Virus record (IMG/VR): IMGVR_UViG_3300042463_000409
Span: 4,133-68,132 of that record
DNA length: 64,000 bases
From: a virus
Direction: 5' to 3' (one strand)
Positions 1-64,000 of the stretch are shown here, piece after piece. The notes under the pieces were generated by a model. It saw nothing but the letters and a program-made list of their open reading frames with translations, searched no databases and had not been told where the DNA came from. The number at the start of each line of letters is the position of its first letter. The first letter of the stretch is position 1. The translations under genes and the position numbers were made by a program.

Positions 1-1
1 A

Positions 2-1795
2 TTATCTTGGACTAATTATCCTAACTATACGTGGAATTCAAATACACAGAATAGCACGTCTAATGGTACTACAAACTACCAAAATCAGAACTATACGTTC
101 AATGGAGCTAACGGAGATAATGCAATTATTAGAGCTACTTTAACTTGGGCTACTACATCAGCTATGCCGTATACTGGTTACGATAGATTGATTGTAATTA
201 AATTTAGACTTAGGACTACAAGCACAGCATACACATTCAATCCTATTAAATTAAACTTTGTAGCAGGCTGGACTAGCCAGGGCGTAGAAACGCCTACTAT
301 TATGGAAACTCCATTATTGACTACTGTTAATATGAATCAGAACTTTGGCAAGTTTGTTACAGCTAAAGTAGATTTAAGTTCTGCATTACAAAGCTTATCT
401 TCTATAAGAGTTTCTTTTAGAGATACGCTTACAAATCAGGGTCAATTATTCAATGTAACGTCTTCAGGAGATGTAGATATTAATCAATCTTTATTGGCTG
501 CTAATAGAGTATATGACGTTACTGTTATGTATGAAATGGATAAGCTATATAGCATATACAATAATGCCATTACAATATCCGATTTTACCACGGCTCAAAG
601 CGAATTTACTAGCATGGGCTTAGATGGTTCAAATGGTAAAAACTTAAAGACAGGTCAATCATTGTATGCTGCCGACATCAACAGAAACCAAAAGATTGAT
701 GGAGGAGATTTACCTAGATTGCTTGCTCAAATTGCAGGACTAGATACGCTAGTTGCATTACCTAGTCAGTATACGATTGGAAGTGGCGGATATATGAGTA
801 TTCCTACATGGATGGCCAATGATGGTACAACTATGGCAGGAGTTACAGAATGGTGCATAGTTACTCCAAACGGATATGGTCAAGGAGTTGCTAAAGTACT
901 TGTGGATATGAGAGAATTTGTAGGCACAGGTATTACTCCTAATCAGATAAAGAGCTTACAGATATTTGATATTTATTCTGGTCCTGTTGAATACGTTAGC
1001 GAAGATGCGGCTTGGGCTTCATTTAAAGTTCCTTCTAACATGCAAAAAGTAAGTGACGGCACTTCAGTATTCTTGGGTAGTATCAGAAATATGAATAACG
1101 CCAATACTGACTATGCTTTACAGGCTGAATTCCAATTCAATGTTAATCCTAGCAATTCTTGGGGGTCTGTTACAGCGTCAAATTGGAAAAATATCACAAT
1201 GCCTAGAACGATATTTAAAACAGGTGCTTTAGGCACAAATCAGTTCCTAGATTTAAAATATCTATTATGGGGGGACGTAAACAGGTCTCATTCATCTAGG
1301 GTTGTATTGTCTGAAAATGGAGCTCCTGTTATTCAAGTTAATTCTACAAATGGATTTATCAATACTCCAAACAATGTATCTGCTATAGATGTTACATTAT
1401 CTAACATGACAATCACATCTAACAGCATTGAGGTACCTGTGTCTGTAAATACAAATGGGGCTAATATGAGCGGACTTCAATTTGAGTTTGTTTTCGATGA
1501 GTCTAAATTAAAATTTGAGGAGCTAGTTGCCAATGTTCCTAATTCTTGGTATATCTTTGCAGATAGTAAGAATGGCAGAGTTAAGTTTGGTTCTTTAGAC
1601 CAAACAAAGTCTATTCCAATTAAAGGAGAAAGCGTTCCATTTAAGCTTAAATTCTCTGCAAAAGAAAGCGGCGTTAATATGCTAACTTCTATCAGAGTAT
1701 CTCAGATAATGGACGCTAGTGATGATAAAGGCAATCAGCTAGGAATTAACTTAAACTCTACTCAAATAAAACTAACAGGTTATAAAAATTTTTAA
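2..1795 (+). CDS. Cohesin/dockerin-like domain protein (5'-partial)
   Basis: Frame is open from nt 2, upstream of the tracked ATG at 164. Dockerin/EF-hand-like ADINRNQKIDGGDLPRLLAQI; C-terminal cohesin-like IEVPVSVNTNGANMSGLQFEFVFDESKLKF. Confidence 0.65.
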   Translation, partial: LSWTNYPNYTWNSNTQNSTSNGTTNYQNQNYTFNGANGDNAIIRATLTWATTSAMPYTGYDRLIVIKFRLRTTSTAYTFNPIKLNFVAGWTSQGVETPTIMETPLLTTVNMNQNFGKFVTAKVDLSSALQSLSSIRVSFRDTLTNQGQLFNVTSSGDVDINQSLLAANRVYDVTVMYEMDKLYSIYNNAITISDFTTAQSEFTSMGLDGSNGKNLKTGQSLYAADINRNQKIDGGDLPRLLAQIAGLDTLVALPSQYTIGSGGYMSIPTWMANDGTTMAGVTEWCIVTPNGYGQGVAKVLVDMREFVGTGITPNQIKSLQIFDIYSGPVEYVSEDAAWASFKVPSNMQKVSDGTSVFLGSIRNMNNANTDYALQAEFQFNVNPSNSWGSVTASNWKNITMPRTIFKTGALGTNQFLDLKYLLWGDVNRSHSSRVVLSENGAPVIQVNSTNGFINTPNNVSAIDVTLSNMTITSNSIEVPVSVNTNGANMSGLQFEFVFDESKLKFEELVANVPNSWYIFADSKNGRVKFGSLDQTKSIPIKGESVPFKLKFSAKESGVNMLTSIRVSQIMDASDDKGNQLGINLNSTQIKLTGYKNF

Positions 1796-1796
1796 T

Positions 1797-2159
1797 ATGA
1801 AAAACAAGTTCATTTTAGTTTGTATCGTTACGCTTATCATGATGGCTTGCACTAAAATAGATTTAGTAATGCCAGAAGTGATTGATTTAGGCGTTAAATC
1901 AACTTCAACATCTATCAAGTCTATCAAGCAATCAGCTAACGTAATTACGGCTGAATTTGGAACTACTGCAGGGTCAAAATACTCTATTCAGATAGTTCCA
2001 TTTGGCTCAGACCAGCCTGTTAAAAAAGAAGGATTTACAGCATCTAGCGATGTTACAACAAAAATATTAGACCTATCAAATTTGGAAAAGAAAGATTATG
2101 ATCTTATTTTTATAGATATTGATGGGAAAGAAGTTAAATACCCTATAATTATAAAATAA
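1797..2159 (+). CDS. Putative lipoprotein
   Basis: Basic N-terminus, hydrophobic stretch and MMAC lipobox-like Cys; beta-rich mature part. Confidence 0.6.
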   Translation: MKNKFILVCIVTLIMMACTKIDLVMPEVIDLGVKSTSTSIKSIKQSANVITAEFGTTAGSKYSIQIVPFGSDQPVKKEGFTASSDVTTKILDLSNLEKKDYDLIFIDIDGKEVKYPIIIK

Positions 2160-2164
2160 ATTTT

Positions 2165-2485
2165 ATGTCAGAAGAACAACAAGAAGGCACAATGTCTAGT
2201 CTAAAAAAAACCGTTGTAGGTACTTTGGCTACAGTTGTAACAGCAGGTGGTGCTTGGTTAGGATCAACATTATTTGGTGGTGGAAGCGACGATAAAGCTA
2301 CTCCTGCACCAGCTCCTGTAATCAATATTACTAACTCTAACCAACAAGCTCAACAAGCTAGTGGTGGTACTACTATTATTAAAGAAAGAGTTGTAGAAAA
2401 ACCTGCAGCACAACCAGCTGCTAAACCTGAAAAGAATAAGAAAAAAGAAGGCGACGAGTTCAAAGAAGAAGCTCCTAAATGGTAA
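2165..2485 (+). CDS. Membrane-anchored low-complexity protein
   Basis: One hydrophobic segment then a P/A/Q/K-rich tail; tightly packed in the operon. Confidence 0.6.
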   Translation: MSEEQQEGTMSSLKKTVVGTLATVVTAGGAWLGSTLFGGGSDDKATPAPAPVINITNSNQQAQQASGGTTIIKERVVEKPAAQPAAKPEKNKKKEGDEFKEEAPKW

Positions 2486-2488
2486 TAT

Positions 2489-2629
2489 ATGGCTAACGCA
2501 CAGAAAAAGAAAAAACCAATGAGAAGCAGAAGGTCTGGTTTAAAGACTTCTGCAATTATAAAACACAATCAACAAATAATAAATAACATATGGACAGCAA
2601 ACAGCAATCAGGTTTTAAAGACCTGTTAA
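2489..2629 (+). CDS. Small basic protein (46 aa)
   Basis: Translated by hand: MANAQKKKKPMRSRRSGLKTSAIIKHNQQ...; fills the intergenic gap. Confidence 0.4.
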   Translation: MANAQKKKKPMRSRRSGLKTSAIIKHNQQIINNIWTANSNQVLKTC

Positions 2630-3186
2630 ACAATTTGATGCAGAAAAGATGGTATGTAACAGCCATCGTGCTAGGGATATTTGTTCTTATATTGCTAGGG
2701 TTATTTGTAGCAGTAGCGATAGGCATTGAAATTCCTGCAGGACTAAGAGAAATATTGTTACTATTGGTCGGAGTGTTTAGCGGTAGCTATAATAAGATTA
2801 TAGACTACTATTACTCTGACGCAGATAAGGATAAGTTACTTGTTCAAAAAATGGACGAAGAAGATGGTGTATCTCTTTCTCATGCAAATGATATGAAGGA
2901 GACCAATAAGCCATTTGCTCCCGCTATTCCTGATGCCTTTGTTGCAGGTGCTCAAGCCGCAAGAGAGCTAGCTGTTGTAGAAAACAAACAGAACTATGAT
3001 TTAAATAAAGATGAGCAGGAGCACAGACAGGCTATGGAAGTTGACAAGCAAGAGCATGAGCAAGAAATGGAGAAATTAGAATTCGAGTTTCACGCACACA
3101 GGCAATGTCAGCATGAATGGGGAGATGCAGATAATGATGGAGAATTAGAATGTCAAATTTGTGGACTATTAAAAAACAAAGCATAA
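2590..3186 (+). CDS. Two-TM membrane protein with coiled coil and C-terminal Cys/His motif
   Basis: Two hydrophobic helices, E/Q-rich coiled coil, CQHEW...CQIC. Confidence 0.65.
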   Translation: MDSKQQSGFKDLLNNLMQKRWYVTAIVLGIFVLILLGLFVAVAIGIEIPAGLREILLLLVGVFSGSYNKIIDYYYSDADKDKLLVQKMDEEDGVSLSHANDMKETNKPFAPAIPDAFVAGAQAARELAVVENKQNYDLNKDEQEHRQAMEVDKQEHEQEMEKLEFEFHAHRQCQHEWGDADNDGELECQICGLLKNKA

Positions 3187-4025
3187 TGAAAAACCTACCA
3201 ATACTACTATTTTTACTTCCAATATTATCTTTCTCACAAGTTAGTAATTGGAGAGGAGGCGGAGCGCCTCAAATGCAAAGAAGCACTCAATCGTTTCAAC
3301 AATCAATGCCTCAAAGAGACAATATCAGCAGATGGAGAGACGAATCACCAAGAGAGTTTAATAGACCTATAGAAACAAAACCAGGTTCAAATATTATCGT
3401 CAACGACCCTTGGCTAGGAAATGGTTGGGGTTGGGGTTGGAATAGATGGGATATGTGGGGAGCTCCTGGATTTGGAGCAAATTGGTGGTTCTGGCAGCCT
3501 AGTTGGTATTGGAATGATTTCGGATACAGACAACCTGCAAGAATATATGTTTACAAGGATGGTAAAAGAGATACTATTAGAGGGAAGAAGCCTATAATAA
3601 GCTTTGGTATTCAAAAGACAAAAGATAATCAGTTAGGTGGATTCTTTACAGTAGGTGGGAAAGCTTATCTTATAGCAGAGTATAACTCAAGCGTAGAAAG
3701 AGACAACTCAACATTTTACCCATTCGGAAGCATAACCCAAGTTGACTTTCCATTGGTTGGAGATTTAGTTCAAAGGAATAGTTTTTATATTGGGGCAGGT
3801 AAAAGAATCAAAAGAACAGGTATACATTTTATGATTGGCAGCATTAGTGAAGATGTAAAGTGGAGAGGTAAGGACGATATAGGATATATTACGTTCCCTA
3901 AGTATTTAGATAGATTTACTACAATTAAAGTAGGGGCTCTGCATGATTATAAAAATTTCACAATCAAGGCTGATTATGATCCTGTAATCAATAGCACAAC
4001 TTTTGGACTAGGTATTAACTTTTAA
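3186..4025 (+). CDS. Signal-peptide protein with W/G-rich region and probable outer-membrane beta-barrel
   Basis: Start reassigned to MKNLPILLFLLPILSFSQ; GWGWGWNRWDMWG stretch; alternating beta strands ending GLGINF (BAM-type terminal Phe). Confidence 0.6.
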   Translation: MKNLPILLFLLPILSFSQVSNWRGGGAPQMQRSTQSFQQSMPQRDNISRWRDESPREFNRPIETKPGSNIIVNDPWLGNGWGWGWNRWDMWGAPGFGANWWFWQPSWYWNDFGYRQPARIYVYKDGKRDTIRGKKPIISFGIQKTKDNQLGGFFTVGGKAYLIAEYNSSVERDNSTFYPFGSITQVDFPLVGDLVQRNSFYIGAGKRIKRTGIHFMIGSISEDVKWRGKDDIGYITFPKYLDRFTTIKVGALHDYKNFTIKADYDPVINSTTFGLGINF

Positions 4026-4028
4026 TAT

Positions 4029-4742
4029 ATGAAAAAAATATTATTCTTTGTAACATTTTTATATACAAATTTGTTACAAGCTCAGGTTGCTAAAACAACT
4101 ACAGAGAATTACAAGGCTTCGTTTGAGACAAAGATTGATATAAGTCAGTTTATGGATTATGACGGACCTACTATACCAATACAAATACTTAAATGCGGAA
4201 TATCAGATGAAATGTATGAACAATACCCTGAGCTCAAAGAGAAAAGGGTCGGCCTTGGCGTCGCTAATATCACGCTGGAATATCTTGAAAACCTCAACAG
4301 ATTCACGTTTACAGAAGACAAGACAGAGATTAAGAATAGAATGGTTAAGCAATTCCAAGCGAGCCAATCAGGAATCACTCAAGATAAGTTGGACGGACGA
4401 GGAAAGATTAGACTAGCTCATTACTTTGTTGAGATAGAATGTTATGACTATAGCGTATCTGAAGATGAAGAAATAAGGGTAAAGGACGGAATAAAGGAAA
4501 CTGTAGTTACTCGTATAGGTCTACAAGTTAGATTTACTAACGCAGAAACAGGGGAAATTATTGCCGCTTCTGGTCTTGGTGAAGCAAAGACAACTAGGGA
4601 AGCAAGTTTGTTAAACGACGCTAACTTATCAGAAGTTAAATTTAATCAATCTACCATAGGAACAGCAACTAAAAAAGCGCTAGATATTGCGTGCGCTCGC
4701 ATCCTAAGTAGAATGGTTAAAAAGAATGTCTTTACGAAATAA
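4029..4742 (+). CDS. CsgG/HfaB-like (curli assembly/transport family) protein
   Basis: Signal peptide; GLGVANITLEYLENLNRFTFTE and IGLQVRFTNAETGEIIAASG match the CsgG-family pattern. Confidence 0.65.
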   Translation: MKKILFFVTFLYTNLLQAQVAKTTTENYKASFETKIDISQFMDYDGPTIPIQILKCGISDEMYEQYPELKEKRVGLGVANITLEYLENLNRFTFTEDKTEIKNRMVKQFQASQSGITQDKLDGRGKIRLAHYFVEIECYDYSVSEDEEIRVKDGIKETVVTRIGLQVRFTNAETGEIIAASGLGEAKTTREASLLNDANLSEVKFNQSTIGTATKKALDIACARILSRMVKKNVFTK

Positions 4743-5964
4743 GTTTATTTTACTTTACATATCAGTAGTATTACTACCAATATTCTCGTATTCTCAAATA
4801 ATTACGAGCACTTTCGTAGATCCGTGCACTAAGAAGGTTACAACATTTGTAGTCCCTATGCAAGGAACCACTATAGTGTTTATGGGTAAGTCAAGATACT
4901 TTACATCGGCAGATGTATCTAATGGCAATTTGATGGCGTGGATAAATCGGGTATATGCTGAATATGCAGCCCCGTGCCCTGTGGCTCAAGTAACTACACA
5001 GGTAGCAACACAGACTGTCGCTAATGCGGTAGCAGCAAGTGTAGCAGCAGCAGCTCCACCTCCTCCGCCACCAACTCCGCCTCCCGCACCAGCTGCATCG
5101 TCATCGTCGTCACAAAGTGGGGGTAGTTCTAGCTCATCTTCGTCACAAAGTGAGGGCAGTTCTTCTAAAAGCGAAGGAGGCTCATCAAAAAGCGAAGAAA
5201 GTTCGTCTAAAAGCGAAAGCAAAGAGGAGTCTAAATCTGAATCTAAGGAGGATAGTAAAGAGGAGAAAAAGGAGGATAAGAAGGAAGAAAAGAAAGAAGA
5301 GAAGAAGAAAGGGGGTAACAAAGCGGCAATGACGCCAATAGTTTTCTCTTCTGATTTAAGTTCTGTTCAAGTGATTGACGGAGACTTTAATTTAATGGCT
5401 AATTTAGGCCTTTCTAGGTCATCTTTAGCTGGAGATGTGTCTTACGGCACTACGGCAATTATATGGTCAAATTTGAAGCAATTTGCCCTATCTAGCAGGT
5501 ATTCTAAGATGCAGTTTAAAGACAACCAATTATGTGGCATATCTACCTACTCTTATACAACGGCTTACAATGATGGGAGTTTCACGCATATAGGGGCGTA
5601 TTCTTATGTAACGATGGTTAAATCCTACATTTTAGGGTACAATCTAGCTGTTATAGGCATGAGAATACCATCTGAAACAGCTAAACAAATATTTACTATG
5701 AGCTCTGTTACGTTGTTTGGTATGAGAGCTATAGTTATTAATCGTAGGATTACGATAATACCTGAGTTCTTTTTAATGGGAGCTCCTGTATCGTATGCTA
5801 TGGGGTCTAGGGACTTAGGGGTCAATAAGCAGATATCTTATATATTTGGGAATACGTTTGACTTGGCTTTATCCAAGAAGTTCAGGATAAGTGCCAATCT
5901 TAAGTATATGGGAGGTCCTAGCAAGACAATTGGACTATTGGTAGGCTCTAGATTTAATTTGTAA
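4726..5964 (+). CDS. Signal-peptide protein with P/S/EK-rich linker and C-terminal beta-barrel-like domain
   Basis: Signal peptide, two-Cys N-domain, poly-P/poly-S/EEKK linker, amphipathic strands ending GSRFNL. Confidence 0.6.
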   Translation: MSLRNKFILLYISVVLLPIFSYSQIITSTFVDPCTKKVTTFVVPMQGTTIVFMGKSRYFTSADVSNGNLMAWINRVYAEYAAPCPVAQVTTQVATQTVANAVAASVAAAAPPPPPPTPPPAPAASSSSSQSGGSSSSSSSQSEGSSSKSEGGSSKSEESSSKSESKEESKSESKEDSKEEKKEDKKEEKKEEKKKGGNKAAMTPIVFSSDLSSVQVIDGDFNLMANLGLSRSSLAGDVSYGTTAIIWSNLKQFALSSRYSKMQFKDNQLCGISTYSYTTAYNDGSFTHIGAYSYVTMVKSYILGYNLAVIGMRIPSETAKQIFTMSSVTLFGMRAIVINRRITIIPEFFLMGAPVSYAMGSRDLGVNKQISYIFGNTFDLALSKKFRISANLKYMGGPSKTIGLLVGSRFNL

Positions 5965-5969
5965 ATTTG
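5962..5969 (+). promoter_or_regulatory. Bacteroidota sigma-A -7 element (lysis operon)
   Basis: TAAATTTG fits TAnnTTTG, 17 nt upstream of the ATG at 5987. Confidence 0.55.
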
Positions 5970-5986
5970 CGTTAAATTATAAAACA

Positions 5987-6598
5987 ATGAAGAAAACATT
6001 ACAAGTAGTTGGTCTTTTTATGATAGTTGCCTTGGCGGTATACATCAAGTTAAATGGTGTTCATAACCCATTTTCTCCTACAATCAAATATGTAAATGGT
6101 AAACCATACGAGGTTATTAAACATGATATCGATACTACATATATCGACAAAGTAACCATCAAGAAGGTAAAAGGGGAAGATATCTACCACGATACTACCA
6201 TTTATGTAACTATTCCTGTAGATAAGCCTATTGATACAATGGCTATCTTGATGCATTACTATGCAAAGAATGTATACAAGGATACTTTACTACTCAATGA
6301 CTCACTAGGATACGTAGCTATTACAGATACAATCAGCAAGAATGCTATTGTTAGCAGATTATACAACGCTAAAGTAAAAGAGCGTACTATCAAAGAGACA
6401 ACTATTGTTAAGGAGTTACCTAAAATGCAGATATTCTGGGGTTTGGGTGCTTCGTTTGATAAGGTTAACTTTGTGAATAACGTACAAGCCAATTTTCTCA
6501 TAAAAACGAAGTGTGATAAAATTTACGGCGTAGGGGCAGGTGTGGACATAAACAAAGTTCCATTTGTAAATGCGTCATTATATTGGAAAATTAAATAA
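5987..6598 (+). CDS. Lysis-cassette membrane protein (spanin candidate)
   Basis: N-terminal TM, DT-rich extended region, C-terminal beta hairpin ending YWKIK; adjacent to holin and endolysin. Confidence 0.45.
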   Translation: MKKTLQVVGLFMIVALAVYIKLNGVHNPFSPTIKYVNGKPYEVIKHDIDTTYIDKVTIKKVKGEDIYHDTTIYVTIPVDKPIDTMAILMHYYAKNVYKDTLLLNDSLGYVAITDTISKNAIVSRLYNAKVKERTIKETTIVKELPKMQIFWGLGASFDKVNFVNNVQANFLIKTKCDKIYGVGAGVDINKVPFVNASLYWKIK

Positions 6599-6599
6599 T

Positions 6600-6848
6600 A
6601 TGAAAGAGTTTTTACTTAGAATGTTCAGTGACAAGTCTGACGTAAATCAAAAGGCTGTACTAGGTTTTGTATCATTTGTATTAATGGTTCTATATGCACT
6701 AGCAGACATCGTTACAGGTGTGGCAGGTGTTACATTTGTTATCGAACCTATTGTATTCAATGGCTTAATGTATACCGCAATGACTATGTGTGGCATTACA
6801 GGAGTAGAAGCTGTATTTGGTAACAAAAACTTAAAAGAAAAGCAGTAA
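6600..6848 (+). CDS. Putative holin
   Basis: Two TM helices and charged C-terminus; stop overlaps the endolysin start; start set at MKEFLLRMF. Confidence 0.55.
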   Translation: MKEFLLRMFSDKSDVNQKAVLGFVSFVLMVLYALADIVTGVAGVTFVIEPIVFNGLMYTAMTMCGITGVEAVFGNKNLKEKQ

Positions 6849-7444
6849 TGAAACTAGATAAGCTAAAAGGTCATATACCAGATTCTGTAATAGCTCAGAT
6901 TCCATTAGTTTCTGAAAAATTCGGTGTGAATACTCCGTTGCGTTTGGCTCATTTTTTAGCTCAAACAGGACATGAATCAGGTGGATTCAGGGCAACTGCT
7001 GAAAACCTAAACTATAGCGCAAAGGGATTGACTAATATATTCAAGAAGTATTTTACTCCAATAAGTGCCAAAGAGTTTGAACGTAAGCCTGAAAAGATTG
7101 CTAATATAGTTTACGCAAACAGAATGGGCAACGGGAATCAAGCGAGTGGAGATGGCTTTAAATTTAGAGGGAGAGGTTATATTCAATTGACAGGCAGAAG
7201 CAACTATACAGCATTCGACAAATCTGTTGATGATGATATAATTGCTAACCCTGATTTAGTTTCTACAAAATACCCTCTTCTTTCTGCTGCATGGTTTTGG
7301 TCTAAGAATGGTTTAAATGCTATATCTGACCAAGGCGCATCGGAAGATGTAGTAACAAAGATTACAAAGAGAGTTAATGGCGGTGTCATAGGACTTCCTG
7401 ATAGAATTAAACACTTCAAAGAGTATCATCAATTATTATCATGA
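6848..7444 (+). CDS. Endolysin, glycoside hydrolase family 19
   Basis: AHFLAQTGHESGG, FRGRGYIQLTGRSNY, SAAWFW, TKRVNGG motifs. Confidence 0.92.
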   Translation: MKLDKLKGHIPDSVIAQIPLVSEKFGVNTPLRLAHFLAQTGHESGGFRATAENLNYSAKGLTNIFKKYFTPISAKEFERKPEKIANIVYANRMGNGNQASGDGFKFRGRGYIQLTGRSNYTAFDKSVDDDIIANPDLVSTKYPLLSAAWFWSKNGLNAISDQGASEDVVTKITKRVNGGVIGLPDRIKHFKEYHQLLS

Positions 7445-7587
7445 TACCTAGAGCAATATTCATAAGTATGATACTATTAATCGTTTATCTTTTTATATCT
7501 TTAGTTATATCAGATAGAAAAGTAAGTAGACAAGAAAAAGAAATTAAAGTTCTTAAAGAAGAGCTTGAATTATATAAAAAATGGTAA
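7441..7587 (+). CDS. Small TM + coiled-coil protein (48 aa)
   Basis: MIPRAIFISMILLIVYLFISLVISDRKVSRQEKEIKVLKEELELYKKW; ATGA overlap with the endolysin stop. Confidence 0.5.
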   Translation: MIPRAIFISMILLIVYLFISLVISDRKVSRQEKEIKVLKEELELYKKW

Positions 7588-7615
7588 ATAACAAACCCGA
7601 ACAACCTGGTAACAT

Positions 7616-7897
7616 ATGCCTAGAAACAATAACGCTGGAAAGCATCCGAGCTATCTGCGTCTCAACTGGAGCCCAAGCTCAATAAAGAGAAAAAGGGAAT
7701 ACGATAAAAAGTATAGCTCTTCTGAAAAACAGAAGAAGTATCGAGTTGAACTAAACAGAGCAAACAGGGAGGCTGGTACTTATGGTAACGGCGACAATAA
7801 AGATATGAGCCATACTAAGTCAGGTAAACTTAAAATGGAACACCAGAGGTTAAATAGAGCTAGGAACGGGCGTAACGGTAAATCAACCAAGAAGTAA
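7616..7897 (+). CDS. Basic HNH-like protein
   Basis: GNGDNKDMSH...HQRLNRARN resembles minimal phage HNH nucleases. Confidence 0.5.
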   Translation: MPRNNNAGKHPSYLRLNWSPSSIKRKREYDKKYSSSEKQKKYRVELNRANREAGTYGNGDNKDMSHTKSGKLKMEHQRLNRARNGRNGKSTKK

Positions 7898-7922
7898 TAT
7901 ATTTGCAAAAATTAACAGATAA

Positions 7923-8138
7923 ATGGAGCATCCTTTAAAGATTTCGGATTCGGTAGGAATACCAAGTACGCTAGGGGCAATCACTTTAAATATTATGCAG
8001 ATGCTTAATTTATCAAACATTAATATGGTATTAACTTTAGTGATTTCACTATTGTCAATAACATATCTGTTAATCAACATCTCTATCAAGTATAGAGAAC
8101 TAAAGAAGGTAAAGAAGGGAAAAAATAACCCTTCTTAG
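7923..8138 (+). CDS. Small membrane protein (holin-like)
   Basis: Hydrophobic core with basic C-tail; preceded by TATATTTG at 7898-7905. Confidence 0.5.
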   Translation: MEHPLKISDSVGIPSTLGAITLNIMQMLNLSNINMVLTLVISLLSITYLLINISIKYRELKKVKKGKNNPS

Positions 8139-8302
8139 CCTTTTTTTCTGTAGTCTACTTTCCCAACATCATACTTGTATACAATAGCTCTAATTTTAGA
8201 TTGCAACAACTGAAGATAATCTTCTATTCTCTTTTTCTCTGCCATTAAAACTTCTAAGTCTTTTGAATCATTAACAGATTCATCCATTTTGATTATCTTC
8301 AT
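8135..8302 (-). CDS. Small coiled-coil protein (55 aa)
   Basis: MKIIKMDESVNDSKDLEVLMAEKKRIEDYLQLLQSKIRAIV...; minus-strand TATATTTG at 8360-8367 upstream. Confidence 0.5.
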   Translation of the reverse strand: MKIIKMDESVNDSKDLEVLMAEKKRIEDYLQLLQSKIRAIVYKYDVGKVDYRKKG

Positions 8303-8510
8303 AGTATCTAATTATTATTATTATGATTATTTCAGTGCATCCGATTCCAGAAACAGATCCAAATATACAATTTCAGGTGATATATTTATGCACTAAAATG
8401 GACCCCATTGATTTACTGAGCACTTCATATATAAATGATTTTATATCTGATGATGAAGGAGTCGACGGGGGGATTGACGACCCCTTCTTGTTATCATATA
8501 TATACGCTAA

Positions 8511-9551
8511 TTAAAATATGTGGCTGAATCTTGCAATCTGCCCGTGCAGTTTGTGATGCAAGAAACCTTCAACGGCCTTTGGTGCATGCACATATCCATT
8601 TCTGTGATGCCATGAATCAGCTCCTGACGGACTTCTTAAAGCCTCGATAGTAACTCCCATGATATCTTTTGAACGCTTGTGGTGAATGTGATGAATGTAA
8701 AAGTATTTGTGTTTACAAGAAGACCAGTCAGTTCCTGACTCGTGAGCCATAAGCAATGGTAAATCATTTTCTTTTGCTCCGTCTCCGTGTGTAGTACCTA
8801 TAAGGTTGTTATAGTATCTGTAATATTTTCTGTGGTTGATAGAGCAATTAAATTCAACATTCTTATCTCTACTGAACCAAGACTGAATTGTATCAGCTAA
8901 AAAGAAACCATTTGTGTAATCGTGGTTAGAAGGGTCGTACTGCACAAATACATTAGATACTTCTCTAAGTGTTTCAATAATCTCTACATGCAATCTTTTA
9001 GCAATCAAGAAATTATCATACCACATTCCGTCTGTATCTTGCGGAGTTCCAGATGTAGTCTGTCTTTTAGGTGTATCTACATGCAGGATATCGTTTCCGA
9101 TAACGTATAGTATTTGGTCTACATTGAACGCAGAAGCTTTTTCAAGTATACCATACACACCTTGCATAACTCTATCAACAGCTATCTTGTTATTATACTC
9201 GTCATTTGTTTCAAATGCAGAGCATAGTTTACCGATATGTATATCGGCAGGGTCAATAACCAAAAGATGTGCATCTTCGGGTCTGTTAAACGGAGTTCTT
9301 TGAATCTCTAAATACTCAGGAGCATATTCTTTCATTTCTGATATAATAGCGTCCTTGACGTCATTATAACTTACTTGAGCTCCCTTGACATTAATTGAGA
9401 AGTGTTCTCCTTTGAACCAATAGTGCTTAACATCTTGTACAGGAATGCCTTGTTTTTCGCATTCCTCAGAAAGCGCTTCGTGTTGAGACCTGATATCTTT
9501 TAAGATATCGAATTCGGCCTCTGTAATCCGAGGTCTGATTTCTTTTTTCAT
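8511..9551 (-). CDS. Calcineurin-like metallophosphoesterase
   Basis: DIHIG, GNDILH, SNHD, THGD, HHIHH metal-binding motifs. Confidence 0.8.
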   Translation of the reverse strand: MKKEIRPRITEAEFDILKDIRSQHEALSEECEKQGIPVQDVKHYWFKGEHFSINVKGAQVSYNDVKDAIISEMKEYAPEYLEIQRTPFNRPEDAHLLVIDPADIHIGKLCSAFETNDEYNNKIAVDRVMQGVYGILEKASAFNVDQILYVIGNDILHVDTPKRQTTSGTPQDTDGMWYDNFLIAKRLHVEIIETLREVSNVFVQYDPSNHDYTNGFFLADTIQSWFSRDKNVEFNCSINHRKYYRYYNNLIGTTHGDGAKENDLPLLMAHESGTDWSSCKHKYFYIHHIHHKRSKDIMGVTIEALRSPSGADSWHHRNGYVHAPKAVEGFLHHKLHGQIARFSHIF

Positions 9552-9577
9552 GTATTTATGGGTTAGGTTTTGCTAAA

Positions 9578-9946
9578 CTACAACTTTTTAATAAACTCAA
9601 CAACTTCTCTGCACTCTTTTTGATTTTTTGGTAAAAATATATGAGGCTGTTCTCCGAATTCACTATAAAGCCTGTACTTTAAGAGCTTCCACTTTAGCTT
9701 ATTGTCATTCCTCTGAAACCCTTTGGTGTCAACTATTACAGACTTCCCTTTCTCTGTCAAATCAAAATCAACAGTTAATGTCATTGCTCTAATGGACTTT
9801 CCTTGATACTTAAACGTTGGATGAAGTAAGTATGGAACTTGAAAATCAAATTTAATTTTCTCGCTCATCAATAGTTCATAGAAGAATAACTCTAACCTAG
9901 AGTCAAACTTCAAACCATACTTCTGCACCTTTTTGATTTGCCTCAT
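9578..9946 (-). CDS. PD-(D/E)XK nuclease, DUF1064-like
   Basis: FDSRLE...FQVPY...VDF...VDTKG. Confidence 0.75.
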   Translation of the reverse strand: MRQIKKVQKYGLKFDSRLELFFYELLMSEKIKFDFQVPYLLHPTFKYQGKSIRAMTLTVDFDLTEKGKSVIVDTKGFQRNDNKLKWKLLKYRLYSEFGEQPHIFLPKNQKECREVVEFIKKL

Positions 9947-10047
9947 AAATTAGATAAAGAACAGGTAAGTAAAAGACCCATCATTAGTAAATATAAAAAC
10001 AATAGTACTAAAACGGGATGCCCTTCATTATTATTGTCTTTTTTCAT
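9943..10047 (-). CDS. Small membrane peptide (34 aa)
   Basis: MKKDNNNEGHPVLVLLFLYLLMMGLLLTCSLSNL; ATGA-coupled to the nuclease gene. Confidence 0.4.
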   Translation of the reverse strand: MKKDNNNEGHPVLVLLFLYLLMMGLLLTCSLSNL

Positions 10048-10050
10048 AAA

Positions 10051-10452
10051 TTATATCAAATTTAATTCACTTTTGCTATATGACAATGCAGAACGCAATA
10101 TTTCTATCTTGTAATGGCATTCTTTAATCAATAACTCTGTAATGTTATTGTAAAAGCTACAATCGCCTATCTCGTAAGCTATTAGCATCTTTTTTTCTGT
10201 TGCAGACCTATCGTCATTGTTTAATGTGATAAGCTTAGAGAAAGATAATTTCTCTGTAAGGTATTGGAACTGAGCTTTTGCTGTAATACCTAAAGACATT
10301 ATTGATGTAATTTCAGATAGGTGTTCTACAATAGCCCTAGGGTCGCTACAATCAATCTTTTTTCCTACAACAGCTCTGTATGCTTCATACATTTCTATTG
10401 ACTTTTCAAAAGCAGATTGCAATGATTGGTCTGTAAATACTTGCTTCGCCAT
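10051..10452 (-). CDS. Helical hypothetical protein
   Basis: 133-aa ORF with A-rich leader, in operon. Confidence 0.6.
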   Translation of the reverse strand: MAKQVFTDQSLQSAFEKSIEMYEAYRAVVGKKIDCSDPRAIVEHLSEITSIMSLGITAKAQFQYLTEKLSFSKLITLNNDDRSATEKKMLIAYEIGDCSFYNNITELLIKECHYKIEILRSALSYSKSELNLI

Positions 10453-10456
10453 GGTT

Positions 10457-10693
10457 TTATGGTTTTATTGGTTTAATTCTAAGTGCAAATTCTTTGTCTA
10501 ACTCTTTTGAATAGACTCTCTTCTTTTGTTTTATAGCATTCTTAATAACATTGTGGCCGATGATTAGCTTTTGTTGTGCTAATTTCAATGTCTTGAACTC
10601 AATGGCCTTTTCTCTTCGCTCTTCCAAATCTTCAATAGATAAGTCATAAGCTAAAATTGTAACTCTTGATTCGTCTATAAACTCGTATCCCAT
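10457..10693 (-). CDS. Hypothetical protein (possible small DNA-binding domain)
   Basis: 78-aa ORF packed between neighbours. Confidence 0.55.
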   Translation of the reverse strand: MGYEFIDESRVTILAYDLSIEDLEERREKAIEFKTLKLAQQKLIIGHNVIKNAIKQKKRVYSKELDKEFALRIKPIKP

Positions 10694-10694
10694 T

Positions 10695-12512
10695 TTAAAA
10701 CTTACATTTATGTTTTAGTAATAAATAATCCCTATTAAAAGGAAGCATTCCGTTTTCATCTACAAATTCAACTCCATTATTCATTCTTAATATGCATGGG
10801 TTTCCTTGTGTTGTCGGCTTGCCACCCGTCTCTTTATTTCTAACTTTATCAACAGAAATCTCTGTTACCATCCATTCGTATTGGTCTTTGATTTTCCTAT
10901 GATAAGTCACAAAGTTATCAACCCTATTGTAAAGTGCAGCACCCCCTTCGGTATCTGATGCGTGAGGCATCTTTTGGTTGCCATCTTTATCTCTTTCTCT
11001 TTGAGAATTGGTTGTACTATGTACTGATAAAAATATAGAAGTGTTGTATCTTTTTGTATAGTTGAGCATCTCGCTATATGCCTCGTAGTCGTATATGTAT
11101 TTATTCTTTGCTGCTGTCAACTCCATCTTCAAAGAATTATACGGATCAATAAACAGCCCCTTCAAAGACTTATAGTTCATAAGCACTTTAGAGTGGTCTA
11201 ATATCTCTCCGTATGTGTACATATTATCGGTAGATAGTATAAAGAAGTGCTCATCTACAAACTTTAATGAAGCTGCATGCTCTGAGTCGTTCATACTTGT
11301 AATCTTCTTGCCAACAAAGAACTCCATAATCTTCATCTTAACTGAAGCAGATTGATTCTCTCCTGTGTACAGCATCCAATTCCAATCATAATGCACAGCA
11401 GATAGGAAAATGAGCCACAAATTGACTGTTGTTTTACCAATATGGCTGTGTGCTAGGGACGCATAAAATTCGCCCTCTTTTAGCCTCAGATGGTCATCTA
11501 AATGCTTATACCCAAAAGGCATACCCATAGGTATGAGGCCAGACCTAAACTTATAGATAAAATCATCGTCTTTGGACCTAGAAGAAAGAAAGGACAAGTC
11601 TTCCTCCATAACTCCAATTTCACGTACAGCTTCCCTGTACTCAGATTCAACCTCATGTATAGGCCTGGTCATACCATGACGCAATCCGTCTTCTATGGTT
11701 CTCTTGGCTAGTTGGATGTCGTCTACATCTTTCTTAGAAATCTCGTGAGCAAGAATATCGTAAGCAATATCATATTCTATGTATTTAGTTGCAACATATC
11801 CGCCTAATAATGTAGCTGCCCTAAGTAACGTATGATGCTTTTGTCCATCAGGTGCTAGCCTAATCATTCTAGAGGCTACATCAATTTTTTTATAATCCGT
11901 AAACCCATCTCCCATTTTAACCGAAGATGGCTTTATCTCTTCGTCCTGAACAATATCAAAAAACACACTAGAAGATGTGTTAACGTATATCTCAGGATCA
12001 TAAGATACGTACAATACCCTAGCTATGTTTTTAGCTGTTGGGTCTAAGCCAGGTATCTTTTCTAGTAGAGCTTTGTAGTGCTGCGTATGCTTATTTCCGT
12101 CTCCAATCTTAACTAGACCATGAAGACCTCTACCACTAGAAGAAATCCATAAGGCATATATAAATGGATTATTAATTAATTCTTGCTTTGCCTCATTAAC
12201 ATCTTCGATATCATCAATATCTATTGGCACAAATCCGCTATGCTTTGTCAGAGATTTGTCATCTCTGTAAGACACATACTCTGTTCCGTTGTCTCTTGTT
12301 TTAGTTATAGGCTTATTAAATTCTCCTGAAAATAAAACGCATGGCAGTCCTGACTTTAACTCTCTAATTTTGTTCTCGTCTTTACATTGCCTTATCTCGC
12401 TTACTTTCTCTTTGTATTTGCCTGTTTCTATTCCTTTCAATACCGAACCCAATTCGACAAAGTGGGGCTCATGTATTGTAGTAATGTTTCTAAATAAGGT
12501 TACTCTCTGCAT
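10695..12512 (-). CDS. Primase-helicase (VirE/BT4734-like N-domain + DnaB-like SF4 helicase)
   Basis: KSGLPCVLFSG, DIDD, SSSGRGLHG primase-like motifs; HSHIGKTT Walker A; FIDPYN; KVRNKETGG. Confidence 0.82.
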   Translation of the reverse strand: MQRVTLFRNITTIHEPHFVELGSVLKGIETGKYKEKVSEIRQCKDENKIRELKSGLPCVLFSGEFNKPITKTRDNGTEYVSYRDDKSLTKHSGFVPIDIDDIEDVNEAKQELINNPFIYALWISSSGRGLHGLVKIGDGNKHTQHYKALLEKIPGLDPTAKNIARVLYVSYDPEIYVNTSSSVFFDIVQDEEIKPSSVKMGDGFTDYKKIDVASRMIRLAPDGQKHHTLLRAATLLGGYVATKYIEYDIAYDILAHEISKKDVDDIQLAKRTIEDGLRHGMTRPIHEVESEYREAVREIGVMEEDLSFLSSRSKDDDFIYKFRSGLIPMGMPFGYKHLDDHLRLKEGEFYASLAHSHIGKTTVNLWLIFLSAVHYDWNWMLYTGENQSASVKMKIMEFFVGKKITSMNDSEHAASLKFVDEHFFILSTDNMYTYGEILDHSKVLMNYKSLKGLFIDPYNSLKMELTAAKNKYIYDYEAYSEMLNYTKRYNTSIFLSVHSTTNSQRERDKDGNQKMPHASDTEGGAALYNRVDNFVTYHRKIKDQYEWMVTEISVDKVRNKETGGKPTTQGNPCILRMNNGVEFVDENGMLPFNRDYLLLKHKCKF

Positions 12513-12525
12513 ACATATTGATTTT

Positions 12526-12591
12526 GACCTTGTGCTAGATTCGAACTAACTCCTTCATATAGATGTGCTAACCATTAAACACCAACAAGGT
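12526..12591 (-). ncRNA. tRNA-like RNA with truncated anticodon arm
   Basis: ACCTTGT/ACAAGGT 7-bp acceptor; GTGT/GCAC D-stem with TGG loop; GTTAG-TTCGAAT-CTAGC T-arm; only 14 nt between D- and T-arms. Confidence 0.7.
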
Positions 12592-12679
12592 ACTTAAAGC
12601 GCAATTAGTGTTCCCATTAAATAACTCGTTGATTAATAATAATTTTTTAGTTTATTTACACTAATTGAACTTAAGTTAG

Positions 12680-12949
12680 TTAGAATGGAAGGTCGTCAGT
12701 CTTACTAAAAGACTTTGGAGCTGCAGGTTGAACTGCATCTTTGTTAGGCTTCCATGTATCCAATACAGCAAATGCATTGTATCCGTACTGGTCAGGTGTC
12801 TTTTTATCTTTGATTTCGATATTTACGTAGCCTCTGTCATTTTGATGACTCTTAAGTTCTTCAATAAACTTTTCTACGTTGATACTAATCTTAGTACCAT
12901 ACTGAGTTTTCTTGCATCGTAATGCATTGATGTAAACAGTGTCTGACAT
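12680..12949 (-). CDS. Single-stranded DNA-binding protein (small phage type)
   Basis: Beta-rich 89 aa with C-terminal DDLPF tail, in the replication/recombination block. Confidence 0.65.
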   Translation of the reverse strand: MSDTVYINALRCKKTQYGTKISINVEKFIEELKSHQNDRGYVNIEIKDKKTPDQYGYNAFAVLDTWKPNKDAVQPAAPKSFSKTDDLPF

Positions 12950-12979
12950 TTTTATGGTTTTATTGGTTAAAAATTCGGT

Positions 12980-13010
12980 AAAAAAACCCCCGATGTAGAA
13001 ACACCAGGGG
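12980..13010 (-). terminator. Intrinsic terminator with TGT-TTCT-ACA apex
   Basis: Minus strand CCCCTGGTGT-TTCT-ACATCGGGGG followed by T7. Confidence 0.75.
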
Positions 13011-13039
13011 ATTGTCGCTTGTATGTATGAGAATCAATA

Positions 13040-13312
13040 TTAAACATTTTCAAGCTTTCCCCATAGAAGCTTTTTCTTTGGGTTCTTGGTAGCTGTAATC
13101 GCTACATCAAATCCATATTCAGAGAGGATGTCAATGACAGCCCCCATGGATACGGTTCTTGGCTTCCCGTCTTTATCCATATACTTTCCAGAGTAGTTAA
13201 CGAAAAACCAATAGTTCTTTGACTTGTCTTTCGAGTAAATCTCATCTAGTATTTTGGCGATTTGAGGGTAGGTTTTGGTTAGTTTGGTTTTGGTTATGCC
13301 CTTCGCGTTCAT
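13040..13312 (-). CDS. Hypothetical protein
   Basis: 90-aa ORF followed by a terminator. Confidence 0.55.
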   Translation of the reverse strand: MNAKGITKTKLTKTYPQIAKILDEIYSKDKSKNYWFFVNYSGKYMDKDGKPRTVSMGAVIDILSEYGFDVAITATKNPKKKLLWGKLENV

Positions 13313-13316
13313 GGTT

Positions 13317-13682
13317 TTATTGTTTGGAAATCAGGACGACAGATTCTAGTTCACCATCATTGAAGTACGCCATAAACGTATAGAATACTTCGTAAGGTTT
13401 TCCGTAGAATAAAACATCTCCATTATAATAGCTTTTCTTTGTTACTTGGTTTATTTTTCGCATCTCTGCCGAGAATAGCCCGTCTTTATTATCCTTAGCT
13501 ACTAATTCATACTCGAAGTCTTCAAAGTATAAATATCCGTCCATACCAACATGGTAATCTAGGAACTGGCAGTCAAGACTCTTAGTTTGAAACTCAAGGT
13601 CTTTTAGATCTTCAAGTTCTTGCTCGTTCTCAATAGGCAGGAACTTTAGGTCTATTTTCAAGGTGTCGTATCTGCTCGACAT
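13317..13682 (-). CDS. Phage hypothetical protein
   Basis: 121 aa, FQTKSLDC motif; upstream TATATTCG promoter-like variant at 13707-13714. Confidence 0.6.
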   Translation of the reverse strand: MSSRYDTLKIDLKFLPIENEQELEDLKDLEFQTKSLDCQFLDYHVGMDGYLYFEDFEYELVAKDNKDGLFSAEMRKINQVTKKSYYNGDVLFYGKPYEVFYTFMAYFNDGELESVVLISKQ

Positions 13683-13737
13683 AGGCTTATTTCAAATAGT
13701 GTATTGCGAATATACAATGTTTTTCACAAAAACAAAA

Positions 13738-14496
13738 TTATTTTACCCAATATGGCAAAGATATTTCAAAGTCTCCACCTGAATGGAACTCGTATCCCAT
13801 ATCCCAAAGGTTGTTTTGCATACACGAATTAAATAGCATTGCTAATTCAGATACCGTCTTTTTACCTAGGTCAATATACTCTTGACTAGCTTCTGCAACA
13901 ACAATATTGTATGGAGATTTAGTTTCAACGATTAGGTATTTTATAGGTTTATTAGTAACCATATTGTATATGGCAGCTTGTATGTGGTAGCCTCGGTCAT
14001 AGAAATTATTGATGATAGTTTTTGGATGTGCGTCCGAAGCTGTCTTTACTTCTAAAACATATTTATCAGATTCTCCATCTATAAATCCTCTGAATGGAAG
14101 TCCGTGCATCTCTGCCCTGAATTCATTTTCAAATATATTACAATCTGATACCAACTTTTTAAAATGGTCTTGCATCATTATCTTATCTACAAGTCTATTG
14201 GCATCTTCAAACTCAGACTCTTGCACAACGGTCTTACCTTCTGCTTCACTCATAAACTTTGCGTAAGTAGCTTTACCTTCTGTTGTTCTTCTGTCTACGT
14301 TTGGCATCACGGCAAACTGAGAATTAAATTCTTTGGGCTGTAGTAGTAAGCAGTGCAGCATGCTGCCAAATATCATTTCTTTACTAGGCTCTTTGTCTCC
14401 ATTTAGGTATGCAATGTAGTGTGCAGGACTCTTAGCAAACTCTTTTAGTGAAGAGTAGCTTAATGGCCTTTGTTGTAACGTTTCTAATGTTATCAT
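13738..14496 (-). CDS. RecE/exonuclease VIII-like PD-(D/E)XK exonuclease (DUF3799-like)
   Basis: LSYSSLK, FGSMLH, RGFID, EVKT, YHIQAAIY. Confidence 0.85.
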   Translation of the reverse strand: MITLETLQQRPLSYSSLKEFAKSPAHYIAYLNGDKEPSKEMIFGSMLHCLLLQPKEFNSQFAVMPNVDRRTTEGKATYAKFMSEAEGKTVVQESEFEDANRLVDKIMMQDHFKKLVSDCNIFENEFRAEMHGLPFRGFIDGESDKYVLEVKTASDAHPKTIINNFYDRGYHIQAAIYNMVTNKPIKYLIVETKSPYNIVVAEASQEYIDLGKKTVSELAMLFNSCMQNNLWDMGYEFHSGGDFEISLPYWVK

Positions 14497-14497
14497 A

Positions 14498-14770
14498 TTA
14501 TTCTGTTTCGTCGGTTAATATTACCCTGTATTTGTATGCAGCAACAGGATCGGTTTCATTCAATATATCTAGTGCATATTCGTATCTCATATTAATCATC
14601 TTCTCTACGTTTAAGTCAGAGCTTAACACTTCATACTTTACTTTAAGAGAATCTAATGATGCATTTTTATAAAGAAGCTGGTCTTCTAGTGTTGAGCATT
14701 TATTTGCCTGGTACAATGAAGTCCATAGTAAAGCAATGCAAAATACAAGAAGTAACCTTTGCTTTCCCAT
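14498..14770 (-). CDS. Membrane-anchored coiled-coil protein
   Basis: N-terminal hydrophobic segment then heptad repeats. Confidence 0.5.
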   Translation of the reverse strand: MGKQRLLLVFCIALLWTSLYQANKCSTLEDQLLYKNASLDSLKVKYEVLSSDLNVEKMINMRYEYALDILNETDPVAAYKYRVILTDETE

Positions 14771-14772
14771 GA

Positions 14773-15318
14773 TTATCCATTTTTAATTTTATTTAATTCA
14801 GCTTCAACAGCTTTTGATATGTTATAGAATTGTCTAAGTTTAGCTACATCTAGATTATTTGATTCAGCTCTTTTAACAATAGCACTCCAATCCTTGTGCT
14901 TATCTGTTAGCCATTCTTTCTGAGGAGCCGCTGTATCTCTTGACATAGCCTTCTCTCCATCATCATCTTCGTCTTCAATAACTAGGTTTAATAATCCTGA
15001 TAAGCTATATCTTTTAGCATAAGTTACAGCACTACCATAGTCTTGTGCGGTCTGCTTTTGAACTACGATAGGAAAGTATGATACCATCAATTCTCCTGTC
15101 TCTACATGATATAGATTAGTTTGAACATAAGGAGCTCCGTCTAATACAATAGTTGGTTGTGATATCACTAATCCATTGCGACTTAAGTGAGGGGCTATGT
15201 GTTGCTGAATAGCATCTAATTGCGCATACTTTGATTTAAAGAATGGGTTGTTAGATGACTTTGTAATTGGTTCGCATTGTGATTGAAATAGTGACAATGC
15301 TTTTAATAAATTCTGCAT
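14773..15318 (-). CDS. erf: ERF-family single-strand annealing protein
   Basis: NPFFKSKYA, QDYGSAVTYAKRYSL, EDDDG signature. Confidence 0.9.
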   Translation of the reverse strand: MQNLLKALSLFQSQCEPITKSSNNPFFKSKYAQLDAIQQHIAPHLSRNGLVISQPTIVLDGAPYVQTNLYHVETGELMVSYFPIVVQKQTAQDYGSAVTYAKRYSLSGLLNLVIEDEDDDGEKAMSRDTAAPQKEWLTDKHKDWSAIVKRAESNNLDVAKLRQFYNISKAVEAELNKIKNG

Positions 15319-15337
15319 TTTATTGTTATTTAGTTCG

Positions 15338-15420
15338 TAGTCAGTGTAGGATTCGAACCTACATTTAGGAGACTGATGTATTTAATCTCAGTTTTCGTCT
15401 ACCATAACGACTTCCTGACT
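15338..15420 (-). ncRNA. tRNA-like RNA with aberrant anticodon arm
   Basis: AGTCAG/CTGACT acceptor; GTC/GAC D-stem with TGGTA; ACTGA/TCAGT stem with 11-nt loop; GTAGG-TTCGAAT-CCTAC T-arm. Confidence 0.65.
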
Positions 15421-15581
15421 ATATCGGTTGTTCTGGCACAACCATAAGCCCCTTTGTTTTCTTTATGCGTATGAACAAATGCTGCTACTATAACACACTT
15501 GGCAAGAAAACTATGTCTAACCCAACCGCAAGGCATCGGTACTAGGGCTTTCTAAACTATAGTAGCATTTATTACTTATTG

Positions 15582-15589
15582 CAAAACTA
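15582..15589 (-). promoter_or_regulatory. -7 promoter element upstream of hairpin/tRNA-like/erf
   Basis: Minus strand TAGTTTTG. Confidence 0.5.
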
Positions 15590-15593
15590 CAAA

Positions 15594-15743
15594 CTATTTA
15601 AATAATATTCTAAATAATTTTTTGAATTCTGCTATTATATCGTATATCACACCTGAGTATATTAATCCCCATACCCATACTAAATATGGAATGAAGAATG
15701 TAAATATAAATATCAGTGCTCTCTCTTTTTTATCTTTTACCAT
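15594..15743 (-). CDS. Small membrane protein
   Basis: MVKDKKERALIFIFTFFIPYLVWVWGLIYSG...; start uncertain (track extends it to 15857). Confidence 0.4.
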   Translation of the reverse strand: MVKDKKERALIFIFTFFIPYLVWVWGLIYSGVIYDIIAEFKKLFRILFK

Positions 15744-16077
15744 AACTATATGTATATCAGGTTCTATATCCAAGTAAAAAGTTACCTGAACAGTCCTCCA
15801 CTTTATTTCAACTCGTGGATTCATAGCTCTACTACACACCCGAATATCTAACGGCACATTAGTTTTTTACTTTGTTTACTTGTCGGCAGTTGTCAACCTG
15901 TAAGACATGGCTACCACTTTGTACTAATATGTATATCTCCGCATGTGCAAAAAGTTAAGCACCATAGGTGCTACGAAAAACACACACGTTAAGTGTAAAG
16001 AACAGCAAATTTTTATTTGAACTATCGTTGTATAGAACAAGGCTAAAATGTGTTAAAACCTTACCGAATGGGGTATG

Positions 16078-16183
16078 AAAGAAAAAGCCCACCAAAGTAG
16101 AGATTTGATGGGCATGATTCAAAAAGGTGTTAGCCTTCTAAAAGCACACCCGATAACGTATCTCTACTACCTTATCGGATTTG
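16078..16183 (-). ncRNA. Kissing-loop small RNA / attenuator
   Basis: Two hairpins with complementary 7-nt loops GTAGAGA and TCTCTAC; second hairpin followed by TTTTTCTTT; consensus promoter directly upstream. Confidence 0.65.
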
Positions 16184-16188
16184 CAGTA

Positions 16189-16219
16189 CAAAAATACAAA
16201 TGTTTTTTATACCACCAAA
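16189..16219 (-). promoter_or_regulatory. Full Bacteroidota promoter (-33 TTTG, -7 TATTTTTG)
   Basis: TTTG-19 nt-TATTTTTG on the minus strand. Confidence 0.7.
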
Positions 16220-16226
16220 TATTTTT

Positions 16227-16421
16227 TTAATTTTTATTGTGTTCAGATATAGTTATTGTCAATGTCGCAAACAACAGGCCTAACTGAAAGGCTACAACAG
16301 GGGTTCCGCAGCACTCATATACTCCGTCAGATAAGCTAAACCCCAATAATATTGAACCATCATGTCCATCGATGAATGGGCTGTCAATAACAGCTTGTAC
16401 GTCGTTTTTAAATATTTTCAT
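16227..16421 (-). CDS. Hypothetical protein
   Basis: 64-aa ORF on the early strand. Confidence 0.5.
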   Translation of the reverse strand: MKIFKNDVQAVIDSPFIDGHDGSILLGFSLSDGVYECCGTPVVAFQLGLLFATLTITISEHNKN

Positions 16422-16426
16422 AGTTT

Positions 16427-16483
16427 GTAAAGTTATAGGTTTACTTTTATGTGGTTAAAGTAAAGTTATAGGTTGACTTTTAT
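16427..16483. repeat. Direct repeat of a 24-bp quasi-palindromic box
   Basis: GTAAAGTTATAGGTT(T/G)ACTTTTAT at 16427-16450 and 16460-16483. Confidence 0.7.
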
Positions 16484-16608
16484 TCTTGCCTATTCCTTTC
16501 ATCCTCTTCTATTTTTCTCTTGCTATAATCTATGAGGTATACCCATAGGATAGATACGGGAATAGCAAATAAAAAGGATATTAAGAACCCTTCAAATTGT
16601 ATATTCAT
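16480..16608 (-). CDS. Small membrane peptide (42 aa)
   Basis: MNIQFEGFLISFLFAIPVSILWVYLIDYSKRKIEEDERNRQE; a 28-aa TM ORF (16605-16691) is coupled upstream. Confidence 0.45.
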   Translation of the reverse strand: MNIQFEGFLISFLFAIPVSILWVYLIDYSKRKIEEDERNRQE

Positions 16609-16694
16609 AGTTTCTTTATTTGTTTATATATAGATATACATCCTAGGATAGATACTATTCCTACAAGTATCATAAATAATAATGCTAACATAAT

Positions 16695-16919
16695 TTATAG
16701 TTTTTCTATTTCTTGTTTAACTTCTTTCCACCAATTCTTTTCTATGCAGTTATCGTCTTTGTCAAAGGCAATAGGGTTAGAAGAAATTATTTCGTCTACT
16801 GCTATTAATGCACACTGTACAGCTTTTTTTAATATATATGAGTGCTCAAACCCCATTTTTAGGGTTACTATTGGCTTGTATTTCTTTATTAACTCATCAC
16901 ATTTTTCTTTTGGTGTCAT
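16695..16919 (-). CDS. Phage hypothetical protein
   Basis: MTPKEK...QCALIAVDEII...WKEVKQEIEKL pattern typical of Bacteroidota phage early genes. Confidence 0.65.
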   Translation of the reverse strand: MTPKEKCDELIKKYKPIVTLKMGFEHSYILKKAVQCALIAVDEIISSNPIAFDKDDNCIEKNWWKEVKQEIEKL

Positions 16920-16922
16920 AGG

Positions 16923-17135
16923 TTATTTGTTTTGGTTATAGGTTTGGTTGTAGTATTCTTCTCCTTCTTCTCTATATCCATATACTCCATCTATATTACC
17001 ATAGTAAGCATCTATTATCTGCTCTTTTTCTTTTTCAAGTTTAGATTCTGCTCTTTTTATTATACCATGTACAATAGAGTCATATGATTCAATGCTTTTT
17101 AATTCACTAATCAATTGTTGTAATACTGTTTGCAT
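16923..17135 (-). CDS. Phage hypothetical protein
   Basis: EKEQIIDAY...EYYNQTY; similar to 17585-17824. Confidence 0.65.
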   Translation of the reverse strand: MQTVLQQLISELKSIESYDSIVHGIIKRAESKLEKEKEQIIDAYYGNIDGVYGYREEGEEYYNQTYNQNK

Positions 17136-17138
17136 ATG

Positions 17139-17258
17139 TTATTTTCTAATGTTTATAGTAATGTATCCCCAACTTAACTCTATTAGCCACCATGCATATA
17201 TGTTTATAGACGGTATGAGAGCAAAGTAGAACCTGTTTTTGTGTACTGATACTTTCAT
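17139..17258 (-). CDS. Small hypothetical protein (39 aa)
   Basis: MKVSVHKNRFYFALIPSINIYAWWLIELSWGYITINIRK with an AAAAACC leader; preferred over the tracked 17146-17334 ORF. Confidence 0.45.
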   Translation of the reverse strand: MKVSVHKNRFYFALIPSINIYAWWLIELSWGYITINIRK

Positions 17259-17385
17259 GGTTTTTATATTTATTTACATATAATAATAATATTTGATAAG
17301 GAATTATATCGAATTGCGTATATTTTTTTAACATAAAGTGTCATAAAATGCACATTAATTAGGATTTTGTCACTTATAAAGGACA

Positions 17386-17580
17386 TTATTCTTTTTTAAT
17401 TTCTTTTGCTTTATTCCATATCAACTCTCCGTTATCTCCCCAATAGTAGTCACACTTATTGTTTTTAGTAATTGGTGGATCTAGGAAGTATGATTGCAAG
17501 TAAGATTCATGTGCTGTATACCTATAACAGCCTTCTTTATGTGGGCAACCTTCTCCGCTGCATTTTGTGATATCTGCCAT
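17386..17580 (-). CDS. Small Cys-rich protein
   Basis: MADITKC...CPHKEGCYRY...CDYYW. Confidence 0.65.
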   Translation of the reverse strand: MADITKCSGEGCPHKEGCYRYTAHESYLQSYFLDPPITKNNKCDYYWGDNGELIWNKAKEIKKE

Positions 17581-17584
17581 GTTA

Positions 17585-17824
17585 TTATATTTCGTTGTAT
17601 TTATCGTCGTAATACTCGGTTGCCGTTACGTTCTTCATTCCATCATTTGCAACCTGAAAGCAATTCATTTTTCCAAATCTATAAGCCTCTTCAATTTGAT
17701 TCTTCTCTTTACTCTTGGCTACACTTACTGCTGCGGTTATTAATGTTTGTTTTAATTGGTCATTAACATCATTCATATCGTTGATAATATTTAATTCTTT
17801 TGTCAAGTAGTCTATTGCTGTCAT
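17585..17824 (-). CDS. Phage hypothetical protein
   Basis: MTAIDYL...EKNQIEEAY...EYYDDKY. Confidence 0.6.
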   Translation of the reverse strand: MTAIDYLTKELNIINDMNDVNDQLKQTLITAAVSVAKSKEKNQIEEAYRFGKMNCFQVANDGMKNVTATEYYDDKYNEI

Positions 17825-17829
17825 TGTTT

Positions 17830-18837
17830 TTATATATTTTGTTTAGTAAATAAATCTATCGCCTTGAATATATTGTATGCTACCTGTGGTACAATAGCAT
17901 TCCCGTAAGCCTTTATTGATTCCATTCTCCACTTAGAAAAGGTAATAGAGTCCAATTCTCTGGGAAGCCCATCATCTCCTCCACAAATAGGGGGTTTAGT
18001 TGGGAAGTCTTGGAACTTGGCTCGTATATTTTCGCTATCTCGTCCGTTAAGTTGAATTTGCCTCTGTCTCTCGATGCGTTGCCTCTCGATTCTTGCGCCT
18101 TCGGTGTCGGTAACATACCTAGCTTCGCCATTTGCTTCAATGGGTTCTGCAAGTTGACCCCCTTTGCTTTGTGACGAGCTTTTGCTGCTAGGAATGTCTC
18201 CTCCTTGCGAGCCGTGTTCCAGTCGTATGCCGAAGGTGTCGGTAGTAATGATACTACTTGAGTAGCTAGGTTTGGCATCGTCGTTCCGTTGGGATACTTC
18301 TCCATCCTGTCCTTGAACTTGCCTAGATCCTGTACCTCTTCTCTTGTCGTTGGAGTAAGCAACAAACCAAACTCTGTCCCTTCTGTGCGGGGCGTTGACG
18401 CTTGCAGCTGGAATAATAAACGGTTGTACTTCATATCCTTGGCTTTCCAAGTCAGAGCACACCTCATGGAAGACCAATCCTCCATTCCAACTAACAAGCC
18501 CACGAACGTTTTCGCCCACGACGAATGTTGGTTGGACCTCTTTAATAACTCGTAGCATTTCAGGAAAGAGGTGTCTTTCATCGGCCTTACCAAGACGCTT
18601 TCCTGCGACTGAGTATGGTTGACAGGGGAATCCTCCTGTAAGTACATCAATTGTTCCTCTGTGAATAGAGAAATCTGTTTCGGTAATGTCATTGTATGAT
18701 ATTGATTTTGGAAAATGATATTTTAATACTCGCTGACCAAACGGATTCCATTCGCAGTGGAATACATTATCCCATCCCATCCATTGTGCAGCTACATCAA
18801 ATCCACCTATGCCAGAAAACAAACTAGCGTGATTCAT
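17830..18837 (-). CDS. DNA (cytosine-5) methyltransferase, large/alpha polypeptide
   Basis: Motif I LFSGIGG, IV GGFPCQ, VI GENV, VIII HRRDRVW, X YGNAIVP; motif IX absent from this frame. Confidence 0.9.
   Translation of the reverse strand: MNHASLFSGIGGFDVAAQWMGWDNVFHCEWNPFGQRVLKYHFPKSISYNDITETDFSIHRGTIDVLTGGFPCQPYSVAGKRLGKADERHLFPEMLRVIKEVQPTFVVGENVRGLVSWNGGLVFHEVCSDLESQGYEVQPFIIPAASVNAPHRRDRVWFVAYSNDKRRGTGSRQVQGQDGEVSQRNDDAKPSYSSSIITTDTFGIRLEHGSQGGDIPSSKSSSQSKGGQLAEPIEANGEARYVTDTEGARIERQRIERQRQIQLNGRDSENIRAKFQDFPTKPPICGGDDGLPRELDSITFSKWRMESIKAYGNAIVPQVAYNIFKAIDLFTKQNI
17913..18692 (-). CDS. Nested alternative-frame ORF: C5-MTase small/beta polypeptide (TRD-like repeats + motif IX)
   Basis: 259-aa open frame inside the MTase gene; three LL/ML-(P)TP repeats; QLNPLFVEEMMGFPENWT matches motif IX; true start uncertain. 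Confidence 0.7.
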   Translation of the reverse strand: MTLPKQISLFTEEQLMYLQEDSPVNHTQSQESVLVRPMKDTSFLKCYELLKRSNQHSSWAKTFVGLLVGMEDWSSMRCALTWKAKDMKYNRLLFQLQASTPRTEGTEFGLLLTPTTREEVQDLGKFKDRMEKYPNGTTMPNLATQVVSLLPTPSAYDWNTARKEETFLAAKARHKAKGVNLQNPLKQMAKLGMLPTPKAQESRGNASRDRGKFNLTDEIAKIYEPSSKTSQLNPLFVEEMMGFPENWTLLPFLSGEWNQ

Positions 18838-18838
18838 T

Positions 18839-19117
18839 TTATCCTATTAATTTTTTTAGTGAGTCTGATAATGCCTTTCCGTACCTTAAAAAGCAATACG
18901 CTTCAAACGGTAACTTATCAAGGTCTTTATTGTTATCATATTCCTTCCTCATTTTATCTAGATTGTCGTGATTCGCAAGGAAGTCTATGTACATTGCCTC
19001 TATGATTTCAATAGAATTATTGATTGTAACTAGGGATATGAGGGCTTCGTACTTATCTTCACGTTCTAGTGTCATGATATCACTAACTTCTACTTTTTTG
19101 TCTTTTTTCTTTGCCAT
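18839..19117 (-). CDS. Hypothetical protein
   Basis: 92-aa ORF in operon. Confidence 0.55.
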   Translation of the reverse strand: MAKKKDKKVEVSDIMTLEREDKYEALISLVTINNSIEIIEAMYIDFLANHDNLDKMRKEYDNNKDLDKLPFEAYCFLRYGKALSDSLKKLIG

Positions 19118-19118
19118 G

Positions 19119-19505
19119 TTAATCTTTTACTTTTAATATTAAATATAATAATGCCGAGTAATTACATAAGTCAATTACAGAATCTTGTATAGACTCATTG
19201 TACGCTTCTTTGTTGCTGCTTAATAGTTGACCTAGCCTAGCTACTTTTGTACCTATTAGGTTTAAACAATTAACAGCGTCAGGATTATTTGATGATTGAT
19301 TTACAATCATGCCAGCTAATCTGAAATTAGATAGTATGTCTTCGCCTGCATAGTCGTAACCCTTCTTGCTAAGGATTTCCCTTTGCGAGTCAAACAATGC
19401 TTCTAGCATAGCATCTCTTTCACTAGCTTTCAGTATCGCGTGGTCGTAACTCATCGGAGGTTTCTCTGGTTTCGATGTCTCGAATAGCTTCTTTAATAGG
19501 TTCAT
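19119..19505 (-). CDS. Nucleotide-modification-associated domain protein (DUF1599/Nmad1-like)
   Basis: KKGYDYA...NF...KVARL...ESIQDSVIDLCNY; start set at MNLLKK. Confidence 0.65.
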   Translation of the reverse strand: MNLLKKLFETSKPEKPPMSYDHAILKASERDAMLEALFDSQREILSKKGYDYAGEDILSNFRLAGMIVNQSSNNPDAVNCLNLIGTKVARLGQLLSSNKEAYNESIQDSVIDLCNYSALLYLILKVKD

Positions 19506-19626
19506 TTTGTTTGTTTTTGTATGGACAATGGCGGCATCCACGATTGCAGCAATACCCTCTGTCGAGAAGGAATTGCTCCGTGAATACCACCATTCCATTT
19601 TCTAAATAATAATCTAAGGTTTCCAT
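19423..19626 (-). CDS. DUF5522-like Cys-rich protein
   Basis: DYYLENGMVVFTEQFLLDRGYCCNRGCRHCPY. Confidence 0.75.
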   Translation of the reverse strand: METLDYYLENGMVVFTEQFLLDRGYCCNRGCRHCPYKNKQNEPIKEAIRDIETRETSDELRPRDTES

Positions 19627-20006
19627 TCTAATTCTTCGGTTATCCAATCAGCTTTCTCTCGGAATATGTCGTTAGTCTTATATAAGTCATAATACGTGCT
19701 GATGTTGTGTATAATAGTCGTGTGGTCTCTTGATGACAATTTTTTGCCTATGTCAACTAACGTCCACCCTAATCTAACCTTAACGTTATAACAATATATA
19801 CGCCTAGCGTCTACCAATTCTTGCTTTCTTCGGGTAGCCTTCATCTCGTCAAATGTGATATTTGTAACATTGGTTATTGCATTTACAATATCATCGTGAG
19901 TTACCTTCCCACTTGATAGCCTGATTAACCTAGTGAATCCCTTCGGCAAATCTTTACCTCTTATCCCAGGGTATATGTATGGGTTTATTAATTTCATGCT
20001 GCTCAT
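19614..20006 (-). CDS. Stand-alone DnaA C-terminal (domain IV) HTH protein
   Basis: RRKQELVDARRI...TLVDIGKKLSSRDHTTIIH. Confidence 0.8.
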   Translation of the reverse strand: MSSMKLINPYIYPGIRGKDLPKGFTRLIRLSSGKVTHDDIVNAITNVTNITFDEMKATRRKQELVDARRIYCYNVKVRLGWTLVDIGKKLSSRDHTTIIHNISTYYDLYKTNDIFREKADWITEELEWKP

Positions 20007-20016
20007 GATGATAGTT

Positions 20017-20238
20017 TTACATAACTTGAAACAAGCCTACGCCTCTAACGTCTACTAGGTGTATGCCATCTGCATGGTATAATCCAACTCTATAATTGTG
20101 AATTACATATTCTCCTTCGTACACGTAATGTTCTGGGATGGACTTAAAAAATACCTGCCCAACCATTGTAGCCTTTGATAATGATTCTACTTCAACAGCC
20201 AACGATATGGCAATTAGAAGATTGTTAATGTTCGACAT
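20017..20238 (-). CDS. Hypothetical protein
   Basis: ORF in the early operon. Confidence 0.5.
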   Translation of the reverse strand: MSNINNLLIAISLAVEVESLSKATMVGQVFFKSIPEHYVYEGEYVIHNYRVGLYHADGIHLVDVRGVGLFQVM

Positions 20239-20476
20239 CTGATAAGATATTTACTGTTGTGTCCAATGTATTTCTCTTGATGATAATCATCTTGTCGTTA
20301 TCATCTATTGAATACAGCATAGTAACTAATGAGCCACCACAATCTACAATTGTTTCAGACATAGTTACGAATATTTGCCTATATAAATCCAATGCCTGGT
20401 CTAACGTAGCTACGGATTGGGTGTCTGATGTGTGTTCGCCATCTGTTTCGATGTCGCTAAATATCTTATATATCAT
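20225..20476 (-). CDS. Hypothetical protein
   Basis: ORF overlapping both neighbours. Confidence 0.55.
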   Translation of the reverse strand: MIYKIFSDIETDGEHTSDTQSVATLDQALDLYRQIFVTMSETIVDCGGSLVTMLYSIDDNDKMIIIKRNTLDTTVNILSDVEH

Positions 20477-20682
20477 ATAATTGATTTTATTTTTAAAAAC
20501 TCGTTGTCTAGTATAGAGCCAACGTGATTTAATCCTGATAAATACCCACTCACGAATACAAGGTAAACTCCATTCTTACCTATCGCATCCATCATTAGCG
20601 GAACAGACGATTCGTTTTCTAGAACGAACTCTTCAAAGGCATTTAGTAAAGCCTTGTCTTCATAAATAGATTGGTTTTCCAT
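20473..20682 (-). CDS. Hypothetical protein
   Basis: First ORF after the promoter at 20703-20733. Confidence 0.55.
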   Translation of the reverse strand: MENQSIYEDKALLNAFEEFVLENESSVPLMMDAIGKNGVYLVFVSGYLSGLNHVGSILDNEFLKIKSII

Positions 20683-20702
20683 ATTGATTTTATTGGTTTA
20701 TA

Positions 20703-20733
20703 CAAATTTAAATATCTTTTGCTGATTTGCAAA
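20703..20733 (-). promoter_or_regulatory. Full Bacteroidota promoter (-33/-7)
   Basis: TTTG-19 nt-TAAATTTG on the minus strand. Confidence 0.7.
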
Positions 20734-20737
20734 ATAA

Positions 20738-21016
20738 TTAGATAGAAACTTCTAAAACTTTTACAATACCTCTACCCTTTGGAGCCTTATCGTAGATGGT
20801 AGACTTGAATGTAGACCCCCACTTACGTATCGCTACATAGTAGTTTGAATTAAGGCTAAGGTCGTTCTTTGATTTGTATACACCATTTGATAGTCTTCCA
20901 CGTGTGTTCCAGGTTAACGTCTTGCCATCTACTATACCTACGTATAGGTCACCTACTTTTGTTAATTGCTTTACTTCTTTACCATTAACTGTCTTGATTG
21001 TTTTTGTTGTACTCAT
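20738..21016 (-). CDS. Basic hypothetical protein
   Basis: 92 aa with A-rich leader. Confidence 0.6.
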   Translation of the reverse strand: MSTTKTIKTVNGKEVKQLTKVGDLYVGIVDGKTLTWNTRGRLSNGVYKSKNDLSLNSNYYVAIRKWGSTFKSTIYDKAPKGRGIVKVLEVSI

Positions 21017-21063
21017 TTTGATTTGATTTTGAATTGATTATAAAATAAAAATTGTTTAATATG

Positions 21064-21306
21064 TTATCGATATATTACAGGGAATACTCCGTCTGAACCA
21101 TAGAACATAACTCCTCCGTCATTGCCTTCATCATCCATGGAAAGCATACACGATGTTCCGTCATCTAGGAAAAAGCATAGGGGCCTAGAATGCCACCCCA
21201 TCATATCCATTTCCTTGTCATTTAGATACCTGGCGTCTACTATTTTTCTGCCTACTAATACTTCTTTGGCTTTGTCACTCCAATGTTTTACGTAATCTTT
21301 GCTCAT
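21064..21306 (-). CDS. Phage hypothetical protein
   Basis: LVGRKI...RY...GW...DDG...DDEGNDGG pattern. Confidence 0.65.
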   Translation of the reverse strand: MSKDYVKHWSDKAKEVLVGRKIVDARYLNDKEMDMMGWHSRPLCFFLDDGTSCMLSMDDEGNDGGVMFYGSDGVFPVIYR

Positions 21307-21316
21307 TTTTATAAAT

Positions 21317-21496
21317 TTATTTGTTAAAGAATTTTGTTTGAATTAAATCAAATTCGTGTGCGCTCTCTTTTATCTCCCCGCTATCTGTTCTTTCTTTATT
21401 GTGTGCCGATAGCCACTTCTTAAAATCACTTTTGGACTCAACAACAGCCTCAATACTATTGTCTTCTTTGTACACAACTACATATAAGGTTTTCAT
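21317..21496 (-). CDS. Hypothetical protein (59 aa)
   Basis: MKTLYVVVYKEDNSIEAVVESKSDFKKWL...; fills the gap exactly. Confidence 0.5.
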   Translation of the reverse strand: MKTLYVVVYKEDNSIEAVVESKSDFKKWLSAHNKERTDSGEIKESAHEFDLIQTKFFNK

Positions 21497-21498
21497 AG

Positions 21499-21768
21499 TT
21501 ATTTAATTTTGTTTGTGTAAATTAATTTGTCATCCTCTTCTGAATAGATTTCGCATGTTGATTGGCCATCGTTATCTTCTGGATCCATACCTTCAAGCGT
21601 TTCATACAGATACTCATGACCGATTTCGTTTTCATAACTTTGCCGTGGGTCCTTTTCTATTTGCTTGATTTTTTCCAATGCCTGCACATAGCTTTCAGCT
21701 TCGATACTGAATTTTAATCTTAACCATATTGTGTTTTTTTCGTCTCTGTAAAAGTCAAAAGTTTTCAT
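21499..21768 (-). CDS. Hypothetical protein
   Basis: 89-aa acidic ORF. Confidence 0.6.
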   Translation of the reverse strand: MKTFDFYRDEKNTIWLRLKFSIEAESYVQALEKIKQIEKDPRQSYENEIGHEYLYETLEGMDPEDNDGQSTCEIYSEEDDKLIYTNKIK

Positions 21769-21770
21769 GT

Positions 21771-22295
21771 TTATTGATTTATTTCTTTAATGAATTCTAC
21801 TATTTTATCTTTGAATGTATTTGTTTTAACAACCTCTTCTATTGTTGAACATCTTGCGCCACCTAATCTATAAGAGTAGCTTGGGTTTATTTCTCCTATT
21901 GATTCTATTTGGCTCTTAAACCATACAGTTGTTGCATCAAAGTCAAAATTAATGTGTAGTGTGTTGTAACTAGCAGACGCGTTTATTTTATGTACATCTT
22001 TTTCAGCGATTAATCTAATGCTATATTTTTCCAATATTGCTAATATTTTTGCATGAGCTAGGTCATCATTGAGCCTTTTGGCATCTCTTTCTATATTATC
22101 AAGATTAATTTTTCGATTAATATCGTTTTGTATTTCTATTTCTTTTCTCCTAATCTTATCCATATTTATTTGCTGCAAAAATGGACTAACGTCAACCAGG
22201 CTACCTTTTGGCACTAGATTTTCTGTGTTGATTTTTAGGAATTCGTTTGTAATGTTGTTGATGATAGTTTGCTGCTTTTCCGTTAATTGATTCAT
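21771..22295 (-). CDS. Hypothetical protein
   Basis: Start set at MNQLTEKQQ after an A-rich leader. Confidence 0.6.
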   Translation of the reverse strand: MNQLTEKQQTIINNITNEFLKINTENLVPKGSLVDVSPFLQQINMDKIRRKEIEIQNDINRKINLDNIERDAKRLNDDLAHAKILAILEKYSIRLIAEKDVHKINASASYNTLHINFDFDATTVWFKSQIESIGEINPSYSYRLGGARCSTIEEVVKTNTFKDKIVEFIKEINQ

Positions 22296-22314
22296 GTTTA
22301 TTAGGTTTAATTGT

Positions 22315-23400
22315 TTAAAATGGTAAGTTTTTATATTGAGTATTAAAATTCTTTGCCGTATGCACTTCTCTCTCATACGCTTTGAAACATTTCTTACATA
22401 CTATGGCATTGAAGTCCGATATGTATTCTGCCTCATCTACATTTGTTACGTTGTTGCAATCTTCACAAGCGAACACATCATTTGGGTCTGCGATATTTCC
22501 TTTTCCTGCATTACCTTCTAGCCAGCTATCGTCATATGAATCCCATGTGTAGTCATACTTATCACTCTTATACGTATCCTTGCTCAATCCATATGTTCCA
22601 TATCCACCATACCCCCCATAGTATCCCGTAGAATATGCATAAGTCTTTTCTGCCTTGTGTGGATACTCGTCAATCATATTTGACATGATATCGTAAACCA
22701 TGTACATACAATTTTCTACCTCGTTGAATACTACAATCTCGTCGTCTGAATGTGGATTGTGATAACCGCAGCTCATGTTTGCAACAGATACACCTACCCC
22801 GTCCATTGCTAGTTGATATACATCGGTCATACCGCCGTCGGAGAATTCATAGCCGTAATTTTTGATGATAGTTGACACATCTGTATTGAAGTCTTTGCTT
22901 TGTAAATCTAGTCCGAATATATTGTTTACAAAATCCTTATTACCTTTCCTGTCGCATTGTAGCACGAACCTGGCGTCATTGAAGAAATCCATGAACGCCT
23001 CTCCGCTACCTAAACAGCCTACCTCCTCGTCTCTGAAAAACACAACCTTAACGTTGTCTAGATACTGCAACATTGTAAGGCATATGAATATGCCGACCTT
23101 ATCGTCGCCACCACAACCGCTAGGCATGTTAAGACCTCTATCAAAACCCATGGCACAATAGTCATCATGCATGATTTTGAAATGATCCTGTGGTATAATC
23201 TTGTGCACAGTATCCATATGGGAAACAATACATGGATAGCTTGAAGACTCTCCCTTCGCTGCATATATGTTGCCTTTGTCAACAATATAGTCGATGTCCA
23301 TTTCTTCTAGCTTGTTCATGATAAAGTTCTCCATGTCAACAGAGTTGTATGTCTCTGATTGAATAGATAGTATTTCTAGTAATAGGTTTTTGTTAAACAT
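22315..23400 (-). CDS. M28/M20-family zinc peptidase
   Basis: SHMDTV, GGDDKVG, DEEVG, CDRKG, GYHNPH zinc ligands; C-terminal CxxC...CxxC. Confidence 0.85.
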   Translation of the reverse strand: MFNKNLLLEILSIQSETYNSVDMENFIMNKLEEMDIDYIVDKGNIYAAKGESSSYPCIVSHMDTVHKIIPQDHFKIMHDDYCAMGFDRGLNMPSGCGGDDKVGIFICLTMLQYLDNVKVVFFRDEEVGCLGSGEAFMDFFNDARFVLQCDRKGNKDFVNNIFGLDLQSKDFNTDVSTIIKNYGYEFSDGGMTDVYQLAMDGVGVSVANMSCGYHNPHSDDEIVVFNEVENCMYMVYDIMSNMIDEYPHKAEKTYAYSTGYYGGYGGYGTYGLSKDTYKSDKYDYTWDSYDDSWLEGNAGKGNIADPNDVFACEDCNNVTNVDEAEYISDFNAIVCKKCFKAYEREVHTAKNFNTQYKNLPF

Positions 23401-24982
23401 TTTCTTCGGATTTTAATTGTTCTAAATATTCTTCCACATTATCGTCTGCAACCCAAACATCGTCATCGAACTCTTTCATATCATCTATGTGATACTCCTC
23501 TCCATCATGCTCACATGTTCTAACATTACTTACTAGACAGTAATCATTTAGGCTATCTAGATACACTACATCATCATGACCTTCTGGATAAGTATGTCCC
23601 TCTACTTCTATGGAGTGTCTTTCTAATATCCTGTATCCATACCTAGTAACAACAGTTCTATCTATGTGAGTGTGACCGCTGAACGACACAGAATCTGTTG
23701 AATAATCTAGATACACAGAGTCATCTTCGTGTATGTTTTCGTCTGCATCATCGTCCCATATTGAGCCGTTTTCATCATACGAGCCATCAGTACATCTTAA
23801 AGTTCTATCGTGATCCTGACATTCATCATTGTACAATATCTTGCCTGATGTGTCTAGGTATGCCATGGTATCCATGTATGGATAGTAGTCGTATCTAGAC
23901 TTAGATAGTATAACTTCGGCTACCCAATCGTTCTGCCTCTTACCCATATGCATGTCAAATTGTGAATGATGACATGATTGTTGTGACTTGTACCAATACA
24001 TATTATCAATAGCCCAACTTATGAACATCGGTTGCACTGAATCGTCAGAGTATATGGTATCCATTGCACGTCTTCCGTTATTAGTATGCCATAGCAATGC
24101 CCTACCTACAATCTTATTATTAACATCTTTTGCGATAAGCATTTTGATGTTATCATTATGAACATATATATCGAAATAGTCTCTGCATGAATCGTATCTC
24201 ATACAAGACCCCCATAAGTTACTACCCATATTAGCAGCTTCACTATAATTTTTTTCGTTATAGTAATCTCTAATATGCTCTCCATCTATTACCTCTAATG
24301 TTACACTCTTACCATTGCCATCCTCGTCACCATTAATTCCTATGTAGGATTTTACTATGTTATTGTACTCCTCGAAGTATCGCTCGGATAGTTCAAGAGA
24401 CTCAGGTAAAATCTTTCTAGCTAATTTGGCTGGCTTCATTTCCTGTCTACCTTGTCTTGACCAATTGCCTTCATCATTTACTATATGCTCCTTACCATTT
24501 GGCAGAAACGATGTCATGCAACCACGCATAGTAATGTAATTACAAAACAGATTCTTGTCGGAATTTTGTAGGATATATTTTGCTACTACACTTCTGTCTT
24601 GTATCTCATACAACATCCTACGCATTGACTCACTAATGGTTACTAGATTGTCAATCCTTATTCGTTCCTGCTCTCGATACACTCTTAACCTTTCTTGTCG
24701 TATTATCTCCGCCTCTCTCTCCTCTTCCTCTTTTATCCTATTCTTTTCTGGCTGGTCCCTCTCTGTCCAATCGTCGTGCAGTCTCATCCAATACTCATGA
24801 CCCTGCGGTGTGACTGACCATTGCATTGCACCTGTGATAGCATCCGACATATAGTCGAATGTTGCTCCGCTTCTATTACTGATGACTTCTGAAAAATCAC
24901 TTTGTTCTTTAAGATTTTGAATTGCTTGTGATTTGTATGGTTCTGGCAATTCGGAGAACCATTCTAACGCTGTTTTGCTCAT
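23393..24982 (-). CDS. PcfJ-like domain protein with acidic C-terminal region
   Basis: GSCMRY...VGRALLW...MDTIY...YPYMDT. Confidence 0.55.
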   Translation of the reverse strand: MSKTALEWFSELPEPYKSQAIQNLKEQSDFSEVISNRSGATFDYMSDAITGAMQWSVTPQGHEYWMRLHDDWTERDQPEKNRIKEEEEREAEIIRQERLRVYREQERIRIDNLVTISESMRRMLYEIQDRSVVAKYILQNSDKNLFCNYITMRGCMTSFLPNGKEHIVNDEGNWSRQGRQEMKPAKLARKILPESLELSERYFEEYNNIVKSYIGINGDEDGNGKSVTLEVIDGEHIRDYYNEKNYSEAANMGSNLWGSCMRYDSCRDYFDIYVHNDNIKMLIAKDVNNKIVGRALLWHTNNGRRAMDTIYSDDSVQPMFISWAIDNMYWYKSQQSCHHSQFDMHMGKRQNDWVAEVILSKSRYDYYPYMDTMAYLDTSGKILYNDECQDHDRTLRCTDGSYDENGSIWDDDADENIHEDDSVYLDYSTDSVSFSGHTHIDRTVVTRYGYRILERHSIEVEGHTYPEGHDDVVYLDSLNDYCLVSNVRTCEHDGEEYHIDDMKEFDDDVWVADDNVEEYLEQLKSEENV

Positions 24983-24993
24983 GTTTATTTGAT

Positions 24994-25326
24994 TTATTGG
25001 TTTAGGGATGAATGAATTGTTAATAAGTGGGAGTGTATTTGAGGGTATTTATAATAGTCCCACCACTCCGATCCGTCATACTCACTTCTATCTAACCAAA
25101 CTCCATTTGTTAGCCACACTTTACCAAACAGGCCCTGAATACCATATCCATTGTGATATTCAAAATCAAGTTTAGATAAGAATAAATTAAAATCCTTTTC
25201 ATCGTGCCATTCAAATAATTCAATAACTTCGTTATCAAAATTAATACTAGCACACACTACTTCTGCGCCATGCATATTTTTAACATGGACTAGCATTTCT
25301 AATAATTCTTCTTTTGCATTTATCAT
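24994..25326 (-). CDS. Phage hypothetical protein
   Basis: YHNGYG...GKVW...EYDGSEWW motif. Confidence 0.7.
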   Translation of the reverse strand: MINAKEELLEMLVHVKNMHGAEVVCASINFDNEVIELFEWHDEKDFNLFLSKLDFEYHNGYGIQGLFGKVWLTNGVWLDRSEYDGSEWWDYYKYPQIHSHLLTIHSSLNQ

Positions 25327-25446
25327 ACAATTTGATTTAGAGGTTTAGGAATTTGTCTGTGTACCCGCTATCTTTTGAGTGGGCATCTCTGACTATTACA
25401 ACTGAAACAGAAACAGAGATAATGATTAGTAGGATTAGCATGATAG

Positions 25447-25662
25447 TTATCTTGCATCACCTATTTTGATTTTCCACGCATTGTTCATGTAGGTAACCCT
25501 ATCTGTCAGCATCCAATTAGCATTTGACAAATCAATGTGCATGTACCTTTCTGCATACTCATCGACAGAAGACACGTCGTCCATGTCTTCCCAGCCGATT
25601 GGTAATTTGTACTGCGTTACCGTCATTTCTTTGTGGTCCATTACTACTAGATAATACTGCAT
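25447..25662 (-). CDS. Hypothetical protein
   Basis: 71 aa with AATCAATAAAC leader. Confidence 0.55.
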   Translation of the reverse strand: MQYYLVVMDHKEMTVTQYKLPIGWEDMDDVSSVDEYAERYMHIDLSNANWMLTDRVTYMNNAWKIKIGDAR

Positions 25663-25680
25663 GTTTATTGATTTATTGGT

Positions 25681-25875
25681 TTAGAAATAAAATGATTTTT
25701 GTTCCCATCTTCCATTAACTCTTGTCTCTACCGTATAATCCCCACTATATTGCCTATTTTCATAAGCACTTAGCCAAACCCTGGTATCCCCTTCATCTAT
25801 CTTTAACTCGTCCCCATCCCATGATTGCTCGATAGTGTCAAGCGTGATTAGTTCTAATTTAGAATACTCTTTCAT
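25681..25875 (-). CDS. Hypothetical protein
   Basis: 64 aa with A-rich leader. Confidence 0.55.
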   Translation of the reverse strand: MKEYSKLELITLDTIEQSWDGDELKIDEGDTRVWLSAYENRQYSGDYTVETRVNGRWEQKSFYF

Positions 25876-25902
25876 GTTTAATGATTTTGATTTAAAAATT
25901 GG

Positions 25903-26139
25903 TTAATTGTGCTTCATGCCTTTGCATACTCCATACCCCTGCCTAGCAGCTAACCTATTGATCCTGTTAGCTACCTCCATGGGTACAACTTGGATAGAGT
26001 TGCCTGTCTTATGGTTAGTAATTGGCACACCGCCTACCTTCTGGGTAGTACTACAGTTTACGCAACTACGATACCCATACTTAGTAAAGCGTAATTCGGG
26101 CATAAGCCCGTTACACCTGACACATTGGATCATCTCCAT
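25903..26139 (-). CDS. C4 zinc-finger protein, DksA/TraR-like finger
   Basis: CVRCNGLMPELRFTKYGYRSCVNC matches CxxC-x3-(I/M)PxxR-x8-CxxC. Confidence 0.55.
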   Translation of the reverse strand: MEMIQCVRCNGLMPELRFTKYGYRSCVNCSTTQKVGGVPITNHKTGNSIQVVPMEVANRINRLAARQGYGVCKGMKHN

Positions 26140-26140
26140 A

Positions 26141-26371
26141 CTAAATTTTTGATTCGTAAATTATTTTTTCTAGTCGCCATAATTTATTAGCCGAATACGC
26201 TTTTTGCTCGTACATATAGTGGAACACTTCATCATTCTGCGACTCTATAATTTTGCCGTCAGGATATTTGATTAGATGTGTTGCATATATGTTATAGCAC
26301 TCGTATTGTGGCTCATCTTCTAACTCTACGTAGACTGGCGGACCCACGTACCTACTATAAAATTCTGTCAT
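26141..26371 (-). CDS. Hypothetical protein
   Basis: 76-aa ORF. Confidence 0.5.
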   Translation of the reverse strand: MTEFYSRYVGPPVYVELEDEPQYECYNIYATHLIKYPDGKIIESQNDEVFHYMYEQKAYSANKLWRLEKIIYESKI

Positions 26372-26561
26372 CTTTTCTTTTTAATTCTCTATAATTTATG
26401 TAGTATGCCAAGGCTGCCAGGTTACCTATTAGTGATGACATACAAATTATACCTAGATTTTCCTTTGTCACATCTAGGACTAATAATAGTAAAAGTGTGA
26501 CTGACATTGTTGTTAGTGTCATAATTATTGCACATAACAGATTAAAGTTTTTTTCGCTCAT
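26355..26561 (-). CDS. Two-TM membrane protein
   Basis: Two hydrophobic helices and a basic tail. Confidence 0.5.
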   Translation of the reverse strand: MSEKNFNLLCAIIMTLTTMSVTLLLLLVLDVTKENLGIICMSSLIGNLAALAYYINYRELKRKDDRIL

Positions 26562-26675
26562 TTTTTTAATAGTTTTTTGAAGAATGAATAAATAAGGCTA
26601 ACCATTATGTATCCGTAGATGCCCATAAAGATTAGAAACAGGATCGCCTGGGTATACATTGCCCACGACATTTGA

Positions 26676-26864
26676 CTAGCTGATGGCATAATCATTGAAT
26701 TTAAATTGTGATTGAATTTCTATTAATTTGAACTTTTGCCTAGCTTTATTTTGCGCCTCTGTTTTAGAGTCACCTAATAACACTAACTTTTTAACTATTC
26801 TGTCATAAACAGAAATGCGTGTGCGGACTCTCGGTCCGTTACTTGAATAGACTTTTGTTGCCAT
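26676..26864 (-). CDS. Small basic early protein
   Basis: 62 aa, K/R-rich. Confidence 0.55.
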   Translation of the reverse strand: MATKVYSSNGPRVRTRISVYDRIVKKLVLLGDSKTEAQNKARQKFKLIEIQSQFKFNDYAIS

Positions 26865-26900
26865 TTGAAAAGATTAAATTGGTTAATGAAATTGATTCGC

Positions 26901-26942
26901 TGAAAGGCGGGGGTGCGACCCCCCTTAGCCGAGCTCCTTTCA
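26901..26942 (-). ncRNA. tRNA-minihelix-like element (acceptor stem + T-arm only)
   Basis: TGAAAGG-AGCTCGGCTAA-GGGGG-GTCGCAC-CCCCG-CCTTTCA. Confidence 0.45.
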
Positions 26943-27202
26943 ATGTATAAAATCACGACATGACAATGCCGTGCAGATCTTCGCTATCGCGTATGTATGT
27001 AATATTAAAATGGCTCGAATGGAGCCGATGATAGTTTTGCTGTGTCTCTATTAGCTATGCACGATATAGGCAGCGGAGACGTACCCGCTTAATCTATTTT
27101 TATTTAGTTTATACTCCCGACCCTAAATTGCCCAAAATAGAACTAAAAAGGGAGTCAATGCAATTAATTTAATGCTCCGCGTGTTACACGTTGCAAGGTT
27201 TT

Positions 27203-27220
27203 CAGTATTTCAATGAACTT
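27203..27220 (-). promoter_or_regulatory. boxA-like antitermination element
   Basis: Minus strand AAGTTCATTGAAATACTG, resembling the Bacteroidota rrn boxA (GTTCATTGACAT, from memory); near the 5' end of the ~20-kb early strand. Confidence 0.55.
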
Positions 27221-27410
27221 ATCATTTTAATATTTAGGGCCTCTATTTTGTAGGCGTTGCGCCCCGAAAATTTCGGCAATTAGCATTGCGCTAATTTATA
27301 CCTAACTATTGCACTCCACTATGATAATACTTTGCGGAGCATATTTGAAGGCGTGTAAATATTCGATATTTTCGCGCGTCTATTTTCAACGCGCTAACAC
27401 GCCCAACGTA

Positions 27411-27800
27411 TTATGCTTTTTTGTAGTAGCGGCTAATTAGCTGCATGATAAGCCACACGCTAAAATTTGGGCGCGCTGCCTCCTTTTCGCTGCGTAATGG
27501 CAATAGATTTTTAGGCGTTAAATCTGCCTCGTTATAGGCTGCGAAGCCTTCTAAAAAGCCGCTATTGAATTGTAAAACCCTATTTTTGCAGTATGAAAAC
27601 GACCCCGCGTCTACTTTATGCGCTTTGTTAGTGTCTATTTTCGCGCTTTGCAAGGCTTTTCCTGTGATACCTTCGGCAAGGTAGGTGATTTTGGGTTTTA
27701 ACACTTTTTTAACGTTTGACAGTTTTTCGGCTTTTGCAGTTTTTAGTGCTTTTGCTTTGCTTACTTTTGGGGTTGCGTTTGTTGTTGTTGCGTTGTTCAT
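27411..27800 (-). CDS. First early gene, K/A-rich basic protein
   Basis: Start set at MNNATTTNATPKVSKAKALK; TACTTTTA -7-like element at 27836-27843. Confidence 0.65.
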   Translation of the reverse strand: MNNATTTNATPKVSKAKALKTAKAEKLSNVKKVLKPKITYLAEGITGKALQSAKIDTNKAHKVDAGSFSYCKNRVLQFNSGFLEGFAAYNEADLTPKNLLPLRSEKEAARPNFSVWLIMQLISRYYKKA

Positions 27801-27899
27801 TTTTTTAAGTTTTATGTTATGTCTTATTGACAATGTAAAAGTAAATAGCCATATGTTAAAATGGTGTTATCGGGTAGTTAAACAAATGTTAAATACCAA

Positions 27900-28260
27900 A
27901 AATTAAAAGTTTGTTCTTTTTGCTAATATATTTAGTATTAGTTTTTTTATTTATATAAGTTAATTGTAATATGTTGTTAGGGTATGGAGGAGGTATCCTG
28001 AATTTGCAACAACGTTGCATATTTTTTTAATTGTAATATATCCGCGTGAAATATAACAAAAAATTTATATAAGTAATTTTAGTAATATGTTTGAAAAGTT
28101 GAGGCACTCAGTAGCAGGATCCTGGTTTCCCACCGGATCGTTTTTTTTCCTGGGCTAGGGGTACCCTTTTACGACCACACATCTCCCATTTTTCTCAACT
28201 ATACGCACGTCCTATATATCCATATATATATAAATCCTCTACAACTCAATGGTATCAACA
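27900..28260. other. Divergent non-coding region, candidate genome end/packaging or origin region
   Basis: Strand switch between early (-) and late (+) blocks; AT-rich with a GC patch at 28110-28170. Confidence 0.4.
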
Positions 28261-28265
28261 AATCG

Positions 28266-28351
28266 TGTTCACTATTTTGAACAAAATATGCACCATTTGT
28301 TCAATAAAATGAACATTTGCAGTAAAATTAATTTGTTCAATAAAATGAACA
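28266..28351. repeat. Three palindromic TGTTCA-N6-TGAACA boxes
   Basis: At 28266-28283, 28298-28315 and 28334-28351, just upstream of the RepL-like gene. Confidence 0.8.
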
Positions 28352-28391
28352 TTGGTATCTTGCATGACCAATAACAGCCAAAAAACAACCA

Positions 28392-28898
28392 ATGAAACTT
28401 AAAGATTATCCTGTTTACAATTACAACCCTTTTAGGGTGAATGGAGATTATTTCAGAAGTATACCCACTCAGAAGGAGAAAGTCGTTTCCGACACGGGTG
28501 AGGTACTCAGGGACGAGAAGGAGTACAAGGTAGCCGATTTGCAGAGCCACGTCCGTATATACGAGGATATGTATGATTTACTATTTACTATGAGTCCTGC
28601 AGGTGTAATGATACTTGCCAATATCTTTAAACAGATGCCAAAGAACGGGGACTCTGTATTACTCAATGTACAGCAGATAGCTAGTGAACTGAACATAGGC
28701 AGTAGAAATACTGTTTATAAGGGTATTATAGAGCTTATGGACAAGAAGGTTATAGCCAAGGGTGTAGGTGCAGATATATACTATATAAACCCTGACTATG
28801 TGTATAAGGGTTCAAGGTCTGCGTGGTTTGAGAAGTACAAGGATTTTGATAAATGCAACAATGTTGCAACTATAAGAACTTATGTAAATAACAGGTAA
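28392..28898 (+). CDS. RepL-like winged-helix DNA-binding protein
   Basis: HTH QQIASELNIGSRNTVYKGIIELM and YYINPDYVYKG wing. Confidence 0.7.
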   Translation: MKLKDYPVYNYNPFRVNGDYFRSIPTQKEKVVSDTGEVLRDEKEYKVADLQSHVRIYEDMYDLLFTMSPAGVMILANIFKQMPKNGDSVLLNVQQIASELNIGSRNTVYKGIIELMDKKVIAKGVGADIYYINPDYVYKGSRSAWFEKYKDFDKCNNVATIRTYVNNR

Positions 28899-28906
28899 AT
28901 TTGCGT

Positions 28907-29527
28907 ATGAAGTATGATATCCCTAAAGAGTTCAGACCTTTTGTAAATAGCGTTAAAAGACAATGCAGGGATTACAAGGTAGATTTAGTTCTATCTCCCT
29001 CACGAAAGGTCGTTGTAACAGATGATTTTGAAACAGAGTGTGGCGGGTATTTTGATGGTGATAACAGGGACCTAGTGGTTGCCTGTGGTAAGCCATTCGA
29101 TAAGTGGATAGAAATACTTGTACACGAGTCTTCTCATATGGATCAGTGGAAGAGTGACGATAGATGGGATAAGTGGGGTGTATCGTGCAGTAATATGTGG
29201 GCGTGGTTATCCAAGGAAAAGATTATGAATAAGACCCAGGTGTCCAAGATGCTAGACGATATGATTGAGCTAGAGAAGGATTGTGAGATGAGGTCTGTTG
29301 AAAAGATAAAGAAGTGGGGGTTACCTATCAACATACCAAAGTATATCCAAAGGGCTAATGTATACTTATACAGCTATGGTATGATGAATGACCTTCAGAA
29401 GTTCCCTACAGATATATACTCGGATGATAAGCTAGTTGCTATGGCATCAACTACATTCAAGAAAAGCTATAAGAAAGTACCAGAAAATATATCAAATCAC
29501 ATGCTTCGTTTTTATTCAAAAAAGTAA
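28907..29527 (+). CDS. Zinc metallopeptidase-like protein
   Basis: GGYFD...ILVHESSH (HExxH)...LEKDCE. Confidence 0.65.
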   Translation: MKYDIPKEFRPFVNSVKRQCRDYKVDLVLSPSRKVVVTDDFETECGGYFDGDNRDLVVACGKPFDKWIEILVHESSHMDQWKSDDRWDKWGVSCSNMWAWLSKEKIMNKTQVSKMLDDMIELEKDCEMRSVEKIKKWGLPINIPKYIQRANVYLYSYGMMNDLQKFPTDIYSDDKLVAMASTTFKKSYKKVPENISNHMLRFYSKK

Positions 29528-29542
29528 CTTATTTTTGTACCT

Positions 29543-29785
29543 ATGAAAAAACTAATAGAACTTTTAAAATCCCTTTTCAAAAAGGAAGAAGCACCAATCG
29601 TACAAGAGATTGACGATATGGAATTATTCAAAACTAAAAAACCTAAAAGAGTGAAAAAACCAATCAAAGAGTACGGCGGTAAAGAAGTATATGCTTCAAA
29701 GGCTGCTAAAGCTGCACACGAAAAGAAAGAAGGCAAGAAAGTAGAAATGGCCGAAAAGAAATCTGTAAAAACTAAAAAGAAATAA
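29543..29785 (+). CDS. Small basic protein
   Basis: K-rich, KEYGGKEVYASKAAKAAHEKKEG. Confidence 0.6.
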   Translation: MKKLIELLKSLFKKEEAPIVQEIDDMELFKTKKPKRVKKPIKEYGGKEVYASKAAKAAHEKKEGKKVEMAEKKSVKTKKK

Positions 29786-29786
29786 G

Positions 29787-30074
29787 ATGCCACAAATCGT
29801 TAAAAAATCAGCACCGGCCGCGAAGGGCGAAATGGGTAAACCAAGTTTAAAAGGAAAGTTTGAAGCAGCTATGCAAAAACAATGGAAGTCTCGTCCAGAA
29901 AATCAAATGAAGTCAGCACCAGAAAAAGCTGCAAATCCTGGTCAGCGTTTCAAACCAAGTTCAAATCAAAATGAGGTTAGAATGGCACAAAATGCAAGTT
30001 CTATGCCAGTGAAAACTCCTTACAAAATGCCTAAAACTCAAAGCACTCCTGTAAGACCTAAAAAAAATAAATAA
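29787..30074 (+). CDS. Small basic disordered protein
   Basis: K/P/Q-rich 95 aa. Confidence 0.55.
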   Translation: MPQIVKKSAPAAKGEMGKPSLKGKFEAAMQKQWKSRPENQMKSAPEKAANPGQRFKPSSNQNEVRMAQNASSMPVKTPYKMPKTQSTPVRPKKNK

Positions 30075-30076
30075 TA

Positions 30077-30211
30077 ATGCCTAAGATTAAAAAATCAGCT
30101 CCTGTAAAATTAAGCACCGCTGCTCCATCTAAGGTTAAGCCTAGTCTTAAAAAACCCTTTTCATTGCCAATGACTGAAAAAGCAAAGGCTACAAACATGA
30201 AAATTAAATAA
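30077..30211 (+). CDS. Small basic protein (44 aa)
   Basis: MPKIKKSAPVKLSTAAPSKVKPSLKK...; N-terminus resembles the previous ORF. Confidence 0.5.
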   Translation: MPKIKKSAPVKLSTAAPSKVKPSLKKPFSLPMTEKAKATNMKIK

Positions 30212-30224
30212 GTTGAAAAAGGAA

Positions 30225-30356
30225 ATGATTAAACGCAAGGATGGTTCTGTCTCACAACGTGGGTTGTGGGACAACATCCGTGCCAATGTCGGAAGTAAAA
30301 AGAAGCCAACTGCGGCAATGCTAAAGCAAGAAAAGAAAATAAAAGGTAAAAAGTAA
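30225..30356 (+). CDS. Small basic protein (43 aa)
   Basis: MIKRKDGSVSQRGLWDNIRANVGSKKKPTAAMLKQEKKIKGKK. Confidence 0.6.
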   Translation: MIKRKDGSVSQRGLWDNIRANVGSKKKPTAAMLKQEKKIKGKK

Positions 30357-30357
30357 A

Positions 30358-31458
30358 ATGGCTATCAAGAACATTTTAAATATTATTGCTAATAATGGAG
30401 GTAGCCCATCTAAAAAGGAGCCAGACCCAACACCAACAGAAACGCCTATAAAAGAAAGGACATTTCAGCAAAAGCGTTTTGGTGATGCTGTGGCTAGAAG
30501 GGCTCAACAAATGATTATAAATGATCAGCCATATGAATTAGCTGAAAGCGCAACTAAAAAAGGTATAGACCCTTCTTTAACTTGCATAGGAGCTGCTTGT
30601 AATATTTATAAGGATTTTGGTGTTGACTTTTCTATGTTTGGAGGAGAGGCTGAAGGTGTAAGGGAATCTAGAACCGGCGGTAAGGTTGTAGAATACAATC
30701 CTACTTTTGAAAAGAATTATGCTAAAGCTGGTTTTGAAAAATTAAAAGGAAGACCAGTAACTATGCTAGAAATAGCTGATATGGCAAAGAACAAGCAGTT
30801 AGCTCCAGGAATGCTTATTCAGCAGTATAATGACAAAGGCGTACCAGACCACACTAATATCGTATTAAGGGCGAATCCTGACGGAACATATCAAATATAT
30901 AATGCTTTTAAACATAGCACATCTAAAAATAGGGGAACTAAGGAAGATTATGTTTATACATTAAATCCATTTTCCAAGCAATTTGAAGGAAAAAAATTCA
31001 ATGTATTTACTATGAATGATGAGATGTCTCAAAAACTTAATTTTGCATCAGTAGACCCTGTTACTAAAGAAGCTATAAAAGGAGGAGCTCAAGATATTGC
31101 AGATGAATATCAAATAGACGAAATGATAGAAACAATGTATGTTCCAAGAGCTTACAAAGAAATAAATCAAATGGATCGTGATACAAAGATGCAAATATTT
31201 GGTAAGGCAAATCCGGATAGAGATGATATATTTAAATTAGCATTTGCAGATATGCTTAGTACATACGAAAATGCTTCTGTAAAAGAAAACTTTCAAGGGT
31301 TTGAAAAACCTGGCACAAGACCTAAAATTGGAGGAGGATTCACTTTAAATGAAGTTGAAAGTATGGTAAAGTCTTCTAAAAGATTTGTTGAAAGAATGAA
31401 AAGAGGTGGATACGGAATAAACTATATTGAAAGGATGAAACAAAACTTAATGAAATAA
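30358..31458 (+). CDS. Possible NlpC/P60-CHAP-like cysteine hydrolase domain protein
   Basis: TCIGAACNIY...PGMLI...PDHTNIV...IYNA gives Cys/His/Asn spacing like papain-fold amidases. Confidence 0.45.
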   Translation: MAIKNILNIIANNGGSPSKKEPDPTPTETPIKERTFQQKRFGDAVARRAQQMIINDQPYELAESATKKGIDPSLTCIGAACNIYKDFGVDFSMFGGEAEGVRESRTGGKVVEYNPTFEKNYAKAGFEKLKGRPVTMLEIADMAKNKQLAPGMLIQQYNDKGVPDHTNIVLRANPDGTYQIYNAFKHSTSKNRGTKEDYVYTLNPFSKQFEGKKFNVFTMNDEMSQKLNFASVDPVTKEAIKGGAQDIADEYQIDEMIETMYVPRAYKEINQMDRDTKMQIFGKANPDRDDIFKLAFADMLSTYENASVKENFQGFEKPGTRPKIGGGFTLNEVESMVKSSKRFVERMKRGGYGINYIERMKQNLMK

Positions 31459-31459
31459 A

Positions 31460-31582
31460 ATGGCAAAGGCTAAAGCAGATAGCAGAAAGATTAATTTTGG
31501 TAAAAGAAAGTTAGGGTCAGCACAAAAAGCATTTAATAAACATACTCCTAGACCTAAAAAGTATAGGGGACAAGGCAGATAA
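31460..31582 (+). CDS. Small basic protein (40 aa)
   Basis: Ends KKYRGQGR, a motif common in phage small proteins. Confidence 0.6.
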   Translation: MAKAKADSRKINFGKRKLGSAQKAFNKHTPRPKKYRGQGR

Positions 31583-31584
31583 TT

Positions 31585-31890
31585 ATGATAGAGTATCGTG
31601 GTGAAAAATTCAGTGGCTACAATAAGCCAAAAGACGCATCAGATGGCGTACACAAAAAAGTAGTTCTTGCAAAAGAAGGAGATAAAGTACGCTTAGTTAG
31701 ATTTGGAGCCAAAGGATATTCTTCTAATTATAGTGACGAAGCGAGAAAGCAATATAGACAGCGTCACGCAAAATCAGCAAATGCATCTAAGTTATCTGCT
31801 GGTTGGTGGGCTTATCACCATTTATGGTCAAAGAGCTCTCAAGTGTATCGTTCAGGAAAAACTTCAGGTAAGGGAGAGAGATTCAAGTAG
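31585..31890 (+). CDS. Basic phage hypothetical protein
   Basis: VRFGAKGY...YRQRH...SAGWWAYHHLW. Confidence 0.7.
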   Translation: MIEYRGEKFSGYNKPKDASDGVHKKVVLAKEGDKVRLVRFGAKGYSSNYSDEARKQYRQRHAKSANASKLSAGWWAYHHLWSKSSQVYRSGKTSGKGERFK

Positions 31891-31920
31891 GTTACGTATA
31901 TTTGCGTATAACCGATAAGA

Positions 31921-32526
31921 ATGAAGCACTTATTTAACAAAATCAAGCCGATTGGCAAAAGGGTTATTGTTTACGTAGATACCCAAGAAAAAGACTCACA
32001 CAGAATAGATTTAGGAGACGGGAAGTCAATAGACTTGCATATCGCCAATGAGTATTCATGGGATAGCCGTATTACAAACTTCACACAAGGAGTTCTATTA
32101 ACAGATTTCAAAAACTTAAAAGCAGGAGACTATGTATTGGTACACCACAATAGTATGTCTGACGAATGCGAGTTGGACTACCCAGGTATCCCACACACTG
32201 CAAAAGTGTTCGCAGTCGACGAGACTTTCGTATACTTTGGTATAGATGGAGAAAAAATTATATGTATAGATGGGTATATGTTAGCCGAAAGAATATACGA
32301 GCCGATTCCCGAATCGAAGGCTGGATTAATATTTACGAGCGAACCAAAGCAAATACCTAATAAGCTTAAGATAATTGGGAAGCCAGAATCTATAACTGAC
32401 TATGAAATTAATGATGTAGCTGTAGTATACAAGTATTCTGACTATGAAATGACGCATAATGTAGGCGGCAAAATAAAGAAACTTATCCGATTAAAATATA
32501 CCGATTGTCTTGCAAAAGAAATTTAA
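31921..32526 (+). CDS. GroES-like co-chaperonin (tandem-domain type)
   Basis: IKPIGKRVIV...KAGDYVLVHH and a second unit with SKAGLIF; promoter TATATTTG at 31897-31904. Confidence 0.55.
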   Translation: MKHLFNKIKPIGKRVIVYVDTQEKDSHRIDLGDGKSIDLHIANEYSWDSRITNFTQGVLLTDFKNLKAGDYVLVHHNSMSDECELDYPGIPHTAKVFAVDETFVYFGIDGEKIICIDGYMLAERIYEPIPESKAGLIFTSEPKQIPNKLKIIGKPESITDYEINDVAVVYKYSDYEMTHNVGGKIKKLIRLKYTDCLAKEI

Positions 32527-32528
32527 AC

Positions 32529-32822
32529 ATGACCGATAAAGAAAAAATAAAGCTGTACGAAGAAGATGGTATATTAGGAGCATACTATGCACTTAATAGA
32601 AAGCTTAATGAGATTACTAAACTATTGAATAACAATGACTTAACTCAAGTAGATATGTCTAATAAAGATGATGGAACGCTAGAGAGGGTTATGAAGTTCT
32701 TTAATAGCGTAGGTGATATTAATGATGCAATGAAAAAGCTTAAGATAGACAACGCTTTAACAGGTGATGAAGATAAGGATAGGGCTAAACGCAAACCTTT
32801 AATAGAAGAGCTTGTAAAATGA
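32529..32822 (+). CDS. Helical protein, possible terminase small subunit
   Basis: Position upstream of terL; helical. Confidence 0.4.
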   Translation: MTDKEKIKLYEEDGILGAYYALNRKLNEITKLLNNNDLTQVDMSNKDDGTLERVMKFFNSVGDINDAMKKLKIDNALTGDEDKDRAKRKPLIEELVK

Positions 32823-33442
32823 ACGTAGCATATATAACCAAAGACTCTACTAAAGAAGAGGTTTACGAAGCATATATCAAAACCCAAAAGCTATTAAAAG
32901 CTCAAAGGCATTTGAATAAAAAGAACGCCGATAAGGTATCAGAGGTTCGTAAACAAAAGAATGGTAAAATAAGAGAACTTGGATACAAGCTATTTAAAGC
33001 ATATCAATTAAACTACGGCTTAAATAAGCATTTGCAAAATGTTCAAAGGTTTGCAGCTAACGCAAAATACAAATACAAAAAGCTTGGCATAGAAGAAGGA
33101 AAGGGTAAGATAAGAACAAAGGATTATGCTATAATAAAGATGTACTCATTCCTACTTCAGATAGAAAAAGTATCTGAAATACTAGAGATGCCACTTGATA
33201 AATGCGCTTTCTTTTTATGGGCTGGCAGGTACTCATTTTTTACTAGAGATGACTTTAAGAAAGACTTTGAAGGAGAGAGCTATAGTTTTACTAACTTTAT
33301 TGGCTATGGCAAAAAGAATAACTTTATAATATCAGTATCTAGCGATAAGACAATTAAAAGGTACGCATTAACTGCACTAGGACTTGATATATTTAATAAA
33401 GTGGATAGATTTACCAAAAAGCATTTTAAAGTAGATGTATAA
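32819..33442 (+). CDS. Coiled-coil protein with possible C-terminal winged helix
   Basis: Basic coiled coil; KRYALTALG wing-like motif. Confidence 0.5.
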   Translation: MNVAYITKDSTKEEVYEAYIKTQKLLKAQRHLNKKNADKVSEVRKQKNGKIRELGYKLFKAYQLNYGLNKHLQNVQRFAANAKYKYKKLGIEEGKGKIRTKDYAIIKMYSFLLQIEKVSEILEMPLDKCAFFLWAGRYSFFTRDDFKKDFEGESYSFTNFIGYGKKNNFIISVSSDKTIKRYALTALGLDIFNKVDRFTKKHFKVDV

Positions 33443-35462
33443 AGAAGAAGAGGTATACGGAATAAAATACAAGACACCTAATATCCCAAAGCATGAAGAT
33501 ATAGATAATTGGGATATGGAGCAGGTTGACCAAAAGTTCTATAAACTAGAACTTCCTGATATATTTGAGGACCTAGAATTTGATGAAGATGAGAATGCCT
33601 TGTACTCGGATGAGCAAAGGGATTTTGTAGTAAAAGAATGGAATAAGGTTAATAACGGATATTGGTTTTACAACAATGGGGTAGCTACATACATAACAGG
33701 TCTACACTATTTCTATTTAACATATTGGACGCTAGAAGATGGTAATAACCCAGATTATAGAGATGTAGACAGGAGGTACTATTACTTCCAGGATTATTGT
33801 GAATCTATACCACAATGCTTTGGTATAGTCCGTATTAAGAAGCGTCGTGAAGGAGCTACATCACAAGCTACATGCTATCTTGTATGGAAATCTATTACAA
33901 AGAGAAAGTCTTTTTGTGGTATTATATCTAAGACAGGTAAGGATGCTAGTGACGCTTTCGTATATATGGTGATGAACGGATACAGAAACCTTCCTATATT
34001 TTTTAAGCCTAGAGCAGAAGATGATGAGACTAAGACAGAGCTTGTTTTTAAAAAGAAGAAAGACAAAAGAAAGTCAAAGGCTAGAGAGAAGGGAAAGGTA
34101 TTTAATGATGACATAGGATTAGAATCAAAAATTAATTTTAAGAATACTGCACTTAACTCATACGATTCAGGTCGTGTTAGCGCTCTTCTTATGGATGAGG
34201 CAGGTAAGTGGCCTAAAGACGTTCCCGTAAACCAATATTGGCCTATTGTTAAAAAGACGCTAGGTAGAGGAGCAATTAAGGTAGGATTCTGTTTGATACC
34301 TTCTACAGCGAATGACGCCAAATCAGGTGGTGAACCATACAAAGAATTATTCGATGGCAGCAACCAATTTGAGGAGTCAGTAACAGCGACAGGTCTATAT
34401 AGATACTTCTGCCCTGCTTATGATGGGTACGAGGGATTTATAGATGAATACGGAGCTTCAATTATAGATGCACCTACTGAGTCTCAAAAAAAATACATAT
34501 ACGAAAGATACGGCCTTAAAATAGATATTGGAAGCAAAGACTATCTTTTAAACCAAAGGAGAATAATTACAGACAAGAAGGCTCTTTCTGAAGAGGTTCG
34601 TATGAATCCTTTTACAGAAGAGGAAGCCTTTATGATTGATGCAAAGAAGTGTTACTTTAATGCAGATAAGATATATGACCAATTAGATTTTTTAAAAGAA
34701 GAAAGAATTAAGCTTAGAAAGGTTAGATTGTTTTGGAAAGACGATAAGAGTGTAGATTGGGCAGATGACCCTAATGGATCATGGCTAGTATACAAGTTTC
34801 CAGAAAGAGAAATGCAGAATAAATGGGTAGAGGTAAATGGTATGAGGGTTCCAGCAAACAAGGAGATTTATAGCAGCGGTATTGACCCGTTCAAATCTTC
34901 AGTTATTAGCGGGAAGGGCTCTATGGGTGCATGTTATGTATTTGAGAGATTGAACATAAAGGACCCTAATAACACGTGTATGCCAATAGCTGAATATGTA
35001 GATAGACCTAGATTAAAAAGTCTATTTCACGAAGAGATGCTAAAGGCTGCTGTTTTTTGGGGATACAAGGCTTGTTATGAGAATGACGTAGGAGATGACT
35101 TTGTTGACTACTTTTCAAATAAGGGATACAAAGGTTACCTAATGAAGACTCCTGAGTCTGCTGTTGATAGGTTTAAAAGAAGGCAGGGGCCATCTAAATA
35201 TGGGGTAGCATCTTCGGACGCTTTTGCCTTGGCTAGGCAACTAGATACTTGTATAACCTACGTTGAAAACCATTGCGAAAAGATATACTTCCCAGATTTA
35301 TTAGAGGAATTGCTTAAGTACGACCATGAGCATAGAACTCCATTCGACCGAACAGTTTCTTTTATGATTAGTCTACTTTCTGGTGTATCTTTGGAAAACA
35401 ACAAAACAGAAGTTAAATTGGCGACATTGCCTGTTAGAACATACAAGTTAGATGTAATCTAA
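33435..35462 (+). CDS. terL: Terminase large subunit
   Basis: YITGLHYFYL, KKRREGAT Walker A, LLMDEAGK Walker B, STAN, GIDP nuclease motif. Confidence 0.92.
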   Translation: MYKEEEVYGIKYKTPNIPKHEDIDNWDMEQVDQKFYKLELPDIFEDLEFDEDENALYSDEQRDFVVKEWNKVNNGYWFYNNGVATYITGLHYFYLTYWTLEDGNNPDYRDVDRRYYYFQDYCESIPQCFGIVRIKKRREGATSQATCYLVWKSITKRKSFCGIISKTGKDASDAFVYMVMNGYRNLPIFFKPRAEDDETKTELVFKKKKDKRKSKAREKGKVFNDDIGLESKINFKNTALNSYDSGRVSALLMDEAGKWPKDVPVNQYWPIVKKTLGRGAIKVGFCLIPSTANDAKSGGEPYKELFDGSNQFEESVTATGLYRYFCPAYDGYEGFIDEYGASIIDAPTESQKKYIYERYGLKIDIGSKDYLLNQRRIITDKKALSEEVRMNPFTEEEAFMIDAKKCYFNADKIYDQLDFLKEERIKLRKVRLFWKDDKSVDWADDPNGSWLVYKFPEREMQNKWVEVNGMRVPANKEIYSSGIDPFKSSVISGKGSMGACYVFERLNIKDPNNTCMPIAEYVDRPRLKSLFHEEMLKAAVFWGYKACYENDVGDDFVDYFSNKGYKGYLMKTPESAVDRFKRRQGPSKYGVASSDAFALARQLDTCITYVENHCEKIYFPDLLEELLKYDHEHRTPFDRTVSFMISLLSGVSLENNKTEVKLATLPVRTYKLDVI

Positions 35463-35483
35463 TTTTGTACTTTTGCTATAATT

Positions 35484-37952
35484 ATGAGCGAGAATAAACA
35501 AATACTTAATTTTCACCTTGGTAACTCCAAGCTGAAGAGAGATGAAAAAGAAGGCCTAAAGATATCTAAGTTTTTGCAACAGGCGTATAATAGTGGATAC
35601 TTTACTAGGAGAAACAAGAAGTTCGAGAAGAACAGAAAGTTCTCTAGAGGTAGACAGCCAATGGCAGAATTCTTGGATTTATTGAATGTGGATGGTAAAG
35701 AAGCGTTTGTAAATCTAGATATGAAAGCTCCTGCTATCGCTCCAAAGTTCATGCAGGTTATTATAGGCGGCTTCATGAAAAGAGAAGAAAAGGTTAGAGC
35801 ATCTGCTGTAGACCCAATATCTGTAGATAGAAAGGTGTACGACAAGGAGAATGCGGAGTTCAGGATGAACCATGGAGATAGTGTAAGGCAAATAGAAGAA
35901 CAGGTTGGCCTTAAGTTGATGCCAGATGGCGGCTTTACCCCAGAAGATTATGAAGAATTAGAATTATATTTTGGTTTAGAATATCAACTACCTGAAGAGA
36001 TTTTATTTGAAAAAGGCTGCGATTACGTATTTCACGACAATGGATGGCCGGTAATTAAAAGAAAGCTTTTAGAAGATATATCTGAAACAGGTGTTGGAGC
36101 TACAAAAGTTAGTGTAGCAAATACCGGCAAAATTAACATTAGAAGAGTAGTTCCTGAGAACCTATTTTATGGGTTTTCTCAATATGATGACTTTAGAGAT
36201 GTATCGTTTATAGGTGAAATTATATCTATGAAGATTGTGGATATTAGAAATAACTACCCGCACATCACAGAAGAAAAGATATATGAAATTGCTAAAAATT
36301 CTAAGCAACACACACAGACGGTTAAGTGGGACGATAGGTTTAGATACTCTATTGATAGGCCATATGACGATTGGACTGTAGATGTGATAGACTACGAAAT
36401 CAAGACAATCGATACAATGATTTACCAATTTAAAACTAATAAGTATGGTAATCTAATTGTAGAGAAGAAAGAGAAAGCACCACAAAGACTAGGAGATAAT
36501 AAAGAATTATTGACTAAAGACATGTACGTTATATATCGTGGTGTATATATTTTGAATACAGATATAATGCTAGAATGGGGTGTAGCTAAGAATATGATTA
36601 AGCCTTCTGTAGCAAAAGAAATGGCAGATGCTTATTTCAGCTATAGCTTATATATGTTCGAGAACCTTGATTTAGAGAATATGGCTATTCCTGAAAGAAT
36701 GGAAACATCTATCAGGCAAATGACATTGGCTCATTTAAAAATTCAGCAGTTAATAGCAAAACTTAGACCATCTGGTTTAATCATAGATATTGATTCATTA
36801 TCTGACATTAATATTGGTCAAGGTAAAGCGTTGAATCCTTTAGAACTTCAAAGGGTTTACGACCAAACAGGTAATATCTACTACAAAAGAAGAACAGAAG
36901 ATGGAGAAGGAACAAATGGCCTTCCAATCCAAGAAGCTCCAAATAATGGAAGTATAGGTCAGATTCAAGAATTGATTTTAGTATACAATCATTATCTAGA
37001 CAGACTTCGTGATGAAATAGGTGTAAATGAATACAGAGAAGGATCTGGTGTTAATCCTAAATTAGGACTAGGTGTTCAACAGGCACAAATACAAGCATCT
37101 AACAACGCAACAGACTTCTTATATGATGCATATTTAAATATATATCAGCAAACAGCATTTAAGATTTCTTTATTATTATACGATTCAGTATTGTATGGAG
37201 GAGAGCAGTACAGAAACTACTTAAACCCAAATAATGTAGAAGGAAAGTCATTTGATATTAAAATCGAAGTTCTTCCTGACGACAAAGAAAAGATGTTTAT
37301 GGAGCAGATGATTCAGACTGCATTATCTGCTGGTATTATTGAGTTTGAGGATGCATTTAGAATTAGGAGTATAAAGAATACCAAGTTATCTGAAATGTAC
37401 CTCGCAAAAGCTAAAAAGAAGAAGCAAAAAGAAGAGGCGCAAAAAGCTCAAATGAATTCAGAAATGAATGCCCAATCTCAACAGCAGTCTATCCAAATGA
37501 AGGCTCAAATGGATGCTCAATTAGAGCAAATACAAAGCCAGGGCAAACTAGCTATTGTGAATACAGAAATGACATTGAAGAAAGATTTGTTAGAGCAAGA
37601 GTTTGTTCAGTTAGCTCTTTTAAAGTCTTTTGAACTAGGCAGACCATTAAGCTCTCAGCTAGACCAAGTTGTTAATTCATATTTTGCCAAAAAGCAGCAG
37701 GAAATGATGCAGGAAGCTATGGCTCAACAAATGATGGCACAGCAACAGCAAGACCCTCAAGCTCAAGAAGAACAAGCAATGATTGATGCTATTAATCAAA
37801 AGCTTCAAGAAGAGTCAGGTCAAATATCTAAACAAGAGTCTCAAGAAAGAGGTCCTTCAGCAACAGAAGAAGAAGTGATGGCCGAAGAAATGGGCAGCGA
37901 AGAAGCAGAGGGTCAACAGACTGAAGAATTGCAACAGCCTGAAGCTGAATAA
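35484..37952 (+). CDS. Portal protein
   Basis: 822 aa directly after terL; APKFMQVIIG, GVNEYREG; Q/E-rich C-terminal coiled coil; promoter TACTTTTG at 35468-35475. Confidence 0.85.
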   Translation: MSENKQILNFHLGNSKLKRDEKEGLKISKFLQQAYNSGYFTRRNKKFEKNRKFSRGRQPMAEFLDLLNVDGKEAFVNLDMKAPAIAPKFMQVIIGGFMKREEKVRASAVDPISVDRKVYDKENAEFRMNHGDSVRQIEEQVGLKLMPDGGFTPEDYEELELYFGLEYQLPEEILFEKGCDYVFHDNGWPVIKRKLLEDISETGVGATKVSVANTGKINIRRVVPENLFYGFSQYDDFRDVSFIGEIISMKIVDIRNNYPHITEEKIYEIAKNSKQHTQTVKWDDRFRYSIDRPYDDWTVDVIDYEIKTIDTMIYQFKTNKYGNLIVEKKEKAPQRLGDNKELLTKDMYVIYRGVYILNTDIMLEWGVAKNMIKPSVAKEMADAYFSYSLYMFENLDLENMAIPERMETSIRQMTLAHLKIQQLIAKLRPSGLIIDIDSLSDINIGQGKALNPLELQRVYDQTGNIYYKRRTEDGEGTNGLPIQEAPNNGSIGQIQELILVYNHYLDRLRDEIGVNEYREGSGVNPKLGLGVQQAQIQASNNATDFLYDAYLNIYQQTAFKISLLLYDSVLYGGEQYRNYLNPNNVEGKSFDIKIEVLPDDKEKMFMEQMIQTALSAGIIEFEDAFRIRSIKNTKLSEMYLAKAKKKKQKEEAQKAQMNSEMNAQSQQQSIQMKAQMDAQLEQIQSQGKLAIVNTEMTLKKDLLEQEFVQLALLKSFELGRPLSSQLDQVVNSYFAKKQQEMMQEAMAQQMMAQQQQDPQAQEEQAMIDAINQKLQEESGQISKQESQERGPSATEEEVMAEEMGSEEAEGQQTEELQQPEAE

Positions 37953-37999
37953 CAAATGAGTGATAATATTTATATATTTGCAAAATAAAACAAACCAAC

Positions 38000-39136
38000 A
38001 TGACCGAAGAAAGCCTTAACCCGTTTGACGTTTCCAGTTATTCAACTCAGGACACGCAAGCAAATACTACCACGGTAGTAGAAGAAACACAAGGTACGGA
38101 TTTGCCACAGCAAGACCCTGCACCTACAGAAGAAAACAATGAAACTGCACAACAAAATGTGCAAACAAATACCGAACCTGCACAACCAGTTGTGCAAACG
38201 GAAGAAAATCAGGCCCAAGGTCAAGAGCCTGCCCAGCCAAAAAGTTTTGAGTGGGATAACGAAATGGCCAAGCAGATATATAATAGTCTTGTTAACGGAG
38301 ACATTTCTCAGGTTGCAGATATTATGTACGAGCAAAAAGTTCTTTCAGAGATTGACTCTATGAGTGAAAACGAGGTTCTTATGCTTAAGTTAGCATACGA
38401 TTATCCAGATTTAACTCCAGATGAAATCCAAGAAGAGTTTCATTCAAAGTACTCTGTTGATTCAGACTTTGATGAATCTCTTTTAACAGATGATGAAATT
38501 GCTTCAAAGAAAAAGCAAATCGAGAAGCAGCAAAAGGCTATTGCAAGAGAGATTAAGAAAGATGTGAGAGAGGCTAAAGAGTACTTGCAAACGCTAAAAC
38601 AGGACATTAGTTTTCCAGATATTCTGAGTCAAGTTCAACAGGCGCCACAGCAAAATGTGAATCCTGAAGAGTATGTGAATCAGTATTTGACAGCTCAACA
38701 AGAAGAGCAAGCGAAAGCGTATCAACAAGCTAGAGAGACATTTGAAAAAAGTGTTGAAGAAGGCTTGAGGAGTTTTGATGGATTTAACGTCAACTATAAG
38801 GACGAGGATGTCCAATTTGACGGAAAGTTTTCTCTAACGCAAGAAGAGAAAACCCAACTTCAAGACACTATGAAAGCTTTTGATTTAGAGTCTTTTTATG
38901 GTAATCGCTACTACAAGGAAGGTAAGTACGATACTAAGCAACTTGCAGAAGACATCTACTTCTTACAAAACAGAGACAAAGTTGTTAACTCTATGGTAAC
39001 GCAAGCCGTTAGCAAAGCGAAAGCAGATTTGTTAAAGAGTATGAAGAATATTGACTATAGCAATTCTCCAAGACAATCAGCAGCTATAAGCTCTAATGAT
39101 TACGATAAGATGGTGGATGCAATGTTTAATATTTAA
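38000..39136 (+). CDS. Capsid scaffolding protein (putative)
   Basis: Acidic helical protein between portal and MCP. Confidence 0.65.
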   Translation: MTEESLNPFDVSSYSTQDTQANTTTVVEETQGTDLPQQDPAPTEENNETAQQNVQTNTEPAQPVVQTEENQAQGQEPAQPKSFEWDNEMAKQIYNSLVNGDISQVADIMYEQKVLSEIDSMSENEVLMLKLAYDYPDLTPDEIQEEFHSKYSVDSDFDESLLTDDEIASKKKQIEKQQKAIAREIKKDVREAKEYLQTLKQDISFPDILSQVQQAPQQNVNPEEYVNQYLTAQQEEQAKAYQQARETFEKSVEEGLRSFDGFNVNYKDEDVQFDGKFSLTQEEKTQLQDTMKAFDLESFYGNRYYKEGKYDTKQLAEDIYFLQNRDKVVNSMVTQAVSKAKADLLKSMKNIDYSNSPRQSAAISSNDYDKMVDAMFNI

Positions 39137-39159
39137 AAAACAAATTAAAATAATTTAAG

Positions 39160-40500
39160 ATGCCAGTTTTACAACCAGGTAATGTACAACCTACAGGTGG
39201 CCAAGTAGCTCGTCAGTTTGTTTCTGACTTGTCTATCTTAAAGCCCCAGTACTATGACAAATTTATTGAGAAGTATGGTTCTCAAAACTACACTCAATTG
39301 TTAGAAGCTTTAGGTATGAAGGCTACAGTTCCTTCTCGTGAATTCTTCCACTTTGAGTCAAAAGGTAAATTACATTCAGCAGTTCAGTTGGATGGTGGTG
39401 CTTTAGCTAACGTAGCTGCAGGCGCTCCAGTAGACGTTGCTATTAGCTCTGCTTTCGTTGATGGCGGTAGAAGCCCATTACGTGTAGGTGAAGTAGTAGA
39501 AAACGCTGCTACAGGCGTTCAGTACAAAATCACAGCTGTAGCTTCTGCAACTGCTTGTACTATTAGACCTTTAGATTCTGCAATTGATGCTAACACTGAT
39601 TTAGGTGCTAACTCAACTGCACATTTGTTATTCCGTGGAATTTCAGAAGCTGGTGAAGCATCTAGCAAATTCAACAGTTTAACAGGTCTTACTGAAAGAA
39701 AAACTTTCTTCACAACTGAAATCCGTGAAGATTTTTCTATCACAGATAGAGCTAAAATTGAAGAACTTTATTTTGAAGTAAACGGTCAAGCTTACTATAC
39801 CTACAAAGGTCTTGATGAAGCTGTACGTCGTTTCATGAACAATAAAGAGTTCAAATTAATGTTTGGTAAGCCAACTAACAACATCAGCGGTACTGTAGGT
39901 ACTACAGGTCTTGTTCCTCAAATCGAGGCTGGTGGACAAACTTATCAGTGGAATGCTTCTTCTAGCGGTTTCACTATCGATGATTTCCACGCTCTTGCTC
40001 GTCTTGCTGACTTCAATGGCGGTTCTAGCGAATACCATTTCTTAATGGATTCTTACTTAAGAACTGTTGTTGACGATGCGTTATTCAACAAGTACACTAA
40101 CGGCGCTATTCAGTGGGCTGCAGTTGGTGGTTCTAGCGAAGTTGCAATCAAATATGGCTTCGATTCATTAAAGATTGATGGTACTACTTTCCACTTAAAG
40201 AAATACTTACCATTCAATGCTGAAGCTGTTTATGGTGTTGCTCCTTCAACAGAGTACTACAAGAATAGCGGTATCTTAATCCCTGTTAAAGAGGGTAGAG
40301 ATGCTCAAACTGGCGACAAAATCCCTTCATTACGTATTGTTTACAATGAAGTTGAAGCTGGTAAAGAAATCAAAGTTTGGGAAACAGGTGCTTTAGCTAA
40401 AGTTCCTACTTCTGACAAGATGGAATTGAATGTACACCACATGGCATACTGCGGTATTCAAGTGTTTGCTGCAAATCAATACATCAGCGTTAAGAGCTAG
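39160..40500 (+). CDS. Major capsid protein
   Basis: 446 aa, strongly biased codons, GTTGLVPQI, GFDSLKIDGTTFHLK; followed by a terminator. Confidence 0.85.
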   Translation: MPVLQPGNVQPTGGQVARQFVSDLSILKPQYYDKFIEKYGSQNYTQLLEALGMKATVPSREFFHFESKGKLHSAVQLDGGALANVAAGAPVDVAISSAFVDGGRSPLRVGEVVENAATGVQYKITAVASATACTIRPLDSAIDANTDLGANSTAHLLFRGISEAGEASSKFNSLTGLTERKTFFTTEIREDFSITDRAKIEELYFEVNGQAYYTYKGLDEAVRRFMNNKEFKLMFGKPTNNISGTVGTTGLVPQIEAGGQTYQWNASSSGFTIDDFHALARLADFNGGSSEYHFLMDSYLRTVVDDALFNKYTNGAIQWAAVGGSSEVAIKYGFDSLKIDGTTFHLKKYLPFNAEAVYGVAPSTEYYKNSGILIPVKEGRDAQTGDKIPSLRIVYNEVEAGKEIKVWETGALAKVPTSDKMELNVHHMAYCGIQVFAANQYISVKS

Positions 40501-40520
40501 TTTTAACTTGATTATAAAGA

Positions 40521-40555
40521 GACCCCATCGTATAGCGGTGGGGTTTTCTTTTTTT
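40521..40555 (+). terminator. Intrinsic terminator after MCP
   Basis: ACCCCATCG-TATAG-CGGTGGGGT followed by a T-run. Confidence 0.8.
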
Positions 40556-40584
40556 ATTATATTTGTAACATAAAACAAACCATT

Positions 40585-41505
40585 ATGTCAAAAACCACGA
40601 AAAAACAAACTATTGACGCTAACGGTGACATCGTAGATGTTATCGATACGGCAAATCAAATTGAAGAGGTTGCCGATATTAAAGTAGAAGCACCTAAAAG
40701 ACAGGTAAAGAAACCTGAATTCTACGTTTTCCAATTGACTCAGAAATTCTATGTAACAAGTCCAGGTAAGCTACCTTATCCTGAAAATTGGCTAGTTAAG
40801 AATGCTGACATTATTTATGACGAAGAAACAGGGACTGAAAGAAATATTAGATATTTAGAGGGCGTAAGCACTATATGGGAAGATGAACAAGAACATCTTT
40901 CTGAGCAAAAGAAACGTTCTAGGCCAGATATTAGATTTGTAAACGGATACCTTAGAGTTCCAGCAAACAAACCTTCGTTACTAGAGTTCTTGATGAAAAG
41001 CAACATGAACGAGAGCAACAAGAATAGAATGGCCGGGACTAAGTCTCTATACAAACTTCTTGATTTTCAAGCTGAAGAAGATAAAAACTTAGAGAAAGCA
41101 GAAACAAGAATGCAGGCTATGAAGATAGCTATGGAGGCTCCATTAGATATGATGATTCCTCACGCTAAATATCTTGGTGTTAAATTCACAAACAATCAGA
41201 ATGTAGAAAGGGGAGATAAGGCTATTAGATTTGACTATCTAGATGTAGCTGATAAGAAACCTGATATGTTCATTAAAACCTATAATAATCCATTAGTTAA
41301 GATTCAGTACATTGTACAGAAAGCTGCTGCTAGTGGATTGGTAGACACGAGCTCGGTTAAAGGTCAAGCAATTTGGGGTGATAGCAAGTCTTTTATTGCT
41401 CAAATCCCAGATGGTAAAGCTCCTATTGAATTCCTATCGGAGTTCTGCTTAACTGAAAAGGGTAAAGAATTTTATTCTCAGATTAAACATATGGTTAACT
41501 CCTAA
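40585..41505 (+). CDS. Post-capsid protein of unknown function
   Basis: ERNIRY...IRFVNGYLRVP; own promoter TATATTTG at 40558-40565. Confidence 0.6.
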   Translation: MSKTTKKQTIDANGDIVDVIDTANQIEEVADIKVEAPKRQVKKPEFYVFQLTQKFYVTSPGKLPYPENWLVKNADIIYDEETGTERNIRYLEGVSTIWEDEQEHLSEQKKRSRPDIRFVNGYLRVPANKPSLLEFLMKSNMNESNKNRMAGTKSLYKLLDFQAEEDKNLEKAETRMQAMKIAMEAPLDMMIPHAKYLGVKFTNNQNVERGDKAIRFDYLDVADKKPDMFIKTYNNPLVKIQYIVQKAAASGLVDTSSVKGQAIWGDSKSFIAQIPDGKAPIEFLSEFCLTEKGKEFYSQIKHMVNS

Positions 41506-41567
41506 GACGCTTCGTGTTTTATGGTTTTATTGGTTAGGGCCCCTTGTTTCTACAGGGGGCTTTTTTT
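41506..41567 (+). ncRNA. 3'UTR antisense element + TGT-TTCT-ACA terminator
   Basis: GTTTTATGGTTTTATTGGTTA (41516-41536) is complementary to early-gene leaders; GCCCCTTGT-TTCT-ACAGGGGGC-T7 at 41539-41567. Confidence 0.6.
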
Positions 41568-41582
41568 ATTTATATTTGCAAT

Positions 41583-42227
41583 ATGAATATTAACGATATA
41601 TACAAACTTGTGTCATATCTAGTAGATAAATACCAAGGAACATATTTATCTCCAGATGACTTTAATATGGCCATCAATATGGCTCAAAGGCAATACCTAA
41701 ACTTCCTGACAGAAGAAACGTTAGAAACAACGGGAAGAGGCCCTGGGCAGCAACAATTTGTTACTAGAGGTTCTTTGTCTGGATTTCTTAAAGAAAGCAC
41801 ATTAACCATATCTAGTCAATTAGCTACTTATCCATCAGACTACTATAAGATATCTGCAATGAGAACGACTAATGACGACTTCTTGATTAGAAAAGTTGGT
41901 GCAGATAAACTATATGCTTACATAAATAACCCAATCGATACCCCTACATTAACAGAGCCAATATATACTGAAATAGGAAGCAACTTTAAATTCTTCCCAA
42001 ATACATTAACTTCAGCTAAAATTATTTATTTTAAGCAGCCAGTTGATGCAGCATGGGTTCCATTAACAGGAACGTTAACATACAATCCATCAGCTAGTAC
42101 TCAATTAGAATGGCCTGATAATGATTTAAATGATATTATATACAGAACAATAGGTATTATAGGAATCAATTTAAAAGACGGAGACTTAGTAAGAGCTTCT
42201 TTAACAGTTAAAAACGATGGTCAATAA
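41583..42227 (+). CDS. Head-tail ring/adaptor protein
   Basis: YLSPDDFNMAINMAQ...YFKQP pattern; position after the capsid genes; ATG at 41583. Confidence 0.7.
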   Translation: MNINDIYKLVSYLVDKYQGTYLSPDDFNMAINMAQRQYLNFLTEETLETTGRGPGQQQFVTRGSLSGFLKESTLTISSQLATYPSDYYKISAMRTTNDDFLIRKVGADKLYAYINNPIDTPTLTEPIYTEIGSNFKFFPNTLTSAKIIYFKQPVDAAWVPLTGTLTYNPSASTQLEWPDNDLNDIIYRTIGIIGINLKDGDLVRASLTVKNDGQ

Positions 42228-42850
42228 TGACTAGAAAAGTAATAATAGAACAGATAAGACGTATCTTGTATGGCGGTGTGCCAAATGACGATGCAAATGT
42301 TTCTGAAAAAGAAATAAACGTATACTTGAATCAAGCCATAGCTTATATGGCTAAAATCAATTATACAGACGCTATTAAACTAGATGGAATAGAAACGGTT
42401 GCGGATTCTTTTTATGCTACGTTTAAGAACTTAACAGTATTGTTAGACACAGATACGGGGTATTACTATACAGAGTTGCCTCAAGTTCCTTTAGGATTAT
42501 CTAGAGGATATGGCATTTCAACAGTTACATTCCCCACATCTACTGGACTAGCAAAAGCACCGATACCTATATCTGTTAGAGAGTTGGACTATATGGATAA
42601 CCTAAAGACACCTCCTAGTAAGATATTTTATTGGGCTGAAGGTAAAAGGCTCTGGTTCAAGAGTTATACAAATCTAGTTGGCAGGGCTCCTATTGTTAGA
42701 ATGGTAAGTACAGAAAACGATGATTTAAATGCTGAGGTTAATGTTCCTCAAGAATACATCTCAGATATGATTAACTTAGTATTAACTCAATTAAAAATTA
42801 GAAAAGGAACACCAGAGGAAGGCGTTAACGATGGTGCAGATAAAGCTTAA
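42227..42850 (+). CDS. Head-tail ring protein
   Basis: Coupled to the previous gene; similar size and character. Confidence 0.6.
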   Translation: MTRKVIIEQIRRILYGGVPNDDANVSEKEINVYLNQAIAYMAKINYTDAIKLDGIETVADSFYATFKNLTVLLDTDTGYYYTELPQVPLGLSRGYGISTVTFPTSTGLAKAPIPISVRELDYMDNLKTPPSKIFYWAEGKRLWFKSYTNLVGRAPIVRMVSTENDDLNAEVNVPQEYISDMINLVLTQLKIRKGTPEEGVNDGADKA

Positions 42851-42855
42851 ATAAT

Positions 42856-43626
42856 ATGGCAAAGAATACAGCAAAATGGGTTCCACTATCTGAGATAATC
42901 TATCAGTACATAGACCAAGCAAGAATGTCTAATGCAGACTATAGAAGGCTATGGACAATAGGCATTAGAGGTGTTGAAGAGATGGGTCTTGATGTATACT
43001 CTACTCCAAGAACAGTTAAGTTAATGGTTAATCCTAATAAGACAGTTAATCTTCCTTCTGATTACATTGGTTTTTCTAAAGTAGGTGTATTTAACGCTAA
43101 AGGAGAGGTAGCTTCTTTGAGAAGAAATATAGGATTGAGTTCATTTAAAATTACTCAATCAGATAGACTTACTAGCAATACAGATAACACCACAGGTAAT
43201 ACATATAGACTTCAAGACCTAGCTTACGTAAACTATTTTGACGGAGCAAGGTATGTAAACATATTTGGTGTTGGGTCTGTTTTGAATAATGCAGGTGAAT
43301 TTGATATAGATGAAGAGGAAGGTTTGATATACCTAGGTAATGACTATGATTTTACTTATGTAGTTTTAGAGTATATGTCATCTCCATCTAGTGACCCTGA
43401 TTATAAAATACCTATTCAGATAAGGGAAGCTGTTTTAGCTTTTATAGCATGGAAAGATATTGAGCATCTGCCATTAGGAAGAAAGGCTAGCCTAGGCGAC
43501 AAGCAACTAAGACGTAAAGAATACTACAACCAAAAGAGAAACGCTAACTTAAGAGAAACTCCTATGTTCCTTTGGGATGCAAATGAGGTTATTAGAATGG
43601 GTGCTAAACTAGCAGTTAAGATATAA
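42856..43626 (+). CDS. Head-tail ring protein
   Basis: LPSDYIGFSKV, VVLEYMS, IPIQIREAVLAFI. Confidence 0.65.
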   Translation: MAKNTAKWVPLSEIIYQYIDQARMSNADYRRLWTIGIRGVEEMGLDVYSTPRTVKLMVNPNKTVNLPSDYIGFSKVGVFNAKGEVASLRRNIGLSSFKITQSDRLTSNTDNTTGNTYRLQDLAYVNYFDGARYVNIFGVGSVLNNAGEFDIDEEEGLIYLGNDYDFTYVVLEYMSSPSSDPDYKIPIQIREAVLAFIAWKDIEHLPLGRKASLGDKQLRRKEYYNQKRNANLRETPMFLWDANEVIRMGAKLAVKI

Positions 43627-43627
43627 T

Positions 43628-44260
43628 ATGAAAATAGAAAGGAAGACTTTTTCGGGAATAATGAATCTAGATGACCCAAGAGAGGTGTTCCCTCCTAGTC
43701 ATCATAGAGAGGCTAAAAATGGAGTCTTTAGAGGCAATGGTACGTATAATAGGTACGAGAGCATTAGAGGAAACCAAGAGTCTGCAAATAGGGAATTAAT
43801 AACAAATAATTGTACTATAAGAGGAATAGCTAGAAGAATAGATTGCGGATTTAGTGGCATAGCTGTCAAAGTAGTTTCAGATTGTATGCTACTTGGTAAC
43901 GCAACAAAGGTTACTGTTGTTGATCCTAATATAGCAGTTTCTAGTGTAGGAGCGTATTCTGGGGCTTGTATAGGCGGCACGATTAATGAGTACCTTACAG
44001 CTTATATTGGATTAAATAATATAGTTGTATCTGATACCACTTTTGAAGTGCAAGTTAGATATGTCTATAGCGGCAATACATGCACTTTAGAGAATTTCTT
44101 TTATGCAAATTTCCAATTGGTAGTACCAGCTGGAAGTAATGGAGTAGAATTAGATATGTGTACGCAGGGTGGATATGTAGGATTCCCTTTCAGTATATGT
44201 TCAACTTGTATAATTAGTTGTAGCAACCCTGCGATAAATATATCAGCATTTGATTGCTAG
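43628..44260 (+). CDS. Muzzle N-terminal peptide fused to a Cys-rich domain
   Basis: FSGIMNLDD...P...REAKN...ESIRGN N-terminus, then CxxxGxA repeats and a Cys-rich tail. Confidence 0.6.
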   Translation: MKIERKTFSGIMNLDDPREVFPPSHHREAKNGVFRGNGTYNRYESIRGNQESANRELITNNCTIRGIARRIDCGFSGIAVKVVSDCMLLGNATKVTVVDPNIAVSSVGAYSGACIGGTINEYLTAYIGLNNIVVSDTTFEVQVRYVYSGNTCTLENFFYANFQLVVPAGSNGVELDMCTQGGYVGFPFSICSTCIISCSNPAINISAFDC

Positions 44261-44300
44261 CGTAATAAAATTGTATCTTTGACAATAAAAATTAATTAAT

Positions 44301-44549
44301 ATGGCCCAAGTAGTAGACGTAACCTTAACAGCTATAGGAGCAGATACGGGCAATTTCACAGTTAGGGCACTTACAAATGCAGATGTGGAAATTGTTGTTT
44401 CAGGGGCATGGCCCAAAACAGCTCAAACATTCATTCAGAATGTAGCTAAAAGGTTTGCCGATGTACCAGATACTGCGTATAAGCTTAAAGTTGAGTCAAA
44501 TACCACATCTTGTACGAATTCATTAACAATGGTTTTTTTAACTGCGTAA
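44301..44549 (+). CDS. Small beta-rich virion protein (putative)
   Basis: VTLTAIGADTGNFTV...CTNSL; promoter TATCTTTG at 44274-44281. Confidence 0.55.
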   Translation: MAQVVDVTLTAIGADTGNFTVRALTNADVEIVVSGAWPKTAQTFIQNVAKRFADVPDTAYKLKVESNTTSCTNSLTMVFLTA

Positions 44550-44552
44550 TAA

Positions 44553-47500
44553 ATGGCTTCAGTAAATCAATGTATAGGTTCTTGTTATGACGAGTTAAAG
44601 CATCGTGTGTTCTATTTTAACTGGAACTCAGATGGGTACAATGGCATTTATATGTACGATATTAAGACAAAGACTATTAAGCCTTTGCTTGTCTCATTGA
44701 TTCACAGCACAACAGATATATTAAATTTTAGCCCAGACTACCCTATTGCAAGTGTAAATATATTATACAGGACAGAGGAAGATGGGGATATACTTCATTG
44801 GACTGATAGAAATCAGAGACCAATGAAACTAAACATAAAAGATGCATTAGATACGATATATGCATCAGATTGGAGAAAGGAGTACTTAACTGTTTCAAGG
44901 AAAATGCCTCTAATAGCTCCTGTTTGCGCTTACGGAGATGACCTTACAAAAACTATAAATAACCTAAAAAGTAACCTATTTCAATTCAGTTACAGATGGG
45001 TATACAAGGATAATACTAAATCTACATGGAGCCCATGGAGCAAATCTTTTGCGCCATACAAGATAGATACACTTTCAATTGAAACTAATCCTTCTGTAAA
45101 TAACTATATATCTGTTATGATTAATACAGGACCTAGAGATGCTCTACAAGTAGAGTTCTCTGCTAGGGGGGTGTTAGCAGGTGCGTATAGTGACAGGTTT
45201 ATAGTTCATACTTTAGATAAGAGAAAGCTTTCGGTAGGTAATGACCTATCGTACACGTATAAGTTTTATAACGATAGTACGTACCCTTACGCTAGTAAGT
45301 CAGAAAGTATTCAGTTATTTGACTATGTGCCAAAGAAGGCTAATGCTCAAGAGCTTTTGAATGGTAATATTTTATCATATGGAGGGATAACTGAAGGGGT
45401 GACATTTGATACATCATTGAATGTAACCAAGAACTTAACATACTTCCAAAATGCATATCCATTAACTATATCTAGCTATGCTGATGCTAGAAAGTGGACG
45501 TATGTATTATTTAACTCTCCTGTTATGGGAGACATCATTGACTTAAAGGTTACTATAGATGAAGGTAACGGGACTAGATATTTTCACATATTTAGTTATA
45601 CCGTATTATCAGGTGACACATTAGCATCGGTAAATACAGCTCTTAAAGCATTAGTAGCAGCTTATCCAGGATTAACAACATCAGATGTGTCTTATGCTAG
45701 TGGGCAAGGATTCACTATCGATGGAGGTGTTTCTAAAACAATTACAGGTACTTACACAATAACATATTCTCCTAATACAAACCCATTAGATGTAAATACA
45801 GCAGTATTTAAACCAAACTCTACTTATAGATTTGGTATGGTGTATTTTGATGAGTTTGGCGTAACGAATGGAGTAGTTACTAATGATGTAATGGTAGTAA
45901 ATACTAGAGAGGCTATATCTAGCGCTTTAGGTACTCAACAATTCGTTGTACCTAACATTCAGTTTTCTATCAACCATGCGCCTCCTTCATGGGCTAAATA
46001 CTTCTCATTTGTAAGGACTTCAAACCTAACATATAGCGATTTCAAATTTATTATATCTGATTTATCTTATGGAGTTTATAGAGATACAAAGTATGGATAT
46101 ATTAATATAAAAAATTATAATACGAATACTTCTGGATACCCTTCTTACGACTTTACAAAAGGCGATAGAATACGTATATACGGAACAAATAATGGTACAC
46201 TTACTGCCGTAAAAGACTACCCTATATTAGATATGCTAAATAAGCATCCTAATTCTAGTGTTACAGGTGACGCTAGCGTAGGATTCTTTTTAAAGCTAGA
46301 GTATGATAGTTCTTTTATGTCTGGATGGCCTACTAACCCTGCTTTATTATTTGGAGAGTATTATATAGAAGTGTATACTCCTGGTAAGAATGCAGATGCG
46401 TCTTCTCAATTATTCTATGAGTTTGGGGAAACATATGCAATAGGCACAGATATAAATAATAATAAGGTACACTTAGGTCAACAGCAGAATCAAGTTATAG
46501 GAGCAGGCGCTAGAGCTGCTATATACAACTTCTTTAGAGGTGATGTATATTTAAGACAAAGGGATAGCATATGGATTTTTGATAGCTCTATATCTGATAA
46601 ATTTGATTCTAAAGTTTCAGGTACAGGGAGAGCTTTTGTTATAGATGAATTTGCTAAAGAAACATATTATCCTACTTTGCATAGATATTCACTTGATTAT
46701 CAGCAAGGTACAAATGTTAATATGACGAATAGATTCTATGCTGAAAACATGGACGAATACGATAGGCAGAAAGGAGATATTCAAAGGTTTAAGGTAAGAG
46801 GGCGTCAATTAAGAGTATTCCAAAATAGAGCATGCGGAGTTGTTCCTATCTACCAAAACATTATGCAGACTGGATCAGGTGATAATGTGGTTAGCCAAAG
46901 CACAGAGATAGTTAATAGAATACAATACTATAGTGGTGAGTTTGGTATAGGTAATCAATATTGTTCATTAGCTTCTTCTGCAAGTGCGGATTATTTCTCT
47001 GACCCAATTATAGGGTGCCAGGTTAGGGTAGCTAATGATGGATTGACTTCAATAACAGAGCTATACAAGGGGCATTTTTACTTTACGAATAAGATAAACA
47101 AGTATCAAAAAGAGGTTACTAATTCATTTAATAATGGTAAGGCTAAGATACTTGGCGTGTATGATGGATTTGAAGAAGAGTTTATTACTTGTATGCAAGC
47201 GTCGGCTAGTTCTGGAGATAATATGCCTGGAATTACATTTGGGTTTTCTGAAACAAGAAACGCTTATACAGCTTTTTATGACTACTATCCTGAGTGGATT
47301 TGTTCTGCAGGAAACCTTATAATTAGCTGGAGAAATGGTAAGCTATGGACGCACGATAATGAAACTAGCAGAGCTAACTTCTATAATACACAATATACCT
47401 GTTCTATTAAGTTAATATTTAACGAGACAGCAATTATCAAAAAACATTTTAATTCTATATCTTTATTAGCTAATGATTATTGGTTATCACAGAATCAGGG

Positions 47501-47738
47501 AGATGTATTAACCAATATGGGTAATGAGTCTAGACTTGTTCAGGACGACTATAGAATTAAAGACGATAAATACCATGCAGCATTTAAAAGAGATATGTTG
47601 AGCGTAGGTGGGCTGTATAATGGTAGAACTCTTCACGGGTCTTGGCTTGAAATAAATTTAAAAGCTTTAAGTCCGCAAAACTTAGTAAATTTGTATTATA
47701 TAGATTTGTCAATTTTAGAACCTTTTAATAATAGATAA
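44553..47738 (+). CDS. Tail muzzle/stabilization protein (P22 gp10-like), main body
   Basis: NQCIG..DE..RVFYF, LHWTD..RPMKLN, FSYRWVYKD, YYSGEFGIG, FYDYYPEW. Confidence 0.75.
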   Translation: MASVNQCIGSCYDELKHRVFYFNWNSDGYNGIYMYDIKTKTIKPLLVSLIHSTTDILNFSPDYPIASVNILYRTEEDGDILHWTDRNQRPMKLNIKDALDTIYASDWRKEYLTVSRKMPLIAPVCAYGDDLTKTINNLKSNLFQFSYRWVYKDNTKSTWSPWSKSFAPYKIDTLSIETNPSVNNYISVMINTGPRDALQVEFSARGVLAGAYSDRFIVHTLDKRKLSVGNDLSYTYKFYNDSTYPYASKSESIQLFDYVPKKANAQELLNGNILSYGGITEGVTFDTSLNVTKNLTYFQNAYPLTISSYADARKWTYVLFNSPVMGDIIDLKVTIDEGNGTRYFHIFSYTVLSGDTLASVNTALKALVAAYPGLTTSDVSYASGQGFTIDGGVSKTITGTYTITYSPNTNPLDVNTAVFKPNSTYRFGMVYFDEFGVTNGVVTNDVMVVNTREAISSALGTQQFVVPNIQFSINHAPPSWAKYFSFVRTSNLTYSDFKFIISDLSYGVYRDTKYGYINIKNYNTNTSGYPSYDFTKGDRIRIYGTNNGTLTAVKDYPILDMLNKHPNSSVTGDASVGFFLKLEYDSSFMSGWPTNPALLFGEYYIEVYTPGKNADASSQLFYEFGETYAIGTDINNNKVHLGQQQNQVIGAGARAAIYNFFRGDVYLRQRDSIWIFDSSISDKFDSKVSGTGRAFVIDEFAKETYYPTLHRYSLDYQQGTNVNMTNRFYAENMDEYDRQKGDIQRFKVRGRQLRVFQNRACGVVPIYQNIMQTGSGDNVVSQSTEIVNRIQYYSGEFGIGNQYCSLASSASADYFSDPIIGCQVRVANDGLTSITELYKGHFYFTNKINKYQKEVTNSFNNGKAKILGVYDGFEEEFITCMQASASSGDNMPGITFGFSETRNAYTAFYDYYPEWICSAGNLIISWRNGKLWTHDNETSRANFYNTQYTCSIKLIFNETAIIKKHFNSISLLANDYWLSQNQGDVLTNMGNESRLVQDDYRIKDDKYHAAFKRDMLSVGGLYNGRTLHGSWLEINLKALSPQNLVNLYYIDLSILEPFNNR

Positions 47739-47739
47739 T

Positions 47740-48399
47740 ATGAGCTCACTTAATTCAATATTTGGAATGGGCAATAGTGTTCAGGGCGCAGTTGGAAAAG
47801 CATTAGCTAAAAAGGCATTAGGCTTTAGCCCTGCTGGATTAGCTCTTCAAGCATTACCTTCAGTTGCTGGACTTATGTTCGGCGAAAACAGCCTTTTTAG
47901 TGGAAAAGCTAGACAGGCTAGTCAGAAGCTAATGAGTGATTTTCAAAAGTCTCAAGCAACTCCAATTGATTCAGGGTATACTGATTGGTATAATAGAATG
48001 CAGTCAATGGGTAATATGGGTCTTAGTGGAGCTACTCGTGGGTTAATGAATGAGTCTTTCGCTAGACAGCAGGGCTCTATGATGAGTGGACTTCGTTCTA
48101 AAAGGTCTTTATTAGGTGGCATAGGTCAAGTTGCAGATGCAGGTAATGAATTTATTAAAAGACAGGGCGAAGCAAATGAAAATTTATTAAGACAAAATAG
48201 AATGGCAGCTGCTGATGCTGCGTTTAAAATGGCTGGAATAAGGACTCAAGATAGGCTTAGAAAAGAAGATGAAGCTAGACAATTCTGGGGAATGAGAAAG
48301 GCCGAATCTAATCAATCTATATCTAGAAACTTGGCTGGTATTGGACAAGCAGTTGGCTCTCAGTCTTACTACTCAGCAATGAATAATAGTAGACCATAA
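47740..48399 (+). CDS. Internal virion/ejection protein (putative)
   Basis: G/A/Q-rich amphipathic protein after the muzzle gene. Confidence 0.55.
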   Translation: MSSLNSIFGMGNSVQGAVGKALAKKALGFSPAGLALQALPSVAGLMFGENSLFSGKARQASQKLMSDFQKSQATPIDSGYTDWYNRMQSMGNMGLSGATRGLMNESFARQQGSMMSGLRSKRSLLGGIGQVADAGNEFIKRQGEANENLLRQNRMAAADAAFKMAGIRTQDRLRKEDEARQFWGMRKAESNQSISRNLAGIGQAVGSQSYYSAMNNSRP

Positions 48400-48419
48400 A
48401 AACATAAATAACCTATAAA

Positions 48420-49727
48420 ATGGCGATATATCAACCTTCTTTTGTAGACACAACTGGATATACTTCTGGGATAGCAGCAGGTATTAATAGGGCTATGGAA
48501 TATAGACTTAGACAAGACAGACTATTTGCTAACTCTATGGATGATTTAAGGAGGTCTTATGATACAAAAAGGATGAGAACAGGAGATGTTCCAAGATTTT
48601 TAGGCGCATTTGATCAGCATAAAAATGCTTTAATTGCATACACTAGAGTTAATAATAGCAATGCTAGTGCTGATGAGATATATCAAGCGTCTCAAGCTGT
48701 TGAGAATTCTAGAATGAATATGGATAATGTTTTTTCTAAATCATCTGAAATTTTTGGAAAACTAAAACTTTTTAATTCAGCTAGCCAATCTATGTTTAAG
48801 AATGGTATAGAGCCTGTTGGTGAATTCAAAGATGCATTTAATAAGCTAAGTAATCTCGATTTGGATTTAATAACAGATAATGACATTAACATAAATCCAT
48901 TTGACTATAAGACGCTAGCTAATGCTGATGACCTTAAAGATATTGATTCTACTATTTTAAAGAACATTGTATTCTCTCAAAAAGATGAAGCTGTTCTTGA
49001 TGCCAATGGTGTCCCTGTTGCATTTAGTATACAAATTCCTAGCCCTGGGAAAACGCCTGGAAAGACATATAATATTCCTTGGATGGCTAAAAAAGAGAAA
49101 AGAGACCCAAATGCGGTAGCTGCTGCTATTCAATCTAATTTTAATTTACCTGGTGGCGAAAAAATAAAGAACTACGCTTCTAATCAGATTAATAATTTAG
49201 CTAAATCATTGTCTATCGACGAAACAAATCCAAGCACTACCCCTGCCCAAGTTTCAGAAAAAAGAATGGCAGAAGCTACTTTTGGTAAAATAAAAGCGTC
49301 ATTCCCTTCAATAAAAGATGTTAAGGATATCCTACCTTCTCAAATTTATGCTGTAGAAAGAGGGTTATTAGAAGGTAGAATTAAAGGATTCTATTACAAT
49401 GACGATGAGTTTAAATTAGCTATGCAAAGAATAACCTCTGATTTTGGAATGGATATGAGAAGCAATGCAGCTGCTATGGCAATGCAAAATGCAGCATTAC
49501 AAGCTACCAATGCAGCAAATTCAGCTACAATGAGACTTTTAACATTTGCATTAGGCGGTGGTACAACTATTGCTCCTGAGATTATTGATTTATTGAAAAA
49601 TAAGGGAATCACATTAAATCTTGAAGCCCTTGGTATTATTAATGAAAAGAAGCTAACTGGCGGTAAAAAGTCTGACCCAATTGCAGAGGCATTGATTAAG
49701 CTTAAAAATAAAAAGGGTAGCAAATAG
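48420..49727 (+). CDS. Internal virion/ejection protein (putative)
   Basis: Helical 435 aa in the cargo position. Confidence 0.55.
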   Translation: MAIYQPSFVDTTGYTSGIAAGINRAMEYRLRQDRLFANSMDDLRRSYDTKRMRTGDVPRFLGAFDQHKNALIAYTRVNNSNASADEIYQASQAVENSRMNMDNVFSKSSEIFGKLKLFNSASQSMFKNGIEPVGEFKDAFNKLSNLDLDLITDNDININPFDYKTLANADDLKDIDSTILKNIVFSQKDEAVLDANGVPVAFSIQIPSPGKTPGKTYNIPWMAKKEKRDPNAVAAAIQSNFNLPGGEKIKNYASNQINNLAKSLSIDETNPSTTPAQVSEKRMAEATFGKIKASFPSIKDVKDILPSQIYAVERGLLEGRIKGFYYNDDEFKLAMQRITSDFGMDMRSNAAAMAMQNAALQATNAANSATMRLLTFALGGGTTIAPEIIDLLKNKGITLNLEALGIINEKKLTGGKKSDPIAEALIKLKNKKGSK

Positions 49728-49766
49728 GGCAAAATTCGTTAGATTTGCATACTATAAAGATGCATA

Positions 49767-52700
49767 ATGGCTGAAACAAAAAACACTCAGACACCAGACC
49801 CTAAGAGTAATCCATCTCCTAAGCCTAGTCCAAAACCTAATCTTAGTGCATTACCTTTTTTGAGCAATGCTAATGGTTTACCATTTTTAGATAAATCTAA
49901 AGGAACAACTCTTCCAGACGTAACAGTTACAGCTACAAGGAAGAAGCCTAATCTTGGATCTCTTATGAAGCGTATTAAAACTGCTCAGGATGCTACTGAT
50001 GCAGAGTTTAATGCTTTAGGTGAATATGCTACTAGAAATACTAGGTATGATCGTGGATTAATAAAGAAACAATATGAAGCTCCTGTAGCTCCTAATACTA
50101 TAACAAATACTAGGGAGGCTGTTCAAAAAAAGAGACGAGATGCATTAGATTTAGCTGCTAAATTAAAGGTAGTAGACGAGTATGATGCTGTAAATAATAC
50201 TCTTGAAGCATATTTGAAAAAAGAAAAGAGTTCTGGTCAAAATTACTCTACTACATTTAACCCTAGTACAGGTAAGTTTGAAGATATTGATCCGTATAAT
50301 CACCCTAGTGTAATTGAAAAAAGAAAGGAACTAGAGTACGGATTAAAAACTGGACAATTTGAGATTGATAAGGACGAGTTAACGGGTATGCCTGTATTGT
50401 TTTCTACATATGACAACCCATTGTATGCTTTTAATAAGGCTTTAGACAAAAGTGCAATTACAACTTACGAAAATAAAGATTTCCTTACTCTATCAACAGA
50501 AGAAAAGGTAAAGCAGATTAATTATGAAAATGCTATTGGCCCTGCGTATTTACCACAGAAAGCAGTAGGATACTCTAAGCCAGCAAAATTTTTAGGAGAT
50601 GTAACGCTTCCTCTTTTAAAAGCTACTGTTTATGGTATGGGAGCTATGACTCTTGGAAAGCTTAACCCGGCATGGGGAGCGACTATGTCAGCAGAAGTGG
50701 CAGCTAGTCTTAATAAGCTTGGCTCTACGTTGTCATTTGTTGAAGACATGTCAGAAGCAAACGCATCAAGTGCGATTAAGATATACTATAATAATATAAT
50801 GAAGAATAATCCTACAATGGACCCTATTGTAGCGATGAAAGATGCAGAAAAGCAAGCAATTACAGGAGCAGCAACAGGTGCTGCAGAAGCTATATTAATG
50901 GGAACTAGCTTTTCAAAATTTTCAAAATTCAAAGGAATTGAAGAAGCTGCTACTAAGGTAAACACAGCTCCATTTCTGAAATCAATGTTAGGGACTTCTA
51001 AAAAAGCATTAAAAGAATTTGTACCCGTTGTAAAAGAGGCAACTAAAATTGGTACTATATCTGCAGCAGGGGCTGCTACTAGAGATGTTGTAGCTAATGT
51101 TTCAGGAGCTGATATTTCAGCTGAAGAAACAACACAAAGAAGCATTACTGCATTCGAAGAAGGATTTAAGATGGTTGCGGGACTCGGAATAGTACCTGCT
51201 GCAGCAAGAGGAGCTAGAGTTATAGCTCAAACAATACCATATGTCAGAGATGTTAATACGCAAAATATAAAGTATGCAATAGCTGTTGCTACTAATTCTA
51301 TACCTGGCATTCAGCCATCTGTTTTTCATCAGGCAAAATTAATTGCGTATGAAGTACCTGAAATAGATTCTCTTATAAAAGCAGGTGAAACAGAAGGAGT
51401 TTTTGAACAAGGGACACTTGAGAAGTTTAAATCAGATAGAAATCTTTACGAAGAAACAGACTCTCAAGTCCCCACAGATATACCAAAAGAAAAAAGAGAT
51501 ATTATAAGAGGTATACAAGTAAAGTTGAATAAACTTGATAAAATGGCTAAAGGATTGAAAGAAGGTAGTCCATTTTTAGATAGGGTTAATAAGATGAGAG
51601 AGCAGCTTGATAATAAAGCTGTAAAAGTTCTTGAATCAGATAATCCAATAGAGGTAGATGCTACTATTGCATCAAACGCTCCTGTATCTAAAGAGTCTGC
51701 AGTAGAAAGCGGAGATTCTAGCACAAGCACATCTATTGAGGATTTGAATAATTTTAATAATCTTCCTAACATAGAATTTGCTGATAAGCAAAAAACTGTA
51801 ACGCTTCTTTCTTTAGGGGTAGATAGTTTAGATAATTATAATGCTAAAACATTGGCTAAAAAATTATCTGAATTTAATGGACCTTATCAAGCTATATTTA
51901 AGGCATTATCAAACATGACAGGTTTAGAGAATGTTGAAATATATCAACTAGAAGGACCTAAATCTTTTTTTCAAACGAATATAATTAGTGGATTGTATCA
52001 CTTTCAAGAAAATCCTAGAAAAATAGGAATACTTGCTAGCAATATGACTAATGAATACGCCACTGCTGCTCATGAAATGATTCATTGGGCTACTATGACT
52101 AGCTTAAGCAAGTACAGAAAAACACCAGAATACAAGTCTATTGAAAATATATTCAACTATATAAAAGCAAAAAACCCAGAAATAACAGGATCTATGGCTT
52201 CTGGTGATTACTATGGACTTAGTAATTTTAATGAGTTCATGGCTGAACTTTTAGTGAATAAAAGGTTTAGAGATAAAATTTCTGATTTATATTCTGAAAA
52301 TGCAAAAGAATTTGAAAAAACAGTGTATTCATATAAAAATAATCCAGATTGGGCAAAAGCAGACCTGATAACTATTTTATATAAATATGTAGAAAGAGTA
52401 ATTAAAGACCTAGTAGATAATTGGGGCAGAGGGAAATCTTTTCAAAATATAGATTATAATGAATCTATGTTGAATAACGCTACAAGACTTGCCACAAAGG
52501 CATTTTTTGAAGAGCCAATATCAAAGAGTGAAATATCATCCCCACAAACAAAATCTAAGGGAGAAACAATACCTTCAATAGAAGGGCCTATTAACGAACA
52601 AAACAAGCCTATAGAAAATGCCACTCCAATCGGCCAAGAGCCAGCAAAAGAAATCAGTACAGAAAGCAATATCGGCGAACCTACGGGAATTGAAGGCGTC

Positions 52701-55700
52701 AAAAACAAAAAGACCCCTCAAGCAAATGTTGGCGATAGCAATATCGGCGGCAAAGCGAAACCAAAAGTAGAAGCTCCTAAGCTAGAAGTAGAGCCCGAAA
52801 AAGAAACTCCTAAAGAGTTTAATAACAACGAGACAGCTACAGTATTTGGTAAGATGAAAAAGGCTGCCGAAGAGTATCTTTCTAAAAAGGCAGACGACTT
52901 CTCTGGTGCTTCTAGAAAGGCGTTGTCTACATTGAAAAACTCTGCGTTCTATAAGGGATTAGATAAGAATGAAAGAGAGAAGTATGTATCAGCAGCTGCT
53001 AAATTCTTTGAAGGTAAGCGACCTCCGTCTCCTACAATCCAAAGAATCCTAGGAACAGCTAATGACGCAAAGACTACTGTTAATAACATGGCTGCGTTAA
53101 AAACGCAGTTAAGACTACAAGCTAAGGCGGCTAAAGATGCTGCAATGTGGATTAAGGGTACAAGGAAGTCTATTAGCAATGGCCTTAATGAATTAAAGAA
53201 GAAAGGCGTTATTAAAACATCTCAATTCTTATCAATACTTAAGAAGTACGACTCATTGAACATGGCAAATAAAGATGCCATAGATAACTTTACGTCTTAT
53301 GTTACAAAGATTGTAAATGACGCTAATTATAATGATAAATTAAAAACAGCAACTAGGTTTAATGGTTTAATTAAAAAGGCTTCTAAAATGAAAGGGAAGC
53401 AGGCTAATCTAGTATCTGCTGCTAAAGAGTTTTTAGGAATAGACCCTAAGAAAGTAGAAAATATCGATGAGTACATTGAGAAAGCTAACATAGTATTAAA
53501 TGGCGTTAGGTCTTCAAGGATAAAAGGATTAGAGGTTAATTTTTCTGATGCATTTAAAGGTTCTGATATATTAGAATATGCTAAAGAGCAAAAATCTAAA
53601 ATAGAAGAAGCTAAAAAGCAATCTAAGTTAGAAGATTACAATGACCTTGTTGAATCAGGTGAGATATCAAGTGATATGTCTTTTGATGAGATTAGTCAAA
53701 TTATAGGAGAGATAGAGCAAGGAAACGAAAGCGATATACCTAACATTGAAAATAAGTCTAAAGAAATAAGAGCTTATATAAATAAAAGATTTGATTCTAT
53801 ATCTTCTGAAGTTAAATCTATGTTAGATAGAAGTATTGACCCATTCACAGGAGTTAGACTATCTGATATATCAGATGCTGATAGAGTTAGACTGAATAAG
53901 ATTATTGATATGGGTCTAAATGACTTACCATTAAAAGAGGCCTATAATGTAGTAGAAGCGTTAAACAACTTTGCAGTAAATGGAAAGGCGTCTAATCTTG
54001 ATTCCGCAATAGCTATTAGCGATGCTTATTCAGGAGCAAGAGAGATAACAGGCAAAGGAATAAAATCTTTAACAATTAAAGGTATTTTTGGTAAAAGAGC
54101 TGCAAGAGCGTTTGCTGCAGATTTTACTAGCTTCCCTGTTTTATTTGATAAAGCATTTGGTGCTAACAGGTCACTGGCTGTTCAAAAAGCAATGGGATTA
54201 TCATCATTGCAAAAAAATAGCAATATGGCTGAGAAAATTCACCAAAAAGCTATAAAAGAATATTCAGATAAATTCTTAGGTAAACTTGGTGGAACATTCA
54301 AGACAAAGGTTAATCCTAATGGGATGAGATTCGACGCTAGAGAGAATATATACGAAAGAGGTATGCTATCTGTTTTGAGAAGAAACATGGGTGGAGACGA
54401 GGCGTCTGTTGCGAAAGAATTTGCAAGAAGAAAGTCTTTGCTAGAACAAAGCATAAAGGTTCTTAGAGAAAAAGGTGGAGATGATGCTAAGATGGCTGAT
54501 GTATATGAAAGTATTTTTAATAAGATTGCAAAAGATTCTAAGAACATATCAGAAGTAGAGTCTAAGGCTGACCCTTCAAATTTAGAAGCTAATAATTGGT
54601 GGATTAATGAATATGGTAAGCATTACGACAAAATGAGGGATGTCAGCTTAAATATATACAATCAGGAGTTGGGTTATGACAATAACTATATACCAGATGT
54701 GTATGATAAGTTTGATAAAAGCGAAGTTGAATCAAATTTTGATCCATTAAAAGATAATCCTTTTTTTGCAAAGTTTGATTATATCCCCAAGGTAAAGAGT
54801 GGTAGTTTAATGAAGACTACTAATCCAGAGACGCTTCCTAATGGAAAGTTTATTAACCTAGATTTCGATTACAATAACAATAAAGCATTAAAATCAGCTC
54901 TTGTCAATATATATACAGCTAAAGATTTAAAGCAAGTAGAAGCGTTTAGAGACTCCCCTTATTTTGATAAGATATTTAACAAGGAAGATGGCAAGGTATT
55001 TAAGGGCAAGATTAGCACTTACGCTAAAAAAATACAGAATAGAGATATATCTGAATTTAGAGAGTTTAATGAACTAGGCAGGTCATTATCTGTTGCTGCG
55101 ACAACAGCCGTATCTTCAGCATTATCTTCTGTTGCACAACCTGTTAAACAGCTAGCTCCTGCTGTGCATACATTAATAGCAACAAATGGTAGATTAGCTA
55201 TATCAGATGCGTTAAATCCTAGCGCCCATAGTTTCATAGATAGAATAGGGTATGGTATATCTAATAGAGGCATGTCTTCTCAAGTAAGCATGGAGAGCAT
55301 TAGCTCAATGTTAAAAAGAGCAGAAGATGGCGCTTTAGCAAGAGGTATTAGAACTATTGGGAAAGTGCAAGAAGCAAAGTTGAAAATATTTGTAGGATAC
55401 TCTGACATATTCACAGCTAGGATGTCTTGGCTATCTTTCTATAAAGACGCTTTGAGGAAAAAGGGAGAGGATGTGTCAAATATAGATTGGGATACGCATA
55501 AGGTAAATAATGATGCAGCAGCTTATGCTGAACAAATGGTTGATGTAAGCCAAAACGTATCTGACACTAATTTACAGGGCAGATTGATTGGGTCTAATGA
55601 CCCTTACCATAAGGCATTTAAGAATATGGTAATGACTTTAGCAAACTATACAATTAACCAAAAAGCCAAGATTGGCGGGAATGTTAGAGTTGCTTTAGGG

Positions 55701-56894
55701 AGGGGCGTTTCTGCTGAAGATAGAGCTTTATCTATAAAGTCTTTATCGGGTACAGCTGCTGAGATGTTTGTGTACAATGCTATATGGCAGATGGCTAGTA
55801 ATATCCAATGGGGTATTGCAGATAAGATGTCAAATACTACTCCTTCTCAAGAAGAGAAAAGAAGAAGAGAATTGTCTTCTAAAAGAACTACTATTACAAA
55901 CCTTGTAAATGATATTGCTTCTCCTCACCCAATTTTTAACGATGGGCTAGATAAGATGGTTAATGCTGTTATTGACCAAATAGACCCGAATACCCCTCAA
56001 GCATTTAAAGTTAGGCTTTATGATGGAGGAGGTGCTGATGCTTTTGCTAAAAACTATGGGGTAGGTGGTATATTAATTAAAACAATAATGGATGCTTCTA
56101 AGTACAGCGATGTAGCTATAAGTGGAGAGGTAAAGACAGAAGACCCATTTGGCGAAGAGCAAATTAAAACACTTACAAAAGAGGACAAGAAAATAGCTAT
56201 GTCTTGGCTTCCATTAACAATAGTAGGAAGAGCTTTAGGATTTTCAGATATAGCTAATGTTTCTAATAAAATAATAAAGAACTTGAGCGCTAGGGGAATG
56301 TCAGAAGAAAGTGCACTTGTTAATGAAGCTGTTCAAGGCGTTCCTGCTGAAGAAGGGAAGCAAAAAGTAGTAGATAATAGAACTATTAATGAAGCTGCTG
56401 CTGAAGCTGTTAAGTTTAAAGATCCTGAATCTAGAGCTAAGTACCTATTAGATTTGAAAGATAAGTATGGCGATGATGCTTGGTCCAAAGAAATTGATTT
56501 GATATCTAGTTCAAAAGCAGGTATTATAGACGGAGGAACGGTAGCGTTTATGTCTGCTATGGCTAATAACGACCAAGATGCATTAAAAGTATATAGGGCG
56601 TTTTCTTTAGCTAAACCAGAGGCAAAAGTAGAGTCTCTTATGAGAACTAAACAAGAGATAGGTTCTGACAGATTCTTTAAAAAGGTTCGCAGTATCCTAG
56701 ACTTCAAGATGCTTAATGCTGATGCTATATTGTTATTTGCTGATAAGTTAGAAGGTAAAGATTTAGACAAATTCATTAAGATATATTCAGAGTTTAGTAA
56801 AAAAGAGCAAGAGGCTGCTGATGCAGAAGAAGAGGCTAAAAGACTTGAGGAGCAAAAGAAGACAGCAGCAGAGATTCTAGGTTCTGACCAATAG
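49767..56894 (+). CDS. Giant ejection/cargo protein with zincin HExxH domain
   Basis: 2375 aa; AAHEMIH at 52065-52085 followed by NEFMAE; A/G-rich hydrophobic segments; promoter TAGATTTG at 49740-49747. Confidence 0.7.
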   Translation: MAETKNTQTPDPKSNPSPKPSPKPNLSALPFLSNANGLPFLDKSKGTTLPDVTVTATRKKPNLGSLMKRIKTAQDATDAEFNALGEYATRNTRYDRGLIKKQYEAPVAPNTITNTREAVQKKRRDALDLAAKLKVVDEYDAVNNTLEAYLKKEKSSGQNYSTTFNPSTGKFEDIDPYNHPSVIEKRKELEYGLKTGQFEIDKDELTGMPVLFSTYDNPLYAFNKALDKSAITTYENKDFLTLSTEEKVKQINYENAIGPAYLPQKAVGYSKPAKFLGDVTLPLLKATVYGMGAMTLGKLNPAWGATMSAEVAASLNKLGSTLSFVEDMSEANASSAIKIYYNNIMKNNPTMDPIVAMKDAEKQAITGAATGAAEAILMGTSFSKFSKFKGIEEAATKVNTAPFLKSMLGTSKKALKEFVPVVKEATKIGTISAAGAATRDVVANVSGADISAEETTQRSITAFEEGFKMVAGLGIVPAAARGARVIAQTIPYVRDVNTQNIKYAIAVATNSIPGIQPSVFHQAKLIAYEVPEIDSLIKAGETEGVFEQGTLEKFKSDRNLYEETDSQVPTDIPKEKRDIIRGIQVKLNKLDKMAKGLKEGSPFLDRVNKMREQLDNKAVKVLESDNPIEVDATIASNAPVSKESAVESGDSSTSTSIEDLNNFNNLPNIEFADKQKTVTLLSLGVDSLDNYNAKTLAKKLSEFNGPYQAIFKALSNMTGLENVEIYQLEGPKSFFQTNIISGLYHFQENPRKIGILASNMTNEYATAAHEMIHWATMTSLSKYRKTPEYKSIENIFNYIKAKNPEITGSMASGDYYGLSNFNEFMAELLVNKRFRDKISDLYSENAKEFEKTVYSYKNNPDWAKADLITILYKYVERVIKDLVDNWGRGKSFQNIDYNESMLNNATRLATKAFFEEPISKSEISSPQTKSKGETIPSIEGPINEQNKPIENATPIGQEPAKEISTESNIGEPTGIEGVKNKKTPQANVGDSNIGGKAKPKVEAPKLEVEPEKETPKEFNNNETATVFGKMKKAAEEYLSKKADDFSGASRKALSTLKNSAFYKGLDKNEREKYVSAAAKFFEGKRPPSPTIQRILGTANDAKTTVNNMAALKTQLRLQAKAAKDAAMWIKGTRKSISNGLNELKKKGVIKTSQFLSILKKYDSLNMANKDAIDNFTSYVTKIVNDANYNDKLKTATRFNGLIKKASKMKGKQANLVSAAKEFLGIDPKKVENIDEYIEKANIVLNGVRSSRIKGLEVNFSDAFKGSDILEYAKEQKSKIEEAKKQSKLEDYNDLVESGEISSDMSFDEISQIIGEIEQGNESDIPNIENKSKEIRAYINKRFDSISSEVKSMLDRSIDPFTGVRLSDISDADRVRLNKIIDMGLNDLPLKEAYNVVEALNNFAVNGKASNLDSAIAISDAYSGAREITGKGIKSLTIKGIFGKRAARAFAADFTSFPVLFDKAFGANRSLAVQKAMGLSSLQKNSNMAEKIHQKAIKEYSDKFLGKLGGTFKTKVNPNGMRFDARENIYERGMLSVLRRNMGGDEASVAKEFARRKSLLEQSIKVLREKGGDDAKMADVYESIFNKIAKDSKNISEVESKADPSNLEANNWWINEYGKHYDKMRDVSLNIYNQELGYDNNYIPDVYDKFDKSEVESNFDPLKDNPFFAKFDYIPKVKSGSLMKTTNPETLPNGKFINLDFDYNNNKALKSALVNIYTAKDLKQVEAFRDSPYFDKIFNKEDGKVFKGKISTYAKKIQNRDISEFREFNELGRSLSVAATTAVSSALSSVAQPVKQLAPAVHTLIATNGRLAISDALNPSAHSFIDRIGYGISNRGMSSQVSMESISSMLKRAEDGALARGIRTIGKVQEAKLKIFVGYSDIFTARMSWLSFYKDALRKKGEDVSNIDWDTHKVNNDAAAYAEQMVDVSQNVSDTNLQGRLIGSNDPYHKAFKNMVMTLANYTINQKAKIGGNVRVALGRGVSAEDRALSIKSLSGTAAEMFVYNAIWQMASNIQWGIADKMSNTTPSQEEKRRRELSSKRTTITNLVNDIASPHPIFNDGLDKMVNAVIDQIDPNTPQAFKVRLYDGGGADAFAKNYGVGGILIKTIMDASKYSDVAISGEVKTEDPFGEEQIKTLTKEDKKIAMSWLPLTIVGRALGFSDIANVSNKIIKNLSARGMSEESALVNEAVQGVPAEEGKQKVVDNRTINEAAAEAVKFKDPESRAKYLLDLKDKYGDDAWSKEIDLISSSKAGIIDGGTVAFMSAMANNDQDALKVYRAFSLAKPEAKVESLMRTKQEIGSDRFFKKVRSILDFKMLNADAILLFADKLEGKDLDKFIKIYSEFSKKEQEAADAEEEAKRLEEQKKTAAEILGSDQ

Positions 56895-56942
56895 TATCAT
56901 CAAAATAAAGCTTTTTAGGTATATTTGCATAAACAAATAAAT

Positions 56943-57497
56943 ATGCCTTTTACAACCTCGGTAAGTATCACTCAAGGGGCAGACTGTAGCCAGTTCACCA
57001 TTACAGATAGTTCAACATATAATGTTGAGGGAACAGGCACGTTTTCTGCTAGAAAACTTACTATACAGAAATCTGATGGGTCTTACCTTAAAATAGGTAC
57101 TAGAACCTATAATCAATATGTTTGGCCTTTTGCTGATGGAAATAGTATTATTATATCAGGTGTTGACGATAAGAATATACCTTATCTAGATATAGATTAT
57201 GCTTTTAATATCACATTAGCATTAACATCTACTAGCCCTCAAGTTAACTCTGTGTATACTAAATCAGAGTTACCTGTTTTTGTTTGTTACACAATGAGTG
57301 CGTTTTTCTCTAATAATTATAAAATGTCTATTGACAATAGCCTAGAGAAAGATTACAAGTTTGTAAAAGATGTTATGAGGCTATTTATGGAGCAGGAGTC
57401 AGGCAAAAAAGCGGGAGCTGATGGAGATATCGGAGCCGCTCAAGGATGTTTAGATAGAGCTAAACAAATTTCTGATGCACTTAAAATAGGATATTAA
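56943..57497 (+). CDS. Tail-associated structural protein
   Basis: Beta-rich N-domain and helical C-domain; promoter TATATTTG at 56920-56927. Confidence 0.55.
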   Translation: MPFTTSVSITQGADCSQFTITDSSTYNVEGTGTFSARKLTIQKSDGSYLKIGTRTYNQYVWPFADGNSIIISGVDDKNIPYLDIDYAFNITLALTSTSPQVNSVYTKSELPVFVCYTMSAFFSNNYKMSIDNSLEKDYKFVKDVMRLFMEQESGKKAGADGDIGAAQGCLDRAKQISDALKIGY

Positions 57498-58111
57498 TGC
57501 CTTATACTATCCCTCAAATATCAGAAATACTATTAAAAGCAGATAAGACAGTCTACAGATTAGGCGCTGTTGCCTATGATGATATGTTTGCTGAAGATAG
57601 CGAGGCGCTTGATTATGAAAGAGATGTTATTTTTATATACAAGAAATGCGTAGAATGGGCGGACAATTTATATGTTGGTAATAGTAGATTAGACAGCGTT
57701 GTAGAGAGATTATCCGCAAAGGTTAATATATATGACTATGGTAAGCTAACGCCAATATATTCAGATTCTGTAACGCAGAATGCTATATCTACCGTTAGTC
57801 CTTATGTATTAAAAACAACAAACCTTTCGTTAGGACAGGGGTTATTTGGTTCTAATAACTTTACTCAAGAGACTATATCTATAGCAGTTGATTACGAGTA
57901 CGTTCAATCTCAAGTAAGAGAGAATTATGTGCACGACCAACAGGTAGCTTCTAGTTCATGGGTAGTGATTCATGAACTAAATAAATTTCCTTCTGTAAGT
58001 ATAGTGAATACAGCTAATCAAGCTGTTGTTGGAGATATAACTTATAATTCATTAAATCAATTAACAATAACATTTACATCATCAATAAGCGGGAAAGCTT
58101 ATATAAATTAA
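57497..58111 (+). CDS. Tail fibre-associated protein
   Basis: C-terminal WVVIHELNKFPSVSIV...SGKAYIN domain. Confidence 0.6.
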   Translation: MPYTIPQISEILLKADKTVYRLGAVAYDDMFAEDSEALDYERDVIFIYKKCVEWADNLYVGNSRLDSVVERLSAKVNIYDYGKLTPIYSDSVTQNAISTVSPYVLKTTNLSLGQGLFGSNNFTQETISIAVDYEYVQSQVRENYVHDQQVASSSWVVIHELNKFPSVSIVNTANQAVVGDITYNSLNQLTITFTSSISGKAYIN

Positions 58112-58118
58112 AATTAAA

Positions 58119-59207
58119 ATGCAGTTTCTTACCAACCTCGATTTAACTAAAAATCAGATTCTCAACGTAGCGTTACAGAATCTATCTTCACCTCCAGGCT
58201 CACCTGTTGCAGGTCAAGTTTACTACAACACAGTTGATAAAGCTATCTACTTTTGGGATTCTACTCAATGGGTAAATATCTCAGGTGATATTACCGCAGT
58301 TGTTGCAGGTTCAGGTCTTACAGGCGGTGGTACAGGTGGGTCTGTTACACTAGACGTAAACGTAGATAACGCTACAATTGAAGTAGATAACGATATAGTT
58401 CGTGTTAAAGACTTAGGCATCACCACAGCTAAATTGAATGATGGTGCTGTAACTACAATTAAGATAGGTGCGAACCAAGTAACATTAGCAAAACTTGCTC
58501 AGATTGCAAACAATACCGTAATTGGTAATACATCAGGTGGAACTGCAACACCTTCTGAAGTTGTTATTGTAACTGACTTAGCTAGTGCTAGTTCAACTAC
58601 ACTTGCTACATCTGCTGCAATTAAAACATATATCGATACTAACGTAGGTAACCTAGGTAATCTAGAAGGAGCATGGGACGCTTCAAGTGGAAGTTTTCCT
58701 GTAGGCTCTTCTCCTGTAGCTGGCACAAAAGCTGGTGACTATTGGTATGTAAGCGTAGCTGGTACAACAGGCGGTGTAGCTTTTAATGTTGGAGATGTAA
58801 TTGTTGCTAAAGTTAATAATGCTTCTACATCTACCGCTTCTGATTGGATTCAATTAGAAGTTAACAGAGACCAAGCTACAGAAACAGTTTTAGGTTTAGC
58901 AGAAATTGCCACTCAAACAGAAGTAAATACAGGTACTGACGACCAAAGAATTGTAACTCCGCTTAAATTAAAAACTCTATTAGATAATAGAACAGGTGGA
59001 TATGCGGCAAACATTGGGAACGGAAGTGCAACTTCTTATGCAGTATCTCACGGATTGGGGACAATTGATGTAAACGTTATGTTAAAAGATAATAGTACTT
59101 TAGCACAAGTTTTTGCTGACGTAGTTATTACAGACGCAAACACGGTTACAGTTAGTTTCGCAGTAGCACCTGCATCAAATGCTTACAGAGTTATTATAAA
59201 GAAATAG
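58119..59207 (+). CDS. Tail fibre protein
   Basis: ITTAKL/VTLAKL repeats, ATETVLGLAEIATQTE..TGTDD.RIVTPLKL, C-terminal HGLGT domain. Confidence 0.75.
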   Translation: MQFLTNLDLTKNQILNVALQNLSSPPGSPVAGQVYYNTVDKAIYFWDSTQWVNISGDITAVVAGSGLTGGGTGGSVTLDVNVDNATIEVDNDIVRVKDLGITTAKLNDGAVTTIKIGANQVTLAKLAQIANNTVIGNTSGGTATPSEVVIVTDLASASSTTLATSAAIKTYIDTNVGNLGNLEGAWDASSGSFPVGSSPVAGTKAGDYWYVSVAGTTGGVAFNVGDVIVAKVNNASTSTASDWIQLEVNRDQATETVLGLAEIATQTEVNTGTDDQRIVTPLKLKTLLDNRTGGYAANIGNGSATSYAVSHGLGTIDVNVMLKDNSTLAQVFADVVITDANTVTVSFAVAPASNAYRVIIKK

Positions 59208-59213
59208 AAGTAA

Positions 59214-62200
59214 ATGCAAATATTATCTAATTTATCCTTATACGGAACATTAGGATTAAATTCAGTAGCTGACGCTAATACTGATACTGACAAGTTTCTT
59301 GTCATAGATTCTAATGGAATAGTAAAATACAGAACAGGCCAAGAGCTCTACAATGATATTGGGGCAGGTGGAGCGGCAGCTTATACGTCTAATCTTCAGC
59401 ATGAAGTGAAGGCGGGTGTAGCTCTAGCTAAAGGTCAAGCTGTATATGTTACAAGCGCTGATGGCACTAATATGATAGTTGGCAAAGCTTCAAACGCATC
59501 AGAGGCTACATCAAGCAAGACATTAGGATTAATAGCACAAGACCTTTCAATAAATGCCAAGGGCTTTGTTATTACAGAAGGGTTGCTTTCGGGATTAAAT
59601 ACAATGGCAGCAGGAACTGAAGGGGATCCTGTATGGCTAGGAACAGATGGCAATTTAATATACGGCTTAGGTGCTAAACCTTATGCTCCTGACCATCTAG
59701 TTTTCATTGGTATTGTTACTAGAAAAAATGCTAATAACGGAGAAATATTTGTTAAGGTACAGAACGGATTTGAGCTCCAAGAGCTTCACAACGTTCAAAT
59801 AACATCTACTCCTTCTGATAATACAGTTCTAGCGTATGAGACTTCTACATCTTTATACAAGATGAAGTCGATACCTGCATTGTTAGGATATACTCCTACA
59901 ACTAATGCTAGAACATTAACTATAAATGGAACTTCTTATGATTTAAGTGCAGATAGAAGTTGGTCAGTAGGTACGCATACAGGTAATTTAACTACAGGAT
60001 ATGTACCTAAAGCTACAGGAGCTACAACATTAACAGATAGTATAATATACGATAATGGTAGCGGTATAGGTATTAATACAAACTCTCCATACGAGTCTTC
60101 AGCTTTTAAGCTAGATGTAAATGGTGGAGTGATTATTAAAAATACTAGCGGCACAGCTGCTCAATTAATATTAATAAATTCAAATCCTGCTACAGGAGGC
60201 AATAATGGATTCGTTCAACTAAGTGCTGGTGGAAACACCGCCACCGCGTTTGGACAATGGCAAACATATTATGGAATGTCTGTTGCTTCAGGAGCATTAA
60301 GACTTCAACCGGCAGGTGGTCAAGTTCTAATTGGAACAACAACAACATCAGCGTTCACTACTGATATAAATGGAACATTAAGAGTATCAGGTCAACTAAC
60401 ATTAGGCTCAACAATAAGTAACAATACTTATGTTTATACTATGCCAGGAGCTTCAGGAACTTTAGCTCTTGTTAGTCAAATACCTAGCTTGAGCGGATAC
60501 GTTCAAACTTCTAGGACATTAACAATAAACGGAGTTTCTTATGATCTATCAGCTGATAGGTCTTGGTCTATAGCTACAGGTATAACATCTGCAACCGCAG
60601 GCAACGGAATATCTATAGGAGGAACTTCATCTGCAATTACAATTACAAACACAGGAGTTTTAACTGCAACAGCAAGTAATGGTATATTAATAGGCGGAAC
60701 CTCTTCAAATATAACAATTGCAAATACAGGTGTCTTAACCGCTGCGGCAGGTAACGGTATTTCTATAGGCGGTACTACTTCAAATATAACAATTTCAAAC
60801 ACGGGTGTGCTAACTGCTACCGCAAGCAATGGTATTTCTATAGGAGGTACTTCTTCAAATATAACAATTGCAAATACGGGGATACTGACTGCAACTGCAG
60901 GAAATGGAATTAGTGTATCTGTAGTTAGCGGTGGGTTAACGATTACGAATACAATCAATAATACGAATCAACTTACCAATGGAGCAGGGTACATAACAGG
61001 TATCACTAGCTCAATGGTAACAAGTGCTTTAGGTTACACTCCTTATAATAGCTCAAACCCTAATGGATATATCAGTTCGTACACAGAAACCGATACATTA
61101 GCTAGTGTTACAGGCAGGGGAGCTAGCACATCAACATTATCAAACTTTAATGCAGGATTGACTTCTGCAAAGACTTCTAAAACTGCATATGGTGTACAAA
61201 TAAAAGGAGCTTTTTATGGAGCTCCAAGATTACAGTTATATGATTTAGCTGTTGATAGTAATGCATTTGTTGGTTTAGGTGTAGACATGTCTGGTGCAGC
61301 ATATGAATTTTCAAATTATTTTCCTAGATATGCTGGTAATGGCAAATGGTCGGTAGGGTCTTGGGCAGGTGATTTTGGAACAGGACAATATGTTTCTGGA
61401 TATAATGAAAAGTTTTGGATAACTGAAAGTGCTTCTGCACTTAATGTACCTATAACTGTAAACGGAAGAATAACAAGTACAAGTAGTTTAGGTTTATATG
61501 TTAATTCAGGTGGTGCATCTTATATAGGTATTAATTCAACTTCAAGTTGGGCTTATGCTAGTCTTTTAAATAATGGAACTACAACATGGGATTTAGGAGC
61601 GTTTAATGGTGGAAATTTTGAGTTTAGACCTTATGGTGGAGATAATAATAGAATAATAGTAGGATTAAATGGTGTTATGTATTTTACTGACACTACAAAT
61701 GGTGTTTACAAATCTGGTGGAAGATTTACTGTACGCTCAGAATCTACAGATAACGTAGCAAACTTTGCAAGCTATGGTCTTTATCTTCCTGTAATGGGAC
61801 AAACTGCAGGTCTTTATGTTGAGAGTCCTATCGAAGCTAGAGGTGGTTTAAGAATGGGTAATAATGCCGGCAGTGGAACAATAACTGTGGGAGCTACAAC
61901 AGGAGCAACAGCAGATAGACTTGTTCAGCGTGATTCAGGTGGGGATATATACAGTCGTTATTCATTTGCTATACACTTTAATGCATCATGTGCAAATAAT
62001 GAAAATCCTTCTATTGGAGGTATATGGGCAAATAGTACATCTGATAATTATTTAAGAAAGTCTACACCTGCTCACTTTATAAGTCAATTAGGTCTTATTA
62101 CTACATCAAACTATTCATCTTATTCACTTCCTTTATCTGGAGGTATAATGACAGGTGCTTTAGTAAATAATACAGATGGTGCTGTTATAATGGAATCTAA

Positions 62201-64000
62201 TGCTTCTGAAAATAACAACTGGTTATGGAAAGAAGCTGCAAAGCAATGGGGTTTATTTTGGTTTAATAGAGGAACTCAATCAGGTCAAACTATAGGGAGT
62301 TATACTACTGTTGGTGCAGAGTTAATGTTTATGGGAGGTAGTAGTGGAATAGCTATGCCGACAGGTTGGACAGGTTATATTGCTGGTAGTAATATAGCAG
62401 CAATGATTTCTAACTGGAATGGTTATATATATTCTGCTTCTACAGTATTTGCTGCTTCAGATATGCGGACTCCTATTTTTTATGACTCTGCAGATACAAG
62501 TTTCTATTTAGACCCTAACTCATATTCAAGATTAAGTAGAGTTGGTGTTGGTGGAGCAGCTAATGATGTTAGTGGTATCAATATTAATGGTGATGCTGGT
62601 TTAACAGGTGCTAACTTTTTTTATTTTGGACACAATAATGGTTCATTAGGAAGTTGGCAAACAAGGACATTTGCAAGTGGTGGTAGACAAATATGGAATA
62701 CTAATGGGTTTGAAGTTAATAGAGATGGATATGGTGGAGGACTTATAATATATTCTGATTCATCAGCAAGAGTAGGTTTTGCAACATCTGATTTTTCATA
62801 CACAGCCTCTGACAATACTGCCGTTGTATCAGGAGGAATAAGTAATAACAGAGTATTTGTAAACGGTTCTATTCAACTACTAAACAACGCTGATGCTATA
62901 GTTATTGGTAGAGGTACTTCAACTTTCCTTAAAGATGAAGAATTAGGATTTGGTTGGGGTGGTGGTTGGTATATGGTAGATGGCACATGGTTACGAGTAA
63001 GAAACGATAAGGCTATTATTACAGGTGGTACAATGAGAGCCGGTAATTACGAGAACTATTATGCAGACAATGCATATACTATGTATACCAACTCTGGATG
63101 GGGAGGGTGGGCAAGAAATGCTTTTTCAATTAGAACAGATAATGGAATTGCATTAGCATCATTTGGTGGTTTTGGTTCAGGAACTTCTTTATCATATTCA
63201 TATATAGGAACAGATTACCTTACTACTTGGATTAGATTTAGCAGCAGTGCAGTTAACTCTCAGGTAGCTTTACAACAAGGTGGTAATCAAGTTCTTCATG
63301 CAGGCAACTTTTCCTCTTATGCTGTTCCATCAGTAGGTCAATCAGGTTGGAATAGTGGTAGTGGTGTTATTAATAATGTTGTAGGATTATTATCATGGAA
63401 AAACTATAGTAATGGTCACGTTATTTTTGATGCTTCTAATTCAACTACTCCTAGTGGAACATCTTGTAGTAATACAAATCCACAAAATAACTGGACTGGT
63501 ACATACCCTACATTAATGGGTTGGAACGGTTCTAATACATATGGTGTTAGAGTAGACTCAGCTCGTTATGCCGATAGTGCAGGATCAGCTACAGACTCAT
63601 CAAAATTACCTCTTTCTGGAGGTACTATGACAGGTAATATTACACTTAGATACAGTACTGCTAATGCTGATGATTATAATGCAATTACATTTGCTCCTGG
63701 TTCTAATGACTATATTATTAAAGCATCAACTACAAGAGGTGTATTTGGTAGAAGTTCATTTGGTTGGCACGTTGATACTACTTCAGCCTTTGGTGTATAT
63801 TCAAATGGATGGACTAAGTTATTTGGTGTAGAAGGTGGATCCGGAAATACACAAGTATTTGGAAACTTAAGTATAGCATCAGGAATTGATCAGGATAATT
63901 TAGTTGGTAGACCTTATGCTGTTTGGGGAGCTAGTGGTGGTGCAAGTGGACCAGTAGTTATTAAGTTTCCTGGTGGAACTGGTAACTATGGTATGATTCA
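59214..64000 (+). CDS. Long tail fibre protein (3'-partial, >1590 aa; absent from the ORF track)
   Basis: ATG at 59214 (MQILSNLSLYGTLG...); same frame reads sensibly at the window end (...IKFPGGTGNYGMI); LGYTP, LPLSGG and YPTLMGWNGSNTYGVRVDSAR fibre motifs. Confidence 0.8.
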   Translation, partial: MQILSNLSLYGTLGLNSVADANTDTDKFLVIDSNGIVKYRTGQELYNDIGAGGAAAYTSNLQHEVKAGVALAKGQAVYVTSADGTNMIVGKASNASEATSSKTLGLIAQDLSINAKGFVITEGLLSGLNTMAAGTEGDPVWLGTDGNLIYGLGAKPYAPDHLVFIGIVTRKNANNGEIFVKVQNGFELQELHNVQITSTPSDNTVLAYETSTSLYKMKSIPALLGYTPTTNARTLTINGTSYDLSADRSWSVGTHTGNLTTGYVPKATGATTLTDSIIYDNGSGIGINTNSPYESSAFKLDVNGGVIIKNTSGTAAQLILINSNPATGGNNGFVQLSAGGNTATAFGQWQTYYGMSVASGALRLQPAGGQVLIGTTTTSAFTTDINGTLRVSGQLTLGSTISNNTYVYTMPGASGTLALVSQIPSLSGYVQTSRTLTINGVSYDLSADRSWSIATGITSATAGNGISIGGTSSAITITNTGVLTATASNGILIGGTSSNITIANTGVLTAAAGNGISIGGTTSNITISNTGVLTATASNGISIGGTSSNITIANTGILTATAGNGISVSVVSGGLTITNTINNTNQLTNGAGYITGITSSMVTSALGYTPYNSSNPNGYISSYTETDTLASVTGRGASTSTLSNFNAGLTSAKTSKTAYGVQIKGAFYGAPRLQLYDLAVDSNAFVGLGVDMSGAAYEFSNYFPRYAGNGKWSVGSWAGDFGTGQYVSGYNEKFWITESASALNVPITVNGRITSTSSLGLYVNSGGASYIGINSTSSWAYASLLNNGTTTWDLGAFNGGNFEFRPYGGDNNRIIVGLNGVMYFTDTTNGVYKSGGRFTVRSESTDNVANFASYGLYLPVMGQTAGLYVESPIEARGGLRMGNNAGSGTITVGATTGATADRLVQRDSGGDIYSRYSFAIHFNASCANNENPSIGGIWANSTSDNYLRKSTPAHFISQLGLITTSNYSSYSLPLSGGIMTGALVNNTDGAVIMESNASENNNWLWKEAAKQWGLFWFNRGTQSGQTIGSYTTVGAELMFMGGSSGIAMPTGWTGYIAGSNIAAMISNWNGYIYSASTVFAASDMRTPIFYDSADTSFYLDPNSYSRLSRVGVGGAANDVSGININGDAGLTGANFFYFGHNNGSLGSWQTRTFASGGRQIWNTNGFEVNRDGYGGGLIIYSDSSARVGFATSDFSYTASDNTAVVSGGISNNRVFVNGSIQLLNNADAIVIGRGTSTFLKDEELGFGWGGGWYMVDGTWLRVRNDKAIITGGTMRAGNYENYYADNAYTMYTNSGWGGWARNAFSIRTDNGIALASFGGFGSGTSLSYSYIGTDYLTTWIRFSSSAVNSQVALQQGGNQVLHAGNFSSYAVPSVGQSGWNSGSGVINNVVGLLSWKNYSNGHVIFDASNSTTPSGTSCSNTNPQNNWTGTYPTLMGWNGSNTYGVRVDSARYADSAGSATDSSKLPLSGGTMTGNITLRYSTANADDYNAITFAPGSNDYIIKASTTRGVFGRSSFGWHVDTTSAFGVYSNGWTKLFGVEGGSGNTQVFGNLSIASGIDQDNLVGRPYAVWGASGGASGPVVIKFPGGTGNYGMI
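60586..60955 (+). repeat. Tandem 75-nt (25-aa) repeat, about 5 copies, within the tail fibre
   Basis: Unit approx. TATASNGISIGGTSSNITIANTGVL. Confidence 0.8.

What the first reader, a model, noticed from the sequence alone, without database searches (positions are those of the whole stretch)
41506..41567. Late 3'UTR is a perfect 20-nt antisense to the translation-initiation regions of two early genes
Seen: TTTTATGGTTTTATTGGTTA at 41517-41536 (+ strand, between the stop of the post-capsid gene and a terminator) is identical to 12950-12969, the 20 nt directly upstream of the minus-strand SSB start codon. GTTTTATGGTTTTATTGGTT (41516-41535) is identical to 10454-10473, upstream of the 10051-10452 start. 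Shorter matches lie at the starts of 13040-13312 (12 nt) and 20473-20682 (11 nt). The late RNA is + and the early mRNAs are -, so they would base-pair. Known: Bacteroidota initiate translation on A-rich leaders without Shine-Dalgarno sequences. Inference: a trans-acting, 3'UTR-derived sRNA that shuts off replication-gene translation late in infection, i.e. an RNA-based early-to-late switch in a phage with no RNAP or sigma gene visible in this window.
Basis: partly seen in the sequence, partly recalled or inferred. Interest (0 to 1): 0.85.

Follow-up and report, generated by a model that had tools for sequence, protein, structure and literature searches.

The report
Late-gene tail RNA complementary to early-gene starts
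The untranslated tail of a late phage gene carries a conserved stretch that can base-pair with the start regions of several early phage genes, above all a small 90-residue one, so it is a good but untested candidate for an RNA that turns early genes off late in infection.

Summary
The 31 nt between the stop of the 306-aa gene (40585-41505) and a strong intrinsic terminator hold a 20-mer identical to the + strand at 12950 and 10454, so the late RNA is antisense to two minus-strand start regions (0 of 100 shuffles).

The element is present in all 30 related records examined, down to 49% identity in the adjacent protein. Its sequence is nearly fixed, while the terminator stem behind it changes freely.

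It is the 90-aa gene 13040-13312. About 24-29 predicted base pairs cover -16..+14 (-31 to -37 kcal/mol) in 11 of 23 records holding both loci. Own element and own target pair best in 5 of 5 lineages tested, with two compensatory substitutions and one shared deletion.

In the other 12 of 23 records this pairing is weak or shifted, so the element's conservation there is unexplained.

No usable RNA data exist. 12680-12949 is not shown to be an SSB. A three-palindrome operator array at 28266-28351 suggests a protein-based switch also exists.

Best reading (about 0.5): a trans-acting antisense function of the late 3'UTR. It is a new variant of a known kind.

The parts
40558..40565 (+). TATATTTG, a Bacteroidota-type -7 promoter box for the 306-aa gene. 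It follows the terminator at 40519-40547.
   Evidence: The box is conserved upstream of the gene in 26 of 27 sequences; L053 and L059 read TATCTTTG. The TAnnTTTG consensus is recalled, not taken from a call.
40585..41505 (+). 306-aa gene of the head module. Its mRNA carries the element. Function unknown.
   Evidence: PHROG 34748, unknown function. No Pfam hit. AF2 model pLDDT 72, no PDB fold match. 215 homologues.
41506..41536 (+). Conserved G/U-rich element GACGCTTCGTGTTTTATGGTTTTATTGGTTA, the proposed antisense (seed) region.
   Evidence: 17 columns are invariant within it across 15 distinct sequences. It is mostly unpaired in MFE folds.
41536..41569 (+). Intrinsic terminator: a 12-pair stem, a UUCU loop and a T-run.
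   Evidence: All 15 distinct relatives have a 9-13 bp hairpin plus U-run whose stem sequences differ.
41571..41578 (+). TATATTTG -7 box of the next gene (41583-42227, SU10-adaptor-like). The ATG lies 4 nt after it.
   Evidence: invariant columns T69-G76.
13297..13323 (-). Predicted target site on the 90-aa gene 13040-13312 (p90), about -11 to +16 around its ATG. It overlaps the stop of 13317-13682.
   Evidence: 24 predicted pairs including 2 G-U, -31.1 kcal/mol. 0 of 300 shuffled elements reach it. Rank 1-3 in 7 of 7 close-clade genomes with intramolecular folding counted.
12950..12969 (-).
   Evidence: Cofold ddG -21.5, rank 4 of 94. Reduced to 11 nt in G002 and G003.
10454..10474 (-). 20-nt perfect target (21 nt with one mismatch) upstream of the ATG of 10051-10452 (133 aa, unknown function).
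   Evidence: Best target in this genome: cofold ddG -31.4, rank 1 of 94. Degraded in G002 and G003.
20688..20698 (-). 11-nt match AACCAATAAAA in the leader of 20473-20682, just after a TAAATTTG -7 box.
12987..13010 (-). Early-strand terminator between p90 and the 89-aa gene. It shares the TGTTTCTACA loop region with the late terminator.
   Evidence: There are only two exact copies in the window. The same loop recurs in relatives' late terminators.

Best explanation
The 31-nt G/U-rich segment between the stop codon of the late 306-aa gene and its terminator hairpin acts as a trans-acting antisense RNA. It may act as part of the full late mRNA or as a 3'-end fragment carrying the terminator.

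As late transcripts build up, the segment pairs with the A/C-rich, Shine-Dalgarno-less start regions of early mRNAs and covers the start codon. In the whole close clade the target is the 90-aa gene 13040-13312. In this genome the 133-aa gene 10051-10452 and the 89-aa gene 12680-12949 are also targets, with weaker pairing to other AACCAAT-type leaders. The expected result is blocked translation initiation and perhaps cleavage of the duplex.

Shown here: the complementarity, its position, its conservation and its co-variation. Inferred: that the RNAs meet, that pairing represses, and that it matters for timing.
For: 1. Beyond chance. 0 of 100 shuffles give the 3 copies. The top start-region duplex exceeds all 60 shuffled elements in 7 of 7 close-clade genomes. 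In G000, 8 of 94 start regions hold a 9-nt or longer complement, against 0 for the reversed sequence and a mean of 2.4 for shuffles.

2. Architecture. The element is an unpaired conserved stretch followed by a hairpin and U-run in 15 of 15 distinct relatives. The element is present in 30 of 30 records that hold the 306-aa gene, while stem sequences vary. The complementarity fills exactly the stretch from stop codon to hairpin.

3. p90 as partner. Duplexes reach -31 to -37 kcal/mol in 11 of 23 records. 0 of 300 shuffles reach the observed value in each of 5 genomes. With intramolecular folding counted, p90 ranks 1-3 among 55-98 genes in 7 of 7 close-clade genomes.

4. Co-variation. The cognate pair is the strongest in 5 of 5 rows of the swap matrix. 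There are a U-A to C-G change and a shared 1-nt deletion at one paired position, and a C-G to U-A change in GCTT[C/T]G (plus manual reading).

5. Strand logic. Target copies are sense in the mRNA on either DNA strand. In G002 and G003 the + strand 168-aa gene carries a 20-nt and an 11-nt sense copy. The only conserved complement is the late 3'UTR.

6. Sliding register. The complementary patch moves along the UTR between lineages: UTR positions 14-34, 28-42 and 5-15. That suits RNA pairing better than a fixed protein-binding site.

7. Codon bias. p90 codons 7-9 are ATA-ACC-AAA in 27 of 31, 20 of 25 and 26 of 27 sequences, unlike other Ile and Lys columns of the same gene.
Against: - In the G-variant clade the element is just as conserved, yet p90 start-region duplexes are only -15 to -20 kcal/mol in 12 of 23 records. 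Start-region hits there do not exceed shuffles.
- The 12-15-nt matches found in that clade (G013, G014) need the left arm of the terminator stem. They fall to rank 8 and 4 once the hairpin is allowed to fold. Pairing with phage early start regions therefore cannot explain conservation in about half of the family.
- One close-clade record (G021) has a C opposite the element's C at the variable site.
- Only about four independent lineages carry the co-variation. Short-tract gene conversion between the two loci, or co-evolution with a DNA-binding protein, would also give it.
- Because the element is almost all G and U, nearly every target transition stays pairable, so a wobble test has no power.
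- Gene starts come from my own crude ORF caller.
- There is no evidence of a stable RNA, of timing or of repression.
- The functions of all three targets are unknown.
Confidence: 0.5

Rival explanations
1. The element's core, family-wide function is something else at the RNA level. Candidates are binding of a host or phage protein, control of stability or translation of its own 306-aa mRNA (for example by pairing with its own 5' leader), or a host RNA target. On this view the complementarity to early start regions in the window's clade is a secondary gain, or a by-product of the A/C-rich leaders.
For: The element is conserved equally in the G-variant clade, where no strong phage start-region partner is found. 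The gene's own 5' region is a top-5 predicted target in 5 of 14 genomes. It exceeds most shuffles in many distant relatives, with 0-15 of 200 shuffles reaching the observed value. In G000 and G005 a 9-10-nt complement lies in the gene's own leader.
Against: Pairing with the own leader is weak in the window (-14.1 kcal/mol; 27 of 200 shuffles reach it). It is not cognate-specific in any clade. It cannot explain the 24-29-bp duplexes with p90 or their co-variation. A degenerate scan of 185,579 species genomes for a full-length complement found only another phage relative and no host gene.
Confidence: 0.2
2. The repeats act as DNA: binding sites for one phage DNA-binding protein, as operators or iterons. 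The late copy and the early copies co-evolve with that protein.
For: In the window all three long copies are direct repeats on one strand, and two of them flank the primase/helicase gene. Co-variation between sites is also expected for sites that share one binding protein.
Against: The shared patch slides along the UTR between lineages. The sequence is not palindromic. The early copies decay within 83%-identical genomes while the late copy stays invariant. In G002 the best copy is inverted at the DNA level yet still sense in its mRNA. The boundaries of similarity coincide with the RNA-level landmarks, stop codon and hairpin. A separate and much more operator-like array exists at 28266-28351.
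Confidence: 0.1
3. The pairing works in the opposite direction, or during transcription. The early p90 mRNA pairs with the nascent late transcript, including the left arm of the terminator, and modulates termination or decay of the late mRNA. This would be a mutual toggle.
For: In G013 and G014 the 15-nt and 12-nt exact matches cover the 3' end of the element plus the left arm of the stem. That arm is free only before the hairpin forms (versus 87). 10 of 12 positions match at the same place in the window (my reading).
Against: The next gene has its own conserved promoter right after the terminator, so read-through seems unnecessary. The stem-arm matches share one ancestry (G008, G013, G014). 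No such mechanism in trans is known to me (recalled).
Confidence: 0.08
4. The late copy is a leftover of illegitimate recombination or of a leader cassette and has no function. Alternatively it is an early-type promoter or leader on the minus strand driving an antisense transcript into the 306-aa gene.
For: Early leaders form a family sharing AACCAAT, present in 7 of 44 minus-strand leaders. Leader cassettes seem to move between genes in close relatives. On the minus strand the late locus reads hairpin then leader, like the locus at 12950-13010.
Against: A relic would not stay nearly invariant in 30 of 30 records, down to 49% protein identity next door. No minus-strand ORF follows it. At p90 the motif lies inside the end of the upstream gene, 4 nt from its stop codon, so it is not at an operon start. 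No -7 box precedes it on the minus strand.
Confidence: 0.07

Closest known systems
P1/P7 c4 and P4 CI immunity RNAs (trans-acting phage antisense RNAs; recalled, no paper read here)
   Same: A phage RNA cut from or carried on a longer transcript pairs in trans with sites at or near the ribosome-binding region of another gene of the same phage.
   Different: No sequence or structure relation: the Rfam scan of the window gave 0 hits. Here the pairing part is a linear 3'UTR segment, not hairpin loops. The carrier is a late structural mRNA, the targets are early genes of a lytic-looking phage, and the targets lack Shine-Dalgarno sequences.
3'UTR-derived sRNAs of enterobacteria such as CpxQ, SroC and DapZ (recalled)
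   Same: A conserved single-stranded seed directly upstream of the parent mRNA's own intrinsic terminator, acting on the start regions of other mRNAs.
   Different: Those are cellular, Hfq-dependent and shown by experiment. Here the host is probably Bacteroidota, processing is unknown, and the duplexes are much longer (20-29 bp).
Lambda late-operon sRNAs LPR2 and 6S, and PreS (bioRxiv 10.1101/2024.10.31.621285; outline and section 17 read)
   Same: The authors report late-operon sRNAs with partners encoded in early operons. LPR2 is proposed to sponge PreS, and 6S has one target encoded in a lambda early operon. That is late RNA talking to early RNA.
   Different: Those were found by RIL-seq with Hfq in E. 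coli. Their roles are still open, they are not 3'UTR seeds against start codons, and they have no relation to this family.
[quoted passage not shown]
   Same: Lytic phages produce abundant UTR-derived RNA species that are conserved within genera.
   Different: No targets or mechanism are given in the passages I saw. Supplementary tables were not available to me.
T4 RegA translational repressor (PMC3014915; listing and abstract only; mechanism recalled)
   Same: The same logic: several early mRNAs are shut off after the early period by masking their translation-initiation regions.
   Different: RegA is a protein. Here the proposed repressor is RNA.

Membership tests
3'UTR-derived trans-acting sRNA | Lies in the 3'UTR of a coding gene and shares that gene's intrinsic terminator | tested here: met
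   Stop codon at 41503-41505, element at 41506-41536, hairpin plus T-run at 41536-41569.
3'UTR-derived trans-acting sRNA | Conserved, accessible seed while neighbouring non-coding sequence drifts | tested here: met
   Present in 30 of 30 records. 17 columns of the element are invariant, against variable stems. Mostly unpaired in MFE folds.
3'UTR-derived trans-acting sRNA | Complementarity to target start regions beyond chance, kept across relatives | tested here: inconclusive
   Met in the close clades: 11 of 23 records, and rank 1-3 in 7 of 7 genomes. Not met in the G-variant clade: 12 of 23 records.
3'UTR-derived trans-acting sRNA | Compensatory changes between seed and target | tested here: met
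   Cognate pair best in 5 of 5 rows. Two double substitutions and one shared deletion. One counter-example, G021. Few independent lineages.
3'UTR-derived trans-acting sRNA | A discrete stable RNA species, made by processing or from an internal promoter | not testable with these tools
   Only metatranscriptome contigs with 5-8% of the sampled words were found. Contigs show no ends and no strand.
3'UTR-derived trans-acting sRNA | Regulatory effect on the target | not testable with these tools
   No cultured phage or host is available.
Known phage antisense RNA families in Rfam (e.g. C4) | Match to the family covariance model | tested here: not met
   0 matches at gathering thresholds in the whole window.
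Cis-encoded antisense RNA (lambda OOP, P22 sar type) | Transcribed from the strand opposite its target, at the same locus | tested here: not met
   The element lies 28-31 kb from its targets.
DNA operator or iteron set | Fixed protein-sized site, palindromic or clustered, at promoters or an origin | tested here: not met
   The sequence is not palindromic. The shared patch slides between lineages. The early copies decay in near relatives.

The most novel reading that the evidence does not exclude
The late 3'UTR and the 5' end of the early p90 mRNA form a two-way RNA toggle conserved across an uncultured family of Bacteroidota phages.

Early in infection, abundant p90 mRNA would pair with the nascent late transcript, in some lineages including the left arm of its terminator, and alter termination or trigger decay. 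Late in infection, excess late RNA would mask the Shine-Dalgarno-less start regions of p90 and other early genes.

This would be an RNA-only temporal switch working on Kozak-like bacterial leaders.
Probability: 0.1. Interest if true: 0.9.

Novelty: new variant of a known kind. Interest (0 to 1): 0.68.

Why it matters
If true, this would be a phage-encoded riboregulator carried on a late structural mRNA that silences early genes. It would occur in a phylum whose mRNAs lack Shine-Dalgarno sequences and where very few base-pairing RNAs have been characterised.

It would show how a G/U-rich 'anti-leader' can mask A/C-rich start regions. It would add an RNA layer to temporal control in lytic phages. 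It would also single out one small early protein of unknown fold, p90, as something the phage needs to switch off.

The comparative signal makes the idea directly testable with a reporter and compensatory mutations. That signal is an invariant seed, a drifting terminator stem and cognate-specific pairing.

Tried and rejected
- Phage DNA search: a distant blastn of 39000-44000 against 50,697 phage records found no match.
- tRNA: ARAGORN found 0 genes, despite GGTTCGAATC-like strings upstream of 10695-12512 and 14773-15318.
- Rfam: 0 hits.
- Public RNA runs: 3 runs held 5-8% of the sampled words. All are contigs, mostly from relatives. One contig (X2 record 7) covers 41383-41537 with 1 different letter, and one (X1 record 5) runs across the terminator from 41467 to 41696 with 12 different letters. 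Contigs show no ends, no strand and no proof of transcription, so I take no evidence from them.
- p90: the AF2 model is good (pLDDT 89.4), but Foldseek finds nothing at E <= 0.001 in PDB or BFVD. The ESM Atlas gave no usable hit.
- 89-aa protein: only unnamed viral clusters.
- 306-aa protein: model pLDDT 72, no fold match. I therefore cannot say it is a capsid or decoration protein.
- Consensus folding of the raw MAFFT alignment found only 4 pairs, because the stems are misaligned. Single-sequence folds were used instead.
- Genome-wide duplex scans in 7 G-variant genomes gave only background-level hits.
- Wobble-direction test: dropped. The element is nearly all G and U, so almost any transition in a target remains pairable.
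- Duplication idea: I considered that the terminator plus motif at 12950-13010 was a duplicate of the late locus, because of the shared TGTTTCTACA. I rejected it as evidence. The same loop recurs in many relatives' terminators, and the hairpins are inverted relative to the motif.
- Three fragments that hold p90 (G023-G025) lack the 306-aa gene, so they say nothing.
- Literature: searches found no paper describing a late 3'UTR antisense to early start regions in a Bacteroidota phage. This covers only the held open-access library, and supplements were closed.

Full report
**What the window is.** The window is bases 4133-68132 of a 68,132-bp IMG/VR virus record with 127-bp direct terminal repeats and 36% G+C. 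Minus-strand genes from about 8.5 to 27 kb include a primase/helicase (10695-12512; PHROG 18375, E 1e-65) and many small ORFs. I call these 'early' by inference. Plus-strand genes from 28.4 to 59.2 kb are the head and tail genes, which I call 'late'. Several plus-strand genes, and at least one minus-strand gene, are preceded by TAnnTTTG. I recall that as the Bacteroidota -7 promoter box. Leaders are A/C-rich and lack Shine-Dalgarno sequences. This fits what is reported for Flavobacterium johnsoniae (PMC6847099; I saw the listing and the start of the abstract).

With up to 3 mismatches there are only 3 places, against 0.03 expected, and 0 of 100 shuffles reach 3. The full record holds no further copy. 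The late copy lies in the 31 nt between the TAA of the 306-aa gene 40585-41505 and a 12-pair hairpin with a T-run (41536-41569). A TATATTTG box and the ATG of the SU10-adaptor-like gene 41583-42227 follow directly. The 306-aa gene also has a terminator and a TATATTTG box just upstream. It therefore looks like a monocistronic unit. The name 'SSB' for 12680-12949 has no support.

**The leaders form a family.** Early leaders share AACCAAT followed by an A-rich stretch. In this genome 7 of 44 minus-strand ORF leaders carry it, against 1 of 50 plus-strand leaders. Gene starts are from my own crude ORF caller. The complement of this motif is what the late 3'UTR carries.

**Relatives.** Protein searches found a large uncultured family: 215 homologues of the 306-aa protein. 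The family includes 26 IMG/VR loci at 49-99% identity, two more records, and one contig binned in a Chitinophagaceae MAG.

All 30 records, window included, carry the element directly after the stop codon. Its form is GCTT[C/T]GTGTT, then 2-5 variable bases, then (T)ATGGTTT, then one variable or missing base, then ATTGGTT. Behind it every one of 15 distinct sequences folds into a 9-13-pair hairpin with a 4-nt loop and a U-run. The stem sequences differ. In a genome that is only about 74% identical in alignable DNA (G004), the 23 bases GTGTTTTATGGTTTTATTGGTTA are unchanged while the stem has changed. The element is therefore under selection, and the hairpin is selected for shape only.

**The two perfect 20-mers are young.** They occur in the window and in its 99% twin G001. 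In G002 and G003, which are 83% identical in DNA, the leaders of the 133-aa and 89-aa genes have changed, and exact complementarity is down to 11 nt. In those genomes the first plus-strand gene (168 aa) instead has a 20-nt (G002) or 11-nt (G003) sense copy in its leader. Full-length leader copies thus come and go between genes. Each is sense in its mRNA whichever DNA strand it lies on, and each is a sub-string of the complement of the late element.

**The most conserved partner is the 90-aa gene 13040-13312 (p90).** With G-U pairs, the whole element from stop codon to hairpin pairs with p90 from about -11/-17 to +14/+16, and the AUG is buried. There are 24-29 predicted pairs, at -31 to -34 kcal/mol, in G000, G004, G005, G007 and G018.
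- None of 300 shuffled elements reaches the observed value in any of these five genomes.
- Across 23 records that hold both loci, 11 give -31.1 to -37.1 kcal/mol.
- When intramolecular folding of both RNAs is counted, p90 ranks 3, 3, 1, 1, 1, 1, 1 among 55-98 genes in the seven close-clade genomes. The next-best genes trail far behind in four of them.
- In this genome the 133-aa gene ranks first (-31.4), a 529-aa gene second, p90 third (-22.8) and the 89-aa gene fourth.

**Co-variation.** When elements and p90 start regions are swapped among five genomes, the cognate pair is the strongest in every row.
- At the variable base the pairs are U-A (window clade) and C-G (G005, G018). In G007 a base is missing on both sides.
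- In GCTT[C/T]G the pair is C-G in the window clade and U-A elsewhere (my reading).
- Two further changes are U-A to U-G.
- One record, G021, breaks the rule at the variable base but still gives -33.1 kcal/mol.
- Only about four independent lineages are involved, so this is moderate evidence, not decisive.

**The distant half of the family.** In the G-variant clade (12 of 23 records) the p90 start region pairs weakly, at -15 to -20 kcal/mol. No start region stands out from shuffles, and genome-wide scans show only background.

p90 is still singled out by exact matches: it ranks 1-3 of all genes in 12 of 12 genomes. There is a 15-nt match in G013 and a 12-nt match in G014, but these lie at codons 4-9 and pair with the end of the element plus the left arm of the terminator stem. 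They lose rank once the hairpin is allowed to form. Codons 7-9 of p90 are ATA-ACC-AAA far more uniformly than other Ile and Lys columns of the same gene, which hints at constraint at the RNA level.

I cannot explain the element's conservation in this clade. That is the main reason my confidence stays near one half.

**Rivals.**
- A DNA-binding site is disfavoured. The shared patch slides between lineages, the sequence is not palindromic, the early copies decay quickly, and one copy is inverted on the DNA while still sense in its mRNA.
- A relic, or a minus-strand promoter or leader, does not fit the invariance. No ORF follows it and no -7 box precedes it.
- Pairing with the gene's own 5' leader is weak in the window and is not cognate-specific.
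- A co-transcriptional effect of p90 mRNA on the late terminator is possible but speculative.

**What is known.** Trans-acting phage antisense RNAs (P1/P7 c4, P4 CI) and 3'UTR-derived sRNAs of enterobacteria are recalled precedents. Lambda late-operon sRNAs with early-operon partners are reported in bioRxiv 10.1101/2024.10.31.621285 (section 17 read). UTR-derived ncRNA candidates in virulent Pseudomonas phages are reported in PMC10914365 (passages read). My three literature searches found nothing that describes this arrangement. The window has no Rfam match. I therefore file the finding as a new variant of a known kind. It is supported by comparative sequence evidence only.

**Limits.** There are no RNA ends and no experiments. 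The target functions are unknown.

Noticed in passing
window 28266-28351: Three perfect palindromes TGTTCA-N6-TGAACA, 32 and 36 bp apart, lie in the divergent region between the minus-strand and plus-strand gene blocks, just upstream of the 168-aa gene at 28392. Three matches were found against 0.33 expected, and 1 of 100 shuffles reaches 3. This looks like an operator array for a dimeric repressor, that is, a protein-based switch.
   Followed up: partly
window 60575-60911: A tandem array of 4.3 copies of a 75-bp unit (25 codons), 77% matching. It is probably a repeat inside a long tail or fibre gene that has no ATG-started ORF in the list.
   Followed up: no
window 12513-12560 and about 15319-15360 (minus strand): GGTTCGAATC-like strings, resembling tRNA T-arms, lie upstream of 10695-12512 and 14773-15318. 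ARAGORN finds no tRNA. These may be tRNA remnants.
   Followed up: partly
window 12987-13010 (-) and 41536-41563 (+); relatives L040-L042, L052, L057: Terminators of this phage family repeatedly use the same loop region, G/A-UUUCUA-C/U with a UUCU tetraloop.
   Followed up: partly
window 13040-13312 (-): p90 gives a confident AF2 model (pLDDT 89.4, five helices) with no fold match in PDB or BFVD. Its 5' coding region repeats AACCAAA three times, through Thr-Lys codons.
   Followed up: partly
L098 (MAG contig CAZUUI010000026.1): A relative of this phage, with the 306-aa gene end, the element and the adaptor gene, sits on a 13.8-kb contig binned in an uncultured Chitinophagaceae MAG. This is a weak hint at the host group.
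   Followed up: no
window 41571-41585; also 56925: The ATG of 41583-42227 lies only 4 nt after its TATATTTG box, so that mRNA may be leaderless or nearly so. The TTG 'start' listed at 56925 is part of another TATATTTG box, so the true start is probably further downstream.
   Followed up: no
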